The position numbers and the translations under genes are program-made. A stretch of DNA of 64,000 bases from an uncultured Anaeroplasmataceae bacterium (GTDB lineage: Bacteria; Bacillota_I; Bacilli_A; Acholeplasmatales; Anaeroplasmataceae), in the NCBI GenBank assembly GCA_948619685.1, contig CAPGOD010000002.1, forward strand, positions 1-64,000. The letters are read 5' to 3'. Under the pieces are notes generated by a model. The model saw only the letters and a list, made by a program, of their open reading frames with translations, was not told the DNA's origin and ran no database searches. Numbering within the stretch: position 1 is the stretch's first letter; each line of letters opens with the position of its first letter. Shown here in pieces: positions 1 to 64,000 of this stretch.

Positions 1-319
1 AGCATAAACACTGGGGTTGTGGGTATTTTTTACCCACCATCACCCTTGAAGAGCCCAAATTATCTGGTTTTAATTCTGTATATTTAACACTATTTTTTTC
101 AAGAATCGGAAGAATCATATCCCTTACATTATAAATCGCGTTAAATTCCATGCCTGTGTCATAAAATATGACCTCATCAAGCGGCTCTCTCCTTTCAATT
201 AACTTTAAAATCATTGCTGTGCTATCCTTGCCCCAACTACAACTTGCTATATACTTCACATCAGCCACATACACTATCTCTAATGTGTGGCAATACTCTG
301 AACTGCAGCAACTGCCAAT
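1..319 (-). CDS. PAPS-reductase-family PP-loop protein; N-terminal part only, C-terminus lies beyond the window edge
   Basis: Reverse-strand translation gives ...IVYVADVKYIASCSWGKDSTAMILKLI...DEVIFYDTGMEFNAIY. It has the SGGKDS-like PP-loop and the IFxDTG motif. No ATG is found after the upstream TAG, so the start is unresolved. Confidence 0.45.
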   Translation of the reverse strand, partial: MGSCCSSEYCHTLEIVYVADVKYIASCSWGKDSTAMILKLIERREPLDEVIFYDTGMEFNAIYNVRDMILPILEKNSVKYTELKPDNLGSSRVMVGKKYPQPQCLC

Positions 320-568
320 CTACTGATGTATTTTACTTACACATAATCGTTAAAGTCCCCGTGTAAAACCTAGTTTCACTAGGATAGATGCTACTCCTTT
401 CCACCAATCTTGTTAAATAATTTCTGCAAACACTTTTTACACAAAATCGTATTGATATCAACTCCTATAATACGATAAGTAGCTCCAAAATCGTTGCATG
501 CTATACAATTATGATAATGTCTCATTCTTTTTATCACTAATTAGCTCCTTTTATCTTTTATGCTTTAT

Positions 569-1858
569 TCAAAACAATGTACATCCTTGTTGTTTGAATT
601 TATTTACTTCGTCAACCCATTTATCATCATCCCATCCATATATTTTCATTAAGCATTTCTTACAGTAGAATTTATTTATATTTCTTCCATGATATTTAAG
701 GTTCATACCTATGACATCTTTTTCTTTTATTTTCTTTATTTTGCCAGACTTTGATTTACAGCCATTAGCACAATATTTGTTAAAATATTGTAAAGCTACA
801 TTTCCATCAATACCAGTATAGGCTGAATATTCTTTTATGACCTTTTCTGTTGGATCTTCTCTAAACACTCCTCCATTCCAAGCCTGATTAATATATTCGC
901 TCACCGTGCAATTCAAAACCAACCATTTCGAATTAGATACAAAGTCCTGTCTCAAAATATCTTCCCAACGTTTCCTCATTGTTGGATACCAGTATTTATC
1001 AAGAACCCAAGTAGACTTGTTATAATATGGGCAAGAAATACTACATCCTTGACGAGAATACCCTTTTTTATATTTAGGATTAATTTCTATTTTCCGCCAT
1101 AAAGCATAAAGCCACACATCTAATTCAGACCACATCCTGATTGGCAGAATCCCCTGCCATTCTGTATCTCCCCACTCAGCCTCATTAATCCATTCGTCAC
1201 CATATCCACTTCTGGTATTACTTTCTTCATTTCTCATTCCCATGAACATTAAGTATCGAATATTATGGTCTAGTTGTTTTACCATTTCTCCTACCTTGAA
1301 AATTCTACAGCAGAATCTTGAAAACCTTGTCGGTATCATCCGTGCTTCTTTTATATATTGATAAAAGCCTTGTTTAGGAGTCATTATTTCGCAATTTGGA
1401 AAGTTCTTAGCCATCAGATACGTATCAGCACAATCAAGAGTCGTATTGTTGAATATTGCTTTTGTTTCTGGATATATATTTCTGACAAGATGACATGTGA
1501 CCATAGAGTCTTTCCCCATACTCACTGGAACCAAAGGTATATATCCATCAAATTTATCCATCTTTTTTATAATCAACTTCTTTGATTCAGTTTCTAACTC
1601 TTCCAGATGATTCTTGTTCAATTCTATAACATCATCCCAACTTGCTAGGTCAAATTCTATAATCGCATCATAGCCGTTTGGAATTTTATACGATATTGAT
1701 AAGTCATTGTTTACTACAATGCGATATAACTTATGGATATTGCCTTGTTTATCAAAAGCTTTTATAATCTGGTTATCTAACCAATAATATCCTTCTTCTA
1801 ATTCTAAATTTACAGTATCTTTTAAAAACTTACAGTACTCCTTAAATATTGGATTCAA
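569..1858 (-). CDS. PAPS reductase family protein (PP-loop ATP pyrophosphatase) with a Cys-rich DUF3440-like C-terminal region
   Basis: 429-aa ORF with VSMGKDS PP-loop, downstream AIFNNTTLDCADTY block and C-terminal CxxC pairs. Confidence 0.65.
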   Translation of the reverse strand: MNPIFKEYCKFLKDTVNLELEEGYYWLDNQIIKAFDKQGNIHKLYRIVVNNDLSISYKIPNGYDAIIEFDLASWDDVIELNKNHLEELETESKKLIIKKMDKFDGYIPLVPVSMGKDSMVTCHLVRNIYPETKAIFNNTTLDCADTYLMAKNFPNCEIMTPKQGFYQYIKEARMIPTRFSRFCCRIFKVGEMVKQLDHNIRYLMFMGMRNEESNTRSGYGDEWINEAEWGDTEWQGILPIRMWSELDVWLYALWRKIEINPKYKKGYSRQGCSISCPYYNKSTWVLDKYWYPTMRKRWEDILRQDFVSNSKWLVLNCTVSEYINQAWNGGVFREDPTEKVIKEYSAYTGIDGNVALQYFNKYCANGCKSKSGKIKKIKEKDVIGMNLKYHGRNINKFYCKKCLMKIYGWDDDKWVDEVNKFKQQGCTLF

Positions 1859-2054
1859 TCATAATCTTCCTTTAACCTGGTATTTCACCAAATTGTTAAA
1901 GGAATCTATCTTATTCTTAGGAGCAACTATTTTAGCCCATGGCGTAAGATTTTACGTTTTAGCCTTATGTCACTAGGATTCTAGGTGATATAGATATCTT
2001 TCGCTATACAACCCTGATTACAGGGTTTGACTATGATTGATATATGTAAATCTA

Positions 2055-2411
2055 TTATTCAAGCTTTAAATATACCTTCCCCATTAGAAAGCTATCAAGA
2101 ATTATGACGTTTGATAATCTTCTCTCTGGGTACTTTTCATTTTGTTCTTCTATGTAATCAAAAAATATGTCTTCTATCCTATCCCAGGCATATTCATTAT
2201 CTAAAATATATTTATCAGCTTCTTTGGGATTTCCTCTCGCCGTATAGTAAGAGTAATGTATTTTCCATACAGGAATTGGAATTTCTTCACTGATAAGCTG
2301 CCTTGGATGAATATTTTTAAACTCATCCATATCAGAATTATTAATTGAACAATCCCTCAAAAAATCTACAATCTTGATTTCTTTCACCTCCAAATGTAAT
2401 TGTTTTTTCAT
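2055..2411 (-). CDS. hypothetical protein
   Basis: 118-aa ORF, same strand as neighbours. Confidence 0.4.
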   Translation of the reverse strand: MKKQLHLEVKEIKIVDFLRDCSINNSDMDEFKNIHPRQLISEEIPIPVWKIHYSYYTARGNPKEADKYILDNEYAWDRIEDIFFDYIEEQNEKYPERRLSNVIILDSFLMGKVYLKLE

Positions 2412-3205
2412 CCTGTTACTCTTTTTGTTGCTATATCATAATATTTCTTTTCCTTCTCAATACCAATAAATCTTCTATTAGCATTGATGCAAGCTACCCC
2501 TGTTGTTCCTGATCCGCAACATGAATCTAAAACAATATCTCTTTCATTTGTATAAGTTTTAATGAAATACTCACATGTAACTATCGGTTTCTGAGTTGGA
2601 TGTAGACTTGATTTTTGTGTATCCCATTTGAACTGAAGTACATCCCTCGGATATCTTTGCGTACTACTTCCACCACTAATGCCAATTTTAGTATCACCAT
2701 AACAACTACCATCTGTTGTGTGCTTCGTGTAGCTATGTACTGGCTCATGCCCATCTGTCATCTGAGGATTATAAGTTGGAAGTTTACCATAGAAAATTTG
2801 AATTGTTTCTGGAGACTCATCTAAATCAGAAAATATCATCACATTCTCATGTGACTTCATAGGCATTTTCTTAGCATTTAAATGTCCAGTTCCTTTAGTT
2901 TTTTCAATAACCCACTCATATCTATATTGTTTAATATTACTTAATGCCAATACATGAGAGAATGGAGCCTGTGCCCATAATGCAATACATCCATTCTTTT
3001 TAATAATCCTTTTATACTGCTTTCATAAACAATCAAGATCTATCATACAGTCCCATGAATTTTGTGTTGTTGCATATGGTAAATCAGAAAAAATCATATC
3101 CACTGATTTATCAGAAATATTTTTCATCAATTCAAGACAATCGCCTTGCCATAATTCATAATTACTATTCTCGAATATTTTACTTCACCAGAAAGGCATG
3201 ATCAT
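2408..3205 (-). pseudogene. N6-adenine/N4-cytosine DNA methyltransferase interrupted by two in-frame TGA codons
   Basis: The C-terminal 180 aa carries HPTQKP and CCGSGTTG motifs. Upstream, in the same frame: MIMPFW[TGA]SKIFENSNYELWQGDCLELMKNISDKSVDMIFSDLPYATTQNSWDCMIDLDCL[TGA]KQYKRIIKKNGCIALW, with DLPY = DPPY-like motif IV. There are no frameshifts. Confidence 0.6.
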
Positions 3206-3250
3206 CTCATGGCTGCAGCACCTTTATCCTTTCTGTATTATTTTCTTTAT

Positions 3251-3853
3251 TTAATTCTCATCATCATAATACTGGCTTAAAGACTCACTATACCATTCCC
3301 AATTATCTACACCACCAGCCTCTAAAGCACTGAGTTTTCTATTTCTATCCATCAACTCTTCATATTCCTTTTTAGAAATTGTTCTATCAGAACCCTCTAC
3401 TTTAACACTGTTACCACCAATCAAATTACATAACTGAGTAGTCGTTTCTCTAACTTGTCCAATCACTTCTTCTTTAATAGAATGATATAAATCATCATAT
3501 AGATTTTCAGTCAACCCATCTTTAATTTCTCTTTTTAACTGCTCCAATCTGTCAGGATTCTTTGTCAACTGTGACTCTATGTAACCTTCAAACTGTTCTA
3601 AATATTTGTCATCAATATCTTTAATAAGTTTATCAAATACTCTCTCTTTTATTTCCTTTTTAATTTCATCCTTTAAAGCATATTCATCGCTATATGTAAG
3701 AGCCAGCTTTTCTTTTACTTCACTTTTAATCTGATTTATAGCTGATTCTTTGGCTTCATCAAAATTTGTTTCTGACAATTCTCTTATTACACCCTGTTTG
3801 ATTCCTTCAAATACTTCATCAAAATCAAACTCAAATTTAAGTGGTGTTCCCAT
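3251..3853 (-). CDS. hypothetical acidic protein
   Basis: 200-aa ORF. Confidence 0.45.
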   Translation of the reverse strand: MGTPLKFEFDFDEVFEGIKQGVIRELSETNFDEAKESAINQIKSEVKEKLALTYSDEYALKDEIKKEIKERVFDKLIKDIDDKYLEQFEGYIESQLTKNPDRLEQLKREIKDGLTENLYDDLYHSIKEEVIGQVRETTTQLCNLIGGNSVKVEGSDRTISKKEYEELMDRNRKLSALEAGGVDNWEWYSESLSQYYDDEN

Positions 3854-4079
3854 TAAATTCCTCCCTGTTTACCAATTTAACAACACTTGCATATTTTACA
3901 ATATTATCTGTTGTTCCATTCTCATCTAAATAATCTTCATATGCGTCTTTACACCAACTACCCTCACAACTCCAATATCCATTTGGTGTAACACCAGACT
4001 TATATTCTCCATATTCTGTATGAGAGCAATAACTACAAATCTCTTCGCTATTACACATTTCTTCAAAAGTTTGTAACAT
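3837..4079 (-). CDS. small Cys-rich hypothetical protein
   Basis: 80-aa ORF with several Cys pairs. Confidence 0.4.
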   Translation of the reverse strand: MLQTFEEMCNSEEICSYCSHTEYGEYKSGVTPNGYWSCEGSWCKDAYEDYLDENGTTDNIVKYASVVKLVNREEFNGNTT

Positions 4080-4115
4080 ACACTCTAAATCACCTCCTGC
4101 AATAAAACAGATTTT

Positions 4116-4340
4116 TCATGTCCATGTATATATGTGCAAACCGCCTAAATCTAAAGTAATCATGCGCTGTTTGGCAAACTGTACAATAACATCATGTGCG
4201 TCTCTCAAAAGTTGTTTATTGACAGTCACTTCATATCCTGCCATTCCTGGATCTTTACACAACGATTTTTCATTTAAATTAATAAGCAATCTCTCAACAT
4301 CAACTTCTCTTTCAATATTTACTATTCTCCTTTTGTCACA
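4116..4340 (-). CDS. possible small ORF (~75-80 aa) without a canonical start
   Basis: Reverse-strand reading ...VNIEREVDVERLLINLNEKSLCKDPGMAGYEVTVNKQLLRDAHDVIVQFAKQRMITLDLGGLHIYTWT* after an AAAGGAGAA RBS-like site; first ATG is internal. Confidence 0.25.
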   Translation of the reverse strand, partial: CDKRRIVNIEREVDVERLLINLNEKSLCKDPGMAGYEVTVNKQLLRDAHDVIVQFAKQRMITLDLGGLHIYTWT

Positions 4341-4476
4341 CTTGACTACCTATCAAAATGCTTAAGTCACAAACTTGAACACAAGAAAGACGGTTGAAAT
4401 GAAAACAACGAAATTTATCTGATTGAGTGTTGAACACTCCTGTAGATGGCCAAGTGTATTTAATTTACATTCAATA

Positions 4477-4517
4477 CTTTGTGTGGTTTTAACACCACAC
4501 AAAGTAATTTTTATTTT
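4477..4517 (+). terminator. rho-independent terminator-like hairpin with T-run on plus strand
   Basis: CTTTGTGTGG-TTTTAA-CACCACACAAAG perfect 10-12-bp stem followed by TAATTTTTATTTT. Confidence 0.45.
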
Positions 4518-4615
4518 GATTTCTTTTTACATCTGCCTACTATGTATCCTACCAAGAAAGATACGGCAAAACATACAAGAAACACACCAATATTTAACAC
4601 AATCATTTAATTCTC

Positions 4616-6232
4616 CTACTCGATACACTTAAACGATACATCTGTTCTTCTATTCATTGAACGATGCTCCTCTGTATCGTTTTCGACAATCGGGGCGCTG
4701 GAACCATTACCTACGACAACGATTCTGTCAGCAGATACACCATTCATAATAAAATAATTTTTAACTGCTTCTGCTCTTTGTAGTGACAACTTAGTATTAT
4801 ATTCATCAAGCGGGTCACTATCAAGATTCGGATCTGTATTACCAGCAATCTCAATAATTGCACCATCAAGAACCTTTGCGATTCCAATAAACCTATCTAA
4901 TTCCGTAGAGGCACTGACAGAATCAGAAAACTTGGCAGTATTCTTTACAAATGTCACAGACGCAGAACCTTCAAGTAGTGCTTCTGTTTCAGCAATAATC
5001 TGCTTATTCTCTTCTGTTACCTTTACTGTTTCAGTATTAGAAATTTCTGTCGAACTAAAATTGTCAGAAACACTTTGGATATATGTATCATCAAATAATG
5101 TTTCCAGAAGACCTACGTTTACTTCTTCTCCAATAGAAGTCCACACTTCACACATGTCAGTATAAATTGTTCTTGCAGTGCCATTAAGCAAATCTTCATT
5201 ATCTTTCCACGTAGTCAGTTTGGCCGATACACAATTATCAATAATATCTTCGTCAGATGCAGTATTAAACATTGGCATAACTTCTCTGATTGCATCAAAT
5301 TCTGTATCATACAACTTACTTGCCTCAAGAGAACCTTGAATAAATTTTTCTACTGTGTCAGGATGTGCTTCTGCAAAATCCTTATCAAATAAGACACCAT
5401 CCATTACGAGGTTTGTAGAACTTGCTGTACTAAACAAAATATGCGCATCTGTCATATTCTGGGCCTGTGTCAAATAAGGTTCCCATGTAGCTGCCACATC
5501 AATTTGTCCTGCAAAGAAAGCTTTTGCCGCATCATCTGGTGTAGCAAATAGAATAAGATTATCAATAATAGCGTCTTTCTCAGTTTGTGCCAAATCAGAG
5601 TTATTTACAAACCATACAACCAACGTCTGCGCTTCCGAAAATTCAGGAACACCAATCTTTGCACCAACTAAATCTTTAACAGTCATAATACTCGACTTTG
5701 CAATAATTCCATCGCCGCCATTAGAATAGTTTGTGATATAAGGCATGATTACTTCTTTATTGGCGTTTGCAAATTTATTAGATAAGAACGCCGTCCTATT
5801 GATTGTATATCCAGCCGCATTTAAGTCGCCTTTAATCAAAGCATTGCTAGATTGCGTAGCATCGTTAATAATATTAATGTTTACATTAATACCAAGTTTC
5901 CCATAAATAGAATCTGGCTGAGTTGTTAAACCTTTATTTGCATCAATAATAGATTTCCATCCAATCCATTCATCTAACGAGATATTGATTGTATCATCCA
6001 TTACATTGGTATCATTTGTTTCAGATGAAACATTATTTACTGTATCATTTTTAGATTCAATTTTATCACTATCCTTGTTAACCACAGTGGCCATTTCTTC
6101 ATTTGTTTTGTCTTTTGTTTTGATTAGCCCTGTCTTTATTCCTACGAATACGCCACTACCTAACAGTGTAAGAATCAAACAAAAAACCATAATCTTTGCT
6201 GTCTTCGTTAATCTAAATCTCTTTGTACTCAT
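4616..6232 (-). CDS. membrane-anchored ABC substrate-binding protein (SsuA/TauA/NMT1-like) fused to a C-terminal OmpA/MotB-like peptidoglycan-binding domain
   Basis: 538 aa. It has an N-terminal TM helix and a low-complexity linker. The central SBP fold has GAKIGVPEFS and AGQIDVAATWEPY. The C-terminal TDPNLDSDP...LSLQRAEAVKNYF...NRRTDVSF is OmpA_C-like. Confidence 0.6.
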   Translation of the reverse strand: MSTKRFRLTKTAKIMVFCLILTLLGSGVFVGIKTGLIKTKDKTNEEMATVVNKDSDKIESKNDTVNNVSSETNDTNVMDDTINISLDEWIGWKSIIDANKGLTTQPDSIYGKLGINVNINIINDATQSSNALIKGDLNAAGYTINRTAFLSNKFANANKEVIMPYITNYSNGGDGIIAKSSIMTVKDLVGAKIGVPEFSEAQTLVVWFVNNSDLAQTEKDAIIDNLILFATPDDAAKAFFAGQIDVAATWEPYLTQAQNMTDAHILFSTASSTNLVMDGVLFDKDFAEAHPDTVEKFIQGSLEASKLYDTEFDAIREVMPMFNTASDEDIIDNCVSAKLTTWKDNEDLLNGTARTIYTDMCEVWTSIGEEVNVGLLETLFDDTYIQSVSDNFSSTEISNTETVKVTEENKQIIAETEALLEGSASVTFVKNTAKFSDSVSASTELDRFIGIAKVLDGAIIEIAGNTDPNLDSDPLDEYNTKLSLQRAEAVKNYFIMNGVSADRIVVVGNGSSAPIVENDTEEHRSMNRRTDVSFKCIE

Positions 6233-6243
6233 TCACTCTCTCC

Positions 6244-6981
6244 TTATTTGTTATACTTTTTCTTTAATGATTCAAGATAATCATTGCTTTGCATTTTTTT
6301 AGCTTCTGCATCTGCTTTTTGTAATCTGGTAGACATCTTATTATCATGTACAGCTTTTGAGCCTTCTACAACAGCATCCAAGTCTTTATTCTTATCTCTC
6401 ACCGACTCAAGAAGTTTATCTGTAGCAGTGACATTTTTCAGTTCATCCATATCATCATAAACTTCTTTAAGCTGTTTCTTTACTTTCATGTTCTCCACTA
6501 CTTCTTTGCTTTCTCTCTTCAGTTTTCGAAGATTTTTTTCACACATTTCCTGCGCTTCTCTTGCTGTATTTGCAGCAACTTCATATGCCTTAACCAATTC
6601 TGAATGCCGCTTAATATCAGCCATTATCTCTTCTCTCTCCTCAGCCTTTAATTGTGCTAAATCAATTTTACTATTCTTAACAAGCGATTCACATTCAGAC
6701 TCCACTTTTGATAACCTTGATTTAAGGTTTTCCATATCTCTTTTTGCTGTACTTAATTTACCAGCCGCTATTTTTAAAGCATTATCTGCTTTATTATAAG
6801 CCTCCTGGGCCTGATCAATCTTCTCACTATAGATTGCTTCAGCACCTTCTGGTGTTGTAGCCATGTCTTTAATAAAAAGTCTTGTAACCCCTTTAAGCAA
6901 TGCTCTAAACTCTGGAAACAGAATCAGCATCAACGCAAAAACAATAACTACAATACCGATAATCATTTGATTCAAACCCAC
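6244..6981 (-). CDS. PspA/IM30-like coiled-coil protein with N-terminal TM segment
   Basis: 245 aa, hydrophobic N-terminus then long heptad-repeat region resembling phage-shock protein A family. Confidence 0.4.
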   Translation of the reverse strand: MGLNQMIIGIVVIVFALMLILFPEFRALLKGVTRLFIKDMATTPEGAEAIYSEKIDQAQEAYNKADNALKIAAGKLSTAKRDMENLKSRLSKVESECESLVKNSKIDLAQLKAEEREEIMADIKRHSELVKAYEVAANTAREAQEMCEKNLRKLKRESKEVVENMKVKKQLKEVYDDMDELKNVTATDKLLESVRDKNKDLDAVVEGSKAVHDNKMSTRLQKADAEAKKMQSNDYLESLKKKYNK

Positions 6982-7520
6982 TAATTTACACCTCCCACAA
7001 ATTTTACTAGTTCTTTGATTCTACCAATTTCGGCAGAAATTTTTTCATTAGAAATTTTTACATCATTCATCTCATTTGAGATCTCAGTTTCTAAATCCGC
7101 AATAGCTTTCTTGAACTCTTCAATCTTCTCCTCCTTTTCTGAAATCGAATCATTAGATTCAGTATTAATCTTCTCTTTTACCCCAACTAACACTTCTATT
7201 CTCTTTTCTCCATCGTCAACAACTTCTGTTGCAGTCAGTCCAAAACTGCCGAGGATTGAAAGAACAGACACTCTCTTAGTTTCTGTCATCATCTCTTTTG
7301 GTAAAGAATTGATTAGTTCTTCAACTTTAAAAACTGATTGAGACTTATCATATAAGTCATTCTGTGTGTAAATATCATCAATTAATGTATTTGTATTTAC
7401 ACTATCAAGTTCCACCTCTACATTTTCTTCTCCACATGAACCTAAATCCTCTTCTGCTCCATTGTTTTCTGTTGGCACTTCCTCTACAAATGCTTTGCCA
7501 ATCGATTTCAAAAATCCCAT
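6981..7520 (-). CDS. hypothetical acidic coiled-coil protein
   Basis: 179-aa ORF coupled (ATGA overlap) to upstream gene. Confidence 0.4.
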   Translation of the reverse strand: MGFLKSIGKAFVEEVPTENNGAEEDLGSCGEENVEVELDSVNTNTLIDDIYTQNDLYDKSQSVFKVEELINSLPKEMMTETKRVSVLSILGSFGLTATEVVDDGEKRIEVLVGVKEKINTESNDSISEKEEKIEEFKKAIADLETEISNEMNDVKISNEKISAEIGRIKELVKFVGGVN

Positions 7521-7538
7521 CTTCTTCCTCCTTGTTTA

Positions 7539-8150
7539 TTAAAGATTTATTATTTCATCACACATTCGTTTTGCCTCTTCTGTGCTATGTGTAACCATAA
7601 TAATTGTATTACTGCTATCCTTGTGCATTTTAATAATTATCTTCTGCATTTCTTCTCTTGTAATAGCGTCTAATGCCGATAACGGCTCGTCCATCAATAT
7701 AATCTGAGGCTGTGTAAATAATGTTCTTGCCAATGCCAACCTCTGTCTCATACCCCCAGACAATTGCCTTGGATATTTTTGTGCATGTGCATCAAGTTTA
7801 ACTAGCCTAAGCATTCTCATAGCATTTTCTTTATCTATCTTTGTGATTCTATTTTTTATTTTCTTTGCGATGAGCACATTATCTAAACATGTCATCCAAT
7901 CAAATGAAGTATAGTTTTGATGTATCATATAAATCCCATTTTTACTTGGTCTATTTTCTTTTATTCCATTTACTATAACTTCTCCTTGCAGTGGTTTAAC
8001 CAATCCTGCTATAGTTCTTAATAATGTTGTCTTCCCACATCCAGATTCACCCAAGATTCCATATATTTTTGCATCAAAGTCATAGCTAAATCCTTTTAAT
8101 AAGGGTGAGTCCCTAGAGTAACCAGTATACAAATCATTCAAGACAATCAT
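7539..8150 (-). CDS. ABC transporter ATP-binding protein (SsuB/TauB-like)
   Basis: Walker A GESGCGKTTLLR, signature LSGGMRQR, Walker B ILMDEP, H-loop MVTHS. Confidence 0.8.
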   Translation of the reverse strand: MIVLNDLYTGYSRDSPLLKGFSYDFDAKIYGILGESGCGKTTLLRTIAGLVKPLQGEVIVNGIKENRPSKNGIYMIHQNYTSFDWMTCLDNVLIAKKIKNRITKIDKENAMRMLRLVKLDAHAQKYPRQLSGGMRQRLALARTLFTQPQIILMDEPLSALDAITREEMQKIIIKMHKDSSNTIIMVTHSTEEAKRMCDEIINL

Positions 8151-8895
8151 CTAAATACCTCCACGCAAATACCTTCTTTACCAATTTCTTCATTAGACTG
8201 TCAAACAACACACTGATGACCATAATCATAATAATGGCCATAAATACCAAATCTGTCCTTCCTCTTGAAGACGACTGTTGGATAATATATCCTAGTCCAT
8301 ATTTCGCATTTATTGTTTCGGTTGCTGCTATATATGTCCATCCAATTCCATACATCATAATAAAACTATTCATTAAACTCGGAAGAATTGCTGGTATTTG
8401 TACTTTAGCGATTATCTGAAGCTTATTCATTCCTATTGTAAGTCCTGTATCAATAAGATCTGAATTAATTTCATCTAAGCACAGAATTACTGATGGCATC
8501 ATATACACAAATGTTGCAATAAACAGAAATACAATCTTCATAAGCTCATCAATTCCAAACCACATAATCAATAATGGATAAAATGCCGTAATGGGTATGT
8601 ATCTCATAATACTTATTACTGGACTTATAATATCGTTTGTTATTTTTGAGTTATACACCAGCAATGCTATTGGAAATGCTATCATCCCTGATAAGAATGT
8701 CGCTATTGTAATTCTTAAAAATGAATACTTTATTGCCATGAATAGCTGACCACTTTTCATCATTCCAATCAGATTCATAAATACTAATTTGGGATTGGGG
8801 ATGAATAGTGGATTGACATTTTTAGAACAGAGACTCCACACTAAGATTACGCTTAGTAATAATAGTAATCTTTTTGCAATTTTCTTAATTTTCAT
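8134..8895 (-). CDS. ABC transporter permease (SsuC/TauC-like)
   Basis: 253 aa, multiple hydrophobic helices, overlaps the ATPase gene start. Confidence 0.7.
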   Translation of the reverse strand: MKIKKIAKRLLLLLSVILVWSLCSKNVNPLFIPNPKLVFMNLIGMMKSGQLFMAIKYSFLRITIATFLSGMIAFPIALLVYNSKITNDIISPVISIMRYIPITAFYPLLIMWFGIDELMKIVFLFIATFVYMMPSVILCLDEINSDLIDTGLTIGMNKLQIIAKVQIPAILPSLMNSFIMMYGIGWTYIAATETINAKYGLGYIIQQSSSRGRTDLVFMAIIMIMVISVLFDSLMKKLVKKVFAWRYLDDCLE

Positions 8896-8969
8896 TCACC
8901 CTTTCTTACTTGCTGATTCTACACTTAGCTTGTGTATTATTTAGCTTTGAAATCTCGAATTTATTGTCT

Positions 8970-10151
8970 TTAACCATTGTGCTTCAATAGATATTCTCTC
9001 GACACATTTTTGAAGCTCTGCTGTCCATCAACACTTCGGTATACGAACCCCTCTCTTTTTACCTTTGGATTGATTTCACTATACCCATCAGCTTCCAGCT
9101 TCATTTCTTCCATAGTCTTAGGCAACACATATTCTGTATCAGTAATTGGCACATTCTTTAATCCATTCTGTTCGCAGAATTTAGCCATATCTACGGCTCC
9201 AAGACGTACACCGTCAACAATCAGATTGAATACAAATAACTCATTCTCTTTCAGCTTATATGGATTACCTTGAACTGATCCAACACCCTCTCCTTGGAGA
9301 ACCACTCTGTTATATCCATTCTCCATAGCAAACTTAGTCAAAATAATTTCAATGCCATACTTATCTGCCAGCTCCCAATAGATATTTGACTCATGATATG
9401 TTTCCTGATTTCTATCTGCCTGTCTTACATTTCTACTACAAACAATAAACTCAAACTTATTCTTCTTGATTCTGTCTACAGCAAATGTGCAGCTTGTTCC
9501 ATCTAATTTTTCTGTCTTAATCCACTTATTAGTACTTTCCAGATAAAACGGAGCATTCTCAATTCGTGTTTCGTCTGTCTTAACAATCCACTTGGGAAAC
9601 TCTTTCGGATTATCTTTCTTCTTGCCAAAGAACAGGAACATGATTTTTCTGCCAAGTTTATATCTCATAATCTTTCGCACAAATGGTCTACTAAACAGCT
9701 TCTTGTGTCTCTGAGCCATAGATTTATATTTTGCATCTGGATCTACGTTGTTGGACTTTCTCTTAACATCTTCTTCACAAGAATAAGTAATTTTAAGACT
9801 TTCAGTCACGTCCGATCCAATAGCATTATCACTCAACTCTGGAAATAATGAAATCGGGAGTGCAAGTCCCTGACTAATAACCTTAAATTTCCCTAGCTTC
9901 ATTGTTTTTACCTTATAATGCTTTGTTGCTAAGAAAGCAAATCTTTCATCAGATTCAGGACATTTACTATCAATTTCAATGTACACGGCTAAATCTCCTG
10001 GCTTAAACTCTTCTTTCTTTGCGATACAAACCCATCCAAGGACTCCAATAAGTTCAATATTATCTGCTCCATCAATCGGTCTTACCCACTCAATTTTTTC
10101 AATATGTGCCAATGCTCTATCTGCCATATTAAATTTCTCCTTTTCTCTCAA
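8970..10151 (-). CDS. ATP-dependent RNA ligase (Rnl5/DraRnl-like) with N-terminal tRNA-binding-type OB domain
   Basis: KxDG nucleotidyltransferase motif KLDGTS; N-terminal VRPIDGADNIELIGVLGWVCIAKKEEFKPGDLAVYIEID resembles myf/tRNA_bind OB fold. Confidence 0.65.
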   Translation of the reverse strand: MREKEKFNMADRALAHIEKIEWVRPIDGADNIELIGVLGWVCIAKKEEFKPGDLAVYIEIDSKCPESDERFAFLATKHYKVKTMKLGKFKVISQGLALPISLFPELSDNAIGSDVTESLKITYSCEEDVKRKSNNVDPDAKYKSMAQRHKKLFSRPFVRKIMRYKLGRKIMFLFFGKKKDNPKEFPKWIVKTDETRIENAPFYLESTNKWIKTEKLDGTSCTFAVDRIKKNKFEFIVCSRNVRQADRNQETYHESNIYWELADKYGIEIILTKFAMENGYNRVVLQGEGVGSVQGNPYKLKENELFVFNLIVDGVRLGAVDMAKFCEQNGLKNVPITDTEYVLPKTMEEMKLEADGYSEINPKVKREGFVYRSVDGQQSFKNVSREYLLKHNG

Positions 10152-20297: not shown

Positions 20298-21119
20298 TTA
20301 ATTATTCTCCTCATTTACAACTACGTTCTTAGAGTCATCCATCGCTTTCATAGCCCTCAGATATGCTTCAGCCTGAATTGCAATTTGTTCTTCACGTTTC
20401 TTAGCTGCCCTACGTTCCTTATAAGCAAGTCTCTTAGCACGTTTCTTCTCAATACGTTCCTGTTCAGCTTTCTCATCAGCCTCTTTTTCTAGCTTGGCAT
20501 CATAAACCTTCATTCCACGCTTAACTGCATTGTTATAAACAGATGACCCGCCCATAATCTTCTTTGAAATGCAGATTGAAATTGCGGACTCCAGGCTGAA
20601 TGTATCTGGTTCCCTACATACAGACTTCTCTTTTGTTCCATCAGAAAAAGTTACCTCTACAACCTTGTTTGGTACAATGATGTTTACATCTTTAATTTCA
20701 GGAAATTTAATTCTATCCTTATCAATATGTACCTTATAAGTTCCTCTCAATAAATTTTCATAATAGTTGAAATTTGTTGGCATAATATTTTTCTCCTTTT
20801 CATTCATAGAATCTGGTGTACATGTTACTTTTTCAACCTTCACTCCTAATAGTTGCTCTAATACTCCATCAACTTCGTCAATCAATAACTTTCCTTTCCA
20901 ATTTTTGCTATTTAACAATGATCCGTTATCTTTAAAATATTTATATTCTTTAACAGTCATCGGTTGAAGAATCTTAGCACCAATAAGTCTTGCTTGATCT
21001 AAGATGTGTTTTGAATTATATGCTGTTAAAATTGGCCCCCCTGTTCTTGCTGATTCTAAAATCAAATCATATGTTTTACCTTGTCCTCTTCCTTTGCAAA
21101 TAATTTCTATATTTACCAT
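20298..21119 (-). CDS. P-loop protein with basic coiled-coil tail
   Basis: GRGQGKT Walker-A-like near N-terminus. Confidence 0.45.
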   Translation of the reverse strand: MVNIEIICKGRGQGKTYDLILESARTGGPILTAYNSKHILDQARLIGAKILQPMTVKEYKYFKDNGSLLNSKNWKGKLLIDEVDGVLEQLLGVKVEKVTCTPDSMNEKEKNIMPTNFNYYENLLRGTYKVHIDKDRIKFPEIKDVNIIVPNKVVEVTFSDGTKEKSVCREPDTFSLESAISICISKKIMGGSSVYNNAVKRGMKVYDAKLEKEADEKAEQERIEKKRAKRLAYKERRAAKKREEQIAIQAEAYLRAMKAMDDSKNVVVNEENN

Positions 21120-21293
21120 CTCCTTTTTATTTTTGTATACTATATTTTGTGTCTATAGTGCTATTGCTCTTCTATATATTGTCACAAAATATCAATGAAA
21201 CGTGGGTTCTATTGCTTCTTCTTTATCACTATACTATCTTTCTGAACATTTATAATTGCATTAGATAACTCATCATTTCTTCCTTCTATTTGC

Positions 21294-21454
21294 TACTCTG
21301 TCTTACTTCCTGAATTATATTTTCCACACATAGCTGCACCAACAATAATTTTAGGCTCTGTATTTCCACCATAACCAACGCCACACAATGTTGGTGAAAT
21401 TCCATCTGGAAGATATATTCTTCTCCTTATTTCATGCCCACTACCATCAATCAT
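21294..21454 (-). pseudogene. fragment resembling the SPTL/GG block of a C5-cytosine methyltransferase
   Basis: ENRLLCIGMIDGSGHEIRRRIYLPDGISPTLCGVGYGGNTEPKIIVG reading just downstream of the intact C5-MTase gene. Confidence 0.35.
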
Positions 21455-21492
21455 ACCAATACACAAAAGTCTATTTTCACCACAAGTAGAAT

Positions 21493-22830
21493 CTACTTCA
21501 CTTGTGGTTTGATAAAATTTTCTTGATACCTCTCATCAGTACAAATGTATGTATTATCATATTGGGCCTTATATAAGTGTTCCGCTAGTAACGCACAACA
21601 ATTTGTGATTATCCCATTTCCAGCTTGTTTATATAAATGAGTATCTGCAACGCCTATTTCTCTTGCTTTATCACAATCTTCGAATGTCAGTCCCATAAGC
21701 TTCCAGCATTCCCTTGGAGTAAGTTTGCGAATACCTAACTCTGTTTTATACCATCCAGTTTTCGCTCCGCCTCCTCCTGCTTCAGACTTCAATGTTCTAG
21801 CAATAGTAGTAGAATATACCCTATTTGCATCGCCGTTATAGTTATTAAGATATCCTATTTGCTTTAGCGTATTTTCATCATCGCCTATCAAATCTATTCC
21901 CCTTGCATTTTTATACATACTTGCAAGTAATGTAGCAGAATATTGAGCATCATCTTTTATAGAGATTTTACTATGATATCCTTGTCCATTATTATATAGT
22001 CTACTGACTGTTTCTGAACTAAGGTAATATTTATCTTCTACTTCTTTCTCTAAAATATTTTTTAATCGAATGCCAACATCAAATGGTTTAGGAAAAGTAT
22101 ATCTTCCTTTATCAATATCTTTTCTAACTGAAATCACAAATACCCGTTCTCTTGACTGTGGAACCCCACAATCCTTACCATTAATGACTGACCAATATGA
22201 ATTAAATCCTAATTCATCCAGCACTTCTAGCAAGTCCCTGAAATCATTGATAAATTTCTTACTCACAAGATTTTTTACATTCTCAAACATTATATATTTG
22301 GGAAGTCTATTATTATCTTTTGCTTTACTAAGAAGTCTTATATTTTCCCATAGCAGACCACTTCTTGTTCCACTCTCGGGATTCAATCCTTTCATTTTTC
22401 CTGCAACACTGATATCGGTACATGGAAATGAACATGTCCAAAAATCTGCATATGATAATTCTTCAATCCTGCTGATATCACCAAGATTATGCACCAGTTT
22501 ACAGGCTAACCAATATTTCTCTAAATCATTTTTCTTTCTCTTTATTAATTTAAACCAATCAAAATATTTGTTCTTTTCTGGCTCATATCCCAAATTAATA
22601 TCTGTAAGATATTGTGCCATCTCCTCTCTTGAAGGATAACCCACATATGTATCGACCATTTCATTTGTCATGTCACAATGAATTGCAGCATATGACAAAA
22701 CTGATTCTTTGCTTATATCAGACGTATTCAATACCTCAATATCAAATAAATCAGAATCTCTAAATCCTCGCTCCTGGCATCCAATCCCAGAAAATAAAAT
22801 ATTTGCTATTAATTTTACCTTTTCTCTCAA
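21493..22830 (-). CDS. DNA (cytosine-5)-methyltransferase
   Basis: FSGIGC (motif I), SFPCTDIS (IV), ENV (VI), QSRERVF (VIII), RKLTPRECWKLMG (IX), GNGI (X). Confidence 0.8.
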   Translation of the reverse strand: MREKVKLIANILFSGIGCQERGFRDSDLFDIEVLNTSDISKESVLSYAAIHCDMTNEMVDTYVGYPSREEMAQYLTDINLGYEPEKNKYFDWFKLIKRKKNDLEKYWLACKLVHNLGDISRIEELSYADFWTCSFPCTDISVAGKMKGLNPESGTRSGLLWENIRLLSKAKDNNRLPKYIMFENVKNLVSKKFINDFRDLLEVLDELGFNSYWSVINGKDCGVPQSRERVFVISVRKDIDKGRYTFPKPFDVGIRLKNILEKEVEDKYYLSSETVSRLYNNGQGYHSKISIKDDAQYSATLLASMYKNARGIDLIGDDENTLKQIGYLNNYNGDANRVYSTTIARTLKSEAGGGGAKTGWYKTELGIRKLTPRECWKLMGLTFEDCDKAREIGVADTHLYKQAGNGIITNCCALLAEHLYKAQYDNTYICTDERYQENFIKPQVK

Positions 22831-22894
22831 TTATATTTAGGAGTAAAGACAGTCTTTAATGCTGGCCAGCAAACCTCTTACTCCTTTCTTTATA

Positions 22895-23586
22895 TCATTT
22901 CTTCAAACTGTTTATATATTCTTCTGAAATATCAACAATATGTTCACATAATGCCTTGGGGTATATTGCTCTTTCAGTCGCATTTTTCAATCCTTGCGTC
23001 CCTGTCTTACTTCCTCTTGGAGCCGCAGCATGATCGGGATTCCCATTGTGGCACATTGGTAGAAAATTAGGATTTGGATGATTTGTCCAGATATCCGTTG
23101 GTTTCATTCTGCGTTCAGAAGCTGGTTTATCTGTTTCATACTTACAATAGCAAATTGTATACCTTGGTATATTTTTCATCCATGTCATCTTACGGAGACC
23201 ACCCCGTGGATTTTCAATGTAAATTATTTCTGGGTTCAGTTCTTTCACTAATTCCAATACATGTTGATTTACTCTATCGCATTTCTTCGCATATTCACTT
23301 ACAGGGTCAAGATTACCAGTTATGGAATTCTTTTTTCTATGATGAGAAATTGCCGCTATAGAGTAAGATGTACAATCAAAAGCAATCCAAATGACATTCG
23401 GATGCCCAAACTTTTCCAAAATCATATCTGCTGTTAGTTCTTCAATATCAATATGTAGGCTACTTGGAAATTTTTCATCCCAATCAACTGTAAAACATTC
23501 ATGTCCTCTTGCTCGGAATGCATTTGATATACACTCTGTTCCGCTAAATAATTCTAATACTTTAATTTTTGTTCACCATTACTTAG
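22895..23586 (-). CDS. C5-methyltransferase-like protein; start in a different frame because of an A5 homopolymer
   Basis: ORF gives ...FDCTSYSIAA...IIYIENPRGG... . Upstream, in frame, it reads KIKVLELFSGTECISNAFRARGHECFTVDWD, but TGA precedes it. ATGGTGAACAAAAATTAAAG would give MVNKIKVLELF if the A5 run were A4. Confidence 0.5.
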
Positions 23587-23676
23587 TAGCTGCGCAGCTT
23601 TCTTCACCAGTGAACATTTGTATCCTTTCTTTAATTCTTATATTTTGCCATTTATGACAATAAAAGATTTATTTTA

Positions 23677-24054
23677 TTACCACTCTATTGTTTCTCCAAT
23701 AAATTTCTGAATTAATTCATTTATATTACTTGGATATGTTTTTACTACATAATCTGTATCAAGTATTATCTTTGTAATGACATTATTATCATCAAAATGA
23801 ATACCTCCAACCGTGCCACCAGGCACTCTAATAGCAAGGCACTTTTGATTTTTGCACCATTTATTTGCCAATATGTAATGATAAAACATATCGTAGTGAT
23901 TGTTTCTTGAAATACCTGAAACTTCGTCTAATTCTTTTGTCAAATCACACCTATACTCTTCCATATAGGATATACAATGTTCTAATTTCATTTTGTTCCT
24001 TATTCTGCTTTTTGTCAGCCGTATTATAACTGCCCATACACATGCTAGTTTCAT
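23677..24054 (-). CDS. hypothetical protein
   Basis: 125-aa ORF. Confidence 0.4.
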   Translation of the reverse strand: MKLACVWAVIIRLTKSRIRNKMKLEHCISYMEEYRCDLTKELDEVSGISRNNHYDMFYHYILANKWCKNQKCLAIRVPGGTVGGIHFDDNNVITKIILDTDYVVKTYPSNINELIQKFIGETIEW

Positions 24055-24328
24055 TCAACGCCGCCGGATTTGACTACTTCTAATGCAACAGCCACTCCTC
24101 TGGCATAACCTTTTGCTTCATCAAATTGTAATGGATTTTCTTTTGCGCATCGTTCCTTTTCTTTATCAGCAAGTCCTAATTCTAACCGCAATCCTTCCAC
24201 AACCTTATCACGTCATAGGCGGTAGGCTGTTCTTCAATCGCCTGTTCCAGATTTGGTGTCACATCAACCAACACATTGTTTCTCAAAGACTGCATCAATG
24301 CACTTCTGCTAATCAAATCACCGCTCAT
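24051..24328 (-). pseudogene. small gene split by a frameshift (~49 aa + ~52 aa)
   Basis: MSGDLISRSALMQSLRNNVLVDVTPNLEQAIEEQPTAYDV then, shifted frame, DKVVEGLRLELGLADKEKERCAKENPLQFDEAKGYARGVAVALEVVKSGGVE*. Confidence 0.25.
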
Positions 24329-24545
24329 TTTTCCTTACCTCGCTCTATTTTCCCGCCAATTACGGAGTCTTCCAGTTGCTCGGAAATCCCATTTTATCAT
24401 CATGCAACATACAATCCCCATGCCTGCCACAAAAAACACAATACCTGCAAGTTTCCTTATTTTCATCACCACCAAAATCTTGCTGTTCGCAATATTTTTT
24501 TATTTCTTTCGCAATATGTAATGGTATTTTAAAATCCATATTTCC

Positions 24546-25034
24546 CTATCCTTTCTTATCCCTTAATTCTTTCAATGTGGCTTCGGCTTCTTCTCTGGCG
24601 AGGAAGACCGTCTTGCCGAAATCCTCATATTTGAATTCCCACGAACCAAAACATTTTGATGGAATGGCGGCATATTCTCCCTGAAATCCATGATAATCGT
24701 TCCACCACTCATTTATACGGCATATCTTTCTAGGCTTTACATCACCATCTTCTACAACGAAAATTTCCTGACCTATCATTATTTTTTGGTACTTATCTTC
24801 TAGTTTCAGCAGTTTCCCTTGTTCCTCAAGGTCTTCATACGCTTTTAGCCTTTCCACTATATTCCTGTATGGATTCCCCTTTGTCACAAATTCCGGCAAT
24901 CCAGAACAATTATTCGGATAGCATACAGGAAATCCATTTACTAATTCAGCTTTTGTCAATCTCTCCATATTTCCCTTTCCCTCCACAATCCCTCTAAGAT
25001 TATTTACATCGAGCATCCATTTCAATTTTGTCAA
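24546..25034 (-). CDS. hypothetical protein (TTG start)
   Basis: 162-aa ORF. Confidence 0.45.
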   Translation of the reverse strand: MTKLKWMLDVNNLRGIVEGKGNMERLTKAELVNGFPVCYPNNCSGLPEFVTKGNPYRNIVERLKAYEDLEEQGKLLKLEDKYQKIMIGQEIFVVEDGDVKPRKICRINEWWNDYHGFQGEYAAIPSKCFGSWEFKYEDFGKTVFLAREEAEATLKELRDKKG

Positions 25035-25284
25035 TATACATCTGCAACGCCTTTTTAACTACCATTTTTTCTTCTTCATACATGAGCATTGGCACTTTCA
25101 CATTTTCAATTGCTCCAATAACTGTTTTCGCAAAATATAATTCCTTGTTCTGATTTTCCATTTCATTTTACCTTTACATAATGCCCCTAAATCCCATAAT
25201 GATATTGTACAGGAGAGTTGAGGAGCTGTAACAATCAAATGTTTCTTCTATTGCCTTTTTGACATTCATAGTAAATCACACAAC

Positions 25285-26520
25285 TTACGCTGCATTTATA
25301 ACTATAGGGGTTAGAACACCCTCTATCCCATATCGCTCATTGAACGCATTTGGGAATACCTTCATCATAATTTGTAATGATCCGTTTACATCACTATTGA
25401 TAAGCAATCCCGAGTTACTTCTAAACAACCCTCTTTCTATCCGTCTTGACTTATCGTAATTCTGTTTAATAGTTTCTTCTCCATCTAAGAAACTTGTTCC
25501 TGAAGAATAACTCTCCTCAGTTTCAATATATTTAATTCCAACATTTTCACATTTATATTTGAGTTGCTGTAACAACATCTGATAAGGAATACTCACAAAC
25601 TTCTGATTGCTTTGTTTACCCATATCTATACTCTGTTTCCATTCCTTATTCTTGCCAACAACCAAAGTATCAATGTCATTTTTCACACACCACTTCACTA
25701 CACAAGCACTTGCATTGTGCATATAGTTCTTGATCCTCTGATATCTTTTAAATGTAATAGAATCCAGTTTCTTAGACCAGTCTTTTCCATGACGTATTTT
25801 CAATAAAGATTTTTCTTTCGCCAATCGTTTGTTATAGTATTGATTGATACTTTTGATTCCCTTGCCGTTAATAATAATTGGATTCAAACCGATATTATTT
25901 GTCATAGTTACAAGATTATCTACACCCAAATCAATACTTGCTATGCGATTGCTTTCTGTTTTTACATCTGGAACTTCTGTTTCATAGACAATTTCCATTA
26001 CATAACAGGAACCTTTTGGAATAAATCTGACTTGAATGATTCTGCCAAGGCAGCGACATTTCCATTCATAATCATTAAGTAATCTGTTCCTGATATAAAC
26101 CGTTCCTTTTTCATAGTCATAGACCAACTGATTATTGGGAATCATCCAAGGAAACCTACCGTCCTTTTTTAAATACTTTGGCAACTTAGGCATACCAAGA
26201 TATTTTGACGGATTATTCTTCCAGTCTTTTATTGCTCTGAAATAGGATTTCCAGTTTTTATCTAAAACTCTTAGAGTACAATTCGCTGGTTGACTGAATG
26301 TAAGTTTGTAATTTTCGTGTGTCTTAAATTCAAAATTCATTTTGTTATATGATATATATTCTCCGTTATTTATGAATTTCTGTCTTATTTCATAATTTGC
26401 TTCATTGTAAAGATTCTTAGAATGAAAACACTGTTGATCTATAACTTTGAATTTTGGATGATTCTTTCGTATGATTATTTGCTCACGCCTTTCTACTTTT
26501 ATTTTTTCACCTCCAATCTT
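25285..26520 (-). CDS. tnpB: TnpB-like (IS605 OrfB / RuvC-like) protein, solo, with degenerate RuvC-II and no zinc-finger cysteines
   Basis: RuvC-I is ASIDLGVDNLV. The position of the usual VIEDLN reads LVVGKNKEW. The usual YTSQ.C..CG...C..CG reads ESYSSGTS...RSNSG. The C-terminal block is INSDVNGSLQI. The frame stays open 58 codons upstream of the first ATG (KIKVERREQIIIRKNHPKF) back to a TAG, with a GGAGGTG RBS but only ATA/ATT as candidate starts. Confidence 0.55.
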   Translation of the reverse strand, partial: KIGGEKIKVERREQIIIRKNHPKFKVIDQQCFHSKNLYNEANYEIRQKFINNGEYISYNKMNFEFKTHENYKLTFSQPANCTLRVLDKNWKSYFRAIKDWKNNPSKYLGMPKLPKYLKKDGRFPWMIPNNQLVYDYEKGTVYIRNRLLNDYEWKCRCLGRIIQVRFIPKGSCYVMEIVYETEVPDVKTESNRIASIDLGVDNLVTMTNNIGLNPIIINGKGIKSINQYYNKRLAKEKSLLKIRHGKDWSKKLDSITFKRYQRIKNYMHNASACVVKWCVKNDIDTLVVGKNKEWKQSIDMGKQSNQKFVSIPYQMLLQQLKYKCENVGIKYIETEESYSSGTSFLDGEETIKQNYDKSRRIERGLFRSNSGLLINSDVNGSLQIMMKVFPNAFNERYGIEGVLTPIVINAA

Positions 26521-26551
26521 CTATCAATGAAACCTTCGATTCATAGCCTTT

Positions 26552-26839
26552 TTATGGCATAAGAATAAACTCAGCCTCGATTTTTACTTTTCCACAAAAT
26601 CCTTTGTAATGATCATTAATTGCATCGACTATACTTTGATTACTACAAGAAACGGAAATACTTTCCAAGATAGTATCATCACAACCATATAGAAGATTGT
26701 TTTTAACAATAGAATCAATAGATGCCATAAGATGATTTACATTTTGCAAATAATTTATTTTATGTATCTCATGATAACCACCAACACATTCTCCATCCTT
26801 GTACATTGAATTACAAGTTAAAATCTCAACATTTTTCAT
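26552..26839 (-). CDS. hypothetical protein
   Basis: 95-aa ORF. Confidence 0.4.
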   Translation of the reverse strand: MKNVEILTCNSMYKDGECVGGYHEIHKINYLQNVNHLMASIDSIVKNNLLYGCDDTILESISVSCSNQSIVDAINDHYKGFCGKVKIEAEFILMP

Positions 26840-26882
26840 AATTAATTTCTCCTTTTCCCAGGTTAAAACGGAAATTTTATCG

Positions 26883-27278
26883 CTATATTTTTATCTTCAC
26901 TTCATAATTTTCTGAGTTATGATACTCCATTTCAATTTTTAATCTTGTGAACTTATCAAGATTATATTTCTTAGCAACTCTAATCATCATCATTCTCTCA
27001 TATTGAGCATATAATTTATTTCTACATTCCTTAATGATATTTTCTGCTTGTTTCTTATTTCTACAATGTTGCACCAAAGAATATCCCAATCCAAACGCTG
27101 GTGCTTTGTTATTATGAAAATCAGATATGATGATATCATATGGAGAAACAGGTTTATTAAAAACAGAACTCCAATTAGTTGATAAATCACAAGCCATCAT
27201 TATAGCCATTTTTTCGTTAGATAATTCAAAATGTTTACCTTCCGAATTGGTAATAAAGATTGATACTTTGTTAGCCAT
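26883..27278 (-). CDS. hypothetical protein
   Basis: 131-aa ORF. Confidence 0.4.
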   Translation of the reverse strand: MANKVSIFITNSEGKHFELSNEKMAIMMACDLSTNWSSVFNKPVSPYDIIISDFHNNKAPAFGLGYSLVQHCRNKKQAENIIKECRNKLYAQYERMMMIRVAKKYNLDKFTRLKIEMEYHNSENYEVKIKI

Positions 27279-27314
27279 AATTCCTCCATATTTTTCATCT
27301 ATAAAACTCGTGTT

Positions 27315-27548
27315 TCATTTCCTTTTAAGTTTCTTATATAAATTATCCCAAAATATCGTCCATACTGCACACCAACAAACGAATAATCCCACATTAATAT
27401 CTGCGGTTTCCCATTTATTAATATAATAGATTACGATAAATGTTATGATGAAAATTAATCGAATTAAGTCTCTCAATTTATTACAATATCCAGTATATAA
27501 AGCAGGTGTTCCAGCTAATATAAATGAAAACAAAATATATTCCATCAT
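27315..27548 (-). CDS. small membrane protein
   Basis: 77 aa, two hydrophobic helices. Confidence 0.35.
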   Translation of the reverse strand: MMEYILFSFILAGTPALYTGYCNKLRDLIRLIFIITFIVIYYINKWETADINVGLFVCWCAVWTIFWDNLYKKLKRK

Positions 27549-28588
27549 TTTTCTCCTATAAATAATTTTTCTATATATCTATCCATCTCATATCCCAATT
27601 TCACACAATTGCCATGTGATATATGATTTTTCCAAGCATTGTAACTCTCATAAAATTTCTCTTTGCTAAGTTTTCCACACCTCACTAATCCAACCATTTT
27701 CTTAAATTTCTTTTTAGCGGCACGTTTATTTTCGTTCTTCAGCTTTCGGATTACTTTACCACCTGAAGTCACATATGTATGAAAACCACAAAATTTGATT
27801 CCATTTTTAAAAGGAATGACCTGAGTCTTACTGTTTAATTCAAGACCTAATGAATACACAAACTCATAAATAGCTGCTAAACACCATTTCGCATATTCTT
27901 TATTTGGCACTATCAAATAAAAATCATCCATATATCTACCATAGTATTTGACGCCGAGTTCACCAGTAATAAAGTGATCCAAACCTGATAAATATAGAAG
28001 TGCGAATACCTGACTGATCTGATTACCTAAAGGAAGTCCTAATCCCTCTGTACTATTAATAAACTTCTCACATAACCAATATACATCCTTATCTTCTATA
28101 AAATAACCCACAATAGCTTTCAAAATATTATGGTCAATATTATAAAAGAATTTACTTATATCAGCTTTTACAATCCAACAATCATATCCATATTTTTGAT
28201 ATGCAAGAAACATTTGCGCTCTCAAACAATCCAAACCATACAGTGTACCTTTACTAATCTGGCCAGCATAATTCGTTTGAATAAATTCTTTATTAAATTT
28301 TGGAATCAATACATTATCACACAAACTATGCTGAATAATCTTATCTACAAATGAACACGACTTAATGACCCTTTCTTTTGGTTCATATATTGTAAATTCA
28401 TTATATTTAGATACTTGATATGTCTTTGTTTCTAATCTTCTTTTTATTTGGTGAATGCCATCAAGAGCAACTACTTGAAACTTCTGGCTACTTTTTGAGA
28501 ATCCTTTACTTGACTTAGATTTTAAGTATGCTTGATACAAATTGCCGAAATCTATAATTTTTCCAAAATCTGTTTTATCTTCTATCAT
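27545..28588 (-). CDS. diversity-generating retroelement reverse transcriptase
   Basis: RT motifs are IVKADISKFFYNIDH, LPLGNQISQVFALLYL and YGRYMDDF (YxDD). LPLGNQISQVFALLYL has SQ instead of SP in motif 4, as in DGR RTs. Size is 347 aa. TR, avd and a VR-bearing target lie adjacent. Confidence 0.8.
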   Translation of the reverse strand: MIEDKTDFGKIIDFGNLYQAYLKSKSSKGFSKSSQKFQVVALDGIHQIKRRLETKTYQVSKYNEFTIYEPKERVIKSCSFVDKIIQHSLCDNVLIPKFNKEFIQTNYAGQISKGTLYGLDCLRAQMFLAYQKYGYDCWIVKADISKFFYNIDHNILKAIVGYFIEDKDVYWLCEKFINSTEGLGLPLGNQISQVFALLYLSGLDHFITGELGVKYYGRYMDDFYLIVPNKEYAKWCLAAIYEFVYSLGLELNSKTQVIPFKNGIKFCGFHTYVTSGGKVIRKLKNENKRAAKKKFKKMVGLVRCGKLSKEKFYESYNAWKNHISHGNCVKLGYEMDRYIEKLFIGEK

Positions 28589-28707
28589 AATATTTTGTTC
28601 CTTTGTATTTATCCTGGCATTTTTGATTCAGGAAAGGTTGCCTATTCTTTTGAAATCGGGACTCTAATTTCAGTGTTTCTCTTACTCTCTTTCGTCTTCC
28701 GATCCAG

Positions 28708-28790
28708 AACGGGCGGACACCTTTGTCATAGTCACAGTGGTTGTAGTTCACGTTGCCATCAGAGTTGACATACTGAACATAGTGGCCATA
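28708..28790 (-). repeat. DGR template repeat (TR)
   Basis: ~83 bp nearly identical to 29327-29409. All ~20 mismatches fall at plus-strand T, which is coding-strand A. The track ORF 28575-28793 is just this repeat read through. Confidence 0.7.
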
Positions 28791-28807
28791 CAATAGACAA
28801 CCTATAA

Positions 28808-29176
28808 TTATCTTTCTTTATCTTTTGAACGCCATGCAATACTCATGTATTTCACATCATTTATTTGTTTCTGCCAATATCCAACTGTATCACTTCCAAT
28901 CAAATTAAGTTTCATAGAAAGTTCCACATAACAGGATAGTTTATCACAGCACGAAATTGCTTTTGTTTGCAACTCTTGGCGTTCCGATTTTGAAGTATCC
29001 AATTTCAGCCTATTTGCATCAAGTAAATATTCATATATATCCATACAGCGACTTTGGATACGTTTTACCAATGTCAAATGCTTAACTGGATACCTCTTTC
29101 GATTTGATGTAATTGTCATAGTATATTCCATAAGATTTATTGCTTTTACAATAACATCCAGTTTCGCTTCGCTCAC
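28808..29176 (-). CDS. avd: DGR accessory variability determinant (Avd-like four-helix-bundle protein)
   Basis: 122-aa basic helical protein located between target and TR, as in mtd-avd-TR-brt cassettes. Confidence 0.55.
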   Translation of the reverse strand: MSEAKLDVIVKAINLMEYTMTITSNRKRYPVKHLTLVKRIQSRCMDIYEYLLDANRLKLDTSKSERQELQTKAISCCDKLSCYVELSMKLNLIGSDTVGYWQKQINDVKYMSIAWRSKDKER

Positions 29177-29183
29177 TGGTTCC

Positions 29184-29326
29184 TCCGCTCCTTTCAGTCG
29201 CTCACCGGCAAGTCACGGCAAGGGCTTACGCCCTCGCCTGTTCCCTGGCCAACCCTCCATGTTCCGCAAGATAAAAAGATTTAAGATTATCCAATCTTTC
29301 GCTACGCTCAAGATTGAAGGATGAAA
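29184..29326 (-). repeat. GC-rich conserved 3' element downstream of DGR target stop codon (copy 1)
   Basis: >95% identical to 58175-58321; contains GCGAGGGC-GTAA-GCCCTTGC hairpin. Confidence 0.55.
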
Positions 29327-30075
29327 AACGGGCGGACACCCCCGTCACAGTCACAGAGGTTGCAGTCCACGCGGCCACCAGAGCCGACACACTGAACACA
29401 GCGGCCATCTCCTCTTTTGGGTGTCTGATTAGGTGTAGCAAGCCAATACCAGCTATCAATCAACGGAATACTTTCCCCAAATTTCATAAGCAACTGGATA
29501 TTAGGAATTGCAAGAATGTCTCCTTCAACTGTACCATAATCCTTAAGTCCATCCATAGATGTTAAATCGATTGAAATAGGAACAAGCCTATCACCAAATT
29601 CTTCCTTTAATCCAGCAACCAAATCACTGTTAACAAGCTCATCGCGCACATAAGACTCTGCATAATTATTTGTTTTACCAAACTCTGATTTTTTTAGAAT
29701 CCCATTCATAAAGTAATATGTACATTCTCCGTCCTGTACACTTGTCCAATAATAGCCACAAATAAATTTTAAATTCTTCTTCCACTCTTCCATATACTTT
29801 TCAACTACATCTCTAAAATCTTGTTCATACCTTTCTGGATCTTTTTCATACCAATCAGGTACAATGTCCTGATCGACCTTATATCTCCAGTTTTTTACAT
29901 CTGTCATTTTATCACCATTTTGCGGAATCAATTCTGCTCTTACAAATGTTTTTGTTGCATTCATACGATTATCTTCAATACCAAGACTATCCAATAAATC
30001 TGAATGACTTTCATTTCCTTCTGGCGCTAAGACCACTCTGTTCTTCAAAATAACTCCACTCTTAAAATTACACAT
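29308..30075 (-). CDS. DGR target protein 1 (C-terminal variable region)
   Basis: 255 aa; VR ends 5 codons before stop; C-terminus paralogous to 58293-58943. Confidence 0.65.
   Translation of the reverse strand: MCNFKSGVILKNRVVLAPEGNESHSDLLDSLGIEDNRMNATKTFVRAELIPQNGDKMTDVKNWRYKVDQDIVPDWYEKDPERYEQDFRDVVEKYMEEWKKNLKFICGYYWTSVQDGECTYYFMNGILKKSEFGKTNNYAESYVRDELVNSDLVAGLKEEFGDRLVPISIDLTSMDGLKDYGTVEGDILAIPNIQLLMKFGESIPLIDSWYWLATPNQTPKRGDGRCVQCVGSGGRVDCNLCDCDGGVRPFFILQS
29327..29409 (-). repeat. DGR variable repeat VR1 (C-terminal codons of target 1)
   Basis: Aligned to TR with substitutions only at coding-strand A positions; encodes ...RCVQCVGSGGRVDCNLCDCDGGVRP. Confidence 0.7.
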
Positions 30076-30138
30076 CGTTCATATCTCCTTTTCATTTTGT
30101 TCTTATAATTCATATTCTCTTTTTCTGATTTGAAAGTT

Positions 30139-30300
30139 TCATTTTATATCTGGTTCTTCATCGCTTATAATTCCAATACTACGCATATAATCCTCTTCCA
30201 GCGTTAAAACCTTTTCAATGATATCCTTACTGATATCGCATCTTTCTGCAATAAAGTTGATTGCATCTTCATAATCATATACTGGAATGTTATTATCCAT
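30139..30300 (-). CDS. small acidic hypothetical ORF (53 aa)
   Basis: GGAGG RBS, MDNNIPVYDYEDAINFIAERCDISKDIIEKVL... Confidence 0.3.
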   Translation of the reverse strand: MDNNIPVYDYEDAINFIAERCDISKDIIEKVLTLEEDYMRSIGIISDEEPDIK

Positions 30301-30489
30301 ATCATATTTCCTCCAATTTTCTTTAAACTATAATTATTTTCACTTTTCAACTTGCTCATTGCAATTTATCAACAGACAAGTTACAATATATATTAATGGT
30401 ATACCACCTCGGATATGCTTTACTTAATATGATAATCACCTTTATCACAGCTTACTTCTATGTCATAGCTTAAAAGGAGGTGATAAGAC

Positions 30490-30591
30490 ATGGGCAATGT
30501 ACTTATGGTGCATGTCCGTGCTTACTGGCGGTTCCGTCTGAATAGATGGGAACACGTTCGTAAGCATCTGCGTCATTATCCTAGCCGATAA
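30490..30591 (+). CDS. small Arg-rich basic peptide (33 aa) on the opposite strand
   Basis: AAAGGAGGTGATAAGAC-ATG; MGNVLMVHVRAYWRFRLNRWEHVRKHLRHYPSR*. Confidence 0.3.
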   Translation: MGNVLMVHVRAYWRFRLNRWEHVRKHLRHYPSR

Positions 30592-30641
30592 TGAGCAGAG
30601 GTGGTTATACCAGAAATACCACTAAATTAGCAATAGTAACT

Positions 30642-30935
30642 TTATTGATTATCCATATTCTTTAAAATATCTTTCAAGGCACTGATATGTTTATAAATAT
30701 TATTTGCTATTTCTGTTTCCATATCGCCCTTAACATCAGAAAACTCATCATCCAATCTTCTTACAAGTTCTTTCATCCCAATAGATACATCATATTTTTT
30801 TAATATGATTTCATCCTTGTTTACAAAAATTTCAAGCTGATCTCCTTCTTTGATCAAAAATTGCTTTCTAATTTCTCTCGGAATAACAACTCTGCCTAAG
30901 TCATCTATTCTACGAATTATACCTGTCTCTCTCAT
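30642..30935 (-). CDS. AbrB/SpoVT-family transcriptional regulator
   Basis: N-terminal IDDLGRVVIPREIRKQF swapped-hairpin motif. Confidence 0.7.
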   Translation of the reverse strand: MRETGIIRRIDDLGRVVIPREIRKQFLIKEGDQLEIFVNKDEIILKKYDVSIGMKELVRRLDDEFSDVKGDMETEIANNIYKHISALKDILKNMDNQ

Positions 30936-30986
30936 ATTTTATTTTTTCCTTTCTTTACTAAGTTGAAATCAAATTTTCATTGCATT

Positions 30987-31181
30987 TTATAAATCTAACA
31001 CTATCTTGACATTTTGAAGAACCCATTTGTACCATGGCATTACTTTTCTTCCACCATTTTCTTTCCACTTTTCATTCAATGTATCTCTCTCATCATCAGA
31101 TAGCGAAAGTCCTAAAAATAACCCAAATTCCTTTTCCACTTCTTCCATATTTTCAAATTCTGCTCCATTAATTTGAATCAT
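30987..31181 (-). CDS. hypothetical protein
   Basis: 64-aa ORF. Confidence 0.35.
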   Translation of the reverse strand: MIQINGAEFENMEEVEKEFGLFLGLSLSDDERDTLNEKWKENGGRKVMPWYKWVLQNVKIVLDL

Positions 31182-31211
31182 TACTATATTTCTCCTTATG
31201 AATTGAATTTT

Positions 31212-31505
31212 TTATTGCCATGACTTTTTACAATTCATATAACTATCATTTATTAACATATAGCCTTTATATTTATCATGCATTTCCTTTAATTTATCAT
31301 AATCAATATCATCTTTATTTATAGAAATGCTCCATTTCCCATTAACCGCAAAATCCTGTCCTCTAAGGAAATCTCGTGAAACAACAGCTCCATCCTCATA
31401 ATAGAATTTGCCATTATAATAATGAAGTGATTGAGTTCTATCAAAATACTCATTGGTTACAAAATTACCTTCTCTTGCTGATAATAATGCCTCATTTAGA
31501 TTCAT
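31212..31505 (-). CDS. hypothetical protein
   Basis: 97-aa ORF. Confidence 0.4.
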   Translation of the reverse strand: MNLNEALLSAREGNFVTNEYFDRTQSLHYYNGKFYYEDGAVVSRDFLRGQDFAVNGKWSISINKDDIDYDKLKEMHDKYKGYMLINDSYMNCKKSWQ

Positions 31506-31690
31506 AATTTTCCTTTCTTAAAAATGGTCGTGGTGAGCCTTTCACTCCTCCAGCACTCATGCACAGTTCAGATACTTCATATGTTGAAGCCGATTACCTG
31601 CCTCGGAATACTTACCATGTGTAAGCGTTACCTATCGTAAGCATATTATTGTCTTAAATGCGTTTATCTTTCGCCAACGACTGTATTTGA

Positions 31691-32344
31691 TTATTTAATA
31701 TATTTCTTAAATCTTTCCTCTGCTTTCTGATAATCCCAATTACCATCAAAATAAGGATTCCAAGACCAATAATCAAAATGTTCATTCAGCCAATCTTCAT
31801 TCATGTTATGTATTACTTCTCCATCCACAGCATAATCAATGATGATATTGGTAGCGACTTTTGTTCCACATTTTCTTAAATCCTGTGCAAACGCAACATA
31901 CCAAAGAGTTTGCTCAATATCTCTATTCATGGCTTGAAGAACTCTTGCATTATCACTTTGAATAGGACAATGGAATATTTTTAACAATCCTTTATCTGCC
32001 AAACTGATTAATTCACCCCTACAAACATTTGCATTTTGAGGCTCCACATTTCTAAAAGAAATAGGCTTATTATATCTAATTGCAATATGACACCAATCCT
32101 TAATCTGTTGCACAGTCGGACTATCACTAATTACGACAACACCTTCATCAGCATGATCCAGAAATTCTTTTACCTGTAAATATGCATCAGTATGATATGT
32201 TTCTCCTCTTGTGTCACGAATTGTACAATATTTACACTTGCCATGACATCCAGCTCCTATTTTTAAAGGATACATATGCCGGAACAGATTGCCAACCGCA
32301 AACTCATCGTCACCTTCTTTTAACTCTCTATTCCAGAAGGGCAT
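31691..32344 (-). CDS. radical SAM domain protein (CxxxCxxC)
   Basis: GAGCHGKCKYCT cluster near N-terminus. Confidence 0.55.
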   Translation of the reverse strand: MPFWNRELKEGDDEFAVGNLFRHMYPLKIGAGCHGKCKYCTIRDTRGETYHTDAYLQVKEFLDHADEGVVVISDSPTVQQIKDWCHIAIRYNKPISFRNVEPQNANVCRGELISLADKGLLKIFHCPIQSDNARVLQAMNRDIEQTLWYVAFAQDLRKCGTKVATNIIIDYAVDGEVIHNMNEDWLNEHFDYWSWNPYFDGNWDYQKAEERFKKYIK

Positions 32345-32778
32345 TTTATAATCAATAAACCCTGTACATACTTCAAATCCACATATTCTTTTCTAACAAC
32401 ATCAAGTCGCCTAAGATAATCTGGCAACTCATTATCAAATCTCTGTGCAAGGCATCCTCCCATATAAATCGGAGTATTTGGATGTTGCTCATGAAGTTCT
32501 TCTGCCGTTTTCAAATCATTATAAATCGCAAGATCTGTCACCTGACAACCAAGAACAACAATTGTGTCCGTTGGATTAAGTACATCATTTGAATTTTCTT
32601 CTACAAAATATGGCGTTACACACTTGCCATCTTTGCCTTTAGCAACTTCCGCATTTGCAAAGCTCAGAAAATCAGACCACACACTCATACAAGCAGTGCA
32701 TACGCAATAAATATTTTTTCCTAAATCACTTTCCTCGTACAAAACTCCTGCTCCAAATCTATTTGTAATTTCTTTCAT
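32320..32778 (-). CDS. Cys-containing domain resembling methylthiotransferase (MiaB/RimO) N-terminal domain; overlaps or is frameshifted from the radical-SAM ORF
   Basis: IYCVCTACMS, LGCQVTD, GGCLAQR three-Cys pattern; 25-nt overlap with downstream ORF in +1 frame. Confidence 0.35.
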   Translation of the reverse strand: MKEITNRFGAGVLYEESDLGKNIYCVCTACMSVWSDFLSFANAEVAKGKDGKCVTPYFVEENSNDVLNPTDTIVVLGCQVTDLAIYNDLKTAEELHEQHPNTPIYMGGCLAQRFDNELPDYLRRLDVVRKEYVDLKYVQGLLIIKCPSGIES

Positions 32779-32814
32779 TTTCTTATCCTTTCTCTACTTA
32801 AAATGTTAGTTTCA

Positions 32815-33237
32815 TTACCATTTAATGCCAATCATTTTATAAAAATACATAGCTGCCTTCCCATTTCCACCTTCATGGTTATAACCAATACAACCAATCA
32901 ATGCTGAATCCAATGATGAATAAGAAATATTAATGTCTTTATAATTGATATATCCATGATAATGAACTTTCCTATCGTCTTTAATTGCTTCCACAATTTG
33001 ATATTCTCCGACACAATGAATTTTAATAACTTCTCCCCAATGATACTCTCTTCTTATCAAATCAAGTTTTTCATCATGCGTTGCTTCTCTAACATCATTT
33101 TCAGTTATTGCTTTAAGTCTTGAAGTAGAATATATTCCATAATTACAAGGCAAAAATCTCATAACCTCTTCATTATCATAATCTGTTAAAACGGTTCCAA
33201 CTTCATCTTTATATATAACAATATCTCCACTTTTCAT
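32815..33237 (-). CDS. hypothetical protein
   Basis: 140-aa ORF. Confidence 0.4.
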   Translation of the reverse strand: MKSGDIVIYKDEVGTVLTDYDNEEVMRFLPCNYGIYSTSRLKAITENDVREATHDEKLDLIRREYHWGEVIKIHCVGEYQIVEAIKDDRKVHYHGYINYKDINISYSSLDSALIGCIGYNHEGGNGKAAMYFYKMIGIKW

Positions 33238-34112
33238 TATACCTCTCCCGCATTCACAAACCGCTCAATATATTCCCTGCTCTCTCCCTTGAAAATCGGA
33301 ATGTTTTTATCTATAACACAATGACTTCTAATGGGACACAAATCTATAGACTTTTGTGTTTTGTCAAGATAATTCTCCTTAAACGCACAACTCCCACGTT
33401 TCTGATATGTAGGAAAGTCATTCCAGTTAATTCCCTTCTGAGTCACAAGCATATCCTGAATATCATTGCAGGATTTATTCTGCAATTCCTTATGGCTGAA
33501 ATTTGCTTGTCCTACCATCTGAATACTGTTTTTGGAAGCGTCTAATTGTCGCCAATAGAAGTAATTAGTTACTTCTTCTCTTGGAATATTGAAAACTCTA
33601 GCATCAAACATAGCACCCATCTTTAATGCTTTAGAATATGTATTTTCCAATTCTAAAAATGAATCATCAACTTCGTCATAAGTGCAACCTAGATTCCAAT
33701 CTGGTAAATTTTCTTCTCCCCATTCGTCAAAATTATCTGCAAAATATTTATTAAAAGCTAATGTTGTCATACTTGCAGAAATACTGCACATTTTCTGAAT
33801 TTCATAATCAAACCATGCAGAAGTTTCAAATCTCTGGTAATCAATCAGCAACAAGGAAATCTCGTCTGAATGAGTATAGGCTAATGAGCAGCCTTGTATA
33901 TTCTCACATAAATACTTTGCTGTTTCCTGCATAGTTTTTATAAGAACATCGTCAAACGGCCGTTGGAAACCTCTGGTAAAGGTATGGAATGCCTTACCGT
34001 CAATCCTAATCACAACTGGCGTTCTTCTCATAAGTCTTGTTTTAGGAATCTCCTCATAAAATGTTTTCATACGATTCCCTAAATCATCTCTTTTCATCTT
34101 TTTATCGCTCAT
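33237..34112 (-). CDS. Thg1-like protein (tRNA-His guanylyltransferase-like 3'-5' polymerase)
   Basis: TPVVIRIDGKAFHTFTRGF...AYTHSDEISLLL matches the Thg1 N-terminal palm signature. Confidence 0.6.
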   Translation of the reverse strand: MSDKKMKRDDLGNRMKTFYEEIPKTRLMRRTPVVIRIDGKAFHTFTRGFQRPFDDVLIKTMQETAKYLCENIQGCSLAYTHSDEISLLLIDYQRFETSAWFDYEIQKMCSISASMTTLAFNKYFADNFDEWGEENLPDWNLGCTYDEVDDSFLELENTYSKALKMGAMFDARVFNIPREEVTNYFYWRQLDASKNSIQMVGQANFSHKELQNKSCNDIQDMLVTQKGINWNDFPTYQKRGSCAFKENYLDKTQKSIDLCPIRSHCVIDKNIPIFKGESREYIERFVNAGEV

Positions 34113-34114
34113 AA

Positions 34115-34372
34115 CTAATTCACCTCAATTCCATGTAATTTTTCAAATTCAATCAAATCATCAATCGCATCATTAAACTCTTTGTCTGACTGTTCATTTT
34201 TACAACTACTAACGATTGCGCTCTTATACCTTACTTTATCCTTTAACTGTTCCCATTCCTGCTTTTCTGCAATAGTCAGTCCAAGATGTGCAGCTTCACA
34301 TATCATAATTTCTTCTCTATTCTTTGACTGTTTACCACACTTTTCACACTCATAAATAATATGCTGTTTCAT
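34115..34372 (-). CDS. zinc-ribbon protein
   Basis: CEKCGK...CEAAH. Confidence 0.4.
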   Translation of the reverse strand: MKQHIIYECEKCGKQSKNREEIMICEAAHLGLTIAEKQEWEQLKDKVRYKSAIVSSCKNEQSDKEFNDAIDDLIEFEKLHGIEVN

Positions 34373-34406
34373 GCATTTTCCTCCAATCTCCCAATGAAAT
34401 GCGGAT

Positions 34407-34685
34407 TTATCTAGTCAGCATATTCACAAAATCACCTAATGGTGTAAAATAAATCTCCTGCTCTGTTCCATATGTTTTTCCATATTCATATATCAATCCA
34501 TGCAATTCTTTGTACTTCTTTCTTATCGTCATCAACAAATCTTTTTGACGCTGCTCTCGTTGCTCTCTTTCAATCCTTTCCTGTTCAACAATCCTTTTTC
34601 TAGCTGTTTCATATACGCTACATTCTTTTTCAGTCTGGAACACTCTTCCATCATCACTTAAATACCTCATATAATCTCCCTCCAT
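34407..34685 (-). CDS. hypothetical protein
   Basis: 92-aa ORF. Confidence 0.4.
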   Translation of the reverse strand: MEGDYMRYLSDDGRVFQTEKECSVYETARKRIVEQERIEREQREQRQKDLLMTIRKKYKELHGLIYEYGKTYGTEQEIYFTPLGDFVNMLTR

Positions 34686-34687
34686 CT

Positions 34688-35002
34688 TTAATTGTCAACC
34701 AATTCCTTCTTCATATTATTGTTCAATTCATCTATTTTGCCACAGAGCTGCGCATCATAAGCCTTTAATGCATCAATGACAACTTTCATCATGTATCCAT
34801 CTAAATTATTCTGTTTTCCTATGATTTGATTCAATTCATTAAAATGTTTTGTCACAAACAAACATTCAATGATGTCATCTATATTATGCAATAGCCCTTT
34901 TACATTTTGGCTTCTTGTTGATAATGCAGATAACTTTCTAATTCGATTTTTTTCTTCTTCTCTTGAATTAACATAATCCTGGAAATTTATAATCGGTAAC
35001 AT
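34688..35002 (-). CDS. hypothetical protein
   Basis: 104-aa ORF. Confidence 0.4.
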   Translation of the reverse strand: MLPIINFQDYVNSREEEKNRIRKLSALSTRSQNVKGLLHNIDDIIECLFVTKHFNELNQIIGKQNNLDGYMMKVVIDALKAYDAQLCGKIDELNNNMKKELVDN

Positions 35003-35016
35003 TCTATTTATCCTTT

Positions 35017-36384
35017 CTATACACGTTTAATATATTTTTCAAAATCATTTTTCATATGTAAAAAGTTTTGTTTCTGGTCAATTATGTATACATTGTTTTT
35101 CTTCACATATTCAGAAAACCAATCGTCCAAATCTAAATCTTCCTTGTATGAGTAAATCATCATGGCCAAAAGTGATGGACGATTTTGTTTATCTAGTAAT
35201 TTAGAACCATCCCTAACTGTATCATCCAGCAGCTTATCTAATGTATCATTGTAGTCTTTTAAATCATCGCAGAATTCTTCAATATCCATATCAAGATTTT
35301 CTGCAATGAAATCTTCCACACTATCAGGATAAAGTTCTTTATCACAATTATGTAAAAATTCCTTCATCAAATCTTCAAGTAGCACCAATTTATCAATAAT
35401 AACCTGCTTATCCTTTGTGCTATTATTCTGTTTAATCTCATCAAATAAAAGACCATTTTTATTTCTGTTTTTATCTCTAAGGTTAAATTTAAATACTCTT
35501 AAAAATTCTGCAAACCTGATATCATTAATGCCTAATCTGCTAAATCTATCAAATAATGTTAAAAAGATAAAAGAATCCTTTTTGCTAAATATACTTTTAA
35601 TATCTTCGGTTATGATATTACCCAATCTGTCTATGTAAGACTCTAAAGCATCAAACTCCTCTTCACTACTATGAACATTTATATATTTGAATAGATTATT
35701 GGCTTTTCTGTTCCAACCCTCAAAATGGTTTATGCACATTATCGTTTCTACAATAATTCTTTCAATGACTCCTTTTTCTTTATCGTTATCAGAGCAAACA
35801 TTACATTCCAGAAAAAATTTACTATCCATTAATTTACGAATGCGATTGGCGTATTTATCAACATATGTAAATGCTTTCTGATTTATATTCATAGATGAAT
35901 GTTCATTATAACGCTTGATATAAGTCGCTATTTGATTTTTATCACAGTTTTCATGAATAACTGTCTCAATCTGATATCCGTTAAACTTCTTCTTCAGTTC
36001 ATCTGGAAGCTGATCATATGTTTTTCCTTTGATGTCAAAAATTGCATCTTCCCAAACGACACTTCCATTTTCATCCTTGATTTTCTTCTTGTAAGTTATA
36101 ATCGAATTCTCAACTGAAGATGAAATCTTGTAATTTCCATATCTGTACATCATAAATGATGCAGTTCTACTACCACCATCAACTATATCTAACTGACTAT
36201 TTTCTTCTTCTGCAAGAATAATGGGAGGAATATAATCATCTGTTAGAATCGTCACAATAAGTCCATTAATAATTGCTTTCCAAGCTGGCTTTCTTTGTGT
36301 ATCAGCATTATTGGAAATATCACCTTCTTTATTACTAATTAAATATGTTTCTAACGGATATGTTTGCTTTCTAGGTCTTGCCAT
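35017..36384 (-). CDS. DUF262/ParB-like nuclease-domain protein
   Basis: IVDGGSRT in the position of the DGQQR motif, preceded by the conserved helix. Confidence 0.45.
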   Translation of the reverse strand: MARPRKQTYPLETYLISNKEGDISNNADTQRKPAWKAIINGLIVTILTDDYIPPIILAEEENSQLDIVDGGSRTASFMMYRYGNYKISSSVENSIITYKKKIKDENGSVVWEDAIFDIKGKTYDQLPDELKKKFNGYQIETVIHENCDKNQIATYIKRYNEHSSMNINQKAFTYVDKYANRIRKLMDSKFFLECNVCSDNDKEKGVIERIIVETIMCINHFEGWNRKANNLFKYINVHSSEEEFDALESYIDRLGNIITEDIKSIFSKKDSFIFLTLFDRFSRLGINDIRFAEFLRVFKFNLRDKNRNKNGLLFDEIKQNNSTKDKQVIIDKLVLLEDLMKEFLHNCDKELYPDSVEDFIAENLDMDIEEFCDDLKDYNDTLDKLLDDTVRDGSKLLDKQNRPSLLAMMIYSYKEDLDLDDWFSEYVKKNNVYIIDQKQNFLHMKNDFEKYIKRV

Positions 36385-36557
36385 ATTAAATTCCTCCCTA
36401 TTATGTTAATATACTCTCGGAATCTCTAAGCCTTATTTTATGCGGCTTTCTAGAAACCGTTTTGCCGATTCCCCCGCTTTTTCTGCCGCCTGGTTTCTCA
36501 GCAGCCTGATTTTGTCTGTCTGAAATTCCGAGAGCCTATGTTATGCAAATAAACTAC

Positions 36558-37193
36558 TCAAAATAATACTGATACATTTCTATATGCGCGAATTGCTGCT
36601 ATACAATTTGCATACTGCTTGTTGTTTATATGTAATTCTTCCCTTATTTCACCAGGGACATATCCTGCAATCATAAGCCATAAAACTTTTTTCTGTAATA
36701 CGGATAATTTGTTTAGGTATAAAATCATCTTTCTACTAAGTCCATCTCCTCCTTTTTCAAATACTTCCCTTTCAATTGTTGTATCGCTGGCAATCGTATC
36801 TCCTAATGTCAAATTTTCATTATCTTTCAAAGGCGCATCTAAATATTCATCAGGAATTATCTGGAAGACTTCTACTATCTTCCCATTTACATCTTCTTCC
36901 TGAACCTTTATTTTTGTACATCTCTTATAACGTGTACTTTCTGTCATCAACGAGCAAAACTTCTTATATAAACACGAATACAGAAACCCATCAAATGATT
37001 TTGTATCATCATAATTATTTATGATACTAACAAAAACCTCATTTGCCATTGAATAGAATTCATCCCTATCGACATCATGAAAATGCAATTTAAACAAAAT
37101 TTTGTCTACTATATTATGTAATTTTTTAGCACCATCTTTGTAATAGGACTCTATTACTTCTTCCAAATAAGAAGACATTATAAGTTGTTTCAT
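36558..37193 (-). CDS. sigma-70-family sigma factor (region 4 HTH)
   Basis: LSVLQKKVLWLMIAGYVPGEIREEL region-4-like helix-turn-helix. Confidence 0.55.
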   Translation of the reverse strand: MKQLIMSSYLEEVIESYYKDGAKKLHNIVDKILFKLHFHDVDRDEFYSMANEVFVSIINNYDDTKSFDGFLYSCLYKKFCSLMTESTRYKRCTKIKVQEEDVNGKIVEVFQIIPDEYLDAPLKDNENLTLGDTIASDTTIEREVFEKGGDGLSRKMILYLNKLSVLQKKVLWLMIAGYVPGEIREELHINNKQYANCIAAIRAYRNVSVLF

Positions 37194-37213
37194 TTAATAC
37201 ACCTCTCCAACCT

Positions 37214-37405
37214 CTATAAACTATTTTTTCTTGAAGCATCATACAAATATTCCTCAAAATTAGTATAAATCCTATCTTTACACTTAGGACACTGGCAAAA
37301 TCTTTTATGGCTTATCTGACGTTTTCCACCATCTTTTCCTTTCTGTTCATATGTGGTTCCTGCTTTCATGACTACCATACAGCGTTTACACAACATTAGT
37401 TTCAT
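37214..37405 (-). CDS. small zinc-finger protein
   Basis: CKRC...CQCPKC. Confidence 0.4.
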   Translation of the reverse strand: MKLMLCKRCMVVMKAGTTYEQKGKDGGKRQISHKRFCQCPKCKDRIYTNFEEYLYDASRKNSL

Positions 37406-37985
37406 CCTCCTCTACAATTCGATATGTAAATTTTCTATTAGCTAATCCTTCTACAGCTTTATTAATTTCATTTCTGTCTATGCTTCTAAAATCCATCTTT
37501 AAAACATTTGAAATAATTATAAGTTCATCTTTTATATCTCTTCTCTTTTCCCTATTTTCCTTTATCTTATTCCGTTCAAGCCACCCCCCATATAAATCAA
37601 CCTTTCCTTCTAACTCTATCTGGTGAACCAAATTACTAAATTGCCTGTCAATGTTCGTTAATTCACGATATAATTCTTCTTTGCGCTTTTGGGCCTCTTT
37701 CAAAATATCATCACATATGCCAAACTTCTCTATCCATTCTGTTATATTAGCAGAAACCAAATAATTCTCCTTTTCTATGACTTTCTTTTCTTGCCTTACA
37801 ATAATCTCAGGAATTGCCTCTACTTTAAAACGTAACCTCTTTAAAGATTTTGGCAAACTGTCTACAATATTTTTTGCTTTTGAAAATTCGAATAATGTCT
37901 TATCATGCTCCACACAGGTTACTGGCCTTCCATTGCTATTAAGCCTTATGTAAACATTTTTATGATTCTTTATTATATATTCCAA
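37386..37985 (-). CDS. hypothetical coiled-coil protein
   Basis: 199-aa ORF. Confidence 0.4.
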   Translation of the reverse strand: MEYIIKNHKNVYIRLNSNGRPVTCVEHDKTLFEFSKAKNIVDSLPKSLKRLRFKVEAIPEIIVRQEKKVIEKENYLVSANITEWIEKFGICDDILKEAQKRKEELYRELTNIDRQFSNLVHQIELEGKVDLYGGWLERNKIKENREKRRDIKDELIIISNVLKMDFRSIDRNEINKAVEGLANRKFTYRIVEEDETNVV

Positions 37986-38103
37986 CTCAATTTCTCCCTT
38001 CCATAAATAGATACAAAAAATAAAAGTGTCTATAGCACTTCAAGTAACATGAACACAATATATTTATTCCACATTGAAACTTTACGGAAACCGCCGAAAT
38101 CGC

Positions 38104-38132
38104 TTGACTAAGAAGGTAAAACTATGTAAAAT
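38104..38132 (+). promoter_or_regulatory. sigma-70-type promoter on plus strand
   Basis: TTGACT-17 nt-TAAAAT. Confidence 0.35.
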
Positions 38133-38340
38133 ATTGATAGCGGTTTATCCGTTCTGAATTCATGCCATTGGCACGAATTTTGTTATGTATGAAGACCTGT
38201 CCAATCAGAGGTGCGGCAACACCGTTTGCATGATGTGGGTAGGTCTTTTATTACTATCTGACATTAATAAGTATAGAACACATGTTCTCATTTGTCAACA
38301 CCATTTTCAGAACATATGTTCGAATCTTCATTCCATTATT

Positions 38341-38616
38341 TTACTCTTTTAACATTACCGTCTTTTGTAGACCCCTTGCTCGTATGTTATATATATCCTG
38401 GACTTCTGTAAAAAGCCTTACTTGCTTTATAAAATCATCACAAAATGAAACCGCCGTTTTGATATCCTCAAATATCTCCGGGTACTCTTCTCTTTTCTTT
38501 AAAGCAAATGGCACATTTACACTACAATCCTCCAAGTTCTGGACTGCCACCAAAACCTTATCATGTTTATTGCACCTCTTCATAGCTTCTTCAACAGTCA
38601 TTTCTACATATATCAT
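38341..38616 (-). CDS. hypothetical protein
   Basis: 91-aa ORF directly downstream of mazF-like gene. Confidence 0.35.
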   Translation of the reverse strand: MIYVEMTVEEAMKRCNKHDKVLVAVQNLEDCSVNVPFALKKREEYPEIFEDIKTAVSFCDDFIKQVRLFTEVQDIYNIRARGLQKTVMLKE

Positions 38617-38631
38617 AATATACCTCCCTAT

Positions 38632-38985
38632 TTATTCTCCAAAACTAGCCTCATATATCCTACGAATTTCATTCTTTTCTTGTGCATCAGTTATTTTACC
38701 AAGATATCTGATAATCCTACTTTTAGAAATCTGTCTCATACATTCCGCCAAAGCAACGGAATCTCTAGCCAATCCCTTACCTGCACCTTGTCTGATAAGA
38801 GTATGCGTGGATTGACTAAGATTTTTTTGTTGCGATGTAAGAGGTATCACAATAGTTGTAGGACTATAGTGATTTCCAATATCATTTTGTATAACAACTG
38901 ATGGCCGAATTCCAGATTGCTCAGATTCAATTGCTTCTTGTCCAAAATCAACCAAAAGAATATCATACCTCTTCACTTGAAGCAT
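38632..38985 (-). CDS. MazF/PemK-family endoribonuclease toxin
   Basis: LVDFGQEAIESEQSGIRPSVVIQND... signature. Confidence 0.7.
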   Translation of the reverse strand: MLQVKRYDILLVDFGQEAIESEQSGIRPSVVIQNDIGNHYSPTTIVIPLTSQQKNLSQSTHTLIRQGAGKGLARDSVALAECMRQISKSRIIRYLGKITDAQEKNEIRRIYEASFGE

Positions 38986-39049
38986 ATGCGCATCCTCCCT
39001 TCTCTAATTTATGTACATCACAAACTGATATATTATAATAGCGCATATA

Positions 39050-39102
39050 ATAATTATCGTTAGGACTAATTATAGCTTATATACTAATTATTGTCAAGAC
39101 TA
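39050..39102. promoter_or_regulatory. three direct ACTAATTAT repeats between divergent mazF-like and XRE genes (likely operator)
   Basis: taggACTAATTATagc / atACTAATTATtgtc / aagACTAATTATtgcg. Confidence 0.4.
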
Positions 39103-39156
39103 ATTATTGCGCAAATTATAATTTTTTGGTAAAATAATTCTTGGAGGTATTACAAA

Positions 39157-39369
39157 ATGAAAATTATTCTTAATGACACGTTAAAATCAAAATCAAAATC
39201 ACAGTACTGGCTCTGTAAAGAGACTGGCATTGCAGCTTCAACATTAAATAATTTATGTAACAATAAAACTACTAGCATACAGTTTTCTGTACTGGACAAA
39301 ATATGCGATGCCCTAAACTGTAATGTCTCTGATATAATGATTCACGAAAAAAGCGGTACTACTAAATAG
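39157..39369 (+). CDS. XRE-family HTH transcriptional regulator
   Basis: SQYWLCKETGIAASTLNNLCNNK HTH; GGAGG RBS. Confidence 0.7.
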   Translation: MKIILNDTLKSKSKSQYWLCKETGIAASTLNNLCNNKTTSIQFSVLDKICDALNCNVSDIMIHEKSGTTK

Positions 39370-39411
39370 TATCGCTTTTGGAGTCCAATAAATTGTACTG
39401 GAAATATTTTT

Positions 39412-39966
39412 CTAATCAATTCCTTCAAAAATTTCGCCTAATGTCATCTTAATATGGGGGAAGGCTTTTAGGCAAATCTCAGTCTCAGCATTATAGTCTT
39501 CCTCGTCCCTATCATTCTGAATCATATAGTTCTGTTCCAGGACATATTTCCCGTCTTGTAAATAATAAATTTCTAATGATCCAAGCGGAGAAACAATCCA
39601 ATATTCTTCAACCCCTGCCTGTTCGTAAATGTCTTTCTTTTCCGTTCTGTCCCTCTTGGCTGTGGAATGACTCTGCGTCTCCGCAATAAATTTCGGAACG
39701 CCGCTATATGATCCGCCCTTTAAATGTTTCCTGTCACATACAATCATAATATCTGGACACAAATAATCATCGTCTACATCCGGATGATATTTAAAGTCCA
39801 AATTTTCCATAAACACAAGACAAATGCTATTTTTTAAACCCGCTTTGATAATTGTATTGATGTTATTGTTTATGATTCCATGCTGGTAACTCGGAGAAGG
39901 CGACATATCATAAATCACACCATCTATTTTTTCATCTCTTTTTCTCTCCAATTCTGCCATTCCCAT
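39412..39966 (-). CDS. Uma2/DUF820-family restriction-endonuclease-like protein
   Basis: PDIMIVCD...K...GV.EYWIV core. Confidence 0.6.
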   Translation of the reverse strand: MGMAELERKRDEKIDGVIYDMSPSPSYQHGIINNNINTIIKAGLKNSICLVFMENLDFKYHPDVDDDYLCPDIMIVCDRKHLKGGSYSGVPKFIAETQSHSTAKRDRTEKKDIYEQAGVEEYWIVSPLGSLEIYYLQDGKYVLEQNYMIQNDRDEEDYNAETEICLKAFPHIKMTLGEIFEGID

Positions 39967-40049
39967 CTAAGACACCTCTCTTCCTTGGAATAAATTATAT
40001 CATATCTCAATATACAAAAAAAGAAAAATTTTATCTACCAAACAGATTT

Positions 40050-40292
40050 TCATATTGTCATCTTGTAATCATCAAGCAACAAATATTCTCTCGATTTTTC
40101 TCGCATATTTCTAATTGTTGGTAATCCATACTTTTTACCATATTTACATAATCCGCATCCACAATGAATTTTTCCCTTTGAATACTGTCCGTTATGTGAA
40201 TACCAATCCAAACCATAAACAGACTTGCTAATACGCTTTTTTCTTTGTATTTTCCTTTTTCTCATGTCTCTAAAATACGCTCTATCTCTCAA
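40050..40292 (-). CDS. hypothetical basic protein
   Basis: 80-aa ORF. Confidence 0.4.
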   Translation of the reverse strand: MRDRAYFRDMRKRKIQRKKRISKSVYGLDWYSHNGQYSKGKIHCGCGLCKYGKKYGLPTIRNMREKSREYLLLDDYKMTI

Positions 40293-40329
40293 ATTACAAA
40301 CCTCCTGATCATATAGTTATTTTATTAAT

Positions 40330-40432
40330 ATATGCACTAACAAATTCTTCCCCGTAATATCAAGAAAATGATACTTGTTCTCTGGATCGGACATATTCAA
40401 TTATCCAACTCTTTTTTCATTCTTTGATACTT
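40330..40432 (-). repeat. degraded duplicate (~85% id) of the 5' coding end of gene 41938-42240
   Basis: caaattcttccccgtaatatcaagaaaatgatacttgttctctggatcgg... vs 42132-42240. Confidence 0.55.
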
Positions 40433-40460
40433 TCATTTTTGTCATGCCATTTTACATTTG

Positions 40461-40790
40461 TCATTCCATGCCAAGTAATTTATTTCCCATATAATCTAAA
40501 TCATCTAGCACAAAAATAGTCCCCTCTTTTTTCATTGCCGTTATTACCTTTGATATTCTACTTTTAGAAATCTCAAGACGCTCATTCACTTTTTGAAGCA
40601 AATCGTCTTTTGTCATTTCTTGCTTTTTTAATATACGAGATATTTCATCTCTTATCTGGCCATCATTAACTAATATAGAATAATCTACTGGGGCCAGACT
40701 ATAAACCTTATAATTGCTTAAGTTATACTCCGCGAATTCTTTCACTGTATTTAAAACAATTTTTTCCTTTTCATTTAATAATAAATACAT
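40461..40790 (-). CDS. hypothetical protein
   Basis: 109-aa ORF. Confidence 0.4.
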   Translation of the reverse strand: MYLLLNEKEKIVLNTVKEFAEYNLSNYKVYSLAPVDYSILVNDGQIRDEISRILKKQEMTKDDLLQKVNERLEISKSRISKVITAMKKEGTIFVLDDLDYMGNKLLGME

Positions 40791-40822
40791 ACGCCCTCAC
40801 CATAAAATTTCACTTTTATCTG

Positions 40823-41239
40823 TCAATTATACTTATCTAATATTTCTTGCATAAAATCATTCCCATAAATAACAGGATATCTCCAAAAAGTTTTTAAATC
40901 ATCTGATGCTGAAAAATTAATAGATTCACCTTTTATACCTTGTAATCTATATTCTATCTCATGACCATCTACGATAATATTTTGAACTTTATACCTCAAC
41001 AATTGATTTAAAAATACTCTTGCTTTTCTCATAGTATCATATAAACTGCCTGTATTAGAAATTTTTGTAAGAAGTTTTTCATTTCCAAATAATATGGGCG
41101 TTTCTTTGCAATCATTAAAATATATTATATCTCCTATATTTACCAACGGAGCTGGTACACCTACATTTTCACACTTTTCAATATCATCTTTATCTTCAGA
41201 TTGTCTTCCACAAATTTCACACATATATAATGTTTTCAA
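40823..41239 (-). CDS. hypothetical zinc-ribbon protein
   Basis: 138-aa ORF, CEICG...C. Confidence 0.4.
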   Translation of the reverse strand: MKTLYMCEICGRQSEDKDDIEKCENVGVPAPLVNIGDIIYFNDCKETPILFGNEKLLTKISNTGSLYDTMRKARVFLNQLLRYKVQNIIVDGHEIEYRLQGIKGESINFSASDDLKTFWRYPVIYGNDFMQEILDKYN

Positions 41240-41359
41240 ATTAATTTTCTCCTATATGTCATAAAACTGAACTTTCATAGCGCGACATTATATGAAACAT
41301 TCACACTTCTTTAAATAATCCCTTATGTTTTTAATCAAAAAAACGGACACTATTATTTT

Positions 41360-41923
41360 TTAATTATCACCTAAAAACTCCACCCTTTCAACTTGTCCCC
41401 ATTTTTTATTACATTGATTACGATGATATTCTTCAACATAACCGATCCTAAAACATTTTATTGAAAATCTTCCTTTTTTCGTATCCAGAAATTCTAAATT
41501 TTTTAAATATTCTTTTATTCTTACATTAATTGGAATACCTACATCAATCTTAGAAACGCAATATTTTCTGTCAACATATTCCCCATTTCCTACATGTCCT
41601 CCTTCACTGAACATTTCATGGCTTGTTTCTTTTAATGTTTTTATTTTTCGCACAAGTTCTTCCGCCAACTGATTTTCACAATGCTGCGCTTCACTATGTC
41701 CAACATCTTCTTTTACGATTTTGAACCAATAAAATTCAAACCCTTTTGTTGATTTATTTTTTTCTGACCATATTGATAATTCACTTTTTGACGAATATTG
41801 TTTCCAATGTTCTTCCATTCTTCCTTTCAAATCTTTAGCGATTCCAACATAGTAATTACCAGAGTAATTATATCTCAATACATACAAATTCCAATTCTTA
41901 TTATCCATTTTAATCGCCTCCAC
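41360..41923 (-). CDS. GIY-YIG nuclease-superfamily protein
   Basis: NLYVLRYNYSGNYYVGIAKDLKGRMEEH. Confidence 0.5.
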   Translation of the reverse strand: MEAIKMDNKNWNLYVLRYNYSGNYYVGIAKDLKGRMEEHWKQYSSKSELSIWSEKNKSTKGFEFYWFKIVKEDVGHSEAQHCENQLAEELVRKIKTLKETSHEMFSEGGHVGNGEYVDRKYCVSKIDVGIPINVRIKEYLKNLEFLDTKKGRFSIKCFRIGYVEEYHRNQCNKKWGQVERVEFLGDN

Positions 41924-41937
41924 ATTAAACTAGAATT

Positions 41938-42240
41938 CTATTGGCAATCATCTTTCAAAAAGTATATATAAAACCATCTTGGATAGCCATCCTGCCATAT
42001 ATCACAATAATGTCTGCGCCTAGACACTTTATTTTCTTTATATAACTCCGCAAGCAATTCTCCAATCTCAGGAACTTTTGGTGCCCCATACGGATACCAT
42101 TCTATCACTTCAGGTTCAAACTTATCAACATATGCATTCACAAATTCTTCCCCCGTAATATCAATGAAATGATCCTTATGTTCTGGATGAGTCATATACT
42201 CTATTATCCAATCCTTTTTATCATTTTTTGATATTTTCAT
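41938..42240 (-). CDS. hypothetical protein
   Basis: 100-aa ORF; 5' end duplicated at 40330-40432. Confidence 0.45.
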   Translation of the reverse strand: MKISKNDKKDWIIEYMTHPEHKDHFIDITGEEFVNAYVDKFEPEVIEWYPYGAPKVPEIGELLAELYKENKVSRRRHYCDIWQDGYPRWFYIYFLKDDCQ

Positions 42241-42266
42241 CTCTACTCCTTAAATCCAGCCTTTCA

Positions 42267-42947
42267 TCATCTTATTGATATACTTGGTAAATACATTCCA
42301 TATTTTGATGAAAATGTATAACCATCATTCTGTGCTGTATATATACCAGATTTTATATCAAGACCATACTTACTCATTATACTTTTATTCATCTTTCCAA
42401 AGAATTTATTTCCATATGTATCGTTCCAAATGATCGGAGATATGTTAGGAGTTATATAATTATCTTTGCCTTCAAATAAATTATAATCAAATCTTGAAAA
42501 TTCATGAATTCCCATTTCAAATGGATTATTAACTAAATTCTGAACAAAATTTGAGCTGATATTTATCGGAGAACCAACATTAAACCTGATTGAAGATATA
42601 ATCTCCCTCATTTCATTAACAGATTCCAAAACAATTCTATTCTGCTTGTCTATTTGTTTCCTCTGTTGTTCATATAAATTTAATATAGAACTTAATACTT
42701 CTTTTTGATGATTAGTATTATTGTGATAAAAAACATCTATATTATTGCTTATATTGTTTAATAAAATAGACTCTTTATTATTTTGATTATTAATATCCGT
42801 TCTAATATCTTCTAAAGTTTGCAATGACTTTTTTATTTTATCAATATCTTTTTCTAAAGAAAATCCTGATACGTATGATGCTATTGATGCTGCTCCTGAT
42901 ACGATACCAAAACCAGTTATAATTCCATTCGCGATATTCTCAATCAT
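42267..42947 (-). CDS. hypothetical membrane protein with N-terminal glycine-zipper helix
   Basis: IANGIITGFGIVSGAASIASYVSGF; very AT/Asn-rich. Confidence 0.4.
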   Translation of the reverse strand: MIENIANGIITGFGIVSGAASIASYVSGFSLEKDIDKIKKSLQTLEDIRTDINNQNNKESILLNNISNNIDVFYHNNTNHQKEVLSSILNLYEQQRKQIDKQNRIVLESVNEMREIISSIRFNVGSPINISSNFVQNLVNNPFEMGIHEFSRFDYNLFEGKDNYITPNISPIIWNDTYGNKFFGKMNKSIMSKYGLDIKSGIYTAQNDGYTFSSKYGMYLPSISIR

Positions 42948-42984
42948 ATAATCACCTCATCATAATAAAAACAGCATTTTATTC

Positions 42985-43764
42985 TCAATTATAATCTTTA
43001 CTAATATATTCAATAATATCCTTATCTTTAATTATTACTCTATTTTTTTCATCTCCACATGTATATTCACCTCTATTATTTTTTGTAATTTTTCTGTATG
43101 TTTTATTTTGAGTTTTTATATACCATGTTGTATTTCCTCTGATTTCACCATAAAAAATTGTTACATTCTCACTCGTTCCATTTTTATATTCTATTTTTAC
43201 ATTCTCAAATATTTTCTTTTCGCTCGTAATTTCAACAGAATTCTTTTTATTTTTTTCAATATTTTTAATCAATAAACTCTCTTGAATTTTAAGCACAGAA
43301 TCATATCCGCATTGATACAAAAATTCAGATAACAACAATTTTAATCCTTTTATCTTATCATTTTGATCAATTATGATTTTACCATCTTTTTCAAGCAACG
43401 AAAAATAAAATTGATTCATATCACAATTATCAATATAATTTGCATCAAATAAAAACGCCATTTTCGGATATCTTTTATTATTATTTGATTGCAAGAAATA
43501 TTCAATAAATTCATCTTTTGATACAGTCTCAAGTGAATTCAACTTATTCCTAATAAAAGTTAAAACTTCGTGATTACTACATTCTTTGTCATTATGTACG
43601 TTATTTGATTCATTTACAGTTTCTTGACTGACTGATATATCAGTAACATCTATATTTTCTTGTAATTCCTTCTCACCATATTTATACAAAATTTTAAAAA
43701 GTGTTTGTTCTAACCATATAACATATTCATCAAAATGTTCTCTTGTCCACTCTTTTCCCAACAT
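42985..43764 (-). CDS. hypothetical protein
   Basis: 259-aa ORF, AT-rich. Confidence 0.4.
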   Translation of the reverse strand: MLGKEWTREHFDEYVIWLEQTLFKILYKYGEKELQENIDVTDISVSQETVNESNNVHNDKECSNHEVLTFIRNKLNSLETVSKDEFIEYFLQSNNNKRYPKMAFLFDANYIDNCDMNQFYFSLLEKDGKIIIDQNDKIKGLKLLLSEFLYQCGYDSVLKIQESLLIKNIEKNKKNSVEITSEKKIFENVKIEYKNGTSENVTIFYGEIRGNTTWYIKTQNKTYRKITKNNRGEYTCGDEKNRVIIKDKDIIEYISKDYN

Positions 43765-43805
43765 TTCTCAACCTCCCGCCATCACTTAAAAGCAACATTT
43801 TATTG

Positions 43806-44093
43806 CTATGCTTCTACTCCGCTTAACCATTCTTCAGCATTACATTCATTAAACTCAGAATATTTAAACTCATCAGTATTAAAATCGCTTTCTACAGTAT
43901 TATCATCTTGATAAAGCTGCGTTTTCCCATCACCATATAGCATTTCAAATGCTTTTATAATGCTTTCTTCTTCAGAGCAATAATCAAATTTACCATCCTT
44001 ATTCTCTTTAATCATATTTCTGATTTTGTTTTCTTCATCCACATTTAGCTCATATGTATACCAGGTTGTTGCTACTGCTTCTATTTTTAACAT
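43806..44093 (-). CDS. hypothetical protein
   Basis: 95-aa ORF. Confidence 0.4.
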   Translation of the reverse strand: MLKIEAVATTWYTYELNVDEENKIRNMIKENKDGKFDYCSEEESIIKAFEMLYGDGKTQLYQDDNTVESDFNTDEFKYSEFNECNAEEWLSGVEA

Positions 44094-44119
44094 GCTTATA
44101 CCTTTCTGCCTAATAACAA

Positions 44120-44542
44120 TTAAGTGGTTTTTCTTCTTCTCCTAACATTCCTGATTTTCCACATTTCCCTCTCAGGGATATAGCACCCTCCCCATAATAC
44201 AATTGAATCAGAAATAGTTATCAACTTCTCCCAGTTACAATCATAGCACTCAATATCATCAGGAACCTCCGCTTCCCAACACGGAACTTTCTTCTTCAGA
44301 TGATTCAATGATTGATTACTCTTGTGTCCATCCACAAAGCACCAGATACCGCATCTTAAATCTTCCAAGTGTTTTTTGTAAAATGCTACTTTCTGTTCAT
44401 GAATACGATGAATCTCATATCTCAAGAACTCAGGATAATCCTCTATATTAAACTTGCCAGAAAGATGATACTTAATATGCTCTTCATGATGTGTCTGTTT
44501 CTGTGGTTCAAATGCTGCTACTGAATAGCGGATAATTTTCAT
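44120..44542 (-). CDS. hypothetical protein
   Basis: 140-aa ORF. Confidence 0.4.
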   Translation of the reverse strand: MKIIRYSVAAFEPQKQTHHEEHIKYHLSGKFNIEDYPEFLRYEIHRIHEQKVAFYKKHLEDLRCGIWCFVDGHKSNQSLNHLKKKVPCWEAEVPDDIECYDCNWEKLITISDSIVLWGGCYIPEREMWKIRNVRRRRKTT

Positions 44543-44545
44543 AAT

Positions 44546-44848
44546 TCATGCCTCTTTTTTAAACCATTTATTATATTCCTCACATTCATTACAATATGAA
44601 TCCTGTGTTACACCACATGTCTCACAAGATTTCTTATCTTCCTCTTCAAGCAAATTGAATTTCCCAACAGCAGAATCTAAGTTATCAAAAAGATTTGCCG
44701 ATTCTTCGCCTTCTTTTCCAACTTTGTACATCGCTCTTAAAGGACTTAAATATACCTCAACATCAATTCTGTTACCAGTCCTTCCATTATACGCAATACG
44801 CTCTTTCTTTAATGGTTCCTTTTTTATTTCGTCTATGTTTATTTTCAT
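44546..44848 (-). CDS. hypothetical zinc-ribbon protein
   Basis: CETCG...CNEC. Confidence 0.4.
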   Translation of the reverse strand: MKINIDEIKKEPLKKERIAYNGRTGNRIDVEVYLSPLRAMYKVGKEGEESANLFDNLDSAVGKFNLLEEEDKKSCETCGVTQDSYCNECEEYNKWFKKEA

Positions 44849-44876
44849 AAAACACCTTCCCGCTCCACTTGAAACT

Positions 44877-45149
44877 TTATAAATAGTCTGAAATATCTAT
44901 TTTAGAGTTATCATTATAAAAATTATCTATTACTTGCCCATATCTATCTGGTTCTCCATTTAAAAAATCAATAAAATCATCAGCATTTCCACATTGTCCG
45001 CTATCTATAAGCATATCAACCATTGCTCTATCGTAATTGTTTTTATGCAACCAATTCCTGATTTCGTCATCCAACTTATTCGCCTTTCTTTGATGTTCTG
45101 CATATTTTCTGATTTTATTTTCTACACTTTTGGGTATTGGTTTTTTCAT
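44877..45149 (-). CDS. hypothetical protein
   Basis: 90-aa ORF. Confidence 0.4.
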   Translation of the reverse strand: MKKPIPKSVENKIRKYAEHQRKANKLDDEIRNWLHKNNYDRAMVDMLIDSGQCGNADDFIDFLNGEPDRYGQVIDNFYNDNSKIDISDYL

Positions 45150-45162
45150 TTCTGCACCTAAA

Positions 45163-45312
45163 TTTTTCTAATAAAAATCCATGTAAAATAAACTTCCCCG
45201 GTGCAAGCACTCAAACACCACAGGGGTGTTTGCCTCCTGCTTCGCAGGAGCGGGGTATTCGCCCCAACCTCGCTACGCTCAGTGCTAGTTTGCGCGATGC
45301 AAGCATCGGGGA
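45163..45312. ncRNA. GC-rich highly structured non-coding island (several consecutive hairpins); candidate structured RNA
   Basis: GTGCAAGCAC, CAAACACC-ACAGG-GGTGTTTG, CTCCTG-CTTCG-CAGGAG, CGGGG-TATTCG-CCCC, CGATGCAAGCATCG; no cloverleaf found. Confidence 0.3.
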
Positions 45313-45338
45313 ATGTACCCTCAATGATTCAATAAATA

Positions 45339-45590
45339 TCATTCATATAAAGTAAACAAAATGCATTCTTCAACTTTTTCATTATAGTTATCGTGAAGAT
45401 ATGTATTATATCCTACCTCTCCTTCAAAATCATAATCATCAACATATTCTTCTGGTTCACTTTTTGATTGGTGCATCTTCTCCAGCTTTACACCTCTCAA
45501 TGCCAAAAAAACCGATCCTTCTCCACTTAACAAAACAACCGGATTACCTTCAATAGATTGTAGCTTTTCAATTAATTCATTTTTAGTCAT
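45339..45590 (-). CDS. hypothetical protein
   Basis: 83-aa ORF. Confidence 0.4.
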   Translation of the reverse strand: MTKNELIEKLQSIEGNPVVLLSGEGSVFLALRGVKLEKMHQSKSEPEEYVDDYDFEGEVGYNTYLHDNYNEKVEECILFTLYE

Positions 45591-45594
45591 ATTA

Positions 45595-45756
45595 TCACTT
45601 CACACCGCATCCAGCAGCATACTTCAAAATATCGCCATCTGTTGGATATACATCTTCCCATCCTAAAAGAGTATAACTTTCACCCTTCTTAATATCGTTT
45701 ACGATTCCTCTCAGTTCTTCACCATCTAATTTATATAAACATTTCCAAGTAATCAT
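45595..45756 (-). CDS. small hypothetical ORF (54 aa)
   Basis: GGAGG RBS; MITWKCLYKLDGEELRGIVNDIKKGESY... Confidence 0.3.
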   Translation of the reverse strand: MITWKCLYKLDGEELRGIVNDIKKGESYTLLGWEDVYPTDGDILKYAAGCGVK

Positions 45757-45770
45757 TCTAATCAGCCTCC

Positions 45771-46059
45771 ATATAACCCATTACACTTCAGCCAACTTAC
45801 ACTCAATAGCCATATACGGACTAATCAGCAATTCCATCGGTTCGCTTCTCCAATCAAGGGTATCTGTCAATTTACCTGTACTCAAAGGATATGCTTCTAC
45901 ACCAAACCCTCCTTCAGGAATATGTATACAAACCAAATGTTTTCCATATCCTAATGCCAATTAAGCATCATTTGTGCACCATAAACCATTATGACATGTT
46001 CGCTTTTCGTCACATATTTTAATAGCATTTTCATAGTCTGTACCATGATATAGAAACAT
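45771..46059 (-). pseudogene. Tpt1/KptA C-domain-like paralog with in-frame TAA at a conserved Glu position
   Basis: MFLYHGTDYENAIKICDE...GLWCTNDA[TAA]LALGYGKHLVCIHIPEGG aligns to HFELAMDY...LIIPVHI of 46350-46763. Confidence 0.45.
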
Positions 46060-46091
46060 CTACTTCCCCCCTACTGAAAGAGAATCTGCTA

Positions 46092-46322
46092 TTAAGAATT
46101 GCTAACACTATTTTTCTTTACATAATCCCAATCAAATTCTTCATTCTTTTTCCTTCTCTGCTCAAATTGAAATAAAACTATATTATTATAGCCTTCTTGA
46201 TCCATTTCTTTTGCTTTGTCCATGCACTCTTCCTTATTATTAAAACCATCAAGAATCCAAGGTATTCCATTAAAATCTTTACCATTTTTATCTTTATATG
46301 CTATAGCAAAACCAGTTTTCAT
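46092..46322 (-). CDS. hypothetical protein
   Basis: 76-aa ORF. Confidence 0.4.
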   Translation of the reverse strand: MKTGFAIAYKDKNGKDFNGIPWILDGFNNKEECMDKAKEMDQEGYNNIVLFQFEQRRKKNEEFDWDYVKKNSVSNS

Positions 46323-46349
46323 AACCCACCTCCCGATGAAAATCGAATT

Positions 46350-46763
46350 TTAACCTATTTTTCTAATCACGCTGGGATCATAAACCACAATCTCATCGTA
46401 ATAATTATATTGAATCAGCAAAGCTCTGATCCCATTATTCCTTGCATATTCTTCAACTTCTGGCATCTCTAATGCTGTTTCAAAATCAGGGTTTTTCTTA
46501 CATATTTTACCTAATCTATTCGCTAATGTTTTATACTGTAAAATTTTTATATCCCTATTATAAATATGAACAGGAATTATTAATTCCTCATGATTCTTTC
46601 TGTCTTTATCATTATATGTATAATCCATAGCTAATTCAAAATGTGATGTCAAATAAATTCCATTCCCATAATTTCCATCTGTACAGATTTTGAATCCATT
46701 ATTTATAATTGATTGTTTTGTCTGTTCAGACGATGTACCATGATATAATATCAAAATCACCAC
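46350..46763 (-). CDS. Tpt1/KptA (RNA 2'-phosphotransferase) C-terminal ADP-ribosyltransferase-fold-like domain protein
   Basis: LILYHGTSSEQTKQSIINNGF...GNGIYLTS...LIIPVHI resembles KptA FLYHGTASRFLDEIKKQGL...VHLS...ILTV. Confidence 0.4.
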   Translation of the reverse strand: MVILILYHGTSSEQTKQSIINNGFKICTDGNYGNGIYLTSHFELAMDYTYNDKDRKNHEELIIPVHIYNRDIKILQYKTLANRLGKICKKNPDFETALEMPEVEEYARNNGIRALLIQYNYYDEIVVYDPSVIRKIG

Positions 46764-46790
46764 TCCTTAAAATCAGACTTTCATTGCCCA

Positions 46791-47219
46791 CTATACAAAT
46801 TCCTTATCTAACAAATCAATCTTCCCAATACTGCGCAAATATTCCTTTTGTCTATTCGTAACTCTCTTTGATAGGTTCCGTGTAATCTTAAAATCATGAC
46901 CGTGAGGGTTGTGAATCAAAATCCATCCCATATTGGTTAGTAAATCACCAGCGTCACCATTATCTTCACGTCTGGCTTGTTCATAAGATATTTCCCCTTC
47001 ACGATATAATCTCAAAAGATATTTAGATGCCCATGCCTGATGATTTCCATATTCTACGGGATAAAATGTGCCGTCAGGAGCCAACCAACCATATTCTTCT
47101 TTGTTTTTCTTAGGTTCTTCTGCATCTTCAACATCTATAATTCTATTTCCAACGATTTTCATTCTTCCACAAACAATATCCCATGCATCTTTAAGACATT
47201 GATCTAAAATTTCCCCCAT
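46791..47219 (-). CDS. hypothetical protein
   Basis: 142-aa ORF. Confidence 0.4.
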   Translation of the reverse strand: MGEILDQCLKDAWDIVCGRMKIVGNRIIDVEDAEEPKKNKEEYGWLAPDGTFYPVEYGNHQAWASKYLLRLYREGEISYEQARREDNGDAGDLLTNMGWILIHNPHGHDFKITRNLSKRVTNRQKEYLRSIGKIDLLDKEFV

Positions 47220-47236
47220 ATCGCCACCTATCCAAT

Positions 47237-47470
47237 TTATTGTATTAACAACAGAATATACACAAACTCTCTTACAAAATCCGTAAACTGTCTCATAAAA
47301 TCCATACCAGCATTATATCCGCAGGCATTATCTATCTGTATTTCTATTGGACTTCTTTTATCTGGTCTTTTCAAACCTTTTAATCTGCAAAATTCATTTA
47401 CCAGATCATCATTATTCAAACATAGGCTACACACATTGATAAAATCATTTTCCAAATCTTCTACTGTCAT
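47237..47470 (-). CDS. hypothetical protein (start placed at internal Met MTVEDL to limit overlap)
   Basis: ORF 47237-47518. Confidence 0.3.
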   Translation of the reverse strand: MTVEDLENDFINVCSLCLNNDDLVNEFCRLKGLKRPDKRSPIEIQIDNACGYNAGMDFMRQFTDFVREFVYILLLIQ

Positions 47471-47729
47471 AAAGCGACTCTCCCATCTCTTGAAGATAAT
47501 ACCACAAATCCACCCCATCTACACTACTCATATCAGTTTTATACCATTCGCCCCGGAGCACAAAATAGAAATAGCATCTGTTTGTTCTCACAGTAAACCA
47601 GAACTTTGTTTTCTGCTCATTGATGTTTCTCTCAAAATTATCCCAATAATCATTTTTACTATTGATTTTTGGTGGTTGCTTTAATTTGATACATTTTACT
47701 TTATCACCGTCTTTTGTATATAAAATCAT
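47445..47729 (-). CDS. hypothetical protein
   Basis: 94-aa ORF. Confidence 0.35.
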   Translation of the reverse strand: MILYTKDGDKVKCIKLKQPPKINSKNDYWDNFERNINEQKTKFWFTVRTNRCYFYFVLRGEWYKTDMSSVDGVDLWYYLQEMGESLYDSRRFGK

Positions 47730-47765
47730 CTACATCACCTACTCAAGATAAAATCAAGTTTTCAA

Positions 47766-48293
47766 TTACAATTTAGAAACCATATCTTTAACCTTCTGTA
47801 TTTCTTCTTTTGTATGCGGAGTACCACCCTCATTCATTTCAATATACCATTGCAGCACATCCTTCTCATACTGTAAATCATTAATCCGTATCGATATTCT
47901 TGTCGTAACTTCTCTTGGATCTCCTTCAAATTCATCATAATATATCCCAAATACCTTCAAATCATTCGATTGAAACTTCATAATTGCTGTAATTCTCTGC
48001 AATCCATCAACACAGACAAAATCATCATATTCTGTCTTTGCCTTACAATGCCAGCTTGGTTTATTGAAAAATATTTCCTTACCGGAAGTACCACCCTTTA
48101 AAACATATTCTATGTACTTCTCCTGTTGTTCTTCTGTCCATACATGTCCACGTTGGAATTCTGGATTCAAAATCAGACCATATTCTTCTATATACTGATT
48201 TATTGTTTTGCTAAAATATTTAAATCCAACATCAACTTTATAGTTTGCCTTATTTGTAAGTAATTGAGGTATATCTGTGAATTTCATATTCAA
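47766..48293 (-). CDS. DUF262/ParB-like nuclease-domain protein (short)
   Basis: EFQRGHVW...VDGLQRITAI (DGQQR-type motif). Confidence 0.6.
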   Translation of the reverse strand: MNMKFTDIPQLLTNKANYKVDVGFKYFSKTINQYIEEYGLILNPEFQRGHVWTEEQQEKYIEYVLKGGTSGKEIFFNKPSWHCKAKTEYDDFVCVDGLQRITAIMKFQSNDLKVFGIYYDEFEGDPREVTTRISIRINDLQYEKDVLQWYIEMNEGGTPHTKEEIQKVKDMVSKL

Positions 48294-48322
48294 TCCTCCG
48301 TTCTAATAAAATCAATCTTTTA

Positions 48323-48508
48323 TCAAATAATTGCTTTTCCATCGCAATTAGTTTTTACTTCTTTTCCTAACCACTCTTCCACCTGTTTATCATGATGGAT
48401 ATAATTGCTACTTCTATATGCAAGTGAAATACATAGTTTTTTAATTTCATCTTCTGTCCCAGTTTTTAGCTTTTCCAAATTAGTCATATGCTTATTCCCC
48501 ATCACCAA
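48323..48508 (-). CDS. hypothetical protein
   Basis: 61-aa ORF. Confidence 0.3.
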   Translation of the reverse strand: MVMGNKHMTNLEKLKTGTEDEIKKLCISLAYRSSNYIHHDKQVEEWLGKEVKTNCDGKAII

Positions 48509-49041
48509 AAGTCTTTAAATGATCTACAAGTTATCTTAGTGTTCTTTGGTCTCACAAATTCATTATCAATATTTTGCTTAATTACACTTTCCAGCCAGTC
48601 GGCACCACCAGCAGTTGTGTAAATCCATTCCCAATCTTTTTCATTGGTATAATCAAATTCTTTCTTCTCTTTTAGCATTTCTACAAACTCATTAAAAAAC
48701 GCTTTTCCGGCCACACTACTATGTTCTGCATTGCCACTTATAAAATGAGCCTTACAAGTATATAATAGCATCACAAATCTATTGTGGATATCACTTTTTT
48801 TATATTTTCCTGGGTGAGTATATCTATCACCAAGCATCAAATCCATTCCCCATGAATACTGATTAATTCTTTTCTGCTTAATCTCCAATTGTTTTTGAGC
48901 AAGTTTCGGAATATAATTTAATAACTCACCAATTGTTTCTACCGTATTTCCGTATTTAACAAGTAACACTTTTACAAATTCTGATGCATTTTCTTTTGAT
49001 AGTTGATCCTTTATAATATTACACTGTTCAATTGATAACAT
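48502..49041 (-). CDS. hypothetical protein
   Basis: 179-aa ORF. Confidence 0.4.
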   Translation of the reverse strand: MLSIEQCNIIKDQLSKENASEFVKVLLVKYGNTVETIGELLNYIPKLAQKQLEIKQKRINQYSWGMDLMLGDRYTHPGKYKKSDIHNRFVMLLYTCKAHFISGNAEHSSVAGKAFFNEFVEMLKEKKEFDYTNEKDWEWIYTTAGGADWLESVIKQNIDNEFVRPKNTKITCRSFKDFW

Positions 49042-49060
49042 ATTAAATCATCCTCCCATA

Positions 49061-50065
49061 TTATATCATACGTTTCTCTGCCATGCCAATCAGTTTATTT
49101 ATTCCATTAAACTTATCTTCACCATTCTGCGCCATGTCCCAGCACCTACTAAGTATTTCTCTGAAATCCTCCCATCTTATTGACAACATTGGACTATTAG
49201 ATATCTCTACTTCAACTCCATCTTTCATTTTTAACATATACTCGGCATAGTCATTATTATAAACATCCTGTTTTCTATCAATTTCATTTATGTAAATCTT
49301 AGTAGTTTCCAAGTCAGAATGTCCCATCATAGTTTGTACAATCATAAGATTGTCAGCATCTTGAGGATGTAGTTTATAAATTGTATTTGCATAAAACTTT
49401 CTAAAACTATGTGTGCTAATTGGATATGTTAATCCAGTCGTTTGAACAGCTTGTTTTAGCATTTTACGAAATGCAGCGTCAGAACTTGAAAAAACTCTTT
49501 CTTTATAATGATCCATAGGTTTTATTCCCACAAGTTCACAATATTCTTCAATGTAATATTTTGCCAGAGCATTTAGTTTTACTCCGACCACTTTCCCTGT
49601 TTTTTCTTCCTTTAAAGTTGTTAGCCTCTCCCTATATAATCCATTTTGTAAAAATAAATCTGACCATTTTAAGGAAATAGTATCCCCAACACGCCTACCA
49701 AGCGAAACCATTAAGCAACTCGTAAACCAATGGTGATACATCTCATTTTCTTTAAAATAGTTTAATATTTTTTCCAAATCCTGATATGTTCTAAATGGTT
49801 CCACTCTTGTTGATTCATTATTAATTTTTGAAATACTCTTCAAGTTAAGAATCAAAATATTATTTTCCTCATCAATTTCACACTCTACCCATATTTGAGA
49901 TTTATAATTGGTAAACTTAATTACATTTTGGGCATTTTCATATTCATCTGATTCAACAATTACAAAATCATAGTTGTGCATATAATTCTCTAATTCTATT
50001 GGAGAAAATACTTCTCCAACTATATCCTTTTTAATTGTATCAATCTTTCTTGCCATATTCAGCAC
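49061..50065 (-). CDS. tyrosine recombinase / phage integrase family
   Basis: C-terminal HSFRKFYANTIY...GHSDLETTKIY (R..HxxR..Y). Confidence 0.8.
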   Translation of the reverse strand: MLNMARKIDTIKKDIVGEVFSPIELENYMHNYDFVIVESDEYENAQNVIKFTNYKSQIWVECEIDEENNILILNLKSISKINNESTRVEPFRTYQDLEKILNYFKENEMYHHWFTSCLMVSLGRRVGDTISLKWSDLFLQNGLYRERLTTLKEEKTGKVVGVKLNALAKYYIEEYCELVGIKPMDHYKERVFSSSDAAFRKMLKQAVQTTGLTYPISTHSFRKFYANTIYKLHPQDADNLMIVQTMMGHSDLETTKIYINEIDRKQDVYNNDYAEYMLKMKDGVEVEISNSPMLSIRWEDFREILSRCWDMAQNGEDKFNGINKLIGMAEKRMI

Positions 50066-50082
50066 ACTCCTTCAATAATATT

Positions 50083-51063
50083 TTAGTTTGCATATTCCCA
50101 TATATATCCATAGGCAGATGAAATTTTTCCATTACAACACTTTGCAATGTTACTACTCGCATATCCATATTTAATAGTAATTTCACTTAATGAACGCCAT
50201 GTTTTTAAATAGTTTCTATTCATATCATATTGCTTAATGTTTCTTTGATTTTTATGTATTTCTATCGGATCAATATCATTTTTATTACCTTTATTATATT
50301 TCCACTGATATCCTCCTGCTGATTTCGCATTATTATTACAACATTTTCCTATATTACCATGATTAATTCCCATTTTCTTCTCTACATCCATTGCACATTC
50401 CCAAGTTCTAATATATTTGCCATCTAAATCGTATTGTATAATACGTTTTGCTCTAAATCTATTTCCTTTAAACCTTTCTCTTGCTAATTCTATACACTTT
50501 TGCGAAGGCTTTCTACCCTTACCAGCTTCACTTATTTTCTTTTTTGTTTCTTCTGACATATTTTGTTTTGCAATACTCATTTTTCTTCTTGCTTCTTTAC
50601 TTCGTATCTTCCCTGTATTGCTTTTTCTAATCTTTTCTATTACATCTGGAGTATGTTTTCTTCCAGTAGACGCAATTGACATTTTCCGCAGTGTTTCTGG
50701 AGAAGGATGTCTATTCTTCTCTGCAATTCTATCTGTTACTTCTTGTCTTCTTTTCCGATTGTTACCACCTGCAATCATGTTATAACCAATTTTATTATTC
50801 ATCGTATTATATTTTCTAATCAGTTCTTCTTCAATAATATTTGCTAATTCAAGCGATAAGCCGCTTATTAATGTTATATGTTTAAAATTATCCCAACCAT
50901 ATTTTTGTATTGCATTCCAAAAATGACTTGAATGCTTGTAATATGATCCATTGTACCCAAATCGTTCTTTCAGTTTTTGTTGTGTTTGACCTATATAAAC
51001 TTTTCCATTTATTTTATTGATATGTGCATAAATCTTGTAGTTCCCTTTACATTCTTTTAATAT
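50083..51063 (-). CDS. GIY-YIG homing endonuclease with NUMOD3 repeats and C-terminal NUMOD1/IENR-like tail
   Basis: Upstream, in frame, is the GIY-YIG core KIYAHINKINGKVYIGQT...R...HSSHFWNAIQKYGW. Then come NUMOD3-like SPETLRKMS, TPDVIEKIR and SEETKKKIS, then SAYGYIWEYAN. The nucleotides are AGGTGGAG-AAATAAG-ATA, with no in-frame ATG. Confidence 0.65.
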   Translation of the reverse strand: MLKECKGNYKIYAHINKINGKVYIGQTQQKLKERFGYNGSYYKHSSHFWNAIQKYGWDNFKHITLISGLSLELANIIEEELIRKYNTMNNKIGYNMIAGGNNRKRRQEVTDRIAEKNRHPSPETLRKMSIASTGRKHTPDVIEKIRKSNTGKIRSKEARRKMSIAKQNMSEETKKKISEAGKGRKPSQKCIELARERFKGNRFRAKRIIQYDLDGKYIRTWECAMDVEKKMGINHGNIGKCCNNNAKSAGGYQWKYNKGNKNDIDPIEIHKNQRNIKQYDMNRNYLKTWRSLSEITIKYGYASSNIAKCCNGKISSAYGYIWEYAN

Positions 51064-51280
51064 CTTATTTCTCCACCTTTCGTTTTAAAATATATACTCT
51101 ATATCCTTCCTATGCGACTTGTAACGCATCATCTGCACGTTATATATTTCTACTTTTCTTTTATCTGCTCTACCGTTCCGCAACAAGTGCCTTATGTTTC
51201 CATCCGATAAACCAGATAATCAAAAGAACTCTAAGCAACTTTTGACTTGCCGCAAGACATCTAATATTCCTTACAAGTAT

Positions 51281-51306
51281 ATATTATCACTTTTAAGTGA
51301 TAATAT
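51281..51306. promoter_or_regulatory. inverted-repeat operator (10-bp arms ATATTATCAC / GTGATAATAT, 6-bp spacer)
   Basis: Second degenerate copy ATATTATAAGTGATAAT at 51631-51647 upstream of the XRE gene. Confidence 0.4.
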
Positions 51307-51389
51307 CAATAGAAATATCACCTATTTTTAATAATTTATCATTGCATAATGATATTGTGCAATCTAAGAAAAGCACCCAACACTTTCCG

Positions 51390-51602
51390 TTAGATGCTTT
51401 TCCCAGTATCATTTAAAACAAAATTTCCTTCAAAAGTTGCATTTAATATTTCTGCTATCTGGATTAATTCTTTTTCAGAAAAATTATCACGTTTTAATTT
51501 ATTTGCAAGGTTGCTTTGTGATGTTCCTAATTTTTCTGCAAGTTGCATCTGTGTAACTTCTCTTTCCAGCATGAGCATTTTTATTTTCTTGCTCATTGAC
51601 AA
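51390..51602 (-). CDS. XRE-family HTH repressor
   Basis: VTQMQLAEKLGTSQSNLANKLKRDNFS. Confidence 0.65.
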   Translation of the reverse strand: MSMSKKIKMLMLEREVTQMQLAEKLGTSQSNLANKLKRDNFSEKELIQIAEILNATFEGNFVLNDTGKSI

Positions 51603-51783
51603 ACTATATCACCTTCCTTCCACTTCATATATTATAAGTGATAATTTATTATTTTTCAATGATAAAATTACCAATGCCACATGTTTTTCATCTTAAAATA
51701 ATCAATCATATTTTTAATATCTTCCATATACCAGAATGGATATACTTCTGTTTTCCCTGTTTGCTTTGTTTTATTTCCCATAA

Positions 51784-52062
51784 TTATTCCTCCATCTCTC
51801 CAAACTCTGCAATCGCCATTGCAATAACTTTCGCTACTCTTTTACCTTTCAACACTCTTGACAATGACTCTGTATTCCAGAATGTATCACAGAATTGCCC
51901 AAGTTCACCACCCACTCCCCAATTAGGGATACTAAAGAATCCACCATTGATATATCTTCCAAATATAACACTGTAAGAATTACCGTTATATTCAACAATA
52001 ATATGGTGAACATTATTTATATTGTCATCCCAAATATAAACAATTTCATAATCCATAAACAT
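51784..52062 (-). CDS. hypothetical protein
   Basis: 92-aa ORF. Confidence 0.4.
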   Translation of the reverse strand: MFMDYEIVYIWDDNINNVHHIIVEYNGNSYSVIFGRYINGGFFSIPNWGVGGELGQFCDTFWNTESLSRVLKGKRVAKVIAMAIAEFGEMEE

Positions 52063-52076
52063 ACCTCCGATTTTTA

Positions 52077-52385
52077 TTACAAATGACTTATTAACTCAAT
52101 TTCCATCCTAGCTCCGTTATCCATTGGAATATCAACAAATTTTCCATACGATGCTATATCATATTTATCATCGCCATACCACATACTATAATCAAGCGCA
52201 ATTCCATATCCTCTACGTTCAGGCTCATATAAAATAATTCCCTTATATTTCCCATATCGCACCTTATCGCCCACAACTAGGAAATTTCCATCCTTATCCA
52301 TCAACCCTAAAATGGTTCCAATTCTTCCTTCTGGTGTCCCATTCAGTCTCTTTGACTTTCTATAGTTTTTGAGTATTTTCCTCAC
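52077..52385 (-). CDS. hypothetical protein
   Basis: 102-aa ORF. Confidence 0.4.
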   Translation of the reverse strand: MRKILKNYRKSKRLNGTPEGRIGTILGLMDKDGNFLVVGDKVRYGKYKGIILYEPERRGYGIALDYSMWYGDDKYDIASYGKFVDIPMDNGARMEIELISHL

Positions 52386-52427
52386 TGTTTTCCTCCCATA
52401 AGCTAAAACGATGATTTCATTGCCATA

Positions 52428-52736
52428 TTACCAATAGTTTGATGGATGATTGCTTATCTCGTTCATAAATCTTGCACATTCCATATATTCACCCATCCTT
52501 CCATGTGTGGATTCATTCATAAAAGAATATAACCATCCAATCCTTGCAAGTGCCATTTCTCTATCATACTTTCTTTTCTCTGCCTTTGCTTTTCTGTATT
52601 CCTCTAACCGCTGCTTCTGTTCGTCCGTCAAAGAATTGTACCAATCATTATATAATTTTCTTCTGTAAAGCCGTATCATATCAATTCCGTTGATACAATA
52701 CCACTTTCTACGCTTTAATTCCGCACACCAAGCCAT
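52428..52736 (-). CDS. hypothetical protein
   Basis: 102-aa ORF. Confidence 0.4.
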   Translation of the reverse strand: MAWCAELKRRKWYCINGIDMIRLYRRKLYNDWYNSLTDEQKQRLEEYRKAKAEKRKYDREMALARIGWLYSFMNESTHGRMGEYMECARFMNEISNHPSNYW

Positions 52737-52739
52737 AAA

Positions 52740-53009
52740 TCAAGCACCTTTTTTCAATTCACGATGATTTCTATTTAAGAAAGAATAAGGAACATCACTA
52801 GCATCTCCCTTCTCCGCATGCATCTGTGTTCCATCGTCTTTCAAGATCCAATGATGTACTGACACTTCTAATACATCTTCATCCTCTAAAAGTAACATGG
52901 CTTCTTTGATAGCATCATTAGATTCATAATATGTATTGATATAATCAAAACATACATCTTTGCCTTTCACATTTATCAAACTCTTTACATCCAACAACCA
53001 AAAATCCAT
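52740..53009 (-). CDS. hypothetical protein
   Basis: 89-aa ORF. Confidence 0.4.
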   Translation of the reverse strand: MDFWLLDVKSLINVKGKDVCFDYINTYYESNDAIKEAMLLLEDEDVLEVSVHHWILKDDGTQMHAEKGDASDVPYSFLNRNHRELKKGA

Positions 53010-53114
53010 ACCAAACCTCCACTCTTTTTATAAAACTGCTTCTTTGACTATGAGAAAGCATAGACTCATTTCCATCACATATACAGCGTGGAATAAGTGC
53101 CGTCATTCAACATT

Positions 53115-54161
53115 TCAGCTCGCTTTTGGAAAATTTTTTATGACCGAAAAATACTTATCATAGTCCTTCCGAATCGCTTCAAGCCGTGCTTTGATAGCAG
53201 AATTCTTTCCTGTCCCCCGACCAGCAGCCTCATTATAAGACTTTGAAATTGTAGGTGATTTCTTGCCACAGAAGAAATTCACAAACCACTCCATCATCTG
53301 TTTGTCTGTATGCCCATCATCCAACGATTCTGCAATGATAGGAACAATAGTAATCATATGTGTTCTCCCATAAACCCTTTTTGCAATCTTACTGTCTTCA
53401 ATCATTGAATGAATATTATAAATACGGTCAAATATCTTATTCAGCAAATCTTCGTCATCTTCTGTAATATCAGCAGCATTCATATATGGGCGAATCCATT
53501 TCGCATCTGTCGAAACTTCCTTGTCATTCAGGATAGCATGGGCCTTTGCCACCATATCGTCATTTACATGTCCTTCTAAAGCAGTTTTGCTCAAAGCATC
53601 TGTAAACAGTTTATGCTTTCCCAATCTGATAATCTGCTTCTTAGATTTTGCCTTGACACGATTCATTGTGGCTGCTGCCAGAGACTGTCCATTGTTCAAA
53701 GCATAGAACATATCAGCCTCTTGACTCTGATCCGCATTTTCCGTATAGCATATCATAAAGTTATAATCTTTGATTGCATTCTGGAATATTTCTGGAAGCT
53801 GACTGAATTTAAGTCCATTTATGTCAACCTCTTCTGCATCCCCTTCATCATTTTCTACAGTAAAAATATCCAAGTCACTCAAAGCAAACTCATCATTCAT
53901 ATATTTCATGAGAGTCATTGCCCTTTGCTTCCCATCCACACCGCCATACTTATCATCAATTTTGTTGAAATATAATGCGGGAACCGAATTGTCTAAAATC
54001 AGTGTACGGATAAATTCTGATCTTCTATCATTCTTCTTCCATACATATCCTCTTTGGATATCAATGTTGAAATCAACTGTCCCATCTTCCATATATTCGA
54101 CAAGTTGGCGTGCCGTCCAATGAGTCTCCGCTCTACTTGCGCCTTTAATTATTTTCATCAC
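53115..54161 (-). CDS. DUF262/ParB-like nuclease-domain protein
   Basis: FNIDIQRGYVW...YGGVDGKQRAMTLMKYMNDEF. Confidence 0.6.
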   Translation of the reverse strand: MMKIIKGASRAETHWTARQLVEYMEDGTVDFNIDIQRGYVWKKNDRRSEFIRTLILDNSVPALYFNKIDDKYGGVDGKQRAMTLMKYMNDEFALSDLDIFTVENDEGDAEEVDINGLKFSQLPEIFQNAIKDYNFMICYTENADQSQEADMFYALNNGQSLAAATMNRVKAKSKKQIIRLGKHKLFTDALSKTALEGHVNDDMVAKAHAILNDKEVSTDAKWIRPYMNAADITEDDEDLLNKIFDRIYNIHSMIEDSKIAKRVYGRTHMITIVPIIAESLDDGHTDKQMMEWFVNFFCGKKSPTISKSYNEAAGRGTGKNSAIKARLEAIRKDYDKYFSVIKNFPKAS

Positions 54162-54169
54162 TGTTCTCC

Positions 54170-54397
54170 CTAATCCTTACTTTTTGACATAGCAGCAGCA
54201 TAACCACTTGCGTATGCATGGCGAAATATCCACTTTTCAAATGCATCCAGATAGTCCCGAAAGCAAGTCTCCATTCTTTCATGGTTTTCTATAATTTCGT
54301 CATCCGCCCGTGGTAAACTAGCAACAAATCTTTCATGTGCATCATTAAATTCTGTTTCGTTTGTAAATACTTTTACGATTGCTGCATCATCTTTCAT
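54170..54397 (-). CDS. hypothetical protein
   Basis: 75-aa ORF. Confidence 0.35.
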   Translation of the reverse strand: MKDDAAIVKVFTNETEFNDAHERFVASLPRADDEIIENHERMETCFRDYLDAFEKWIFRHAYASGYAAAMSKSKD

Positions 54398-54427
54398 TGC
54401 ATTTTCTCCAATCTTCTAAGAATCACT

Positions 54428-55453
54428 TTATTTCGAAGCCTCAAAATATTTCGACTTTTCAAATCCAAGATTATCAACAACCATATCCGCCAGATATAAA
54501 GCAACTGTCTGCCTCTCATTTCTTTCTGGATATTTACTACGAGATTTAGCAATCAGCAGTTTAGGGTCTATCCCTCTTAGTGCTTTGCTATAATATGTAT
54601 GCATCTGCTTATGTTTATCTGAAGTCGGATATGCGCACCATACATCTTTAATCCCTTTCATGATGGCTTTACTGTATCCATTCGTTTCAGTCTTCCACCC
54701 AGCATTGTCGATAATAGAAAAGATAAACTCAAGACAGACATTGCCATTCCTTTTTGCTATTCCATATGCTGTTTCATAACTGCCAAGAACAGCTTGTTCC
54801 CTCTGTCCAGGAGACGCCACATATGACACATTATACTTGTCCAACATCTTCTGAAGGCTGATTGCCGCAGAATCTCCAATCAGGAGCCTAGCATTATACA
54901 TCTGGATAGGTGTGACCCTTTCTACCTCTTCGTTCTGGCTCACAAATAGTTCAGCCTCGAATTTTTGCCGTTTACTAGAGTCTTTTGGCGCGTTCGTAAG
55001 GACGATTGCATCCAAGGCCTTATATGAAGTACGCAACATTGTTGTTGCCACTGTATAACGATGGTATCCATCCACAATATAAAAGCAATATTCTTCTGGA
55101 TGGGCCACTACAATCATGGGCATCAATTTATCTTCTCTCCAGTGATTTGCCAACCGTTTAAGCCTTGTCGGTGTACTTGTCGTAATTCTTTGATATGCCA
55201 AATCCACTTTGAGCAATTCGACAGGAATTGCTGCTACATATTTTCCACTTCCCTTTTTACCACATTCCTTCATATTTACATATGTGGTTTCAAACAGGAT
55301 CTTCTGGGAATCAGATACTTCTGATTTCACACTGGGATTCTCTGCCTTTATATTCCCCATCAATATAAAGGTATCAGTTGTTTTCTTCTGTGACTTTGTA
55401 GTTTTGTTTGTTGCACTCATAATCATCTTCTCCTTTTTATTTGTTTCCATCAC
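54428..55453 (-). CDS. ParB N-terminal (ParB/Srx) nuclease-like domain protein
   Basis: LAYQR...YIVDGYHRYTVA (DGHHR-type motif). Confidence 0.6.
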   Translation of the reverse strand: MMETNKKEKMIMSATNKTTKSQKKTTDTFILMGNIKAENPSVKSEVSDSQKILFETTYVNMKECGKKGSGKYVAAIPVELLKVDLAYQRITTSTPTRLKRLANHWREDKLMPMIVVAHPEEYCFYIVDGYHRYTVATTMLRTSYKALDAIVLTNAPKDSSKRQKFEAELFVSQNEEVERVTPIQMYNARLLIGDSAAISLQKMLDKYNVSYVASPGQREQAVLGSYETAYGIAKRNGNVCLEFIFSIIDNAGWKTETNGYSKAIMKGIKDVWCAYPTSDKHKQMHTYYSKALRGIDPKLLIAKSRSKYPERNERQTVALYLADMVVDNLGFEKSKYFEASK

Positions 55454-55628
55454 GCTTCTTCCTCACGGCTTTGGACGTGCATCGGCAGGTTAAAACAATC
55501 TTTTGTATAATAAAAAGCACTTGGATGTTATCTCCAAATGCTTTCATCATCAATCTCTTTTCATAACTTAAATTGAATAAGTCTTACAAAATTATCTGTA
55601 AATACCAAGACAATAAATTCTTCCCACT

Positions 55629-55853
55629 TTATATTACTATCCTATTTTTCTTAATATAAGACCAATTCACTTGACTTCTTCCTGAAGGATTTCTAAAAGG
55701 AGTAATATATTTACAATGCAAATACTTATTATATTCTCTTGCAACTAATATAGCTTCTTCTTCTGATGTACAAGCACATACTTGTGGACAATTTGAATCA
55801 TAAACTGGTTCTTCACGGCTATTTGTAGAAAACGCTACACCATATCTATCCAT
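55629..55853 (-). CDS. hypothetical protein
   Basis: 74-aa ORF. Confidence 0.35.
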   Translation of the reverse strand: MDRYGVAFSTNSREEPVYDSNCPQVCACTSEEEAILVAREYNKYLHCKYITPFRNPSGRSQVNWSYIKKNRIVI

Positions 55854-56109
55854 TATTTATCCTTTCAAATTTATCATCTATTATCATATGTCCTTCATCA
55901 TTCCATGCATTTAGTACAATACTCTTATCCTTTTCGGATGTAAGTTCATACCAATGACAGTGATGTTCCTCTGGGTAATCATCTTTATCAGTAACTATAT
56001 ATCAATCTTACGAATGATTAGTCATCTCCAGACACCGTGTATCAACAGCAGTTTTACATACAAGGATATCTCCTATATTATATAACATTTCTACACGCTC
56101 CTCAATTAT

Positions 56110-56463
56110 CTAATTCATTTTATATGTTGTTCCTTCTTTATCCATTGTAAATGTTATTTTTCCATCATTTACATCATTTTGAAATTTTGCAACTAAGTTG
56201 GTAGAGATTTTCTTTTTACCATAATAATCTAGTATATCCGCCTTCATACTAAAAGTTTTCGTACAGTATGAATTAGTTAAAGTAACCCATACTTTTACCT
56301 TTTTAATCAAAACCCAATAGCCATTACGTTCTTCTTTCACAGAATAGCCCTTTTTTAAATACTTCTCAATTTTATCTCTTTTGCCTTGCACCTCAATAGT
56401 ATCAGATGGCTCATATTCTACCACTATTTTAGTTACTTTTTCCATAAAAATTCTACCTCCCAT
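56110..56463 (-). CDS. hypothetical protein
   Basis: 117-aa ORF. Confidence 0.4.
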   Translation of the reverse strand: MGGRIFMEKVTKIVVEYEPSDTIEVQGKRDKIEKYLKKGYSVKEERNGYWVLIKKVKVWVTLTNSYCTKTFSMKADILDYYGKKKISTNLVAKFQNDVNDGKITFTMDKEGTTYKMN

Positions 56464-56486
56464 TAAACAATCATTTTAAGCCATTT

Positions 56487-56747
56487 TCAAAAATTGTATC
56501 CATAGCATTTAGTAATATAATCACATGCAACTTTACGTTCTTTTACATTTAGTCTCTTTTCTCTTTCTGCCGAATCCAATACGCCAAGCACAATCTGTAC
56601 AATAATATGCATAGGCGCATCGTAGCAATCACCTAAAGCGTAATCTAATTCTTCTTCAATTCTATTAATGTTTTCCTGATTAACCATTAAATTTGTCATA
56701 TATTTTTCCTCTCTTTCACCCAATGAAATAATCCTTTCATTCTCCAA
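56487..56747 (-). CDS. hypothetical protein
   Basis: 86-aa ORF. Confidence 0.4.
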   Translation of the reverse strand: MENERIISLGEREEKYMTNLMVNQENINRIEEELDYALGDCYDAPMHIIVQIVLGVLDSAEREKRLNVKERKVACDYITKCYGYNF

Positions 56748-56958
56748 ACACCATAGAATCTATTTCCTGTTGTAACCATGACCTTTCATAGCTTTCAGCC
56801 TGTTCTCTTGTATCAAACAGATTTCCATCTGTTGTTTCATAATCTGTTACTTCGTGGAATCCTATTGTATGTGAATATGAATTGTATGTGCGAGAATTAA
56901 CATTGATTAGCGCCATCTCGTCTATAGTCAAACTCTTTATTTTTTCAAAATTAGTCAT
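56737..56958 (-). CDS. hypothetical protein
   Basis: 73-aa ORF. Confidence 0.35.
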   Translation of the reverse strand: MTNFEKIKSLTIDEMALINVNSRTYNSYSHTIGFHEVTDYETTDGNLFDTREQAESYERSWLQQEIDSMVFGE

Positions 56959-56989
56959 CTGCTCCTTTTTTCTCCTTTAATGAAACCAT

Positions 56990-57238
56990 TCAACTTCTTT
57001 CTTCATTTTCTAACATATTTAAATTTTCCATGATTGCAGACAAATCAATTACTCCATTGGATTCCCAATTATTTTTTACTTCTGAAAATTCTTCATCTGG
57101 TATCTCCAAATCATCAGCATTCATTTTTTCTAATTGTTTTTTGTACCAGTCTAAAACAATATTATCATGTTTACTAGCCTGTATCAATAATTTATTATTT
57201 GCTTCTATATGTCTTTTGATATATTGTGGCACATTCAT
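56990..57238 (-). CDS. hypothetical protein
   Basis: 82-aa ORF. Confidence 0.4.
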   Translation of the reverse strand: MNVPQYIKRHIEANNKLLIQASKHDNIVLDWYKKQLEKMNADDLEIPDEEFSEVKNNWESNGVIDLSAIMENLNMLENEERS

Positions 57239-57606
57239 TTTTTATCCCTCCATTTAACCAATGGGAATCCTTTAATGTAATAAATCCAATATAGTTTATA
57301 TCTCAAATTTCAAGAGATATTTTCTAGCTTATATTCATCTTCCTGAGTAAATCTATTTCTATCAATTTTAGTTTTCCATTTTTCTTAATGATTTCTTCCA
57401 TAAACCTTATGCCATTCCTCTTGACTCATTACATGAGCAGCACTTCCAGTCCTAACTGTTACCATCGGATTTCCATCGCAACAAAATTCAGAAATCACTT
57501 TGAATTCCTCAATCATATATATTCATCCTCCACTATTATATCATTTTCCCACTATAAAAGCCACCAGAATATTTCCAGTGGCTTTATCTCTCCTCTATAT
57601 CTAATT

Positions 57607-57834
57607 TTACTTCTTGGGAACGTCATATCCTCCCTTATTTGCTTTTATTATCACATCAGTCCTTGATTTTCCGGAGGCCAAATCGCGATTTATTGCAGAG
57701 TGGTCTGTTTCATACCCATCTCTTGGCATCCTATTATCAAATGTCCAATCAGTTCGATATTTACAGTAGCACCATACACCAAATAATACCATAAGGCCGA
57801 CAAACAGTTTCATACCAGTCACCCTCTCTTTCAA
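57607..57834 (-). CDS. small membrane protein
   Basis: 75 aa with N-terminal TM helix; hairpin AAAGCCAC...GTGGCTTT just downstream. Confidence 0.4.
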   Translation of the reverse strand: MKERVTGMKLFVGLMVLFGVWCYCKYRTDWTFDNRMPRDGYETDHSAINRDLASGKSRTDVIIKANKGGYDVPKK

Positions 57835-57878
57835 AAAATTTATTATGTTATATATACAATAACACTTTTTAAGTCCAA

Positions 57879-58166
57879 TTAAAAGGACTTTTCAACATTT
57901 TCCCTCTTTTCTTCCCACATGGTTCTAAATCTTTCACTCGCTGCAGCCCTCTGCTCTTCGGACATTTGTTTAGGTGGACTTATTTTTACATAGCTCACAG
58001 GTATATGTGCAAAAATAGATCCGTCCTTATTCTCCGCCAGAATTTGTACATCACTTGGATGTTTCTCTGCTAATTTATATAGTTTTGATTTTAACGCAGA
58101 CCCAGATGGTGCTGTGACACTAGCATATTCAGCACCTCTAATCCAATCTATTGCAAATTCATTCAT
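57879..58166 (-). CDS. hypothetical protein
   Basis: 95-aa ORF. Confidence 0.4.
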   Translation of the reverse strand: MNEFAIDWIRGAEYASVTAPSGSALKSKLYKLAEKHPSDVQILAENKDGSIFAHIPVSYVKISPPKQMSEEQRAAASERFRTMWEEKRENVEKSF

Positions 58167-58174
58167 TTTATTTT

Positions 58175-58321
58175 CCGCTCCTTTCAGTCGCTCACCGACA
58201 AGTCACGGCAAGGGCTTACGCCCTCGCCTGTTCCCTGGCTAACCCTCCATGTTCCGCAAGATACAAAGATTTAAGAAACTCTTTCGCTACGCTCAAGATT
58301 GAAGGATGAAAAACGGACGCA
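58175..58321 (-). repeat. GC-rich conserved 3' element downstream of DGR target stop codon (copy 2)
   Basis: >95% identical to 29184-29326. Confidence 0.55.
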
Positions 58322-58943
58322 CGCCCCCGGAAAAGTCACACCTATTGTAATTCACGTAGCCACCAGAGAAGACGCACTGAACATAGCGGGCACTCCATCC
58401 TGATAATGTCGAATCTGGAGTTACAAGCCACCACCAGCAATCCAGATTTGCACCAATTATTTTTCTATACTTTCTATATTGGTCGATAGTCAAAATGCTT
58501 ACTTTGTCTATGCTTGTCCCATAGTCATCCAAACCATCCAACGACATTAAATCGACAGTATGCTCAACAATCCTATCCTTGCCAAATGTATTTTCAATTT
58601 CCCCTAAATATGTTCCATTCAGAAATCCTCTCAGACTACTTGTTTTCCAGTTGTTATCGGAGCCAAACTCCATATCATCTTCTAATACCTCTTTTCTGAT
58701 AACCGCTGTACGATTTCCATCAAGCTGTTCTAAGACTATGTATTCGACATTATTAACCTCAAATATCTCCCCTTGACTTAATGATAGTAAATTAATATCC
58801 TCTTTTCTTTCTATAACAATCTGGATGTTCTCATCAACATTGTTGATAGTTACATTTAAATCCTTCTCTACTTTATTGACTACATTTATTTTCTTACACA
58901 TATTATTTTCCTCCACATCTTTTTCTAAAAAGGTACATTTCAT
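58293..58943 (-). CDS. DGR target protein 2 (paralog of 29308-30075, remote from RT)
   Basis: C-terminal ~90 aa paralogous to target 1; identical GGVRPFFILQS* ending. Confidence 0.6.
   Translation of the reverse strand: MKCTFLEKDVEENNMCKKINVVNKVEKDLNVTINNVDENIQIVIERKEDINLLSLSQGEIFEVNNVEYIVLEQLDGNRTAVIRKEVLEDDMEFGSDNNWKTSSLRGFLNGTYLGEIENTFGKDRIVEHTVDLMSLDGLDDYGTSIDKVSILTIDQYRKYRKIIGANLDCWWWLVTPDSTLSGWSARYVQCVFSGGYVNYNRCDFSGGVRPFFILQS
58322..58395 (-). repeat. diverged DGR variable repeat VR2 (remote target)
   Basis: Aligns to TR over ~80 bp with ~12 mismatches at T positions and ~10 at other positions; encodes ...RYVQCVFSGGYVNYNRCDFSGGVRP. Confidence 0.55.
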
Positions 58944-58946
58944 TGC

Positions 58947-59624
58947 CTATTTCATGATTCTTTCAATGTCTTTTTCTATCATCTTATAAGACTCTTCAAT
59001 ATTTCCGTCAAAGATATATTTTACAAAATCATTTTGTGCTTTAATTTCTTTTTTACGTCCCAAATTGCAGATTTCAAATTTTTCTGGGCTTTCATCAAAC
59101 TGCACATCTCTAATCTCATTACCAAATTCCCAAAAAAGTCCATAAGTCATTACCTGATCTAACTCAAAAGCATTTACAATGTCTATAGTTTTCCCTCTCA
59201 TTTTCATAAACCATACAGTGTTTTTAAGTGCTTTCATTTCACTATATCCTTTACGATTATGCAGAGCCAGCAGCCGATACCGACATTCTCCCTCCCATTT
59301 CTCTTTGTTAAATTTCTTATCCATGATATTGTAAATTTGTACTGTATCTCCCATTCTTCTATCAAATTCAGCATTCAACTTATCCTTGAGAATTTTCTGC
59401 TGTTCATATGGAATATTTTCATACAATTCATAATCAAATCCAAATTCCGATACAACCGTTGCCATATCTCGCAATTCATCAAAATCCAAAATAGACATAT
59501 CTATATTTGTTTTCAATCCTTCAATTCCATACTTTTTAATTACTCTTGCTCTTGCATCTGCAATTACATCTTCTCCTGCCCATTTAACAAATTCAGGTAT
59601 ATTGTTCATAGCATTTTCCTCCAA
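58947..59624 (-). CDS. hypothetical protein
   Basis: 225-aa ORF. Confidence 0.4.
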   Translation of the reverse strand: MEENAMNNIPEFVKWAGEDVIADARARVIKKYGIEGLKTNIDMSILDFDELRDMATVVSEFGFDYELYENIPYEQQKILKDKLNAEFDRRMGDTVQIYNIMDKKFNKEKWEGECRYRLLALHNRKGYSEMKALKNTVWFMKMRGKTIDIVNAFELDQVMTYGLFWEFGNEIRDVQFDESPEKFEICNLGRKKEIKAQNDFVKYIFDGNIEESYKMIEKDIERIMK

Positions 59625-59647
59625 TCTTTTGTCTTGAAATGCGAATT

Positions 59648-60493
59648 TTAACTACTTACCTTCACCAAAGGTTCTATTCTTTTTCTTCCAGTTGTTTTTC
59701 CTTGTCTCTTTAACAATGCTGACACTCTGTTAAAAGTTTCCACATCAATAATAGATTCATAATCCCCTTTATATATTTCTCCAAGATATATATTGAATCC
59801 ACAATATTGTGTACGTGTAAGAATCTTCTGGACAGACCATGCAGTAGGCTTCTTTCCCCTTTTCCCTCTAAATCCGCGCTTATTTGCTTCACAGGCAACC
59901 TCTGATAAATTCTTCCTTAAAAGATATTCAGTAAAGCAGAAACGAACATATTTAGCTTCCTCTTCATTGATTTTAAATGAATCTTTTCCATCTAAATCAT
60001 ATCCAAGAATTTCTGAACATGTCCGTTTTCCCTGTGAAGCTCTCTCAGCCATAGCAGCACTTACACGTTCGCTTGTTAATTCTCTTTCAAGTTGTGCAAA
60101 TACTCCAACAATCCCAATCATAGCCCTTCCCATTGGAGTAGAAGTATCAAATGCTTCTGTGTAAGAGACCATATCAATATTCCACTCCTTAAATTTTTCC
60201 ATTGTGGAATACAGATCTGACACACTTCTTGTAAATCTACTCAACGCCCAAAATAGGACGATATCAAATTTTCGCACCTTTGCATCTTCCAAAAGTCTAT
60301 TCATGTCTGGGCGGTGTTCAATATCTTTACCAGAAATACCTTTATCAGCATACAGGTCAAAAATCTCATATTTTCGATCATCACACCACTTTCTAAGCGT
60401 TTTTTCTTGTGCTTCCAGAGAATAACCTTCTTTTGCCTGGTCTAAGGTACTGACTCTAATATAAATTGCAATTCGTTTATTCTCCTTTGTCAT
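59648..60493 (-). CDS. serine recombinase (resolvase/invertase catalytic domain plus part of a recombinase domain), short at 281 aa
   Basis: IAIYIRVSTLDQ catalytic-Ser motif. Confidence 0.7.
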   Translation of the reverse strand: MTKENKRIAIYIRVSTLDQAKEGYSLEAQEKTLRKWCDDRKYEIFDLYADKGISGKDIEHRPDMNRLLEDAKVRKFDIVLFWALSRFTRSVSDLYSTMEKFKEWNIDMVSYTEAFDTSTPMGRAMIGIVGVFAQLERELTSERVSAAMAERASQGKRTCSEILGYDLDGKDSFKINEEEAKYVRFCFTEYLLRKNLSEVACEANKRGFRGKRGKKPTAWSVQKILTRTQYCGFNIYLGEIYKGDYESIIDVETFNRVSALLKRQGKTTGRKRIEPLVKVSS

Positions 60494-60497
60494 TTTA

Positions 60498-60815
60498 TCA
60501 CCTACTTAATTTTTCAAAAAAGTTATTTACCAGTCCATCCGCTTCTTCCGCTAATTTCTTCTGCTGATTGATAGTCTGAATAATTTCCTTAATCACATCA
60601 TTTTGATATCTCCATACAACACCAAAACTATTGCCATGATTAGTATATTCCGTTTCGACAAGCCAAACCCTCTCTCTTCCAATCTGCACATACTCCTGAT
60701 CATCCCAATATGAATATGTACCATAACAGACTTCAAGACCAACTTTTTCTAACTTATTCATGAATGCCTGATTAACTTTCCTATTTCTTTTTAAAAATTC
60801 CAAAGTTTCCTTCAT
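60498..60815 (-). CDS. hypothetical protein
   Basis: 105-aa ORF. Confidence 0.4.
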   Translation of the reverse strand: MKETLEFLKRNRKVNQAFMNKLEKVGLEVCYGTYSYWDDQEYVQIGRERVWLVETEYTNHGNSFGVVWRYQNDVIKEIIQTINQQKKLAEEADGLVNNFFEKLSR

Positions 60816-60863
60816 AATTTTTACCTTTCCTTTCTTTAATTTTGAATAAAATTCCGATTCTAT

Positions 60864-61064
60864 TTACATTTTTATTCTGATATATAATACTTCTGAAACA
60901 ATCCGCATATTTAATACTTCTGCATTTTCATAAGCAGTTGGTAAGTGATTAAGATCAGAAATCTTATTCCTGTGACCATATGGAAGCTGTGAACCTTGTT
61001 CATCTGCTAAAGATATTAACTGATAGCTTGGAAACTTTTTTAATATATCTCTTAATTTAATCAT
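60864..61064 (-). CDS. hypothetical protein
   Basis: 66-aa ORF. Confidence 0.3.
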   Translation of the reverse strand: MIKLRDILKKFPSYQLISLADEQGSQLPYGHRNKISDLNHLPTAYENAEVLNMRIVSEVLYIRIKM

Positions 61065-61096
61065 GCTATTTTCTCCTTAAAATCCTGAATCCATTA

Positions 61097-61372
61097 CTAT
61101 TTGTAATCCCAATCAATATTCACTCCACAACAAGGACATTGTTCTGTTCCTTTTGGGAATGAAAATCTCTTGAATTTTCCTTCATCTTCGCCAAATTGAA
61201 AACCTTTCATATTTTCAGCCAGTTGTTCACATATCTGGCAAGTATACTTTATATAAGGTTCTTCTCCTTCCTTTTCATAATGATGTTCATTTGGTCTCAA
61301 TTTCGCCTTTTGCTTACATACTACTTTTGCAGGATATATTTTAAACATAAATTCTGATCTTACTAATGCCAT
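61097..61372 (-). CDS. zinc-ribbon protein
   Basis: CQICE...CPCCG. Confidence 0.4.
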   Translation of the reverse strand: MALVRSEFMFKIYPAKVVCKQKAKLRPNEHHYEKEGEEPYIKYTCQICEQLAENMKGFQFGEDEGKFKRFSFPKGTEQCPCCGVNIDWDYK

Positions 61373-61569
61373 ACTGACCTCCGTTACTTCATTAATCTAA
61401 TCCTATAATCTATTCAAAATTTCGCATACATCCTGACTGCCTCTGTAAAAGAATCAGATAAACCCATGCAATATATGTCCATATTTTTTCGTGTTCTTTC
61501 CTTTATCCTTTTAGGAATTTTTCCAATGACTAAATCATCATTATAAAACATGGCCCTCCAATCCAATCA

Positions 61570-62121
61570 TCAACCTTTATAGTCAGGTGCATCCATCCAC
61601 ATATTACATATTTTATTATGCAACTTATGATATTCGTCTAAATCTTTTGACAATATTTCATAAGCCTTACCATTGTGAAATAGGCCAAAGGCTTTACTCA
61701 TATTGTCTATCAATGCCAACATTCCAAGAGAAAGCATATTTAACTCTTTAGAAGAAAAACTCATGTCTCTCTTATCTACCTGTTCTTTTATCTTTATCTC
61801 TGCCATTATAAAATCCGCTATATCTTTATTATAGAAATCATAATCAACATTCCATCCATCCCAGACAGAATAAACAATCTGATTACCAGTAGAAGTCTGT
61901 GTATCGATTACCTCACACTCAGAATTTACTGCATTCTGAATCGCATCCACCAAACTATCTGTATCTTCCAGTCCTTTCTGGACTCCATTCCAATCCACAA
62001 ACTTATACCTTTTATTCTTTTTCATTTTTAATTCCTTTCTTCTCCAACTTAAAGTCAATATTTCAAGACCATTCGTATTTACTTCACTGTAATGGTCAAA
62101 TATCCAAAACCTCTGTCCCAA
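61570..62121 (-). CDS. hypothetical protein
   Basis: 183-aa ORF. Confidence 0.4.
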   Translation of the reverse strand: MGQRFWIFDHYSEVNTNGLEILTLSWRRKELKMKKNKRYKFVDWNGVQKGLEDTDSLVDAIQNAVNSECEVIDTQTSTGNQIVYSVWDGWNVDYDFYNKDIADFIMAEIKIKEQVDKRDMSFSSKELNMLSLGMLALIDNMSKAFGLFHNGKAYEILSKDLDEYHKLHNKICNMWMDAPDYKG

Positions 62122-62444
62122 TCATCACCTGACGGCTTTAATAATATTTCCTTTGGGATTTCATCTTCATGTTTAAAAAATCCAATTATTTCCCTATTAT
62201 AATAATTCTTTAAACAAATAGAGATTATTTTGTGATTCCTTTTCCCTATTTCAATTCTTTCCGCTACTGTAACGATTTTTTCTTGAATCTTATCAATGTA
62301 AAATTCAATGGTATTCATTTCTTTTGTATTTTCGTCAAAAAGTCTAATAGCCATCTGGTTCGCTTCCTCATGGCTGTATCCCTTCTTCTGAATCATCTTT
62401 GTTGCTTTCACAACATTGTTGTAAGTCTTTCGTTTCATAATCAA
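62079..62444 (-). CDS. hypothetical protein
   Basis: 121-aa ORF. Confidence 0.4.
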   Translation of the reverse strand: MIMKRKTYNNVVKATKMIQKKGYSHEEANQMAIRLFDENTKEMNTIEFYIDKIQEKIVTVAERIEIGKRNHKIISICLKNYYNREIIGFFKHEDEIPKEILLKPSGDDWDRGFGYLTITVK

Positions 62445-62774
62445 CCATCCTTTCCACTTTCTATTTCTCCATTTATTCCGTGTTTATATCCACTATAGGA
62501 CACATCATTTTTAATATGCTCTATACTGGACACAAACCATATCCCACCCTGTTGACCGCTTATCATTCGCAATACTGCACTCGCTTCACCATCAACCCAA
62601 AAGAGGTTTTAAGAGTTCTTTTGGTACTCTTCCGAAAACTTATTTATAATTCCGTTTTCGTTATATTTACTATATCATAACGTTTTCGGAATGTCAATAT
62701 CTTTTTGGAATTTGTTTTCTTTTTTCGGAATATGCTTTTGCAAAGAAAAAGCACTATGCAATTTGCACAATGCT

Positions 62775-63065
62775 TTACTTAATCTCATTTCCATCAGGAA
62801 ATATAAATTTTGATTCATACTTGCATCCCATAAATGCAGCCATTTCTTGTAATTCCTCTTGCGTAAACTTTCCTGTTTTTACACGCTTTGAAATAGATGC
62901 TTGACTCATGCCCATTTTTGCTCCCAACTCTGTCAAACTCATTCCGGCAGTATCACAGGCAACTTTTATTTTTTGTTGTAGCGTTATACTGATCACTTCC
63001 TTCCCATTCCAATTTATGATATTATACAACGTTTTAAGAATTATTTCAACCACTATAAAAGGCAC
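62775..63065 (-). CDS. HTH (XRE-like) DNA-binding protein
   Basis: MSLTELGAKMGMSQASISKRVKTGKFT. Confidence 0.5.
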   Translation of the reverse strand: MPFIVVEIILKTLYNIINWNGKEVISITLQQKIKVACDTAGMSLTELGAKMGMSQASISKRVKTGKFTQEELQEMAAFMGCKYESKFIFPDGNEIK

Positions 63066-63104
63066 TAACGAATATTTCCGCTAATGCCCTCTAACTGGTT
63101 ATAA

Positions 63105-63323
63105 CTATGCAATCTTCCATCCGATACCTTCAACTACCGTTTTAATTCCACATTTATCAAGAATTTCCTTTACTGTTCCATTGATAAAGGATGGCTTTTC
63201 TTGCCGTATAATGGCATTATACACATCCACACATTCCCATACTGTAGCTGGTGGGACATTTTTAATTCCTCTTACCTGTTTTCCATCAAGCCATGTTTCT
63301 ATATATTGTTTAAATTTCTTCAT
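63105..63323 (-). CDS. hypothetical protein
   Basis: 72-aa ORF. Confidence 0.35.
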   Translation of the reverse strand: MKKFKQYIETWLDGKQVRGIKNVPPATVWECVDVYNAIIRQEKPSFINGTVKEILDKCGIKTVVEGIGWKIA

Positions 63324-63353
63324 GATAAATCCTCCTGTGTTAAAACGTTTCTT

Positions 63354-63599
63354 TCATGGTATAAGTGCTTCCGCCGCTTCCTGCCAATTTTTAAAATGAT
63401 ATACCTCACACTTCCCACGCTTTATAGGATTCTCCCAAAATTCAGGATATGTAAACTTCATTACACATACAGTTTTAAATCCTTCATCTGCGCCTTGTGC
63501 TGTATACCCTTTTTTGATAAGATTATCATATGCTTTATTTTCAGCATTTATATATTCTCTCTGTTTATTCACTGCAACACCTTCTATCTTTTTAACCAT
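63354..63599 (-). CDS. hypothetical protein
   Basis: 81-aa ORF. Confidence 0.35.
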   Translation of the reverse strand: MVKKIEGVAVNKQREYINAENKAYDNLIKKGYTAQGADEGFKTVCVMKFTYPEFWENPIKRGKCEVYHFKNWQEAAEALIP

Positions 63600-63609
63600 C
63601 GTTAATTCC

Positions 63610-63840
63610 CTACCCTCTCACCATCTCAAACTCTTCCAGTTCTTCCTGTGCCAACTTCCTGTTATAATACAACTCTGCCCACACCATACGCCCATTTACT
63701 TCCGTTCTGGTATCATAGTTGATAAAATCCATCATGCCGTTTTTAGGATGCGTTCCGATGGATACAGGACGCATAATAGAATAATATTTAATCCAATGGT
63801 GCTTCTGTGCTGCCTGTCTAATATATTCGTTTGTACTCAT
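63610..63840 (-). CDS. hypothetical protein
   Basis: 76-aa ORF. Confidence 0.35.
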   Translation of the reverse strand: MSTNEYIRQAAQKHHWIKYYSIMRPVSIGTHPKNGMMDFINYDTRTEVNGRMVWAELYYNRKLAQEELEEFEMVRG

Positions 63841-63879
63841 GATATTTTCCTCTCTATGCTACTTCTATAACTGTTACTT

Positions 63880-64000
63880 CTTTTTTCCCTTTATCATAGT
63901 TAAAAGGAAGAACCAGGCAGACACCAATATCATTTTTAATGATTAGAGGCGAATGTATTCCATCTTTTGAGTATACTACAGCCTCCCTCCCATCATTAAT
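63880..64000 (-). CDS. C-terminal fragment of a gene running off the window end
   Basis: ...INDGREAVVYSKDGIHSPLIIKNDIGVCLVLPFNYDKGKKEVTVIEVA*. Confidence 0.25.

Follow-up and report, generated by a model that had tools for sequence, protein, structure and literature searches.

The locus and its features

The window analysed here, a stretch of 64,000 nucleotides, carries on its minus strand a reverse transcriptase (RT) gene, a template repeat (TR), a small accessory gene (avd) and a target gene that ends in a variable repeat (VR1), and, farther away, a second target gene with a variable repeat of its own (VR2). The features are as follows.

27545–28588, minus: DGR-type RT, 347 aa; ORF with LPLGNQISQ and YMDD; PF00078 E 4e-14
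28589–28707, minus: TR-specific 3′ flank (IMH*-like, CTGGATCGGAAGACGAAAG, 28689–28707) and DGR RNA spacer
28708–28789, minus: TR, with a gapless alignment to VR1 and 22 adenines
28808–29176, minus: avd accessory gene, 122 aa, GTG start, pI 9.3; ORF between target 1 and TR
29184–29203, minus: conserved ribosome-binding block GCGACTGAAAGGAGC ahead of avd
29217–29238, minus: GC-rich hairpin GGCGAGGGC-GTAA-GCCCTTGCC, with a stem of 9 pairs that include a G.T pair; 88 nt past the VR end
29267–29326, minus: VR-specific 3′ flank (IMH-like) with TTTCATCCTTCAATCTT, stop codon, 27-nt insertion and ATCTT repeats
29308–30075, minus: target gene 1, 255 aa, acidic (pI 4.7); C-terminal half DUF6273 / phrog_9958-like
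29327–29408, minus: VR1, codons 223–250 of target 1; 82-nt match to TR
58169–58311, minus: VR-downstream region of target 2, a copy of that at target 1, with IMH-like flank, ATCTT repeats, hairpin and the same ribosome-binding block
58293–58943, minus: target gene 2, 216 aa, DUF6273 paralogue of target 1, about 29 kb from TR
58312–58393, minus: VR2, with 13 adenine and 10 non-adenine differences to the resident TR

The order target–avd–TR–RT, proposed in an earlier note on this DNA, is correct and represents the canonical layout of a diversity-generating retroelement (DGR). The second target at 58293–58943 had been overlooked there.

TR and VR1 differ at adenines only

On the coding (minus) strand, TR and VR1 align over 82 nt without gaps at an offset of 619, and each of the 15 mismatches involves a TR adenine, read as T on the plus strand; 13 are A>G, one is A>C and one A>T. 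The probability of all 15 falling on adenines by chance is 1.7e-11 (hypergeometric), which bears out the earlier claim that mismatches occur only at these positions, and the pair was found again by a separate repeat search of the window. The repeats had previously been placed at 28708–28790 and 29327–29409; the pair stands, and its true ends are 28789 and 29408, position 28790/29409 being a T/G mismatch (coding strand) just past the repeat boundary.

VR1 is altered at 15 of the 22 TR adenines, 21 of which occupy codon positions 1–2 of the VR frame, and about 10^12 peptides are possible from adenine variation in TR. The description of the mismatches as lying mostly in AAC codons was overstated: TR has four AAC codons, which account for 5 of the 15 substitutions, and the others are found in TAT/TAC, CAC, GAT and AAA codons. 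The mutagenised stretch of the pair spans 62 nt, and the 3′ GC-rich block common to both repeats 14 nt, compared to about 30–100 bp and 20–40 bp, respectively, in published DGRs (Wu et al. 2018, PMC5758913). That this TR is shorter than most is only mildly true: the mutagenised stretch falls within the published range, and the GC block is short.

TR does not belong to the target ORF; it lies in the interval from avd to the RT gene, with 119 nt separating its end from the RT start. It is probably non-coding, the overlapping 72-aa TTG ORF being simply the VR frame of TR. Its reported match to the 3′ end of the upstream gene holds and corresponds to the 82 nt of VR1 in the 255-aa gene.

One might consider that a gene end was simply duplicated and the copies then diverged in the normal way, with the RT uninvolved, as the window does hold two paralogues with similar 3′ ends and downstream regions. 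Such a process would have to account for 15 of 15 differences at adenines, for 30 independent, clean TR/VR pairs from related elements in which 449 of 697 adenines and no other base are changed, and for the position of the TR copy, which is part of no annotated gene and immediately precedes a Brt-like RT. We give this explanation practically no chance of being right; the base-specific pattern already refutes it. The A>G share in the related pairs is 73%, consistent with the cytosine-dominated misincorporation by Brt in vivo (PMC12875486).

The reverse transcriptase and Avd

The RT carries a [LIV]GxxxSQ-type motif (LPLGNQISQ) and YMDD. Its closest solved relative is 8ub7_A (E 7e-33), taken as Bordetella Brt (328 aa, with YMDD at residues 213–216 as stated for Brt), and this E-value is 18 orders of magnitude better than the best one for a group II enzyme (1e-15). 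The RT thus groups with the Bordetella DGR enzyme and not with group II or retron RTs, as had been claimed, a placement based on profile searches.

Generic profiles do match the RT, namely TIGR04416 (group II; E 8e-30, 104 bits), Drt3a (E 4e-16, 59 bits) and NF038233 (retron; 33 bits), it is matched in the cassette by generic RT models only of PADLOC, which reported no match for Avd or the targets, and an Abi_alpha gene is located close by in relatives. An origin of the RT in a group II intron, a retron or a defence-type (DRT/Abi) system is nevertheless highly improbable, considering that (i) these scores are far under the curated cut-offs of 300, 200 and 235 bits, respectively, (ii) an Rfam scan of the whole window found no family, including no group II or retron RNA, and (iii) Brt is the best solved relative and TR, VR and Avd are all there. 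A tRNA scan of the window found none, and promoter and terminator scans gave background levels.

The small Avd-like gene that the earlier note had placed between target and TR is indeed there, and its product is basic. It matches NCBIfam NF033474 (DivGenRetAVD) with an E-value of 9e-7 and 29 bits, which is below the cut-off of 80. In the set comprising the window Avd and 12 orthologues, PF05635 (23S_rRNA_IVP) was matched by 9 of 13 proteins (best E 5e-6) and PF22296 (bAvd) by 8 of 13 (best E 3e-5) at E ≤ 1, the window's own Avd matching neither; sequence and profile searches against solved Avd and PDB sequences returned no meaningful match for it. The 122-aa protein is an Avd homologue by a weak but consistent match that has a significant E-value and is not at the equivalog level.

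Conserved flanks, a hairpin and a spacer RNA

Past the common GGTGTCCGCCCGTT, the VR runs into TTTCATCCTTCAATCTT and the TR into CTGGATCGGAAGACG, each of which is kept in relatives, and the flank of VR1 departs from that of TR directly after ...CCGTT. The VR-specific flank, which at VR1 contains conserved ATCTT-AA-ATCTT-TTT-ATCTT repeats (29267–29287), is retained 3′ of VRs even in relatives whose RT is only 60% identical. On the TR side, the stems of the spacer RNA are conserved, including the pairing of 28699–28705 with 28654–28660; of its 17 pairs, 11 are changed on both sides (RNAalifold, 18 relatives).

As a search for perfect stems was too strict, hairpins were sought with a wobble-tolerant procedure. 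The hairpin downstream of VR1 has counterparts at the homologous place in L001–L034, about 60–89 nt from the VR, whose stems differ in sequence and are kept by compensatory changes; more distant relatives (60% RT identity) display no obvious GC hairpin. According to Guo et al. (2011, PMC3240598), target-site hairpins lie 4–34 bp from the VR and have a stem of 7–10 bp and a 4-nt GRNA loop. The hairpin described here agrees in the lengths of its 9-bp stem and 4-nt loop, whereas its loop sequence, GTAA, does not conform to GRNA and its distance of 88 nt falls outside the published range. By analogy, the flank and the hairpin would guide target recognition.

Two paralogous DUF6273 targets

[quoted passage not shown] The N-terminal ~130 residues of target 1 indeed have no assigned family, but its C-terminal half is DUF6273 / phrog_9958: residues 129–255 match phrog_9958 (E 3e-23), and residues 208–255 display a faint match to DUF6273, for which the homologue P0007, one of 2140 homologues of target 1, scores above the Pfam cut-off. 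DUF6273 has been described as a C-type-lectin-like DGR target domain in gut phages (PMC10743442, PMC11792537, bioRxiv 10.1101/2024.10.15.618418). The AlphaFold2 model of target 1 had a pLDDT of 56, with the C-terminal half below 50, and was for this reason left out of the fold search; a Foldseek search of BFVD with the target 2 model gave nothing significant, and a profile search of both targets against PDB sequences gave no meaningful match. By analogy with the described DUF6273 proteins, the targets may bind ligands via a lectin-like fold.

The gene bodies of targets 1 and 2 encode proteins of 46% identity, and the regions downstream of them are ~97% identical (compared to 29179–29326), with five substitutions and one 5-nt indel. 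The target 2 hairpin (58207–58228) is identical to that of VR1; in the VR2 flank the insertion is 22 nt, as opposed to 27 nt at VR1, and the first ATCTT has become TTCTT. A putative recognition region of roughly 145 nt is present at both targets.

The second variable repeat and the resident TR are out of register

Of the two repeats in this genome, only VR1 keeps register with the resident TR. The ten non-adenine mismatches of VR2 mean that its last writer was other than the resident TR, which has not rewritten VR2 since the present sequence was acquired. Orthologous VR2 repeats in their native context in L107, L109, L110 and L111 differ from this same TR by 0–1 non-adenine and 6–19 adenine changes, and VR2 is hypervariable among near-identical orthologues. 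Another locus, L085, was set aside as evidence for a TR-matched VR2 in favour of these four, because target 2 is joined to avd there and the contig is possibly chimeric or rearranged. A second TR able to template VR2 was found neither in the window nor in 80 related loci. Exact-pattern scans of IMG/VR, JGI metagenomes and GTDB genomes for such a TR gave zero matches, which is weak evidence because the patterns presuppose the adenine positions. A look-up of P0259 for a TR and VR2 on one contig returned contig-end fragments only.

We consider it probable that the present VR2 allele was acquired by ordinary recombination with a related phage whose TR is different, or that the resident TR was replaced later; the mismatched 3′ GC block of VR2 may, in addition, hinder homing now. 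These phages are mosaic, as the sequence upstream of 30126 is wholly different between genomes with an identical RT. Furthermore, the downstream region of VR1 in this lineage has the insertion otherwise found at target 2 loci, a sign that the two sites have exchanged sequence, and the VR2 allele is stable over at least 23 contigs. On the other side, a donor allele was not found in the IMG/VR, JGI metagenome and GTDB scans, and the recombination tract cannot be bounded, its flanks being identical.

Alternatively, the TR of another, related DGR in the same cell could have acted in trans as the last writer of VR2. This is conceivable because related phages have a common IMH-like flank, and we regard it as unlikely. 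The divergent block is limited to VR2 and its flanks match those of relatives; the last 14 nt of VR2 (GGCGTGCGTCCGTT) are the TR 3′ end of the lineage L001–L006, whose VR flank is likewise TTTCATCCTTCAATCTT; and an avd-TR-brt unit acts in trans (PMC5758913). Against this, no sampled TR fits VR2 over its full length, and the pattern scans yielded none. A fuller version of trans writing, in which the TR of a foreign DGR wrote VR2 through phage cross-talk in one cell and three mismatches in the GC block now shield VR2, is speculative and has, in our estimate, a still smaller chance of being correct. If true, it would mean that a common IMH-like flank opens target sites to foreign templates, and that a VR could become locked.

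Natural variation points to an active element

L086 and L088 have an RT and a TR identical to those of the window, and their VR1 differs from that of the window at 13 positions, all of which are TR adenines; the other 2,740 nt compared contain nine differences, so that the excess in the VR is roughly 48-fold. The TR is identical in L086, L088, L089, L091 and L108. Among 120 homologues of target 1 and 120 of target 2, codons lacking A do not vary, and peaks of entropy are confined to the codons that contain adenine. Taking natural variation as a proxy for retrohoming, these comparisons show VR1 to have been recently diversified in the lineage, and both VRs to have been naturally diversified within it at what are, by alignment, adenine sites.

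The exact VR1 allele recurs unchanged in 16 contigs, and the VR2 allele in at least 23, of one mouse study, so that consensus alleles do not turn over quickly. This recurrence, together with the lack of a match between VR2 and TR, would suit a fossil DGR, once working and now inactive, whose TR/VR pattern is left over. Decayed relatives do exist (L087 lost avd via VR × TR recombination, and the VR of L081 is frameshifted), and Wu et al. threw out over half of candidate DGRs as defective. The fossil state is nonetheless improbable here, as the RT, avd, TR and target 1 are intact and in frame, VR1 has zero non-adenine mismatches, and VR1 differs between genomes that have the same RT protein and identical TR, with the VR excess given above.

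A model of the element

Combining these findings, we interpret the locus, with a probability of about 0.93, as a canonical DGR of a large phage (about 100–215 kb) from mouse-gut Firmicutes with two paralogous DUF6273 targets. The adenine-only TR/VR1 pattern, the Brt-like RT, the Avd match and the canonical gene order confirm the earlier reading of a complete DGR, and the element is apparently a working one.

We propose the following model, the enzymology of which is carried over by analogy from the Bordetella system. The avd-TR-RT unit would be transcribed, and the RT together with Avd would copy the TR-spacer RNA to cDNA, misincorporating opposite template adenines. The cDNA would then take the place of the 82-nt VR at the 3′ end of a target gene, with the VR-specific flank and the downstream hairpin steering target recognition. 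Two targets would be available to it, VR1 adjoining avd and VR2 29 kb off with its near-identical downstream region. About 14 codons would be randomised, giving a potential repertoire of roughly 10^12 peptides on a presumed ligand-binding face.

Spread of the family and significance

The RT has 546 relatives in IMG/VR. The closer ones (L001–L042) have the same layout, and dozens of IMG/VR relatives display both this layout and the adenine-only pattern. The element is, therefore, not unusual: it belongs to a known class, is well supported and is ordinary. Megablast searches of GenBank phages with the cassette and 25 kb of the window gave no match, and RTs of this family are less than 50% identical to any GenBank phage RT, the closest being those of nd12 (47.5%) and nd4 (39.7%).

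The locus exemplifies a widespread family of large gut phages with a clean, fully annotated DGR, in which the TR, IMH-like flank, hairpin and spacer RNA have been located, each with comparative support. For DGR specialists, it offers a long putative recognition region of about 145 nt, with ATCTT repeats and a hairpin 60–90 nt from the VR, that is near-exactly duplicated at a remote second target. VR2, for its part, looks competent and yet does not keep register with its TR, whereas repeats in orthologues only a few mutations removed do; this naturally occurring situation bears on the limits to homing at remote sites. The general picture of DGR function is unchanged by these findings.

Comparison with known systems

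The Bordetella BPP-1 DGR (mtd-avd-TR-brt) resembles the element described here in gene order, adenine-only differences, the distinction between IMH and IMH*, and a GC-rich hairpin 3′ of the VR. Among solved enzymes, its Brt is the closest to the RT, sharing YMDD and a [LIV]GxxxSQ-type motif with it. The two systems differ in that RT identity is low and the targets are a 381-aa Mtd trimer in BPP-1 and DUF6273 proteins of 216–255 aa here; the present element also has a TR of 82 nt with four AAC codons, a hairpin 88 nt off with a GTAA loop, and a second target 29 kb away.

In the human-gut phages nd12 and nd4 (Baykov et al. 2023, PMC10743442), one TR likewise serves two VRs. Their tgt2, a small DUF6273-only protein with a C-terminal VR that was modelled as C-type-lectin-like (PMC10743442), is 34% identical to target 2. 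These phages have genomes of 33–46 kb and carry tentaclin, with an N-terminal VR, and tgt2, both within the cassette, whereas the element described here has two tgt2-like paralogues, one of them remote, in a carrier genome of over 100 kb. The Faecalibacterium phages Toutatis, Brigit and Lelie also have DUF6273 targets with the VR at the domain C-terminus and an RT about 35% identical to this one, and in Toutatisvirus a second VR gene is located 17.5 kb from the TR (PMC11792537; bioRxiv 10.1101/2024.10.15.618418). They differ in their smaller genomes, in one Toutatis target with Ig-like domains, and in their Faecalibacterium hosts, compared to the Lachnospiraceae/Coprobacillus-labelled mouse-gut bacteria for the phages studied here.

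The DGRs of Treponema denticola TvpA and Legionella LdtA, in contrast, are chromosomal and have up to seven targets, some of them more than 100 kb away. The present element is phage-borne and both of its targets lie within 30 kb, in agreement with the finding of Wu et al. (PMC5758913) that no more than 50 kb separates phage-associated DGRs from their targets.

Gene order and the reverse transcriptase

Every gene in the diversity-generating retroelement (DGR) region is encoded on the minus strand. Read in the coding direction, the parts of the region are:

30075–29308 (−): target 1, 255-aa ORF, first in coding orientation
Between target 1 and the 122-aa ORF: GC-rich spacer, 131 nt
29217–29238: hairpin GGCGAGGGC-GTAA-GCCCTTGCC, after the ATCTT repeats
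29176–28808 (−): avd, 122-aa ORF with a GTG start, after the spacer
Between avd and the RT gene: stretch without coding
28588–27545 (−): RT, 347-aa ORF, last in coding orientation

The element is a complete DGR of canonical layout, and the overall finding and interpretation of the earlier note are borne out. The 347-aa ORF encodes a reverse transcriptase (PF00078, E 4e-14) that carries LPLGNQISQ and YMDD. Compared with all solved structures, it matches 8ub7_A best (E 7e-33), followed by group II (1e-15) and retron-type (6e-14) enzymes. The 8ub7_A chain has 328 aa with YMDD at 213–216, the position given by Guo et al. (PMC3240598) for Brt, the RT of the Bordetella phage DGR. As the best match is Brt-like, the RT scores far under the NCBIfam cut-offs for group II, retron and DRT models, and Rfam detects no intron or retron RNA in the whole window, the enzyme does not group with retron or group II RTs; such a grouping is what the earlier note had named as counting against a DGR.

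The 122-aa ORF matches NCBIfam DivGenRetAVD with E 9e-7 and 29 bits, under the curated cut-off of 80. In a scan of this protein and 12 orthologues from related loci, PF05635 was found in 9 of 13 and PF22296 (bAvd-like) in 8 of 13; the window's own Avd matched neither. Its pI of 9.3 agrees with the published 9.5 ± 0.7 of Avd proteins, a group reported to show very little conservation. Downstream, the start of a 77-aa hydrophobic ORF (27315–27548, −) overlaps the RT stop (ATGA), and each of the six loci with an identical RT has a 76-aa gene after it. The ORF may travel with the cassette as a conserved passenger.

Adenine-specific mismatches

The template repeat (TR, 28708–28789) aligns without gaps over 82 nt to the final 28 codons of target 1 (VR1, 29327–29408) with 15 mismatches. 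As the earlier note had claimed, every mismatch falls on an adenine of the TR (15/15: 13 A>G, 1 A>C, 1 A>T; P = 1.7e-11 by chance), with 15 of 22 TR adenines changed. The repeat pair is present where that note placed it, but its outer ends took in one boundary position more, a non-adenine mismatch, so the repeats end at 28789 and 29408. The adenines occupy codon position 2 in 16 cases, position 1 in 5 and position 3 in 1, and the TR can encode ~10^12 peptides. The statement that the changes lie mostly in AAC codons was too strong, since the TR has only four such codons, with 5 of the 15 changes. The TR is indeed short, though not exceptional, because its mutagenised part of 62 nt falls within the ~30–100 bp reported by Wu et al. 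2018 (PMC5758913).

Cis elements and the DGR RNA

Past the shared repeat end (...GGTGTCCGCCCGTT), the VR reads TTTCATCCTTCAATCTT and the TR reads CTGGATCGGAAGACG. Both flanks are conserved among relatives, and their difference is the IMH / IMH* arrangement of VR-specific and TR-specific 3′ flanks. Three ATCTT repeats downstream of VR1 are nearly invariant in relatives down to 60% RT identity. Relatives carry a hairpin at the equivalent site with other stems (e.g. GGAATGC/GCATTCC, GAACAATGC/GCGTTGTTC, GGCTGC/GCAGCC), and the pairing is therefore kept by compensatory changes. In Bordetella, retrohoming depends on a GC-rich hairpin whose 4-nt loop is GRNA and which lies 4–34 bp from the VR (Guo et al., PMC3240598); the window's hairpin is similar, but lies 88 nt from the VR, and its GTAA loop is off the published consensus. 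The 119 nt from the TR to the RT start have a conserved fold in 18 relatives, with both-side changes at 11 of 17 pairs, as would be expected for a DGR RNA spacer.

Natural variation and activity

Contigs of several studies encode exactly this RT protein. Two of these, L086 and L088, have a TR identical to the window's and a VR1 that differs at 13 positions, all of them TR adenines (13/13); across the rest of the cassette (2,740 nt), only 9 differences separate them from the window. Among the best 120 of 2140 target-1 homologues, an entropy of 2.1–3.1 bits is reached only at codons with TR adenines (231, 233, 235, 237, 239, 240 and 242–245), while interleaved codons without A are at nearly zero. 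In IMG/VR, the RT has 546 relatives, and the contigs that carry them reach 216 kb; loci L001–L042 share the window's layout, with 82–95-nt repeats mismatched almost only at adenines. In 30 clean TR/VR pairs, substitutions affect 449 of 697 template adenines (73% to G, 17% to T, 10% to C); the preference for A>G is in line with measurements on Brt in E. coli, where misincorporation is dominated by cytosine (PMC12875486). Taken as comparative evidence, these patterns make a good case that the DGR has recently been active.

In L087 (8212–9093 and 8879–8960), a relative whose RT is identical, the TR position is occupied by a lone repeat that carries VR-type A>G changes in the 5′ half and is pure TR in the 3′ half; the target ORF is a 293-aa fusion, and avd is absent. 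This looks like VR × TR homologous recombination that removed avd. In the ~55-kb phages of L043–L080 (e.g. L047:2689–3889; RT 60% identical), avd is preceded by two VR genes in tandem. Each of them matches one 65–80-nt TR and is followed by a conserved ATCTTTG(T/A)ATC motif without the GC-rich hairpin.

A second, remote target

Scanning the window with the TR and counting non-adenine positions alone revealed a third repeat copy (VR2, 58312–58393), missed by the earlier note, at the 3′ end of a 216-aa ORF (58293–58943). This target 2 is a bona fide DUF6273 protein and a paralogue of target 1 (46% identity over 127 aa). The ~145 nt downstream of VR1 and VR2 (29179–29326 and 58169–58311) comprise the IMH-like flank, the ATCTT repeats, the identical hairpin and a ribosome-binding block, and are about 97% identical; compared to the 46% of the proteins, this implies recent gene conversion or strong constraint. 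Both copies contain a 22–27-nt insertion (GAGCGTAGCGAAAGA...) that relatives' VR1 loci lack; it is seen otherwise at the L081 target-2 locus.

Near-identical target-2 orthologues carry very different VRs. In native context (L107, L109, L110, L111), VR2 has 0–1 non-adenine mismatches and 6–19 adenine changes relative to the window's TR, so target 2 is a genuine remote target of this DGR lineage. The window's own allele is an exception, with 10 non-adenine and 13 adenine differences from the TR. Its divergent block is limited to the VR, and at least 23 contigs from a single mouse study carry the allele without change. No second TR was found in the 64-kb window, and no template for this allele in 80 related loci or in exact-pattern scans of IMG/VR, JGI metagenomes and GTDB genomes, whose patterns presuppose which positions are adenines. 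We favour import of the allele by recombination, or its persistence after TR replacement, over its having been written in trans by a foreign TR.

In L108 (1501–3458) and L085 (421–1227), the target-2 gene is directly followed by avd-TR-RT. Either the 29 kb between the two ~145-nt repeats are truly deleted there, or the assembly has jumped from one repeat to the other. The target-2 homologue of L081 (3001–3759; same contig as L003, a 129-kb relative) has a 1-nt deletion at the VR end that extends the ORF to 252 aa, and its VR is mismatched to its own genome's TR; identical in 19 contigs, it is a decayed remote target.

Phage context

The window (33% GC) is the accessory part of a large phage. 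The minus strand carries every ORF examined, namely all 22 ORFs of 250 aa or more and those around both targets. The genes include RNA ligase, CCA-adding enzyme, RlaP, HNH, GmrSD-like, integrase and serine recombinase genes; among 14 ORFs compared with profile libraries, none matched a structural gene. The source names attached to homologues indicate mouse-gut Lachnospiraceae and a Coprobacillus MAG.

Three other loci are listed here:

8970–14594 (−): RNA-repair-like cluster of RNA ligase, CCA-adding/PolyA_pol+HD enzyme, RlaP nucleotidyltransferase and HNH/NUMOD endonuclease; relatives of this phage also carry Thg1
16712–19156 (−): 814-aa ORF that combines a Major Vault Protein shoulder domain (E 8e-22) with Vault_3 repeat domains, which is unusual for a phage
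25285–26340 (−): 351-aa ORF, IS605 OrfB/TnpB (Cas12f-like TNB) by synteny and equal length with L089/L091

The TnpB-type ORF lies ~1.2 kb downstream of the DGR and is not at this place in L086/L088 despite their identical RT, and thus represents an insertion polymorphism.

Target domain and comparison with described DGRs

The diversified protein, left unrecognised in the earlier note, is of the DUF6273 type: target 1 itself matches this domain only faintly, but its residues 129–255 match phrog_9958 (E 3e-23) and homologues exceed the Pfam cut-off for DUF6273. Only two points go beyond routine: the out-of-register remote VR2 and the long target-recognition region that is duplicated. Non-adjacent targets within 50 kb are already known from phage DGRs (PMC5758913). 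The targets belong to an already described class, and the DGR family is abundant in public viromes. Small DGR targets of gut phages have been described with DUF6273 as their C-type-lectin-like domain, in nd4 and nd12 (PMC10743442) as well as in Faecalibacterium phages and Toutatisvirus (PMC11792537; bioRxiv 10.1101/2024.10.15.618418). The GenBank phages with the closest RTs, nd12 (47.5% identity), nd4 (39.7%) and Toutatis (35.5%), are the very ones for which DUF6273 targets have been described.

Follow-up and report, generated by a model that had tools for sequence, protein, structure and literature searches.

A Non-Adjacent DGR Target of a Phage-Like Element Carries a VR Probably Written from a Non-Resident TR Variant

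Target 2 (T2), a gene on the minus strand at 58293..58943 of the window (the whole stretch of 64,000 nucleotides analysed here), is a genuine non-adjacent target of the element's single DGR and is located 29 kb from its reverse transcriptase (RT). In sister genomes, the resident template repeat (TR) was shown to rewrite the VR of this gene (VR2) by adenine-mutagenic retrohoming. Judged by its mismatches, the VR2 allele of the window itself is not a product of the resident TR. It is probably an orphan VR: its template would have been another TR variant, and no rewriting would have followed.

The element and its DGR cassette

The window is a phage-like mobile region with genes for an RNA ligase, a CCA-adding enzyme, a Thg1-like enzyme, a methyltransferase, integrases, and homing endonucleases. 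Among the 20 ORFs of the window that were scanned against PHROGs, none was identified as a structural gene. The sister contigs came mostly from mouse-gut metagenomes, and one MAG was labelled Coprobacillus sp.

The minus strand carries every part of the DGR, namely both targets, avd, the TR, and the RT. The cassette consists of target 1 (29308-30075), avd (28808-29176), the TR (28701-28789), and the RT (27545-28588), with the TR between avd and the RT. The RT was an intact protein of 347 aa with a YMDD motif and matched Pfam RVT_1 (E=3.9e-14). About 546 of its relatives in IMG/VR adjoin TR-like repeats, and a protein identical to that of the window was encoded in many sister contigs. One sister lineage of the phage group had a nonsense mutation in the RT, which shows that DGR decay occurs there. 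The avd accessory gene encodes 122 aa and matched PHROG 3206, 'Avd protein of DGR' (E=1.9e-17).

The repeat finder returned a single three-member family, composed of the TR (28701-28789), VR1 (29320-29408), and VR2 (58305-58393). The core of the TR (28708-28789) is 82 nt long, has 22 adenines and AAC, TAT, and GAC codons, and ends in CCGTT on the coding strand. The 3' end of the TR is an IMH*-type CTGGATC at 28701-28707. Across 11 sister cassettes, the TR was found without any change.

The adjacent target 1 (255 aa, PHROG 9958) ends in DGRCVQCVGSGGRVDCNLCDCDGGVRPFFILQS before its stop codon and possesses VR1 at its C-terminal end. VR1 lies at 29327-29408 on the minus strand, and its GC box, GGTGTCCGCCCGTT, is at 29327-29340. 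Over the 82-nt core, VR1 differed from the TR by 15 mismatches, all 15 of them at TR adenines and none at the 60 non-A sites. This adenine-only pair, in addition to a DGR-type RT adjoining a TR and an Avd gene, identifies the cassette as a DGR. The members of the target 1 cluster differed at TR-adenine codons only.

Target 2 and its neighbourhood

T2 encodes 216 aa and ends in SARYVQCVFSGGYVNYNRCDFSGGVRPFFILQS before its stop codon. Many callers use an internal ATG at 58901, which gives a protein of 202 aa. Residues 155-216 matched Pfam DUF6273 (E=3.2e-9), and the protein matched PHROG 9958 (E=1e-38), which is common to both targets. By BLASTP, the C-terminal 127 aa of T2 were 46% identical to target 1 (E=1e-29). 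A hypervariable C-terminal block characterises the family, which comprised 649 homologs of about 204 aa, and the cluster at 90% identity contained 22 sequences. The 15 members listed for this cluster were near-identical outside the C-terminal block and differed at exactly those codons that have TR adenines. The search of IMG/VR with the single T2 protein gave no relatives, and no GenBank phage matched the T2 region by blastn.

With regard to the fold, AlphaFold2 was run on a 41-sequence alignment and gave an unusable model (pLDDT 45), and a PDB profile search with T2 returned nothing significant. For a C-lectin- or FGE-like fold, what was obtained was thus a DUF6273 match that spans the VR, a poor model, and no PDB sequence match.

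Directly downstream of T2, a gene of 95 aa (57879..58166, minus strand) takes the place that avd has at locus 1. It showed no BLASTP similarity to Avd, and an Avd-like identity was therefore rejected; it also had no Pfam or PHROG match. This gene follows T2 in nearly every sister locus that reaches far enough, and avd is found there instead in one locus (L002). In two further relatives, a T2-type gene directly adjoins a TR (L019) or has no TR within 10 kb (L018).

T2 as a working target in sister genomes

Nine sister T2 loci were fetched, whose gene bodies differed from that of the window at 5-9 of 508 nt (98-99% identity). They contained six distinct VR2 alleles, among which 19 of the 22 TR-adenine sites varied, compared with 2 of the 60 other sites (Fisher p=1.5e-13). 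Each of these alleles had at most one non-A mismatch to the TR. The GC box of sister VR2 was of the TR type, except for one C>T in L004 and L005. Variation at the T2 locus was hence almost wholly confined to TR adenines, and the locus also has an IMH distinct from IMH* and an inverted repeat downstream.

The original prediction had placed a second, remote target paralog about 29 kb from the RT. This was borne out by the C-terminal identity to target 1, by VR2, and by the adenine-confined variation of the sisters. The accompanying statement, that the protein ends in the same C-terminal block and that its last ~80 bp align to the TR, corresponds to an ungapped VR2 of 82 nt in the 216-aa ORF.

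The module downstream of both VRs

The post-VR1 module (29184..29326, minus strand) comprises the 3' half of the IMH, AATCTT repeats, a hairpin, and a GAGCGACTGAAAGGAGCGG box before avd. A module duplicated from the VR1 locus follows VR2 at 58167..58311 on the same strand and ends at the ribosome-binding site of the next gene. The first 33 nt past the core were identical between VR1 and VR2 at 32 positions. After a short indel, the next 103 nt (58174-58276 and 29184-29286) were 97% identical between the loci. The flank is thus near-identical at the two targets for about 140 nt, up to the ribosome-binding site of the next gene. Both VRs are followed by TTTTCATCC, whereas the TR is followed by CTGGATCGG, which distinguishes IMH from IMH*.

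The hairpin has a GC stem of 9 bp and a GTAA loop (GGCGAGGGC-GTAA-GCCCTTGCC at 29217-29238), and its second copy is at 58207-58228. Among 14 related post-VR regions, it was kept with different stems, such as GGTGCTGC/GCAGTGCC, GGAAAGTGTGC/GCACACTTCC, and GGACTCTGGC/GCCGAGTCC. RNAalifold on the 14 related loci found compensatory changes in five of eight hairpin pairs. The fold of the whole flank, as RNA or as DNA, was not better than that of shuffled sequences (z=-0.4 and -1.3), and only the 9-bp hairpin was robust. A scan of the whole window against Rfam gave nothing at gathering scores, which indicates that no described RNA family covers the post-VR module. Guo 2011 (PMC3240598) showed for BPP-1 that an IMH and a hairpin are enough to turn a heterologous gene into a target. 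We infer that the duplicated 3' module is what makes T2 a target. Such a role of the module fits the data of the sister genomes.

The VR2 allele of the window

VR2 occupies 58312-58393 on the minus strand, the last 82 nt of TR homology, and aligns without gaps to the TR at 28708-28789. Its similarity to the TR is far above chance, since the next-best matches in the 64-kb scan had at least 15 non-A mismatches and were A-rich chance matches. VR2 differed from the TR by 23 mismatches, at 13 of the 22 adenines and at 10 of the 60 non-A sites. The bias towards adenines was still significant (Fisher p=5e-4). All ten non-A differences were between 58317 and 58390, inside the TR-homologous tract. Three of them fall in the GC box, which is GGTGTCCGCCCGTT in the TR and VR1 and GGCGTGCGTCCGTT in VR2 (58312-58325). 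The sequence just upstream of VR2, and that from CCGTT onward, was identical to the sisters.

The divergence at non-A sites was 17% in VR2 (10/60), compared with 1-1.8% in the gene body (5-9/508; p=2e-7 to 4e-6) and about 3% in the 3' flank. A difference of this size from the gene body excludes ordinary drift. Moreover, eight of the ten changes were silent, namely six single third-position changes and the pair that turns Arg CGC into AGG. Neither decay nor adaptive point mutation fits such a pattern. By the A-to-N-only rule for a VR served by its resident TR (Wu 2018), which tolerates minor exceptions, VR2 of the window would be rejected with 10 of 60 non-A sites changed.

The base-by-base comparison of TR, VR1, and VR2 agreed with the count of about 10 non-A mismatches in about 22 that had been made from the sequence beforehand. 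The G>A and G>C changes described near the IMH had been read on the plus strand; on the coding strand, they are C>T and C>G in the GC box. The claim that VR2 had moved beyond A-mutagenesis holds for this allele. It does not hold for the locus as a whole, which was said to have drifted, because the sisters have 0-1 non-A mismatches and vary at 19 of 22 adenine sites.

Other TR variants and the search for a donor

TR-b (L037), a TR variant recovered in a different metagenome, shared five of the ten non-A states of VR2 (index 3, 19, 70, 73, and 76). The IMH* tail and the avd start of TR-b are the same as those of the window. Furthermore, the 14-nt GC box of VR2 was identical in TR-b and in the VRs of L018, L031, and L034-L036. 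The other five states (index 43, 49, 50, 52, and 62) were private to the allele and were explained by no sampled TR. The best donor candidates, the resident TR, L037, and L041, each left about 9-10 non-A mismatches. On these states, VR2 seems to carry the signature of a third, unsampled TR variant.

The donor was searched for at several scales. In the 64-kb window, no second TR for VR2 was found, the resident TR being the best match with 10 non-A mismatches. None was found in the ~5 kb past the end of the window or in any fetched flank. Across 150 fetched loci (1.04 Mb), nine or fewer non-A mismatches were reached by the VR2 allele itself only. Among 80 related RT cassettes from IMG/VR, the best TR left 10 non-A mismatches. 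The IUPAC pattern of VR2 with the TR-adenine sites masked had 0 matches in IMG/VR, and a guessed TR core, GTGAATTACAATNGGTGTGAC, also had 0 matches. The anchored pattern GTTCNGTNCGTC...GGCGTGCGTCCGTT had one viral and seven metagenome matches, which led to TR-b (L037) and several VRs, with no exact donor.

One relative, L013, presents the state proposed for VR2 directly, at its adjacent target. Its RT protein, its TR, and the sampled 5' end of its avd were identical to those of the window, and its cassette adjoins a diverged ortholog of target 1. The VR of this ortholog had 11 non-A mismatches to the neighbouring TR. Compared with TR-b, the same VR had one non-A mismatch inside the repeat and two more at the 5' edge. 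The L013 VR thus fits TR-b and not its own TR, so the cassette and the target have been recombined and the VR was left from the former template. The recombination break lies in or just before the conserved post-VR module. An adenine-only fit to a non-resident TR was therefore seen for the VR of L013. For VR2 of the window, five of the ten discordant states matched TR-b, and the best sampled TRs left 9-10.

Origin of the VR2 allele

The ten non-A differences of VR2 look like the signature of another natural TR variant, and they argue that the allele was written from a non-resident template. In the mechanism that we favour, T2 would be competent as a target through the same 3' module as target 1, that is, a TR-homologous VR, the IMH, and a flank of about 140 nt with a hairpin. 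The VR2 allele would then have been written from a template other than the resident TR. This could have happened by two routes. The avd-TR-RT cassette may have been exchanged by recombination, so that VR2 is a leftover of the former TR. Alternatively, the cDNA may have been supplied by a related co-resident DGR. Afterwards, the allele would stay fixed through the mismatches of its GC box, GGCGTGCGTCCGTT, to GGTGTCCGCCCGTT. Of the three options proposed at the outset, a lost second TR came closest to this reading, given that the non-A states are mostly silent and that half of them match TR-b; the donor itself was not found.

The VR2 allele was static among contigs. An identical T2 protein was present on more than 20 contigs, and a variant with two different residues (P0124) was present on another 20. 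At the nucleotide level, the last 101 nt of the T2 gene were identical in 20 fetched loci (10 P0124 and 10 P0121), which came from several studies and represent two haplotypes. The P0124 loci had differing neighbourhoods: some had a resolvase and others did not, and a DNA pol III beta-like gene and other inserts also occurred. The turnover of alleles expected of a served VR was hence not seen for VR2 of the window, and this invariance argues against an active cognate TR.

VR1 differed between study groups that share the fixed VR2, as judged by co-occurrence within a study and not on single contigs. The VR1 allele of the window (P0135-type) was found in PRJEB18627, a P0138-type allele in ERZ148646xx, and another 5' VR1 sequence in SRR33517200. 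The contrast between an invariant VR2 and a varying VR1, which had been put forward as a check, was thus obtained for VR2 in 20 contigs, while the variation of VR1 was based on within-study co-occurrence only. Within PRJEB18627, both VRs were constant at the consensus level, so DGR activity in exactly this strain is putative.

The three mismatches between the GC box of VR2 and the 3' end of the resident TR probably lower the efficiency of homing, and this would explain why the allele stays fixed. As a counterpoint, the sisters, if they came from the same mismatched state, still got converted. In a stronger form of the idea, the silent substitutions in the GC box are a heritable lock that uncouples one target, or the allele is a product of cross-templating by a co-resident DGR. 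We regard this stronger form as possible but rather unlikely. If there were a lock, a favoured VR2 allele could be fixed across recombinant phage backgrounds while target 1 could still be diversified. Moreover, either a lock or cross-templating would mean target-by-target control or inter-element crosstalk, testable with natural pairs of alleles.

It is quite unlikely that a short patch was acquired by plain homologous recombination with a related phage that has a divergent T2 allele, without reverse transcription. By that account, the stasis would have the same cause, the mismatch to the resident TR. The T2 neighbourhood is indeed highly mosaic, and conserved anchors flank the VR, with GTTCAGT upstream and the near-identical post-VR module downstream. 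In addition, the GC box of VR2 recurs in T2 homologs (L018 and L031). However, the divergent tract (58317-58390) lies wholly within the 82-nt TR homology, which retrohoming predicts and recombination would give by coincidence only. The sequence just upstream, in which divergent T2 alleles differ strongly, matches the sisters exactly, and the 150 fetched loci (1.04 Mb) contained no donor allele.

A second cognate TR outside the 64-kb window, in a second DGR or as an orphan TR, might also serve VR2 actively. Contigs that carry the T2 gene reach 120 kb, so the genome exceeds the window; it may be about 120 kb, of which the window would be about half. Several TR variants also circulate in the DGR clade. 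Nevertheless, an active TR should diversify its VR, and the allele was invariant in the 20 contigs. In sisters whose layout is the same, VR2 is served by the resident TR. The second cognate TR that the original prediction had considered elsewhere was found neither in the window, nor in the ~5 kb beyond it, nor in the 1.04 Mb of fetched loci. We therefore consider this explanation very unlikely.

The view of VR2 as a decaying former target, which gathers ordinary point mutations after the loss of DGR input, is strongly disfavoured and has hardly any probability left. The allele does have non-A mismatches, three of them in the GC box, and decay is seen in the phage group, in the lineage with the RT nonsense mutation. 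On the other hand, the divergence is concentrated in the VR relative to the rest of the gene and the 3' flank, the changes are mostly silent, and five of them coincide with the states of TR-b. The ORF, the 3' half of the IMH, and the hairpin show no damage, and 649 homologs attest to the conservation of the family. The proposal of a decaying target was accordingly abandoned.

Scarcely credible is continued rewriting by the resident TR with RT misincorporation or integration errors at non-A sites. Wu 2018 did find such substitutions in 23% of the DGRs surveyed, and as many as 11 in one target. However, the sister VR2 and all VR1 alleles that this RT and TR produced have 0-1 non-A change. Most of the changes in VR2 of the window are silent states at third positions that other TR variants also have, and the VR2 allele does not vary.

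Implications and comparison with known systems

Non-adjacent phage targets and leftover VRs have already been published. What this case contributes is the population evidence for one locus that is live in the sisters and orphaned in the window, in addition to the cassette exchange of L013. A survey that applies the A-to-N-only rule would miss T2, though the sisters prove that the locus works as a target. The many published VRs with several non-A mismatches may often reflect neither RT infidelity nor decay and may instead have been left behind when TR cassettes were exchanged. Furthermore, the phage group forms a natural allele series for how much identity in the GC box retrohoming needs, with the TR-matched VR2, the one-mismatch GC box (L004/L005), the three-mismatch GC box of the window, the orphan VR1 of L013, and the lineage with a dead RT.

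According to Wu et al. 2018 (NAR, PMC5758913), many phage-associated DGRs possess, besides an adjacent target, a non-adjacent one within 50 kb. The same survey reported non-A substitutions in 23% of DGRs and up to 11 in one target. The targeting of a distant locus in trans, which had been called notable, is therefore not exceptional. DUF6273 has been described before as a target domain of DGRs, and gut-phage DGRs with two targets of the DUF6273 or C-lectin type are known (PMC11792537, PMC10743442). Like these two-target systems, the window has one cassette of RT, TR, and avd, and the second target is about 29 kb off on the same element. The VR is at the C-terminus of a DUF6273-type domain, the TR is rich in AAC, and the sister genomes have adenine-only variation in both VRs. 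Unlike these systems, the second VR of the window misfits the resident TR at 10 non-A sites and is rejected by the A-to-N-only rule.

Nimkulrat et al. 2016 (PMC4891356) described a remote target in Treponema denticola SP32 whose VR corresponds to a TR type not resident there, and they took it for the leftover of a replaced or lost DGR component. T2 of the window resembles it as a non-adjacent target whose VR probably came from a TR variant that is not resident. SP32 differs in that the target is on a bacterial chromosome and that the alternative TR is known, with 19 of 21 mismatches at adenines. By contrast, the window is a phage-like element and the donor TR is unsampled, and in the sisters, the resident TR demonstrably rewrites this very locus.

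Compared with BPP-1 (GC14, IMH, and hairpin/cruciform; PMC3240598), the window likewise has a GC-rich box common to the TR and the VR. The VR-specific IMH tail (TTTTCATC, compared with CTGGATC after the TR) is also BPP-1-like. So, as far as can be read from the DNA, is the downstream GC hairpin with its 4-nt loop and covarying stem, and the whole module appears to be present at both targets. Unlike that of BPP-1, the hairpin of the window lies about 85-100 nt past the GC box and not immediately after the IMH. In addition, the module of the window includes the conserved AATCTT repeats and the GAGCGACTGAAAGGAGCGG box, which BPP-1 does not share.

Exchange of DGR Cassettes and Targets

The relationship between the DGR cassette and its targets was examined at related loci from other contigs. 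The cassette of one such locus (L013:1-485) was identical to that of the window in its RT protein, its TR and the sampled avd 5' end, and its neighbour was a diverged ortholog of target 1. Compared with the adjacent TR, the VR of this ortholog had 11 non-A mismatches. Compared with TR-b, the TR variant found in L037, the same VR had one non-A mismatch within the repeat and two at its 5' edge. L013 is direct evidence that DGR cassettes and targets have been exchanged by recombination.

Smaller departures from the TR were observed in sister alleles of VR2 (58312-58393 in the window), the variable repeat of target 2 (58293-58943, minus strand). The VR2 of L001-L003 carried a lone non-A change, T>C at index 19 of the 82-nt TR/VR core, and that of L004 and L005 carried C>T at index 73, within the GC box formed by the last 14 nt of the VR core; both were otherwise TR-perfect. 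The change at index 19 is silent (TAT/TAC), and the same site separates the TR variants and the VR2 allele of the window. These single changes could have been left behind by partial conversion, or they could be errors of the RT or of integration.

In addition, two unusual joins were noted. At L011:1733-2614 (protein P0143, 293 aa), the TR was fused to target 1 and avd was missing; the 5' half of the fused repeat was VR1-like, and the 3' half was TR with the IMH* tail. This is either a true VR-TR recombination with loss of avd or a repeat collapsed in assembly. At L002:3276-5233, which is the same as L131, avd, the TR and a truncated RT were joined straight onto target 2. The arrangement resembles the loss of the approximately 29 kb separating the two near-identical post-VR modules, and the junction may be a real direct-repeat deletion or an assembly misjoin.

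Nonsense Mutation of the RT in a Sister Lineage

In the sister lineage represented by L129, L130 and L131, RT codon 210 was changed from GAA to TAA (E210*; about 27959-27961 in the window), just ahead of the YMDD motif, with the RT otherwise identical. P0137 and P0122 are the target alleles of this lineage (20-27 contigs). The lineage has a dead DGR, which accounts for the unchanged recurrence of its VR1 and VR2 alleles.

Variation beside the DGR and Target 2

Downstream of the RT, at a distance of about 1.2 kb, is an IS605 OrfB/TnpB-like gene (25285-26340, minus strand; PHROG transposase). Its counterparts in L012 and L015 matched Pfam OrfB_IS605 and Cas12f1-like_TNB, and other genes occupied this place in L010, L013, L014 and L016. 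The TnpB-like gene near the DGR is an insertion polymorphism.

Moreover, the region upstream of target 2 (58947-60493) was strongly mosaic among genomes with the same target 2 allele (L118-L127 and L141-L150). The serine recombinase (59648-60493) varied in presence among them, a DNA polymerase III beta-like gene occurred in some sister loci, and several small ORFs were swapped. The gene of 220-225 aa immediately upstream of target 2 was kept in every case.

Conserved Features of the Post-VR Module

The post-VR module, which has no family in Rfam, showed two conserved features in addition to its hairpin in this DGR clade (L013, L018, L019, L025 and L030-L050): tandem AATCTT/ATCTT motifs directly 3' of the IMH, and a nearly invariant GAGCGACTGAAAGGAGCGG box ahead of avd.

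tRNA-Repair-Type Genes

Furthermore, the element carries genes for three enzymes that act on RNA: an RNA ligase, a CCA-adding tRNA nucleotidyltransferase and a Thg1-like tRNA-His guanylyltransferase (8970-12399 and 33237-34112). These three enzymes constitute a tRNA-repair-type set, which may serve as counter-defence against anticodon nucleases.
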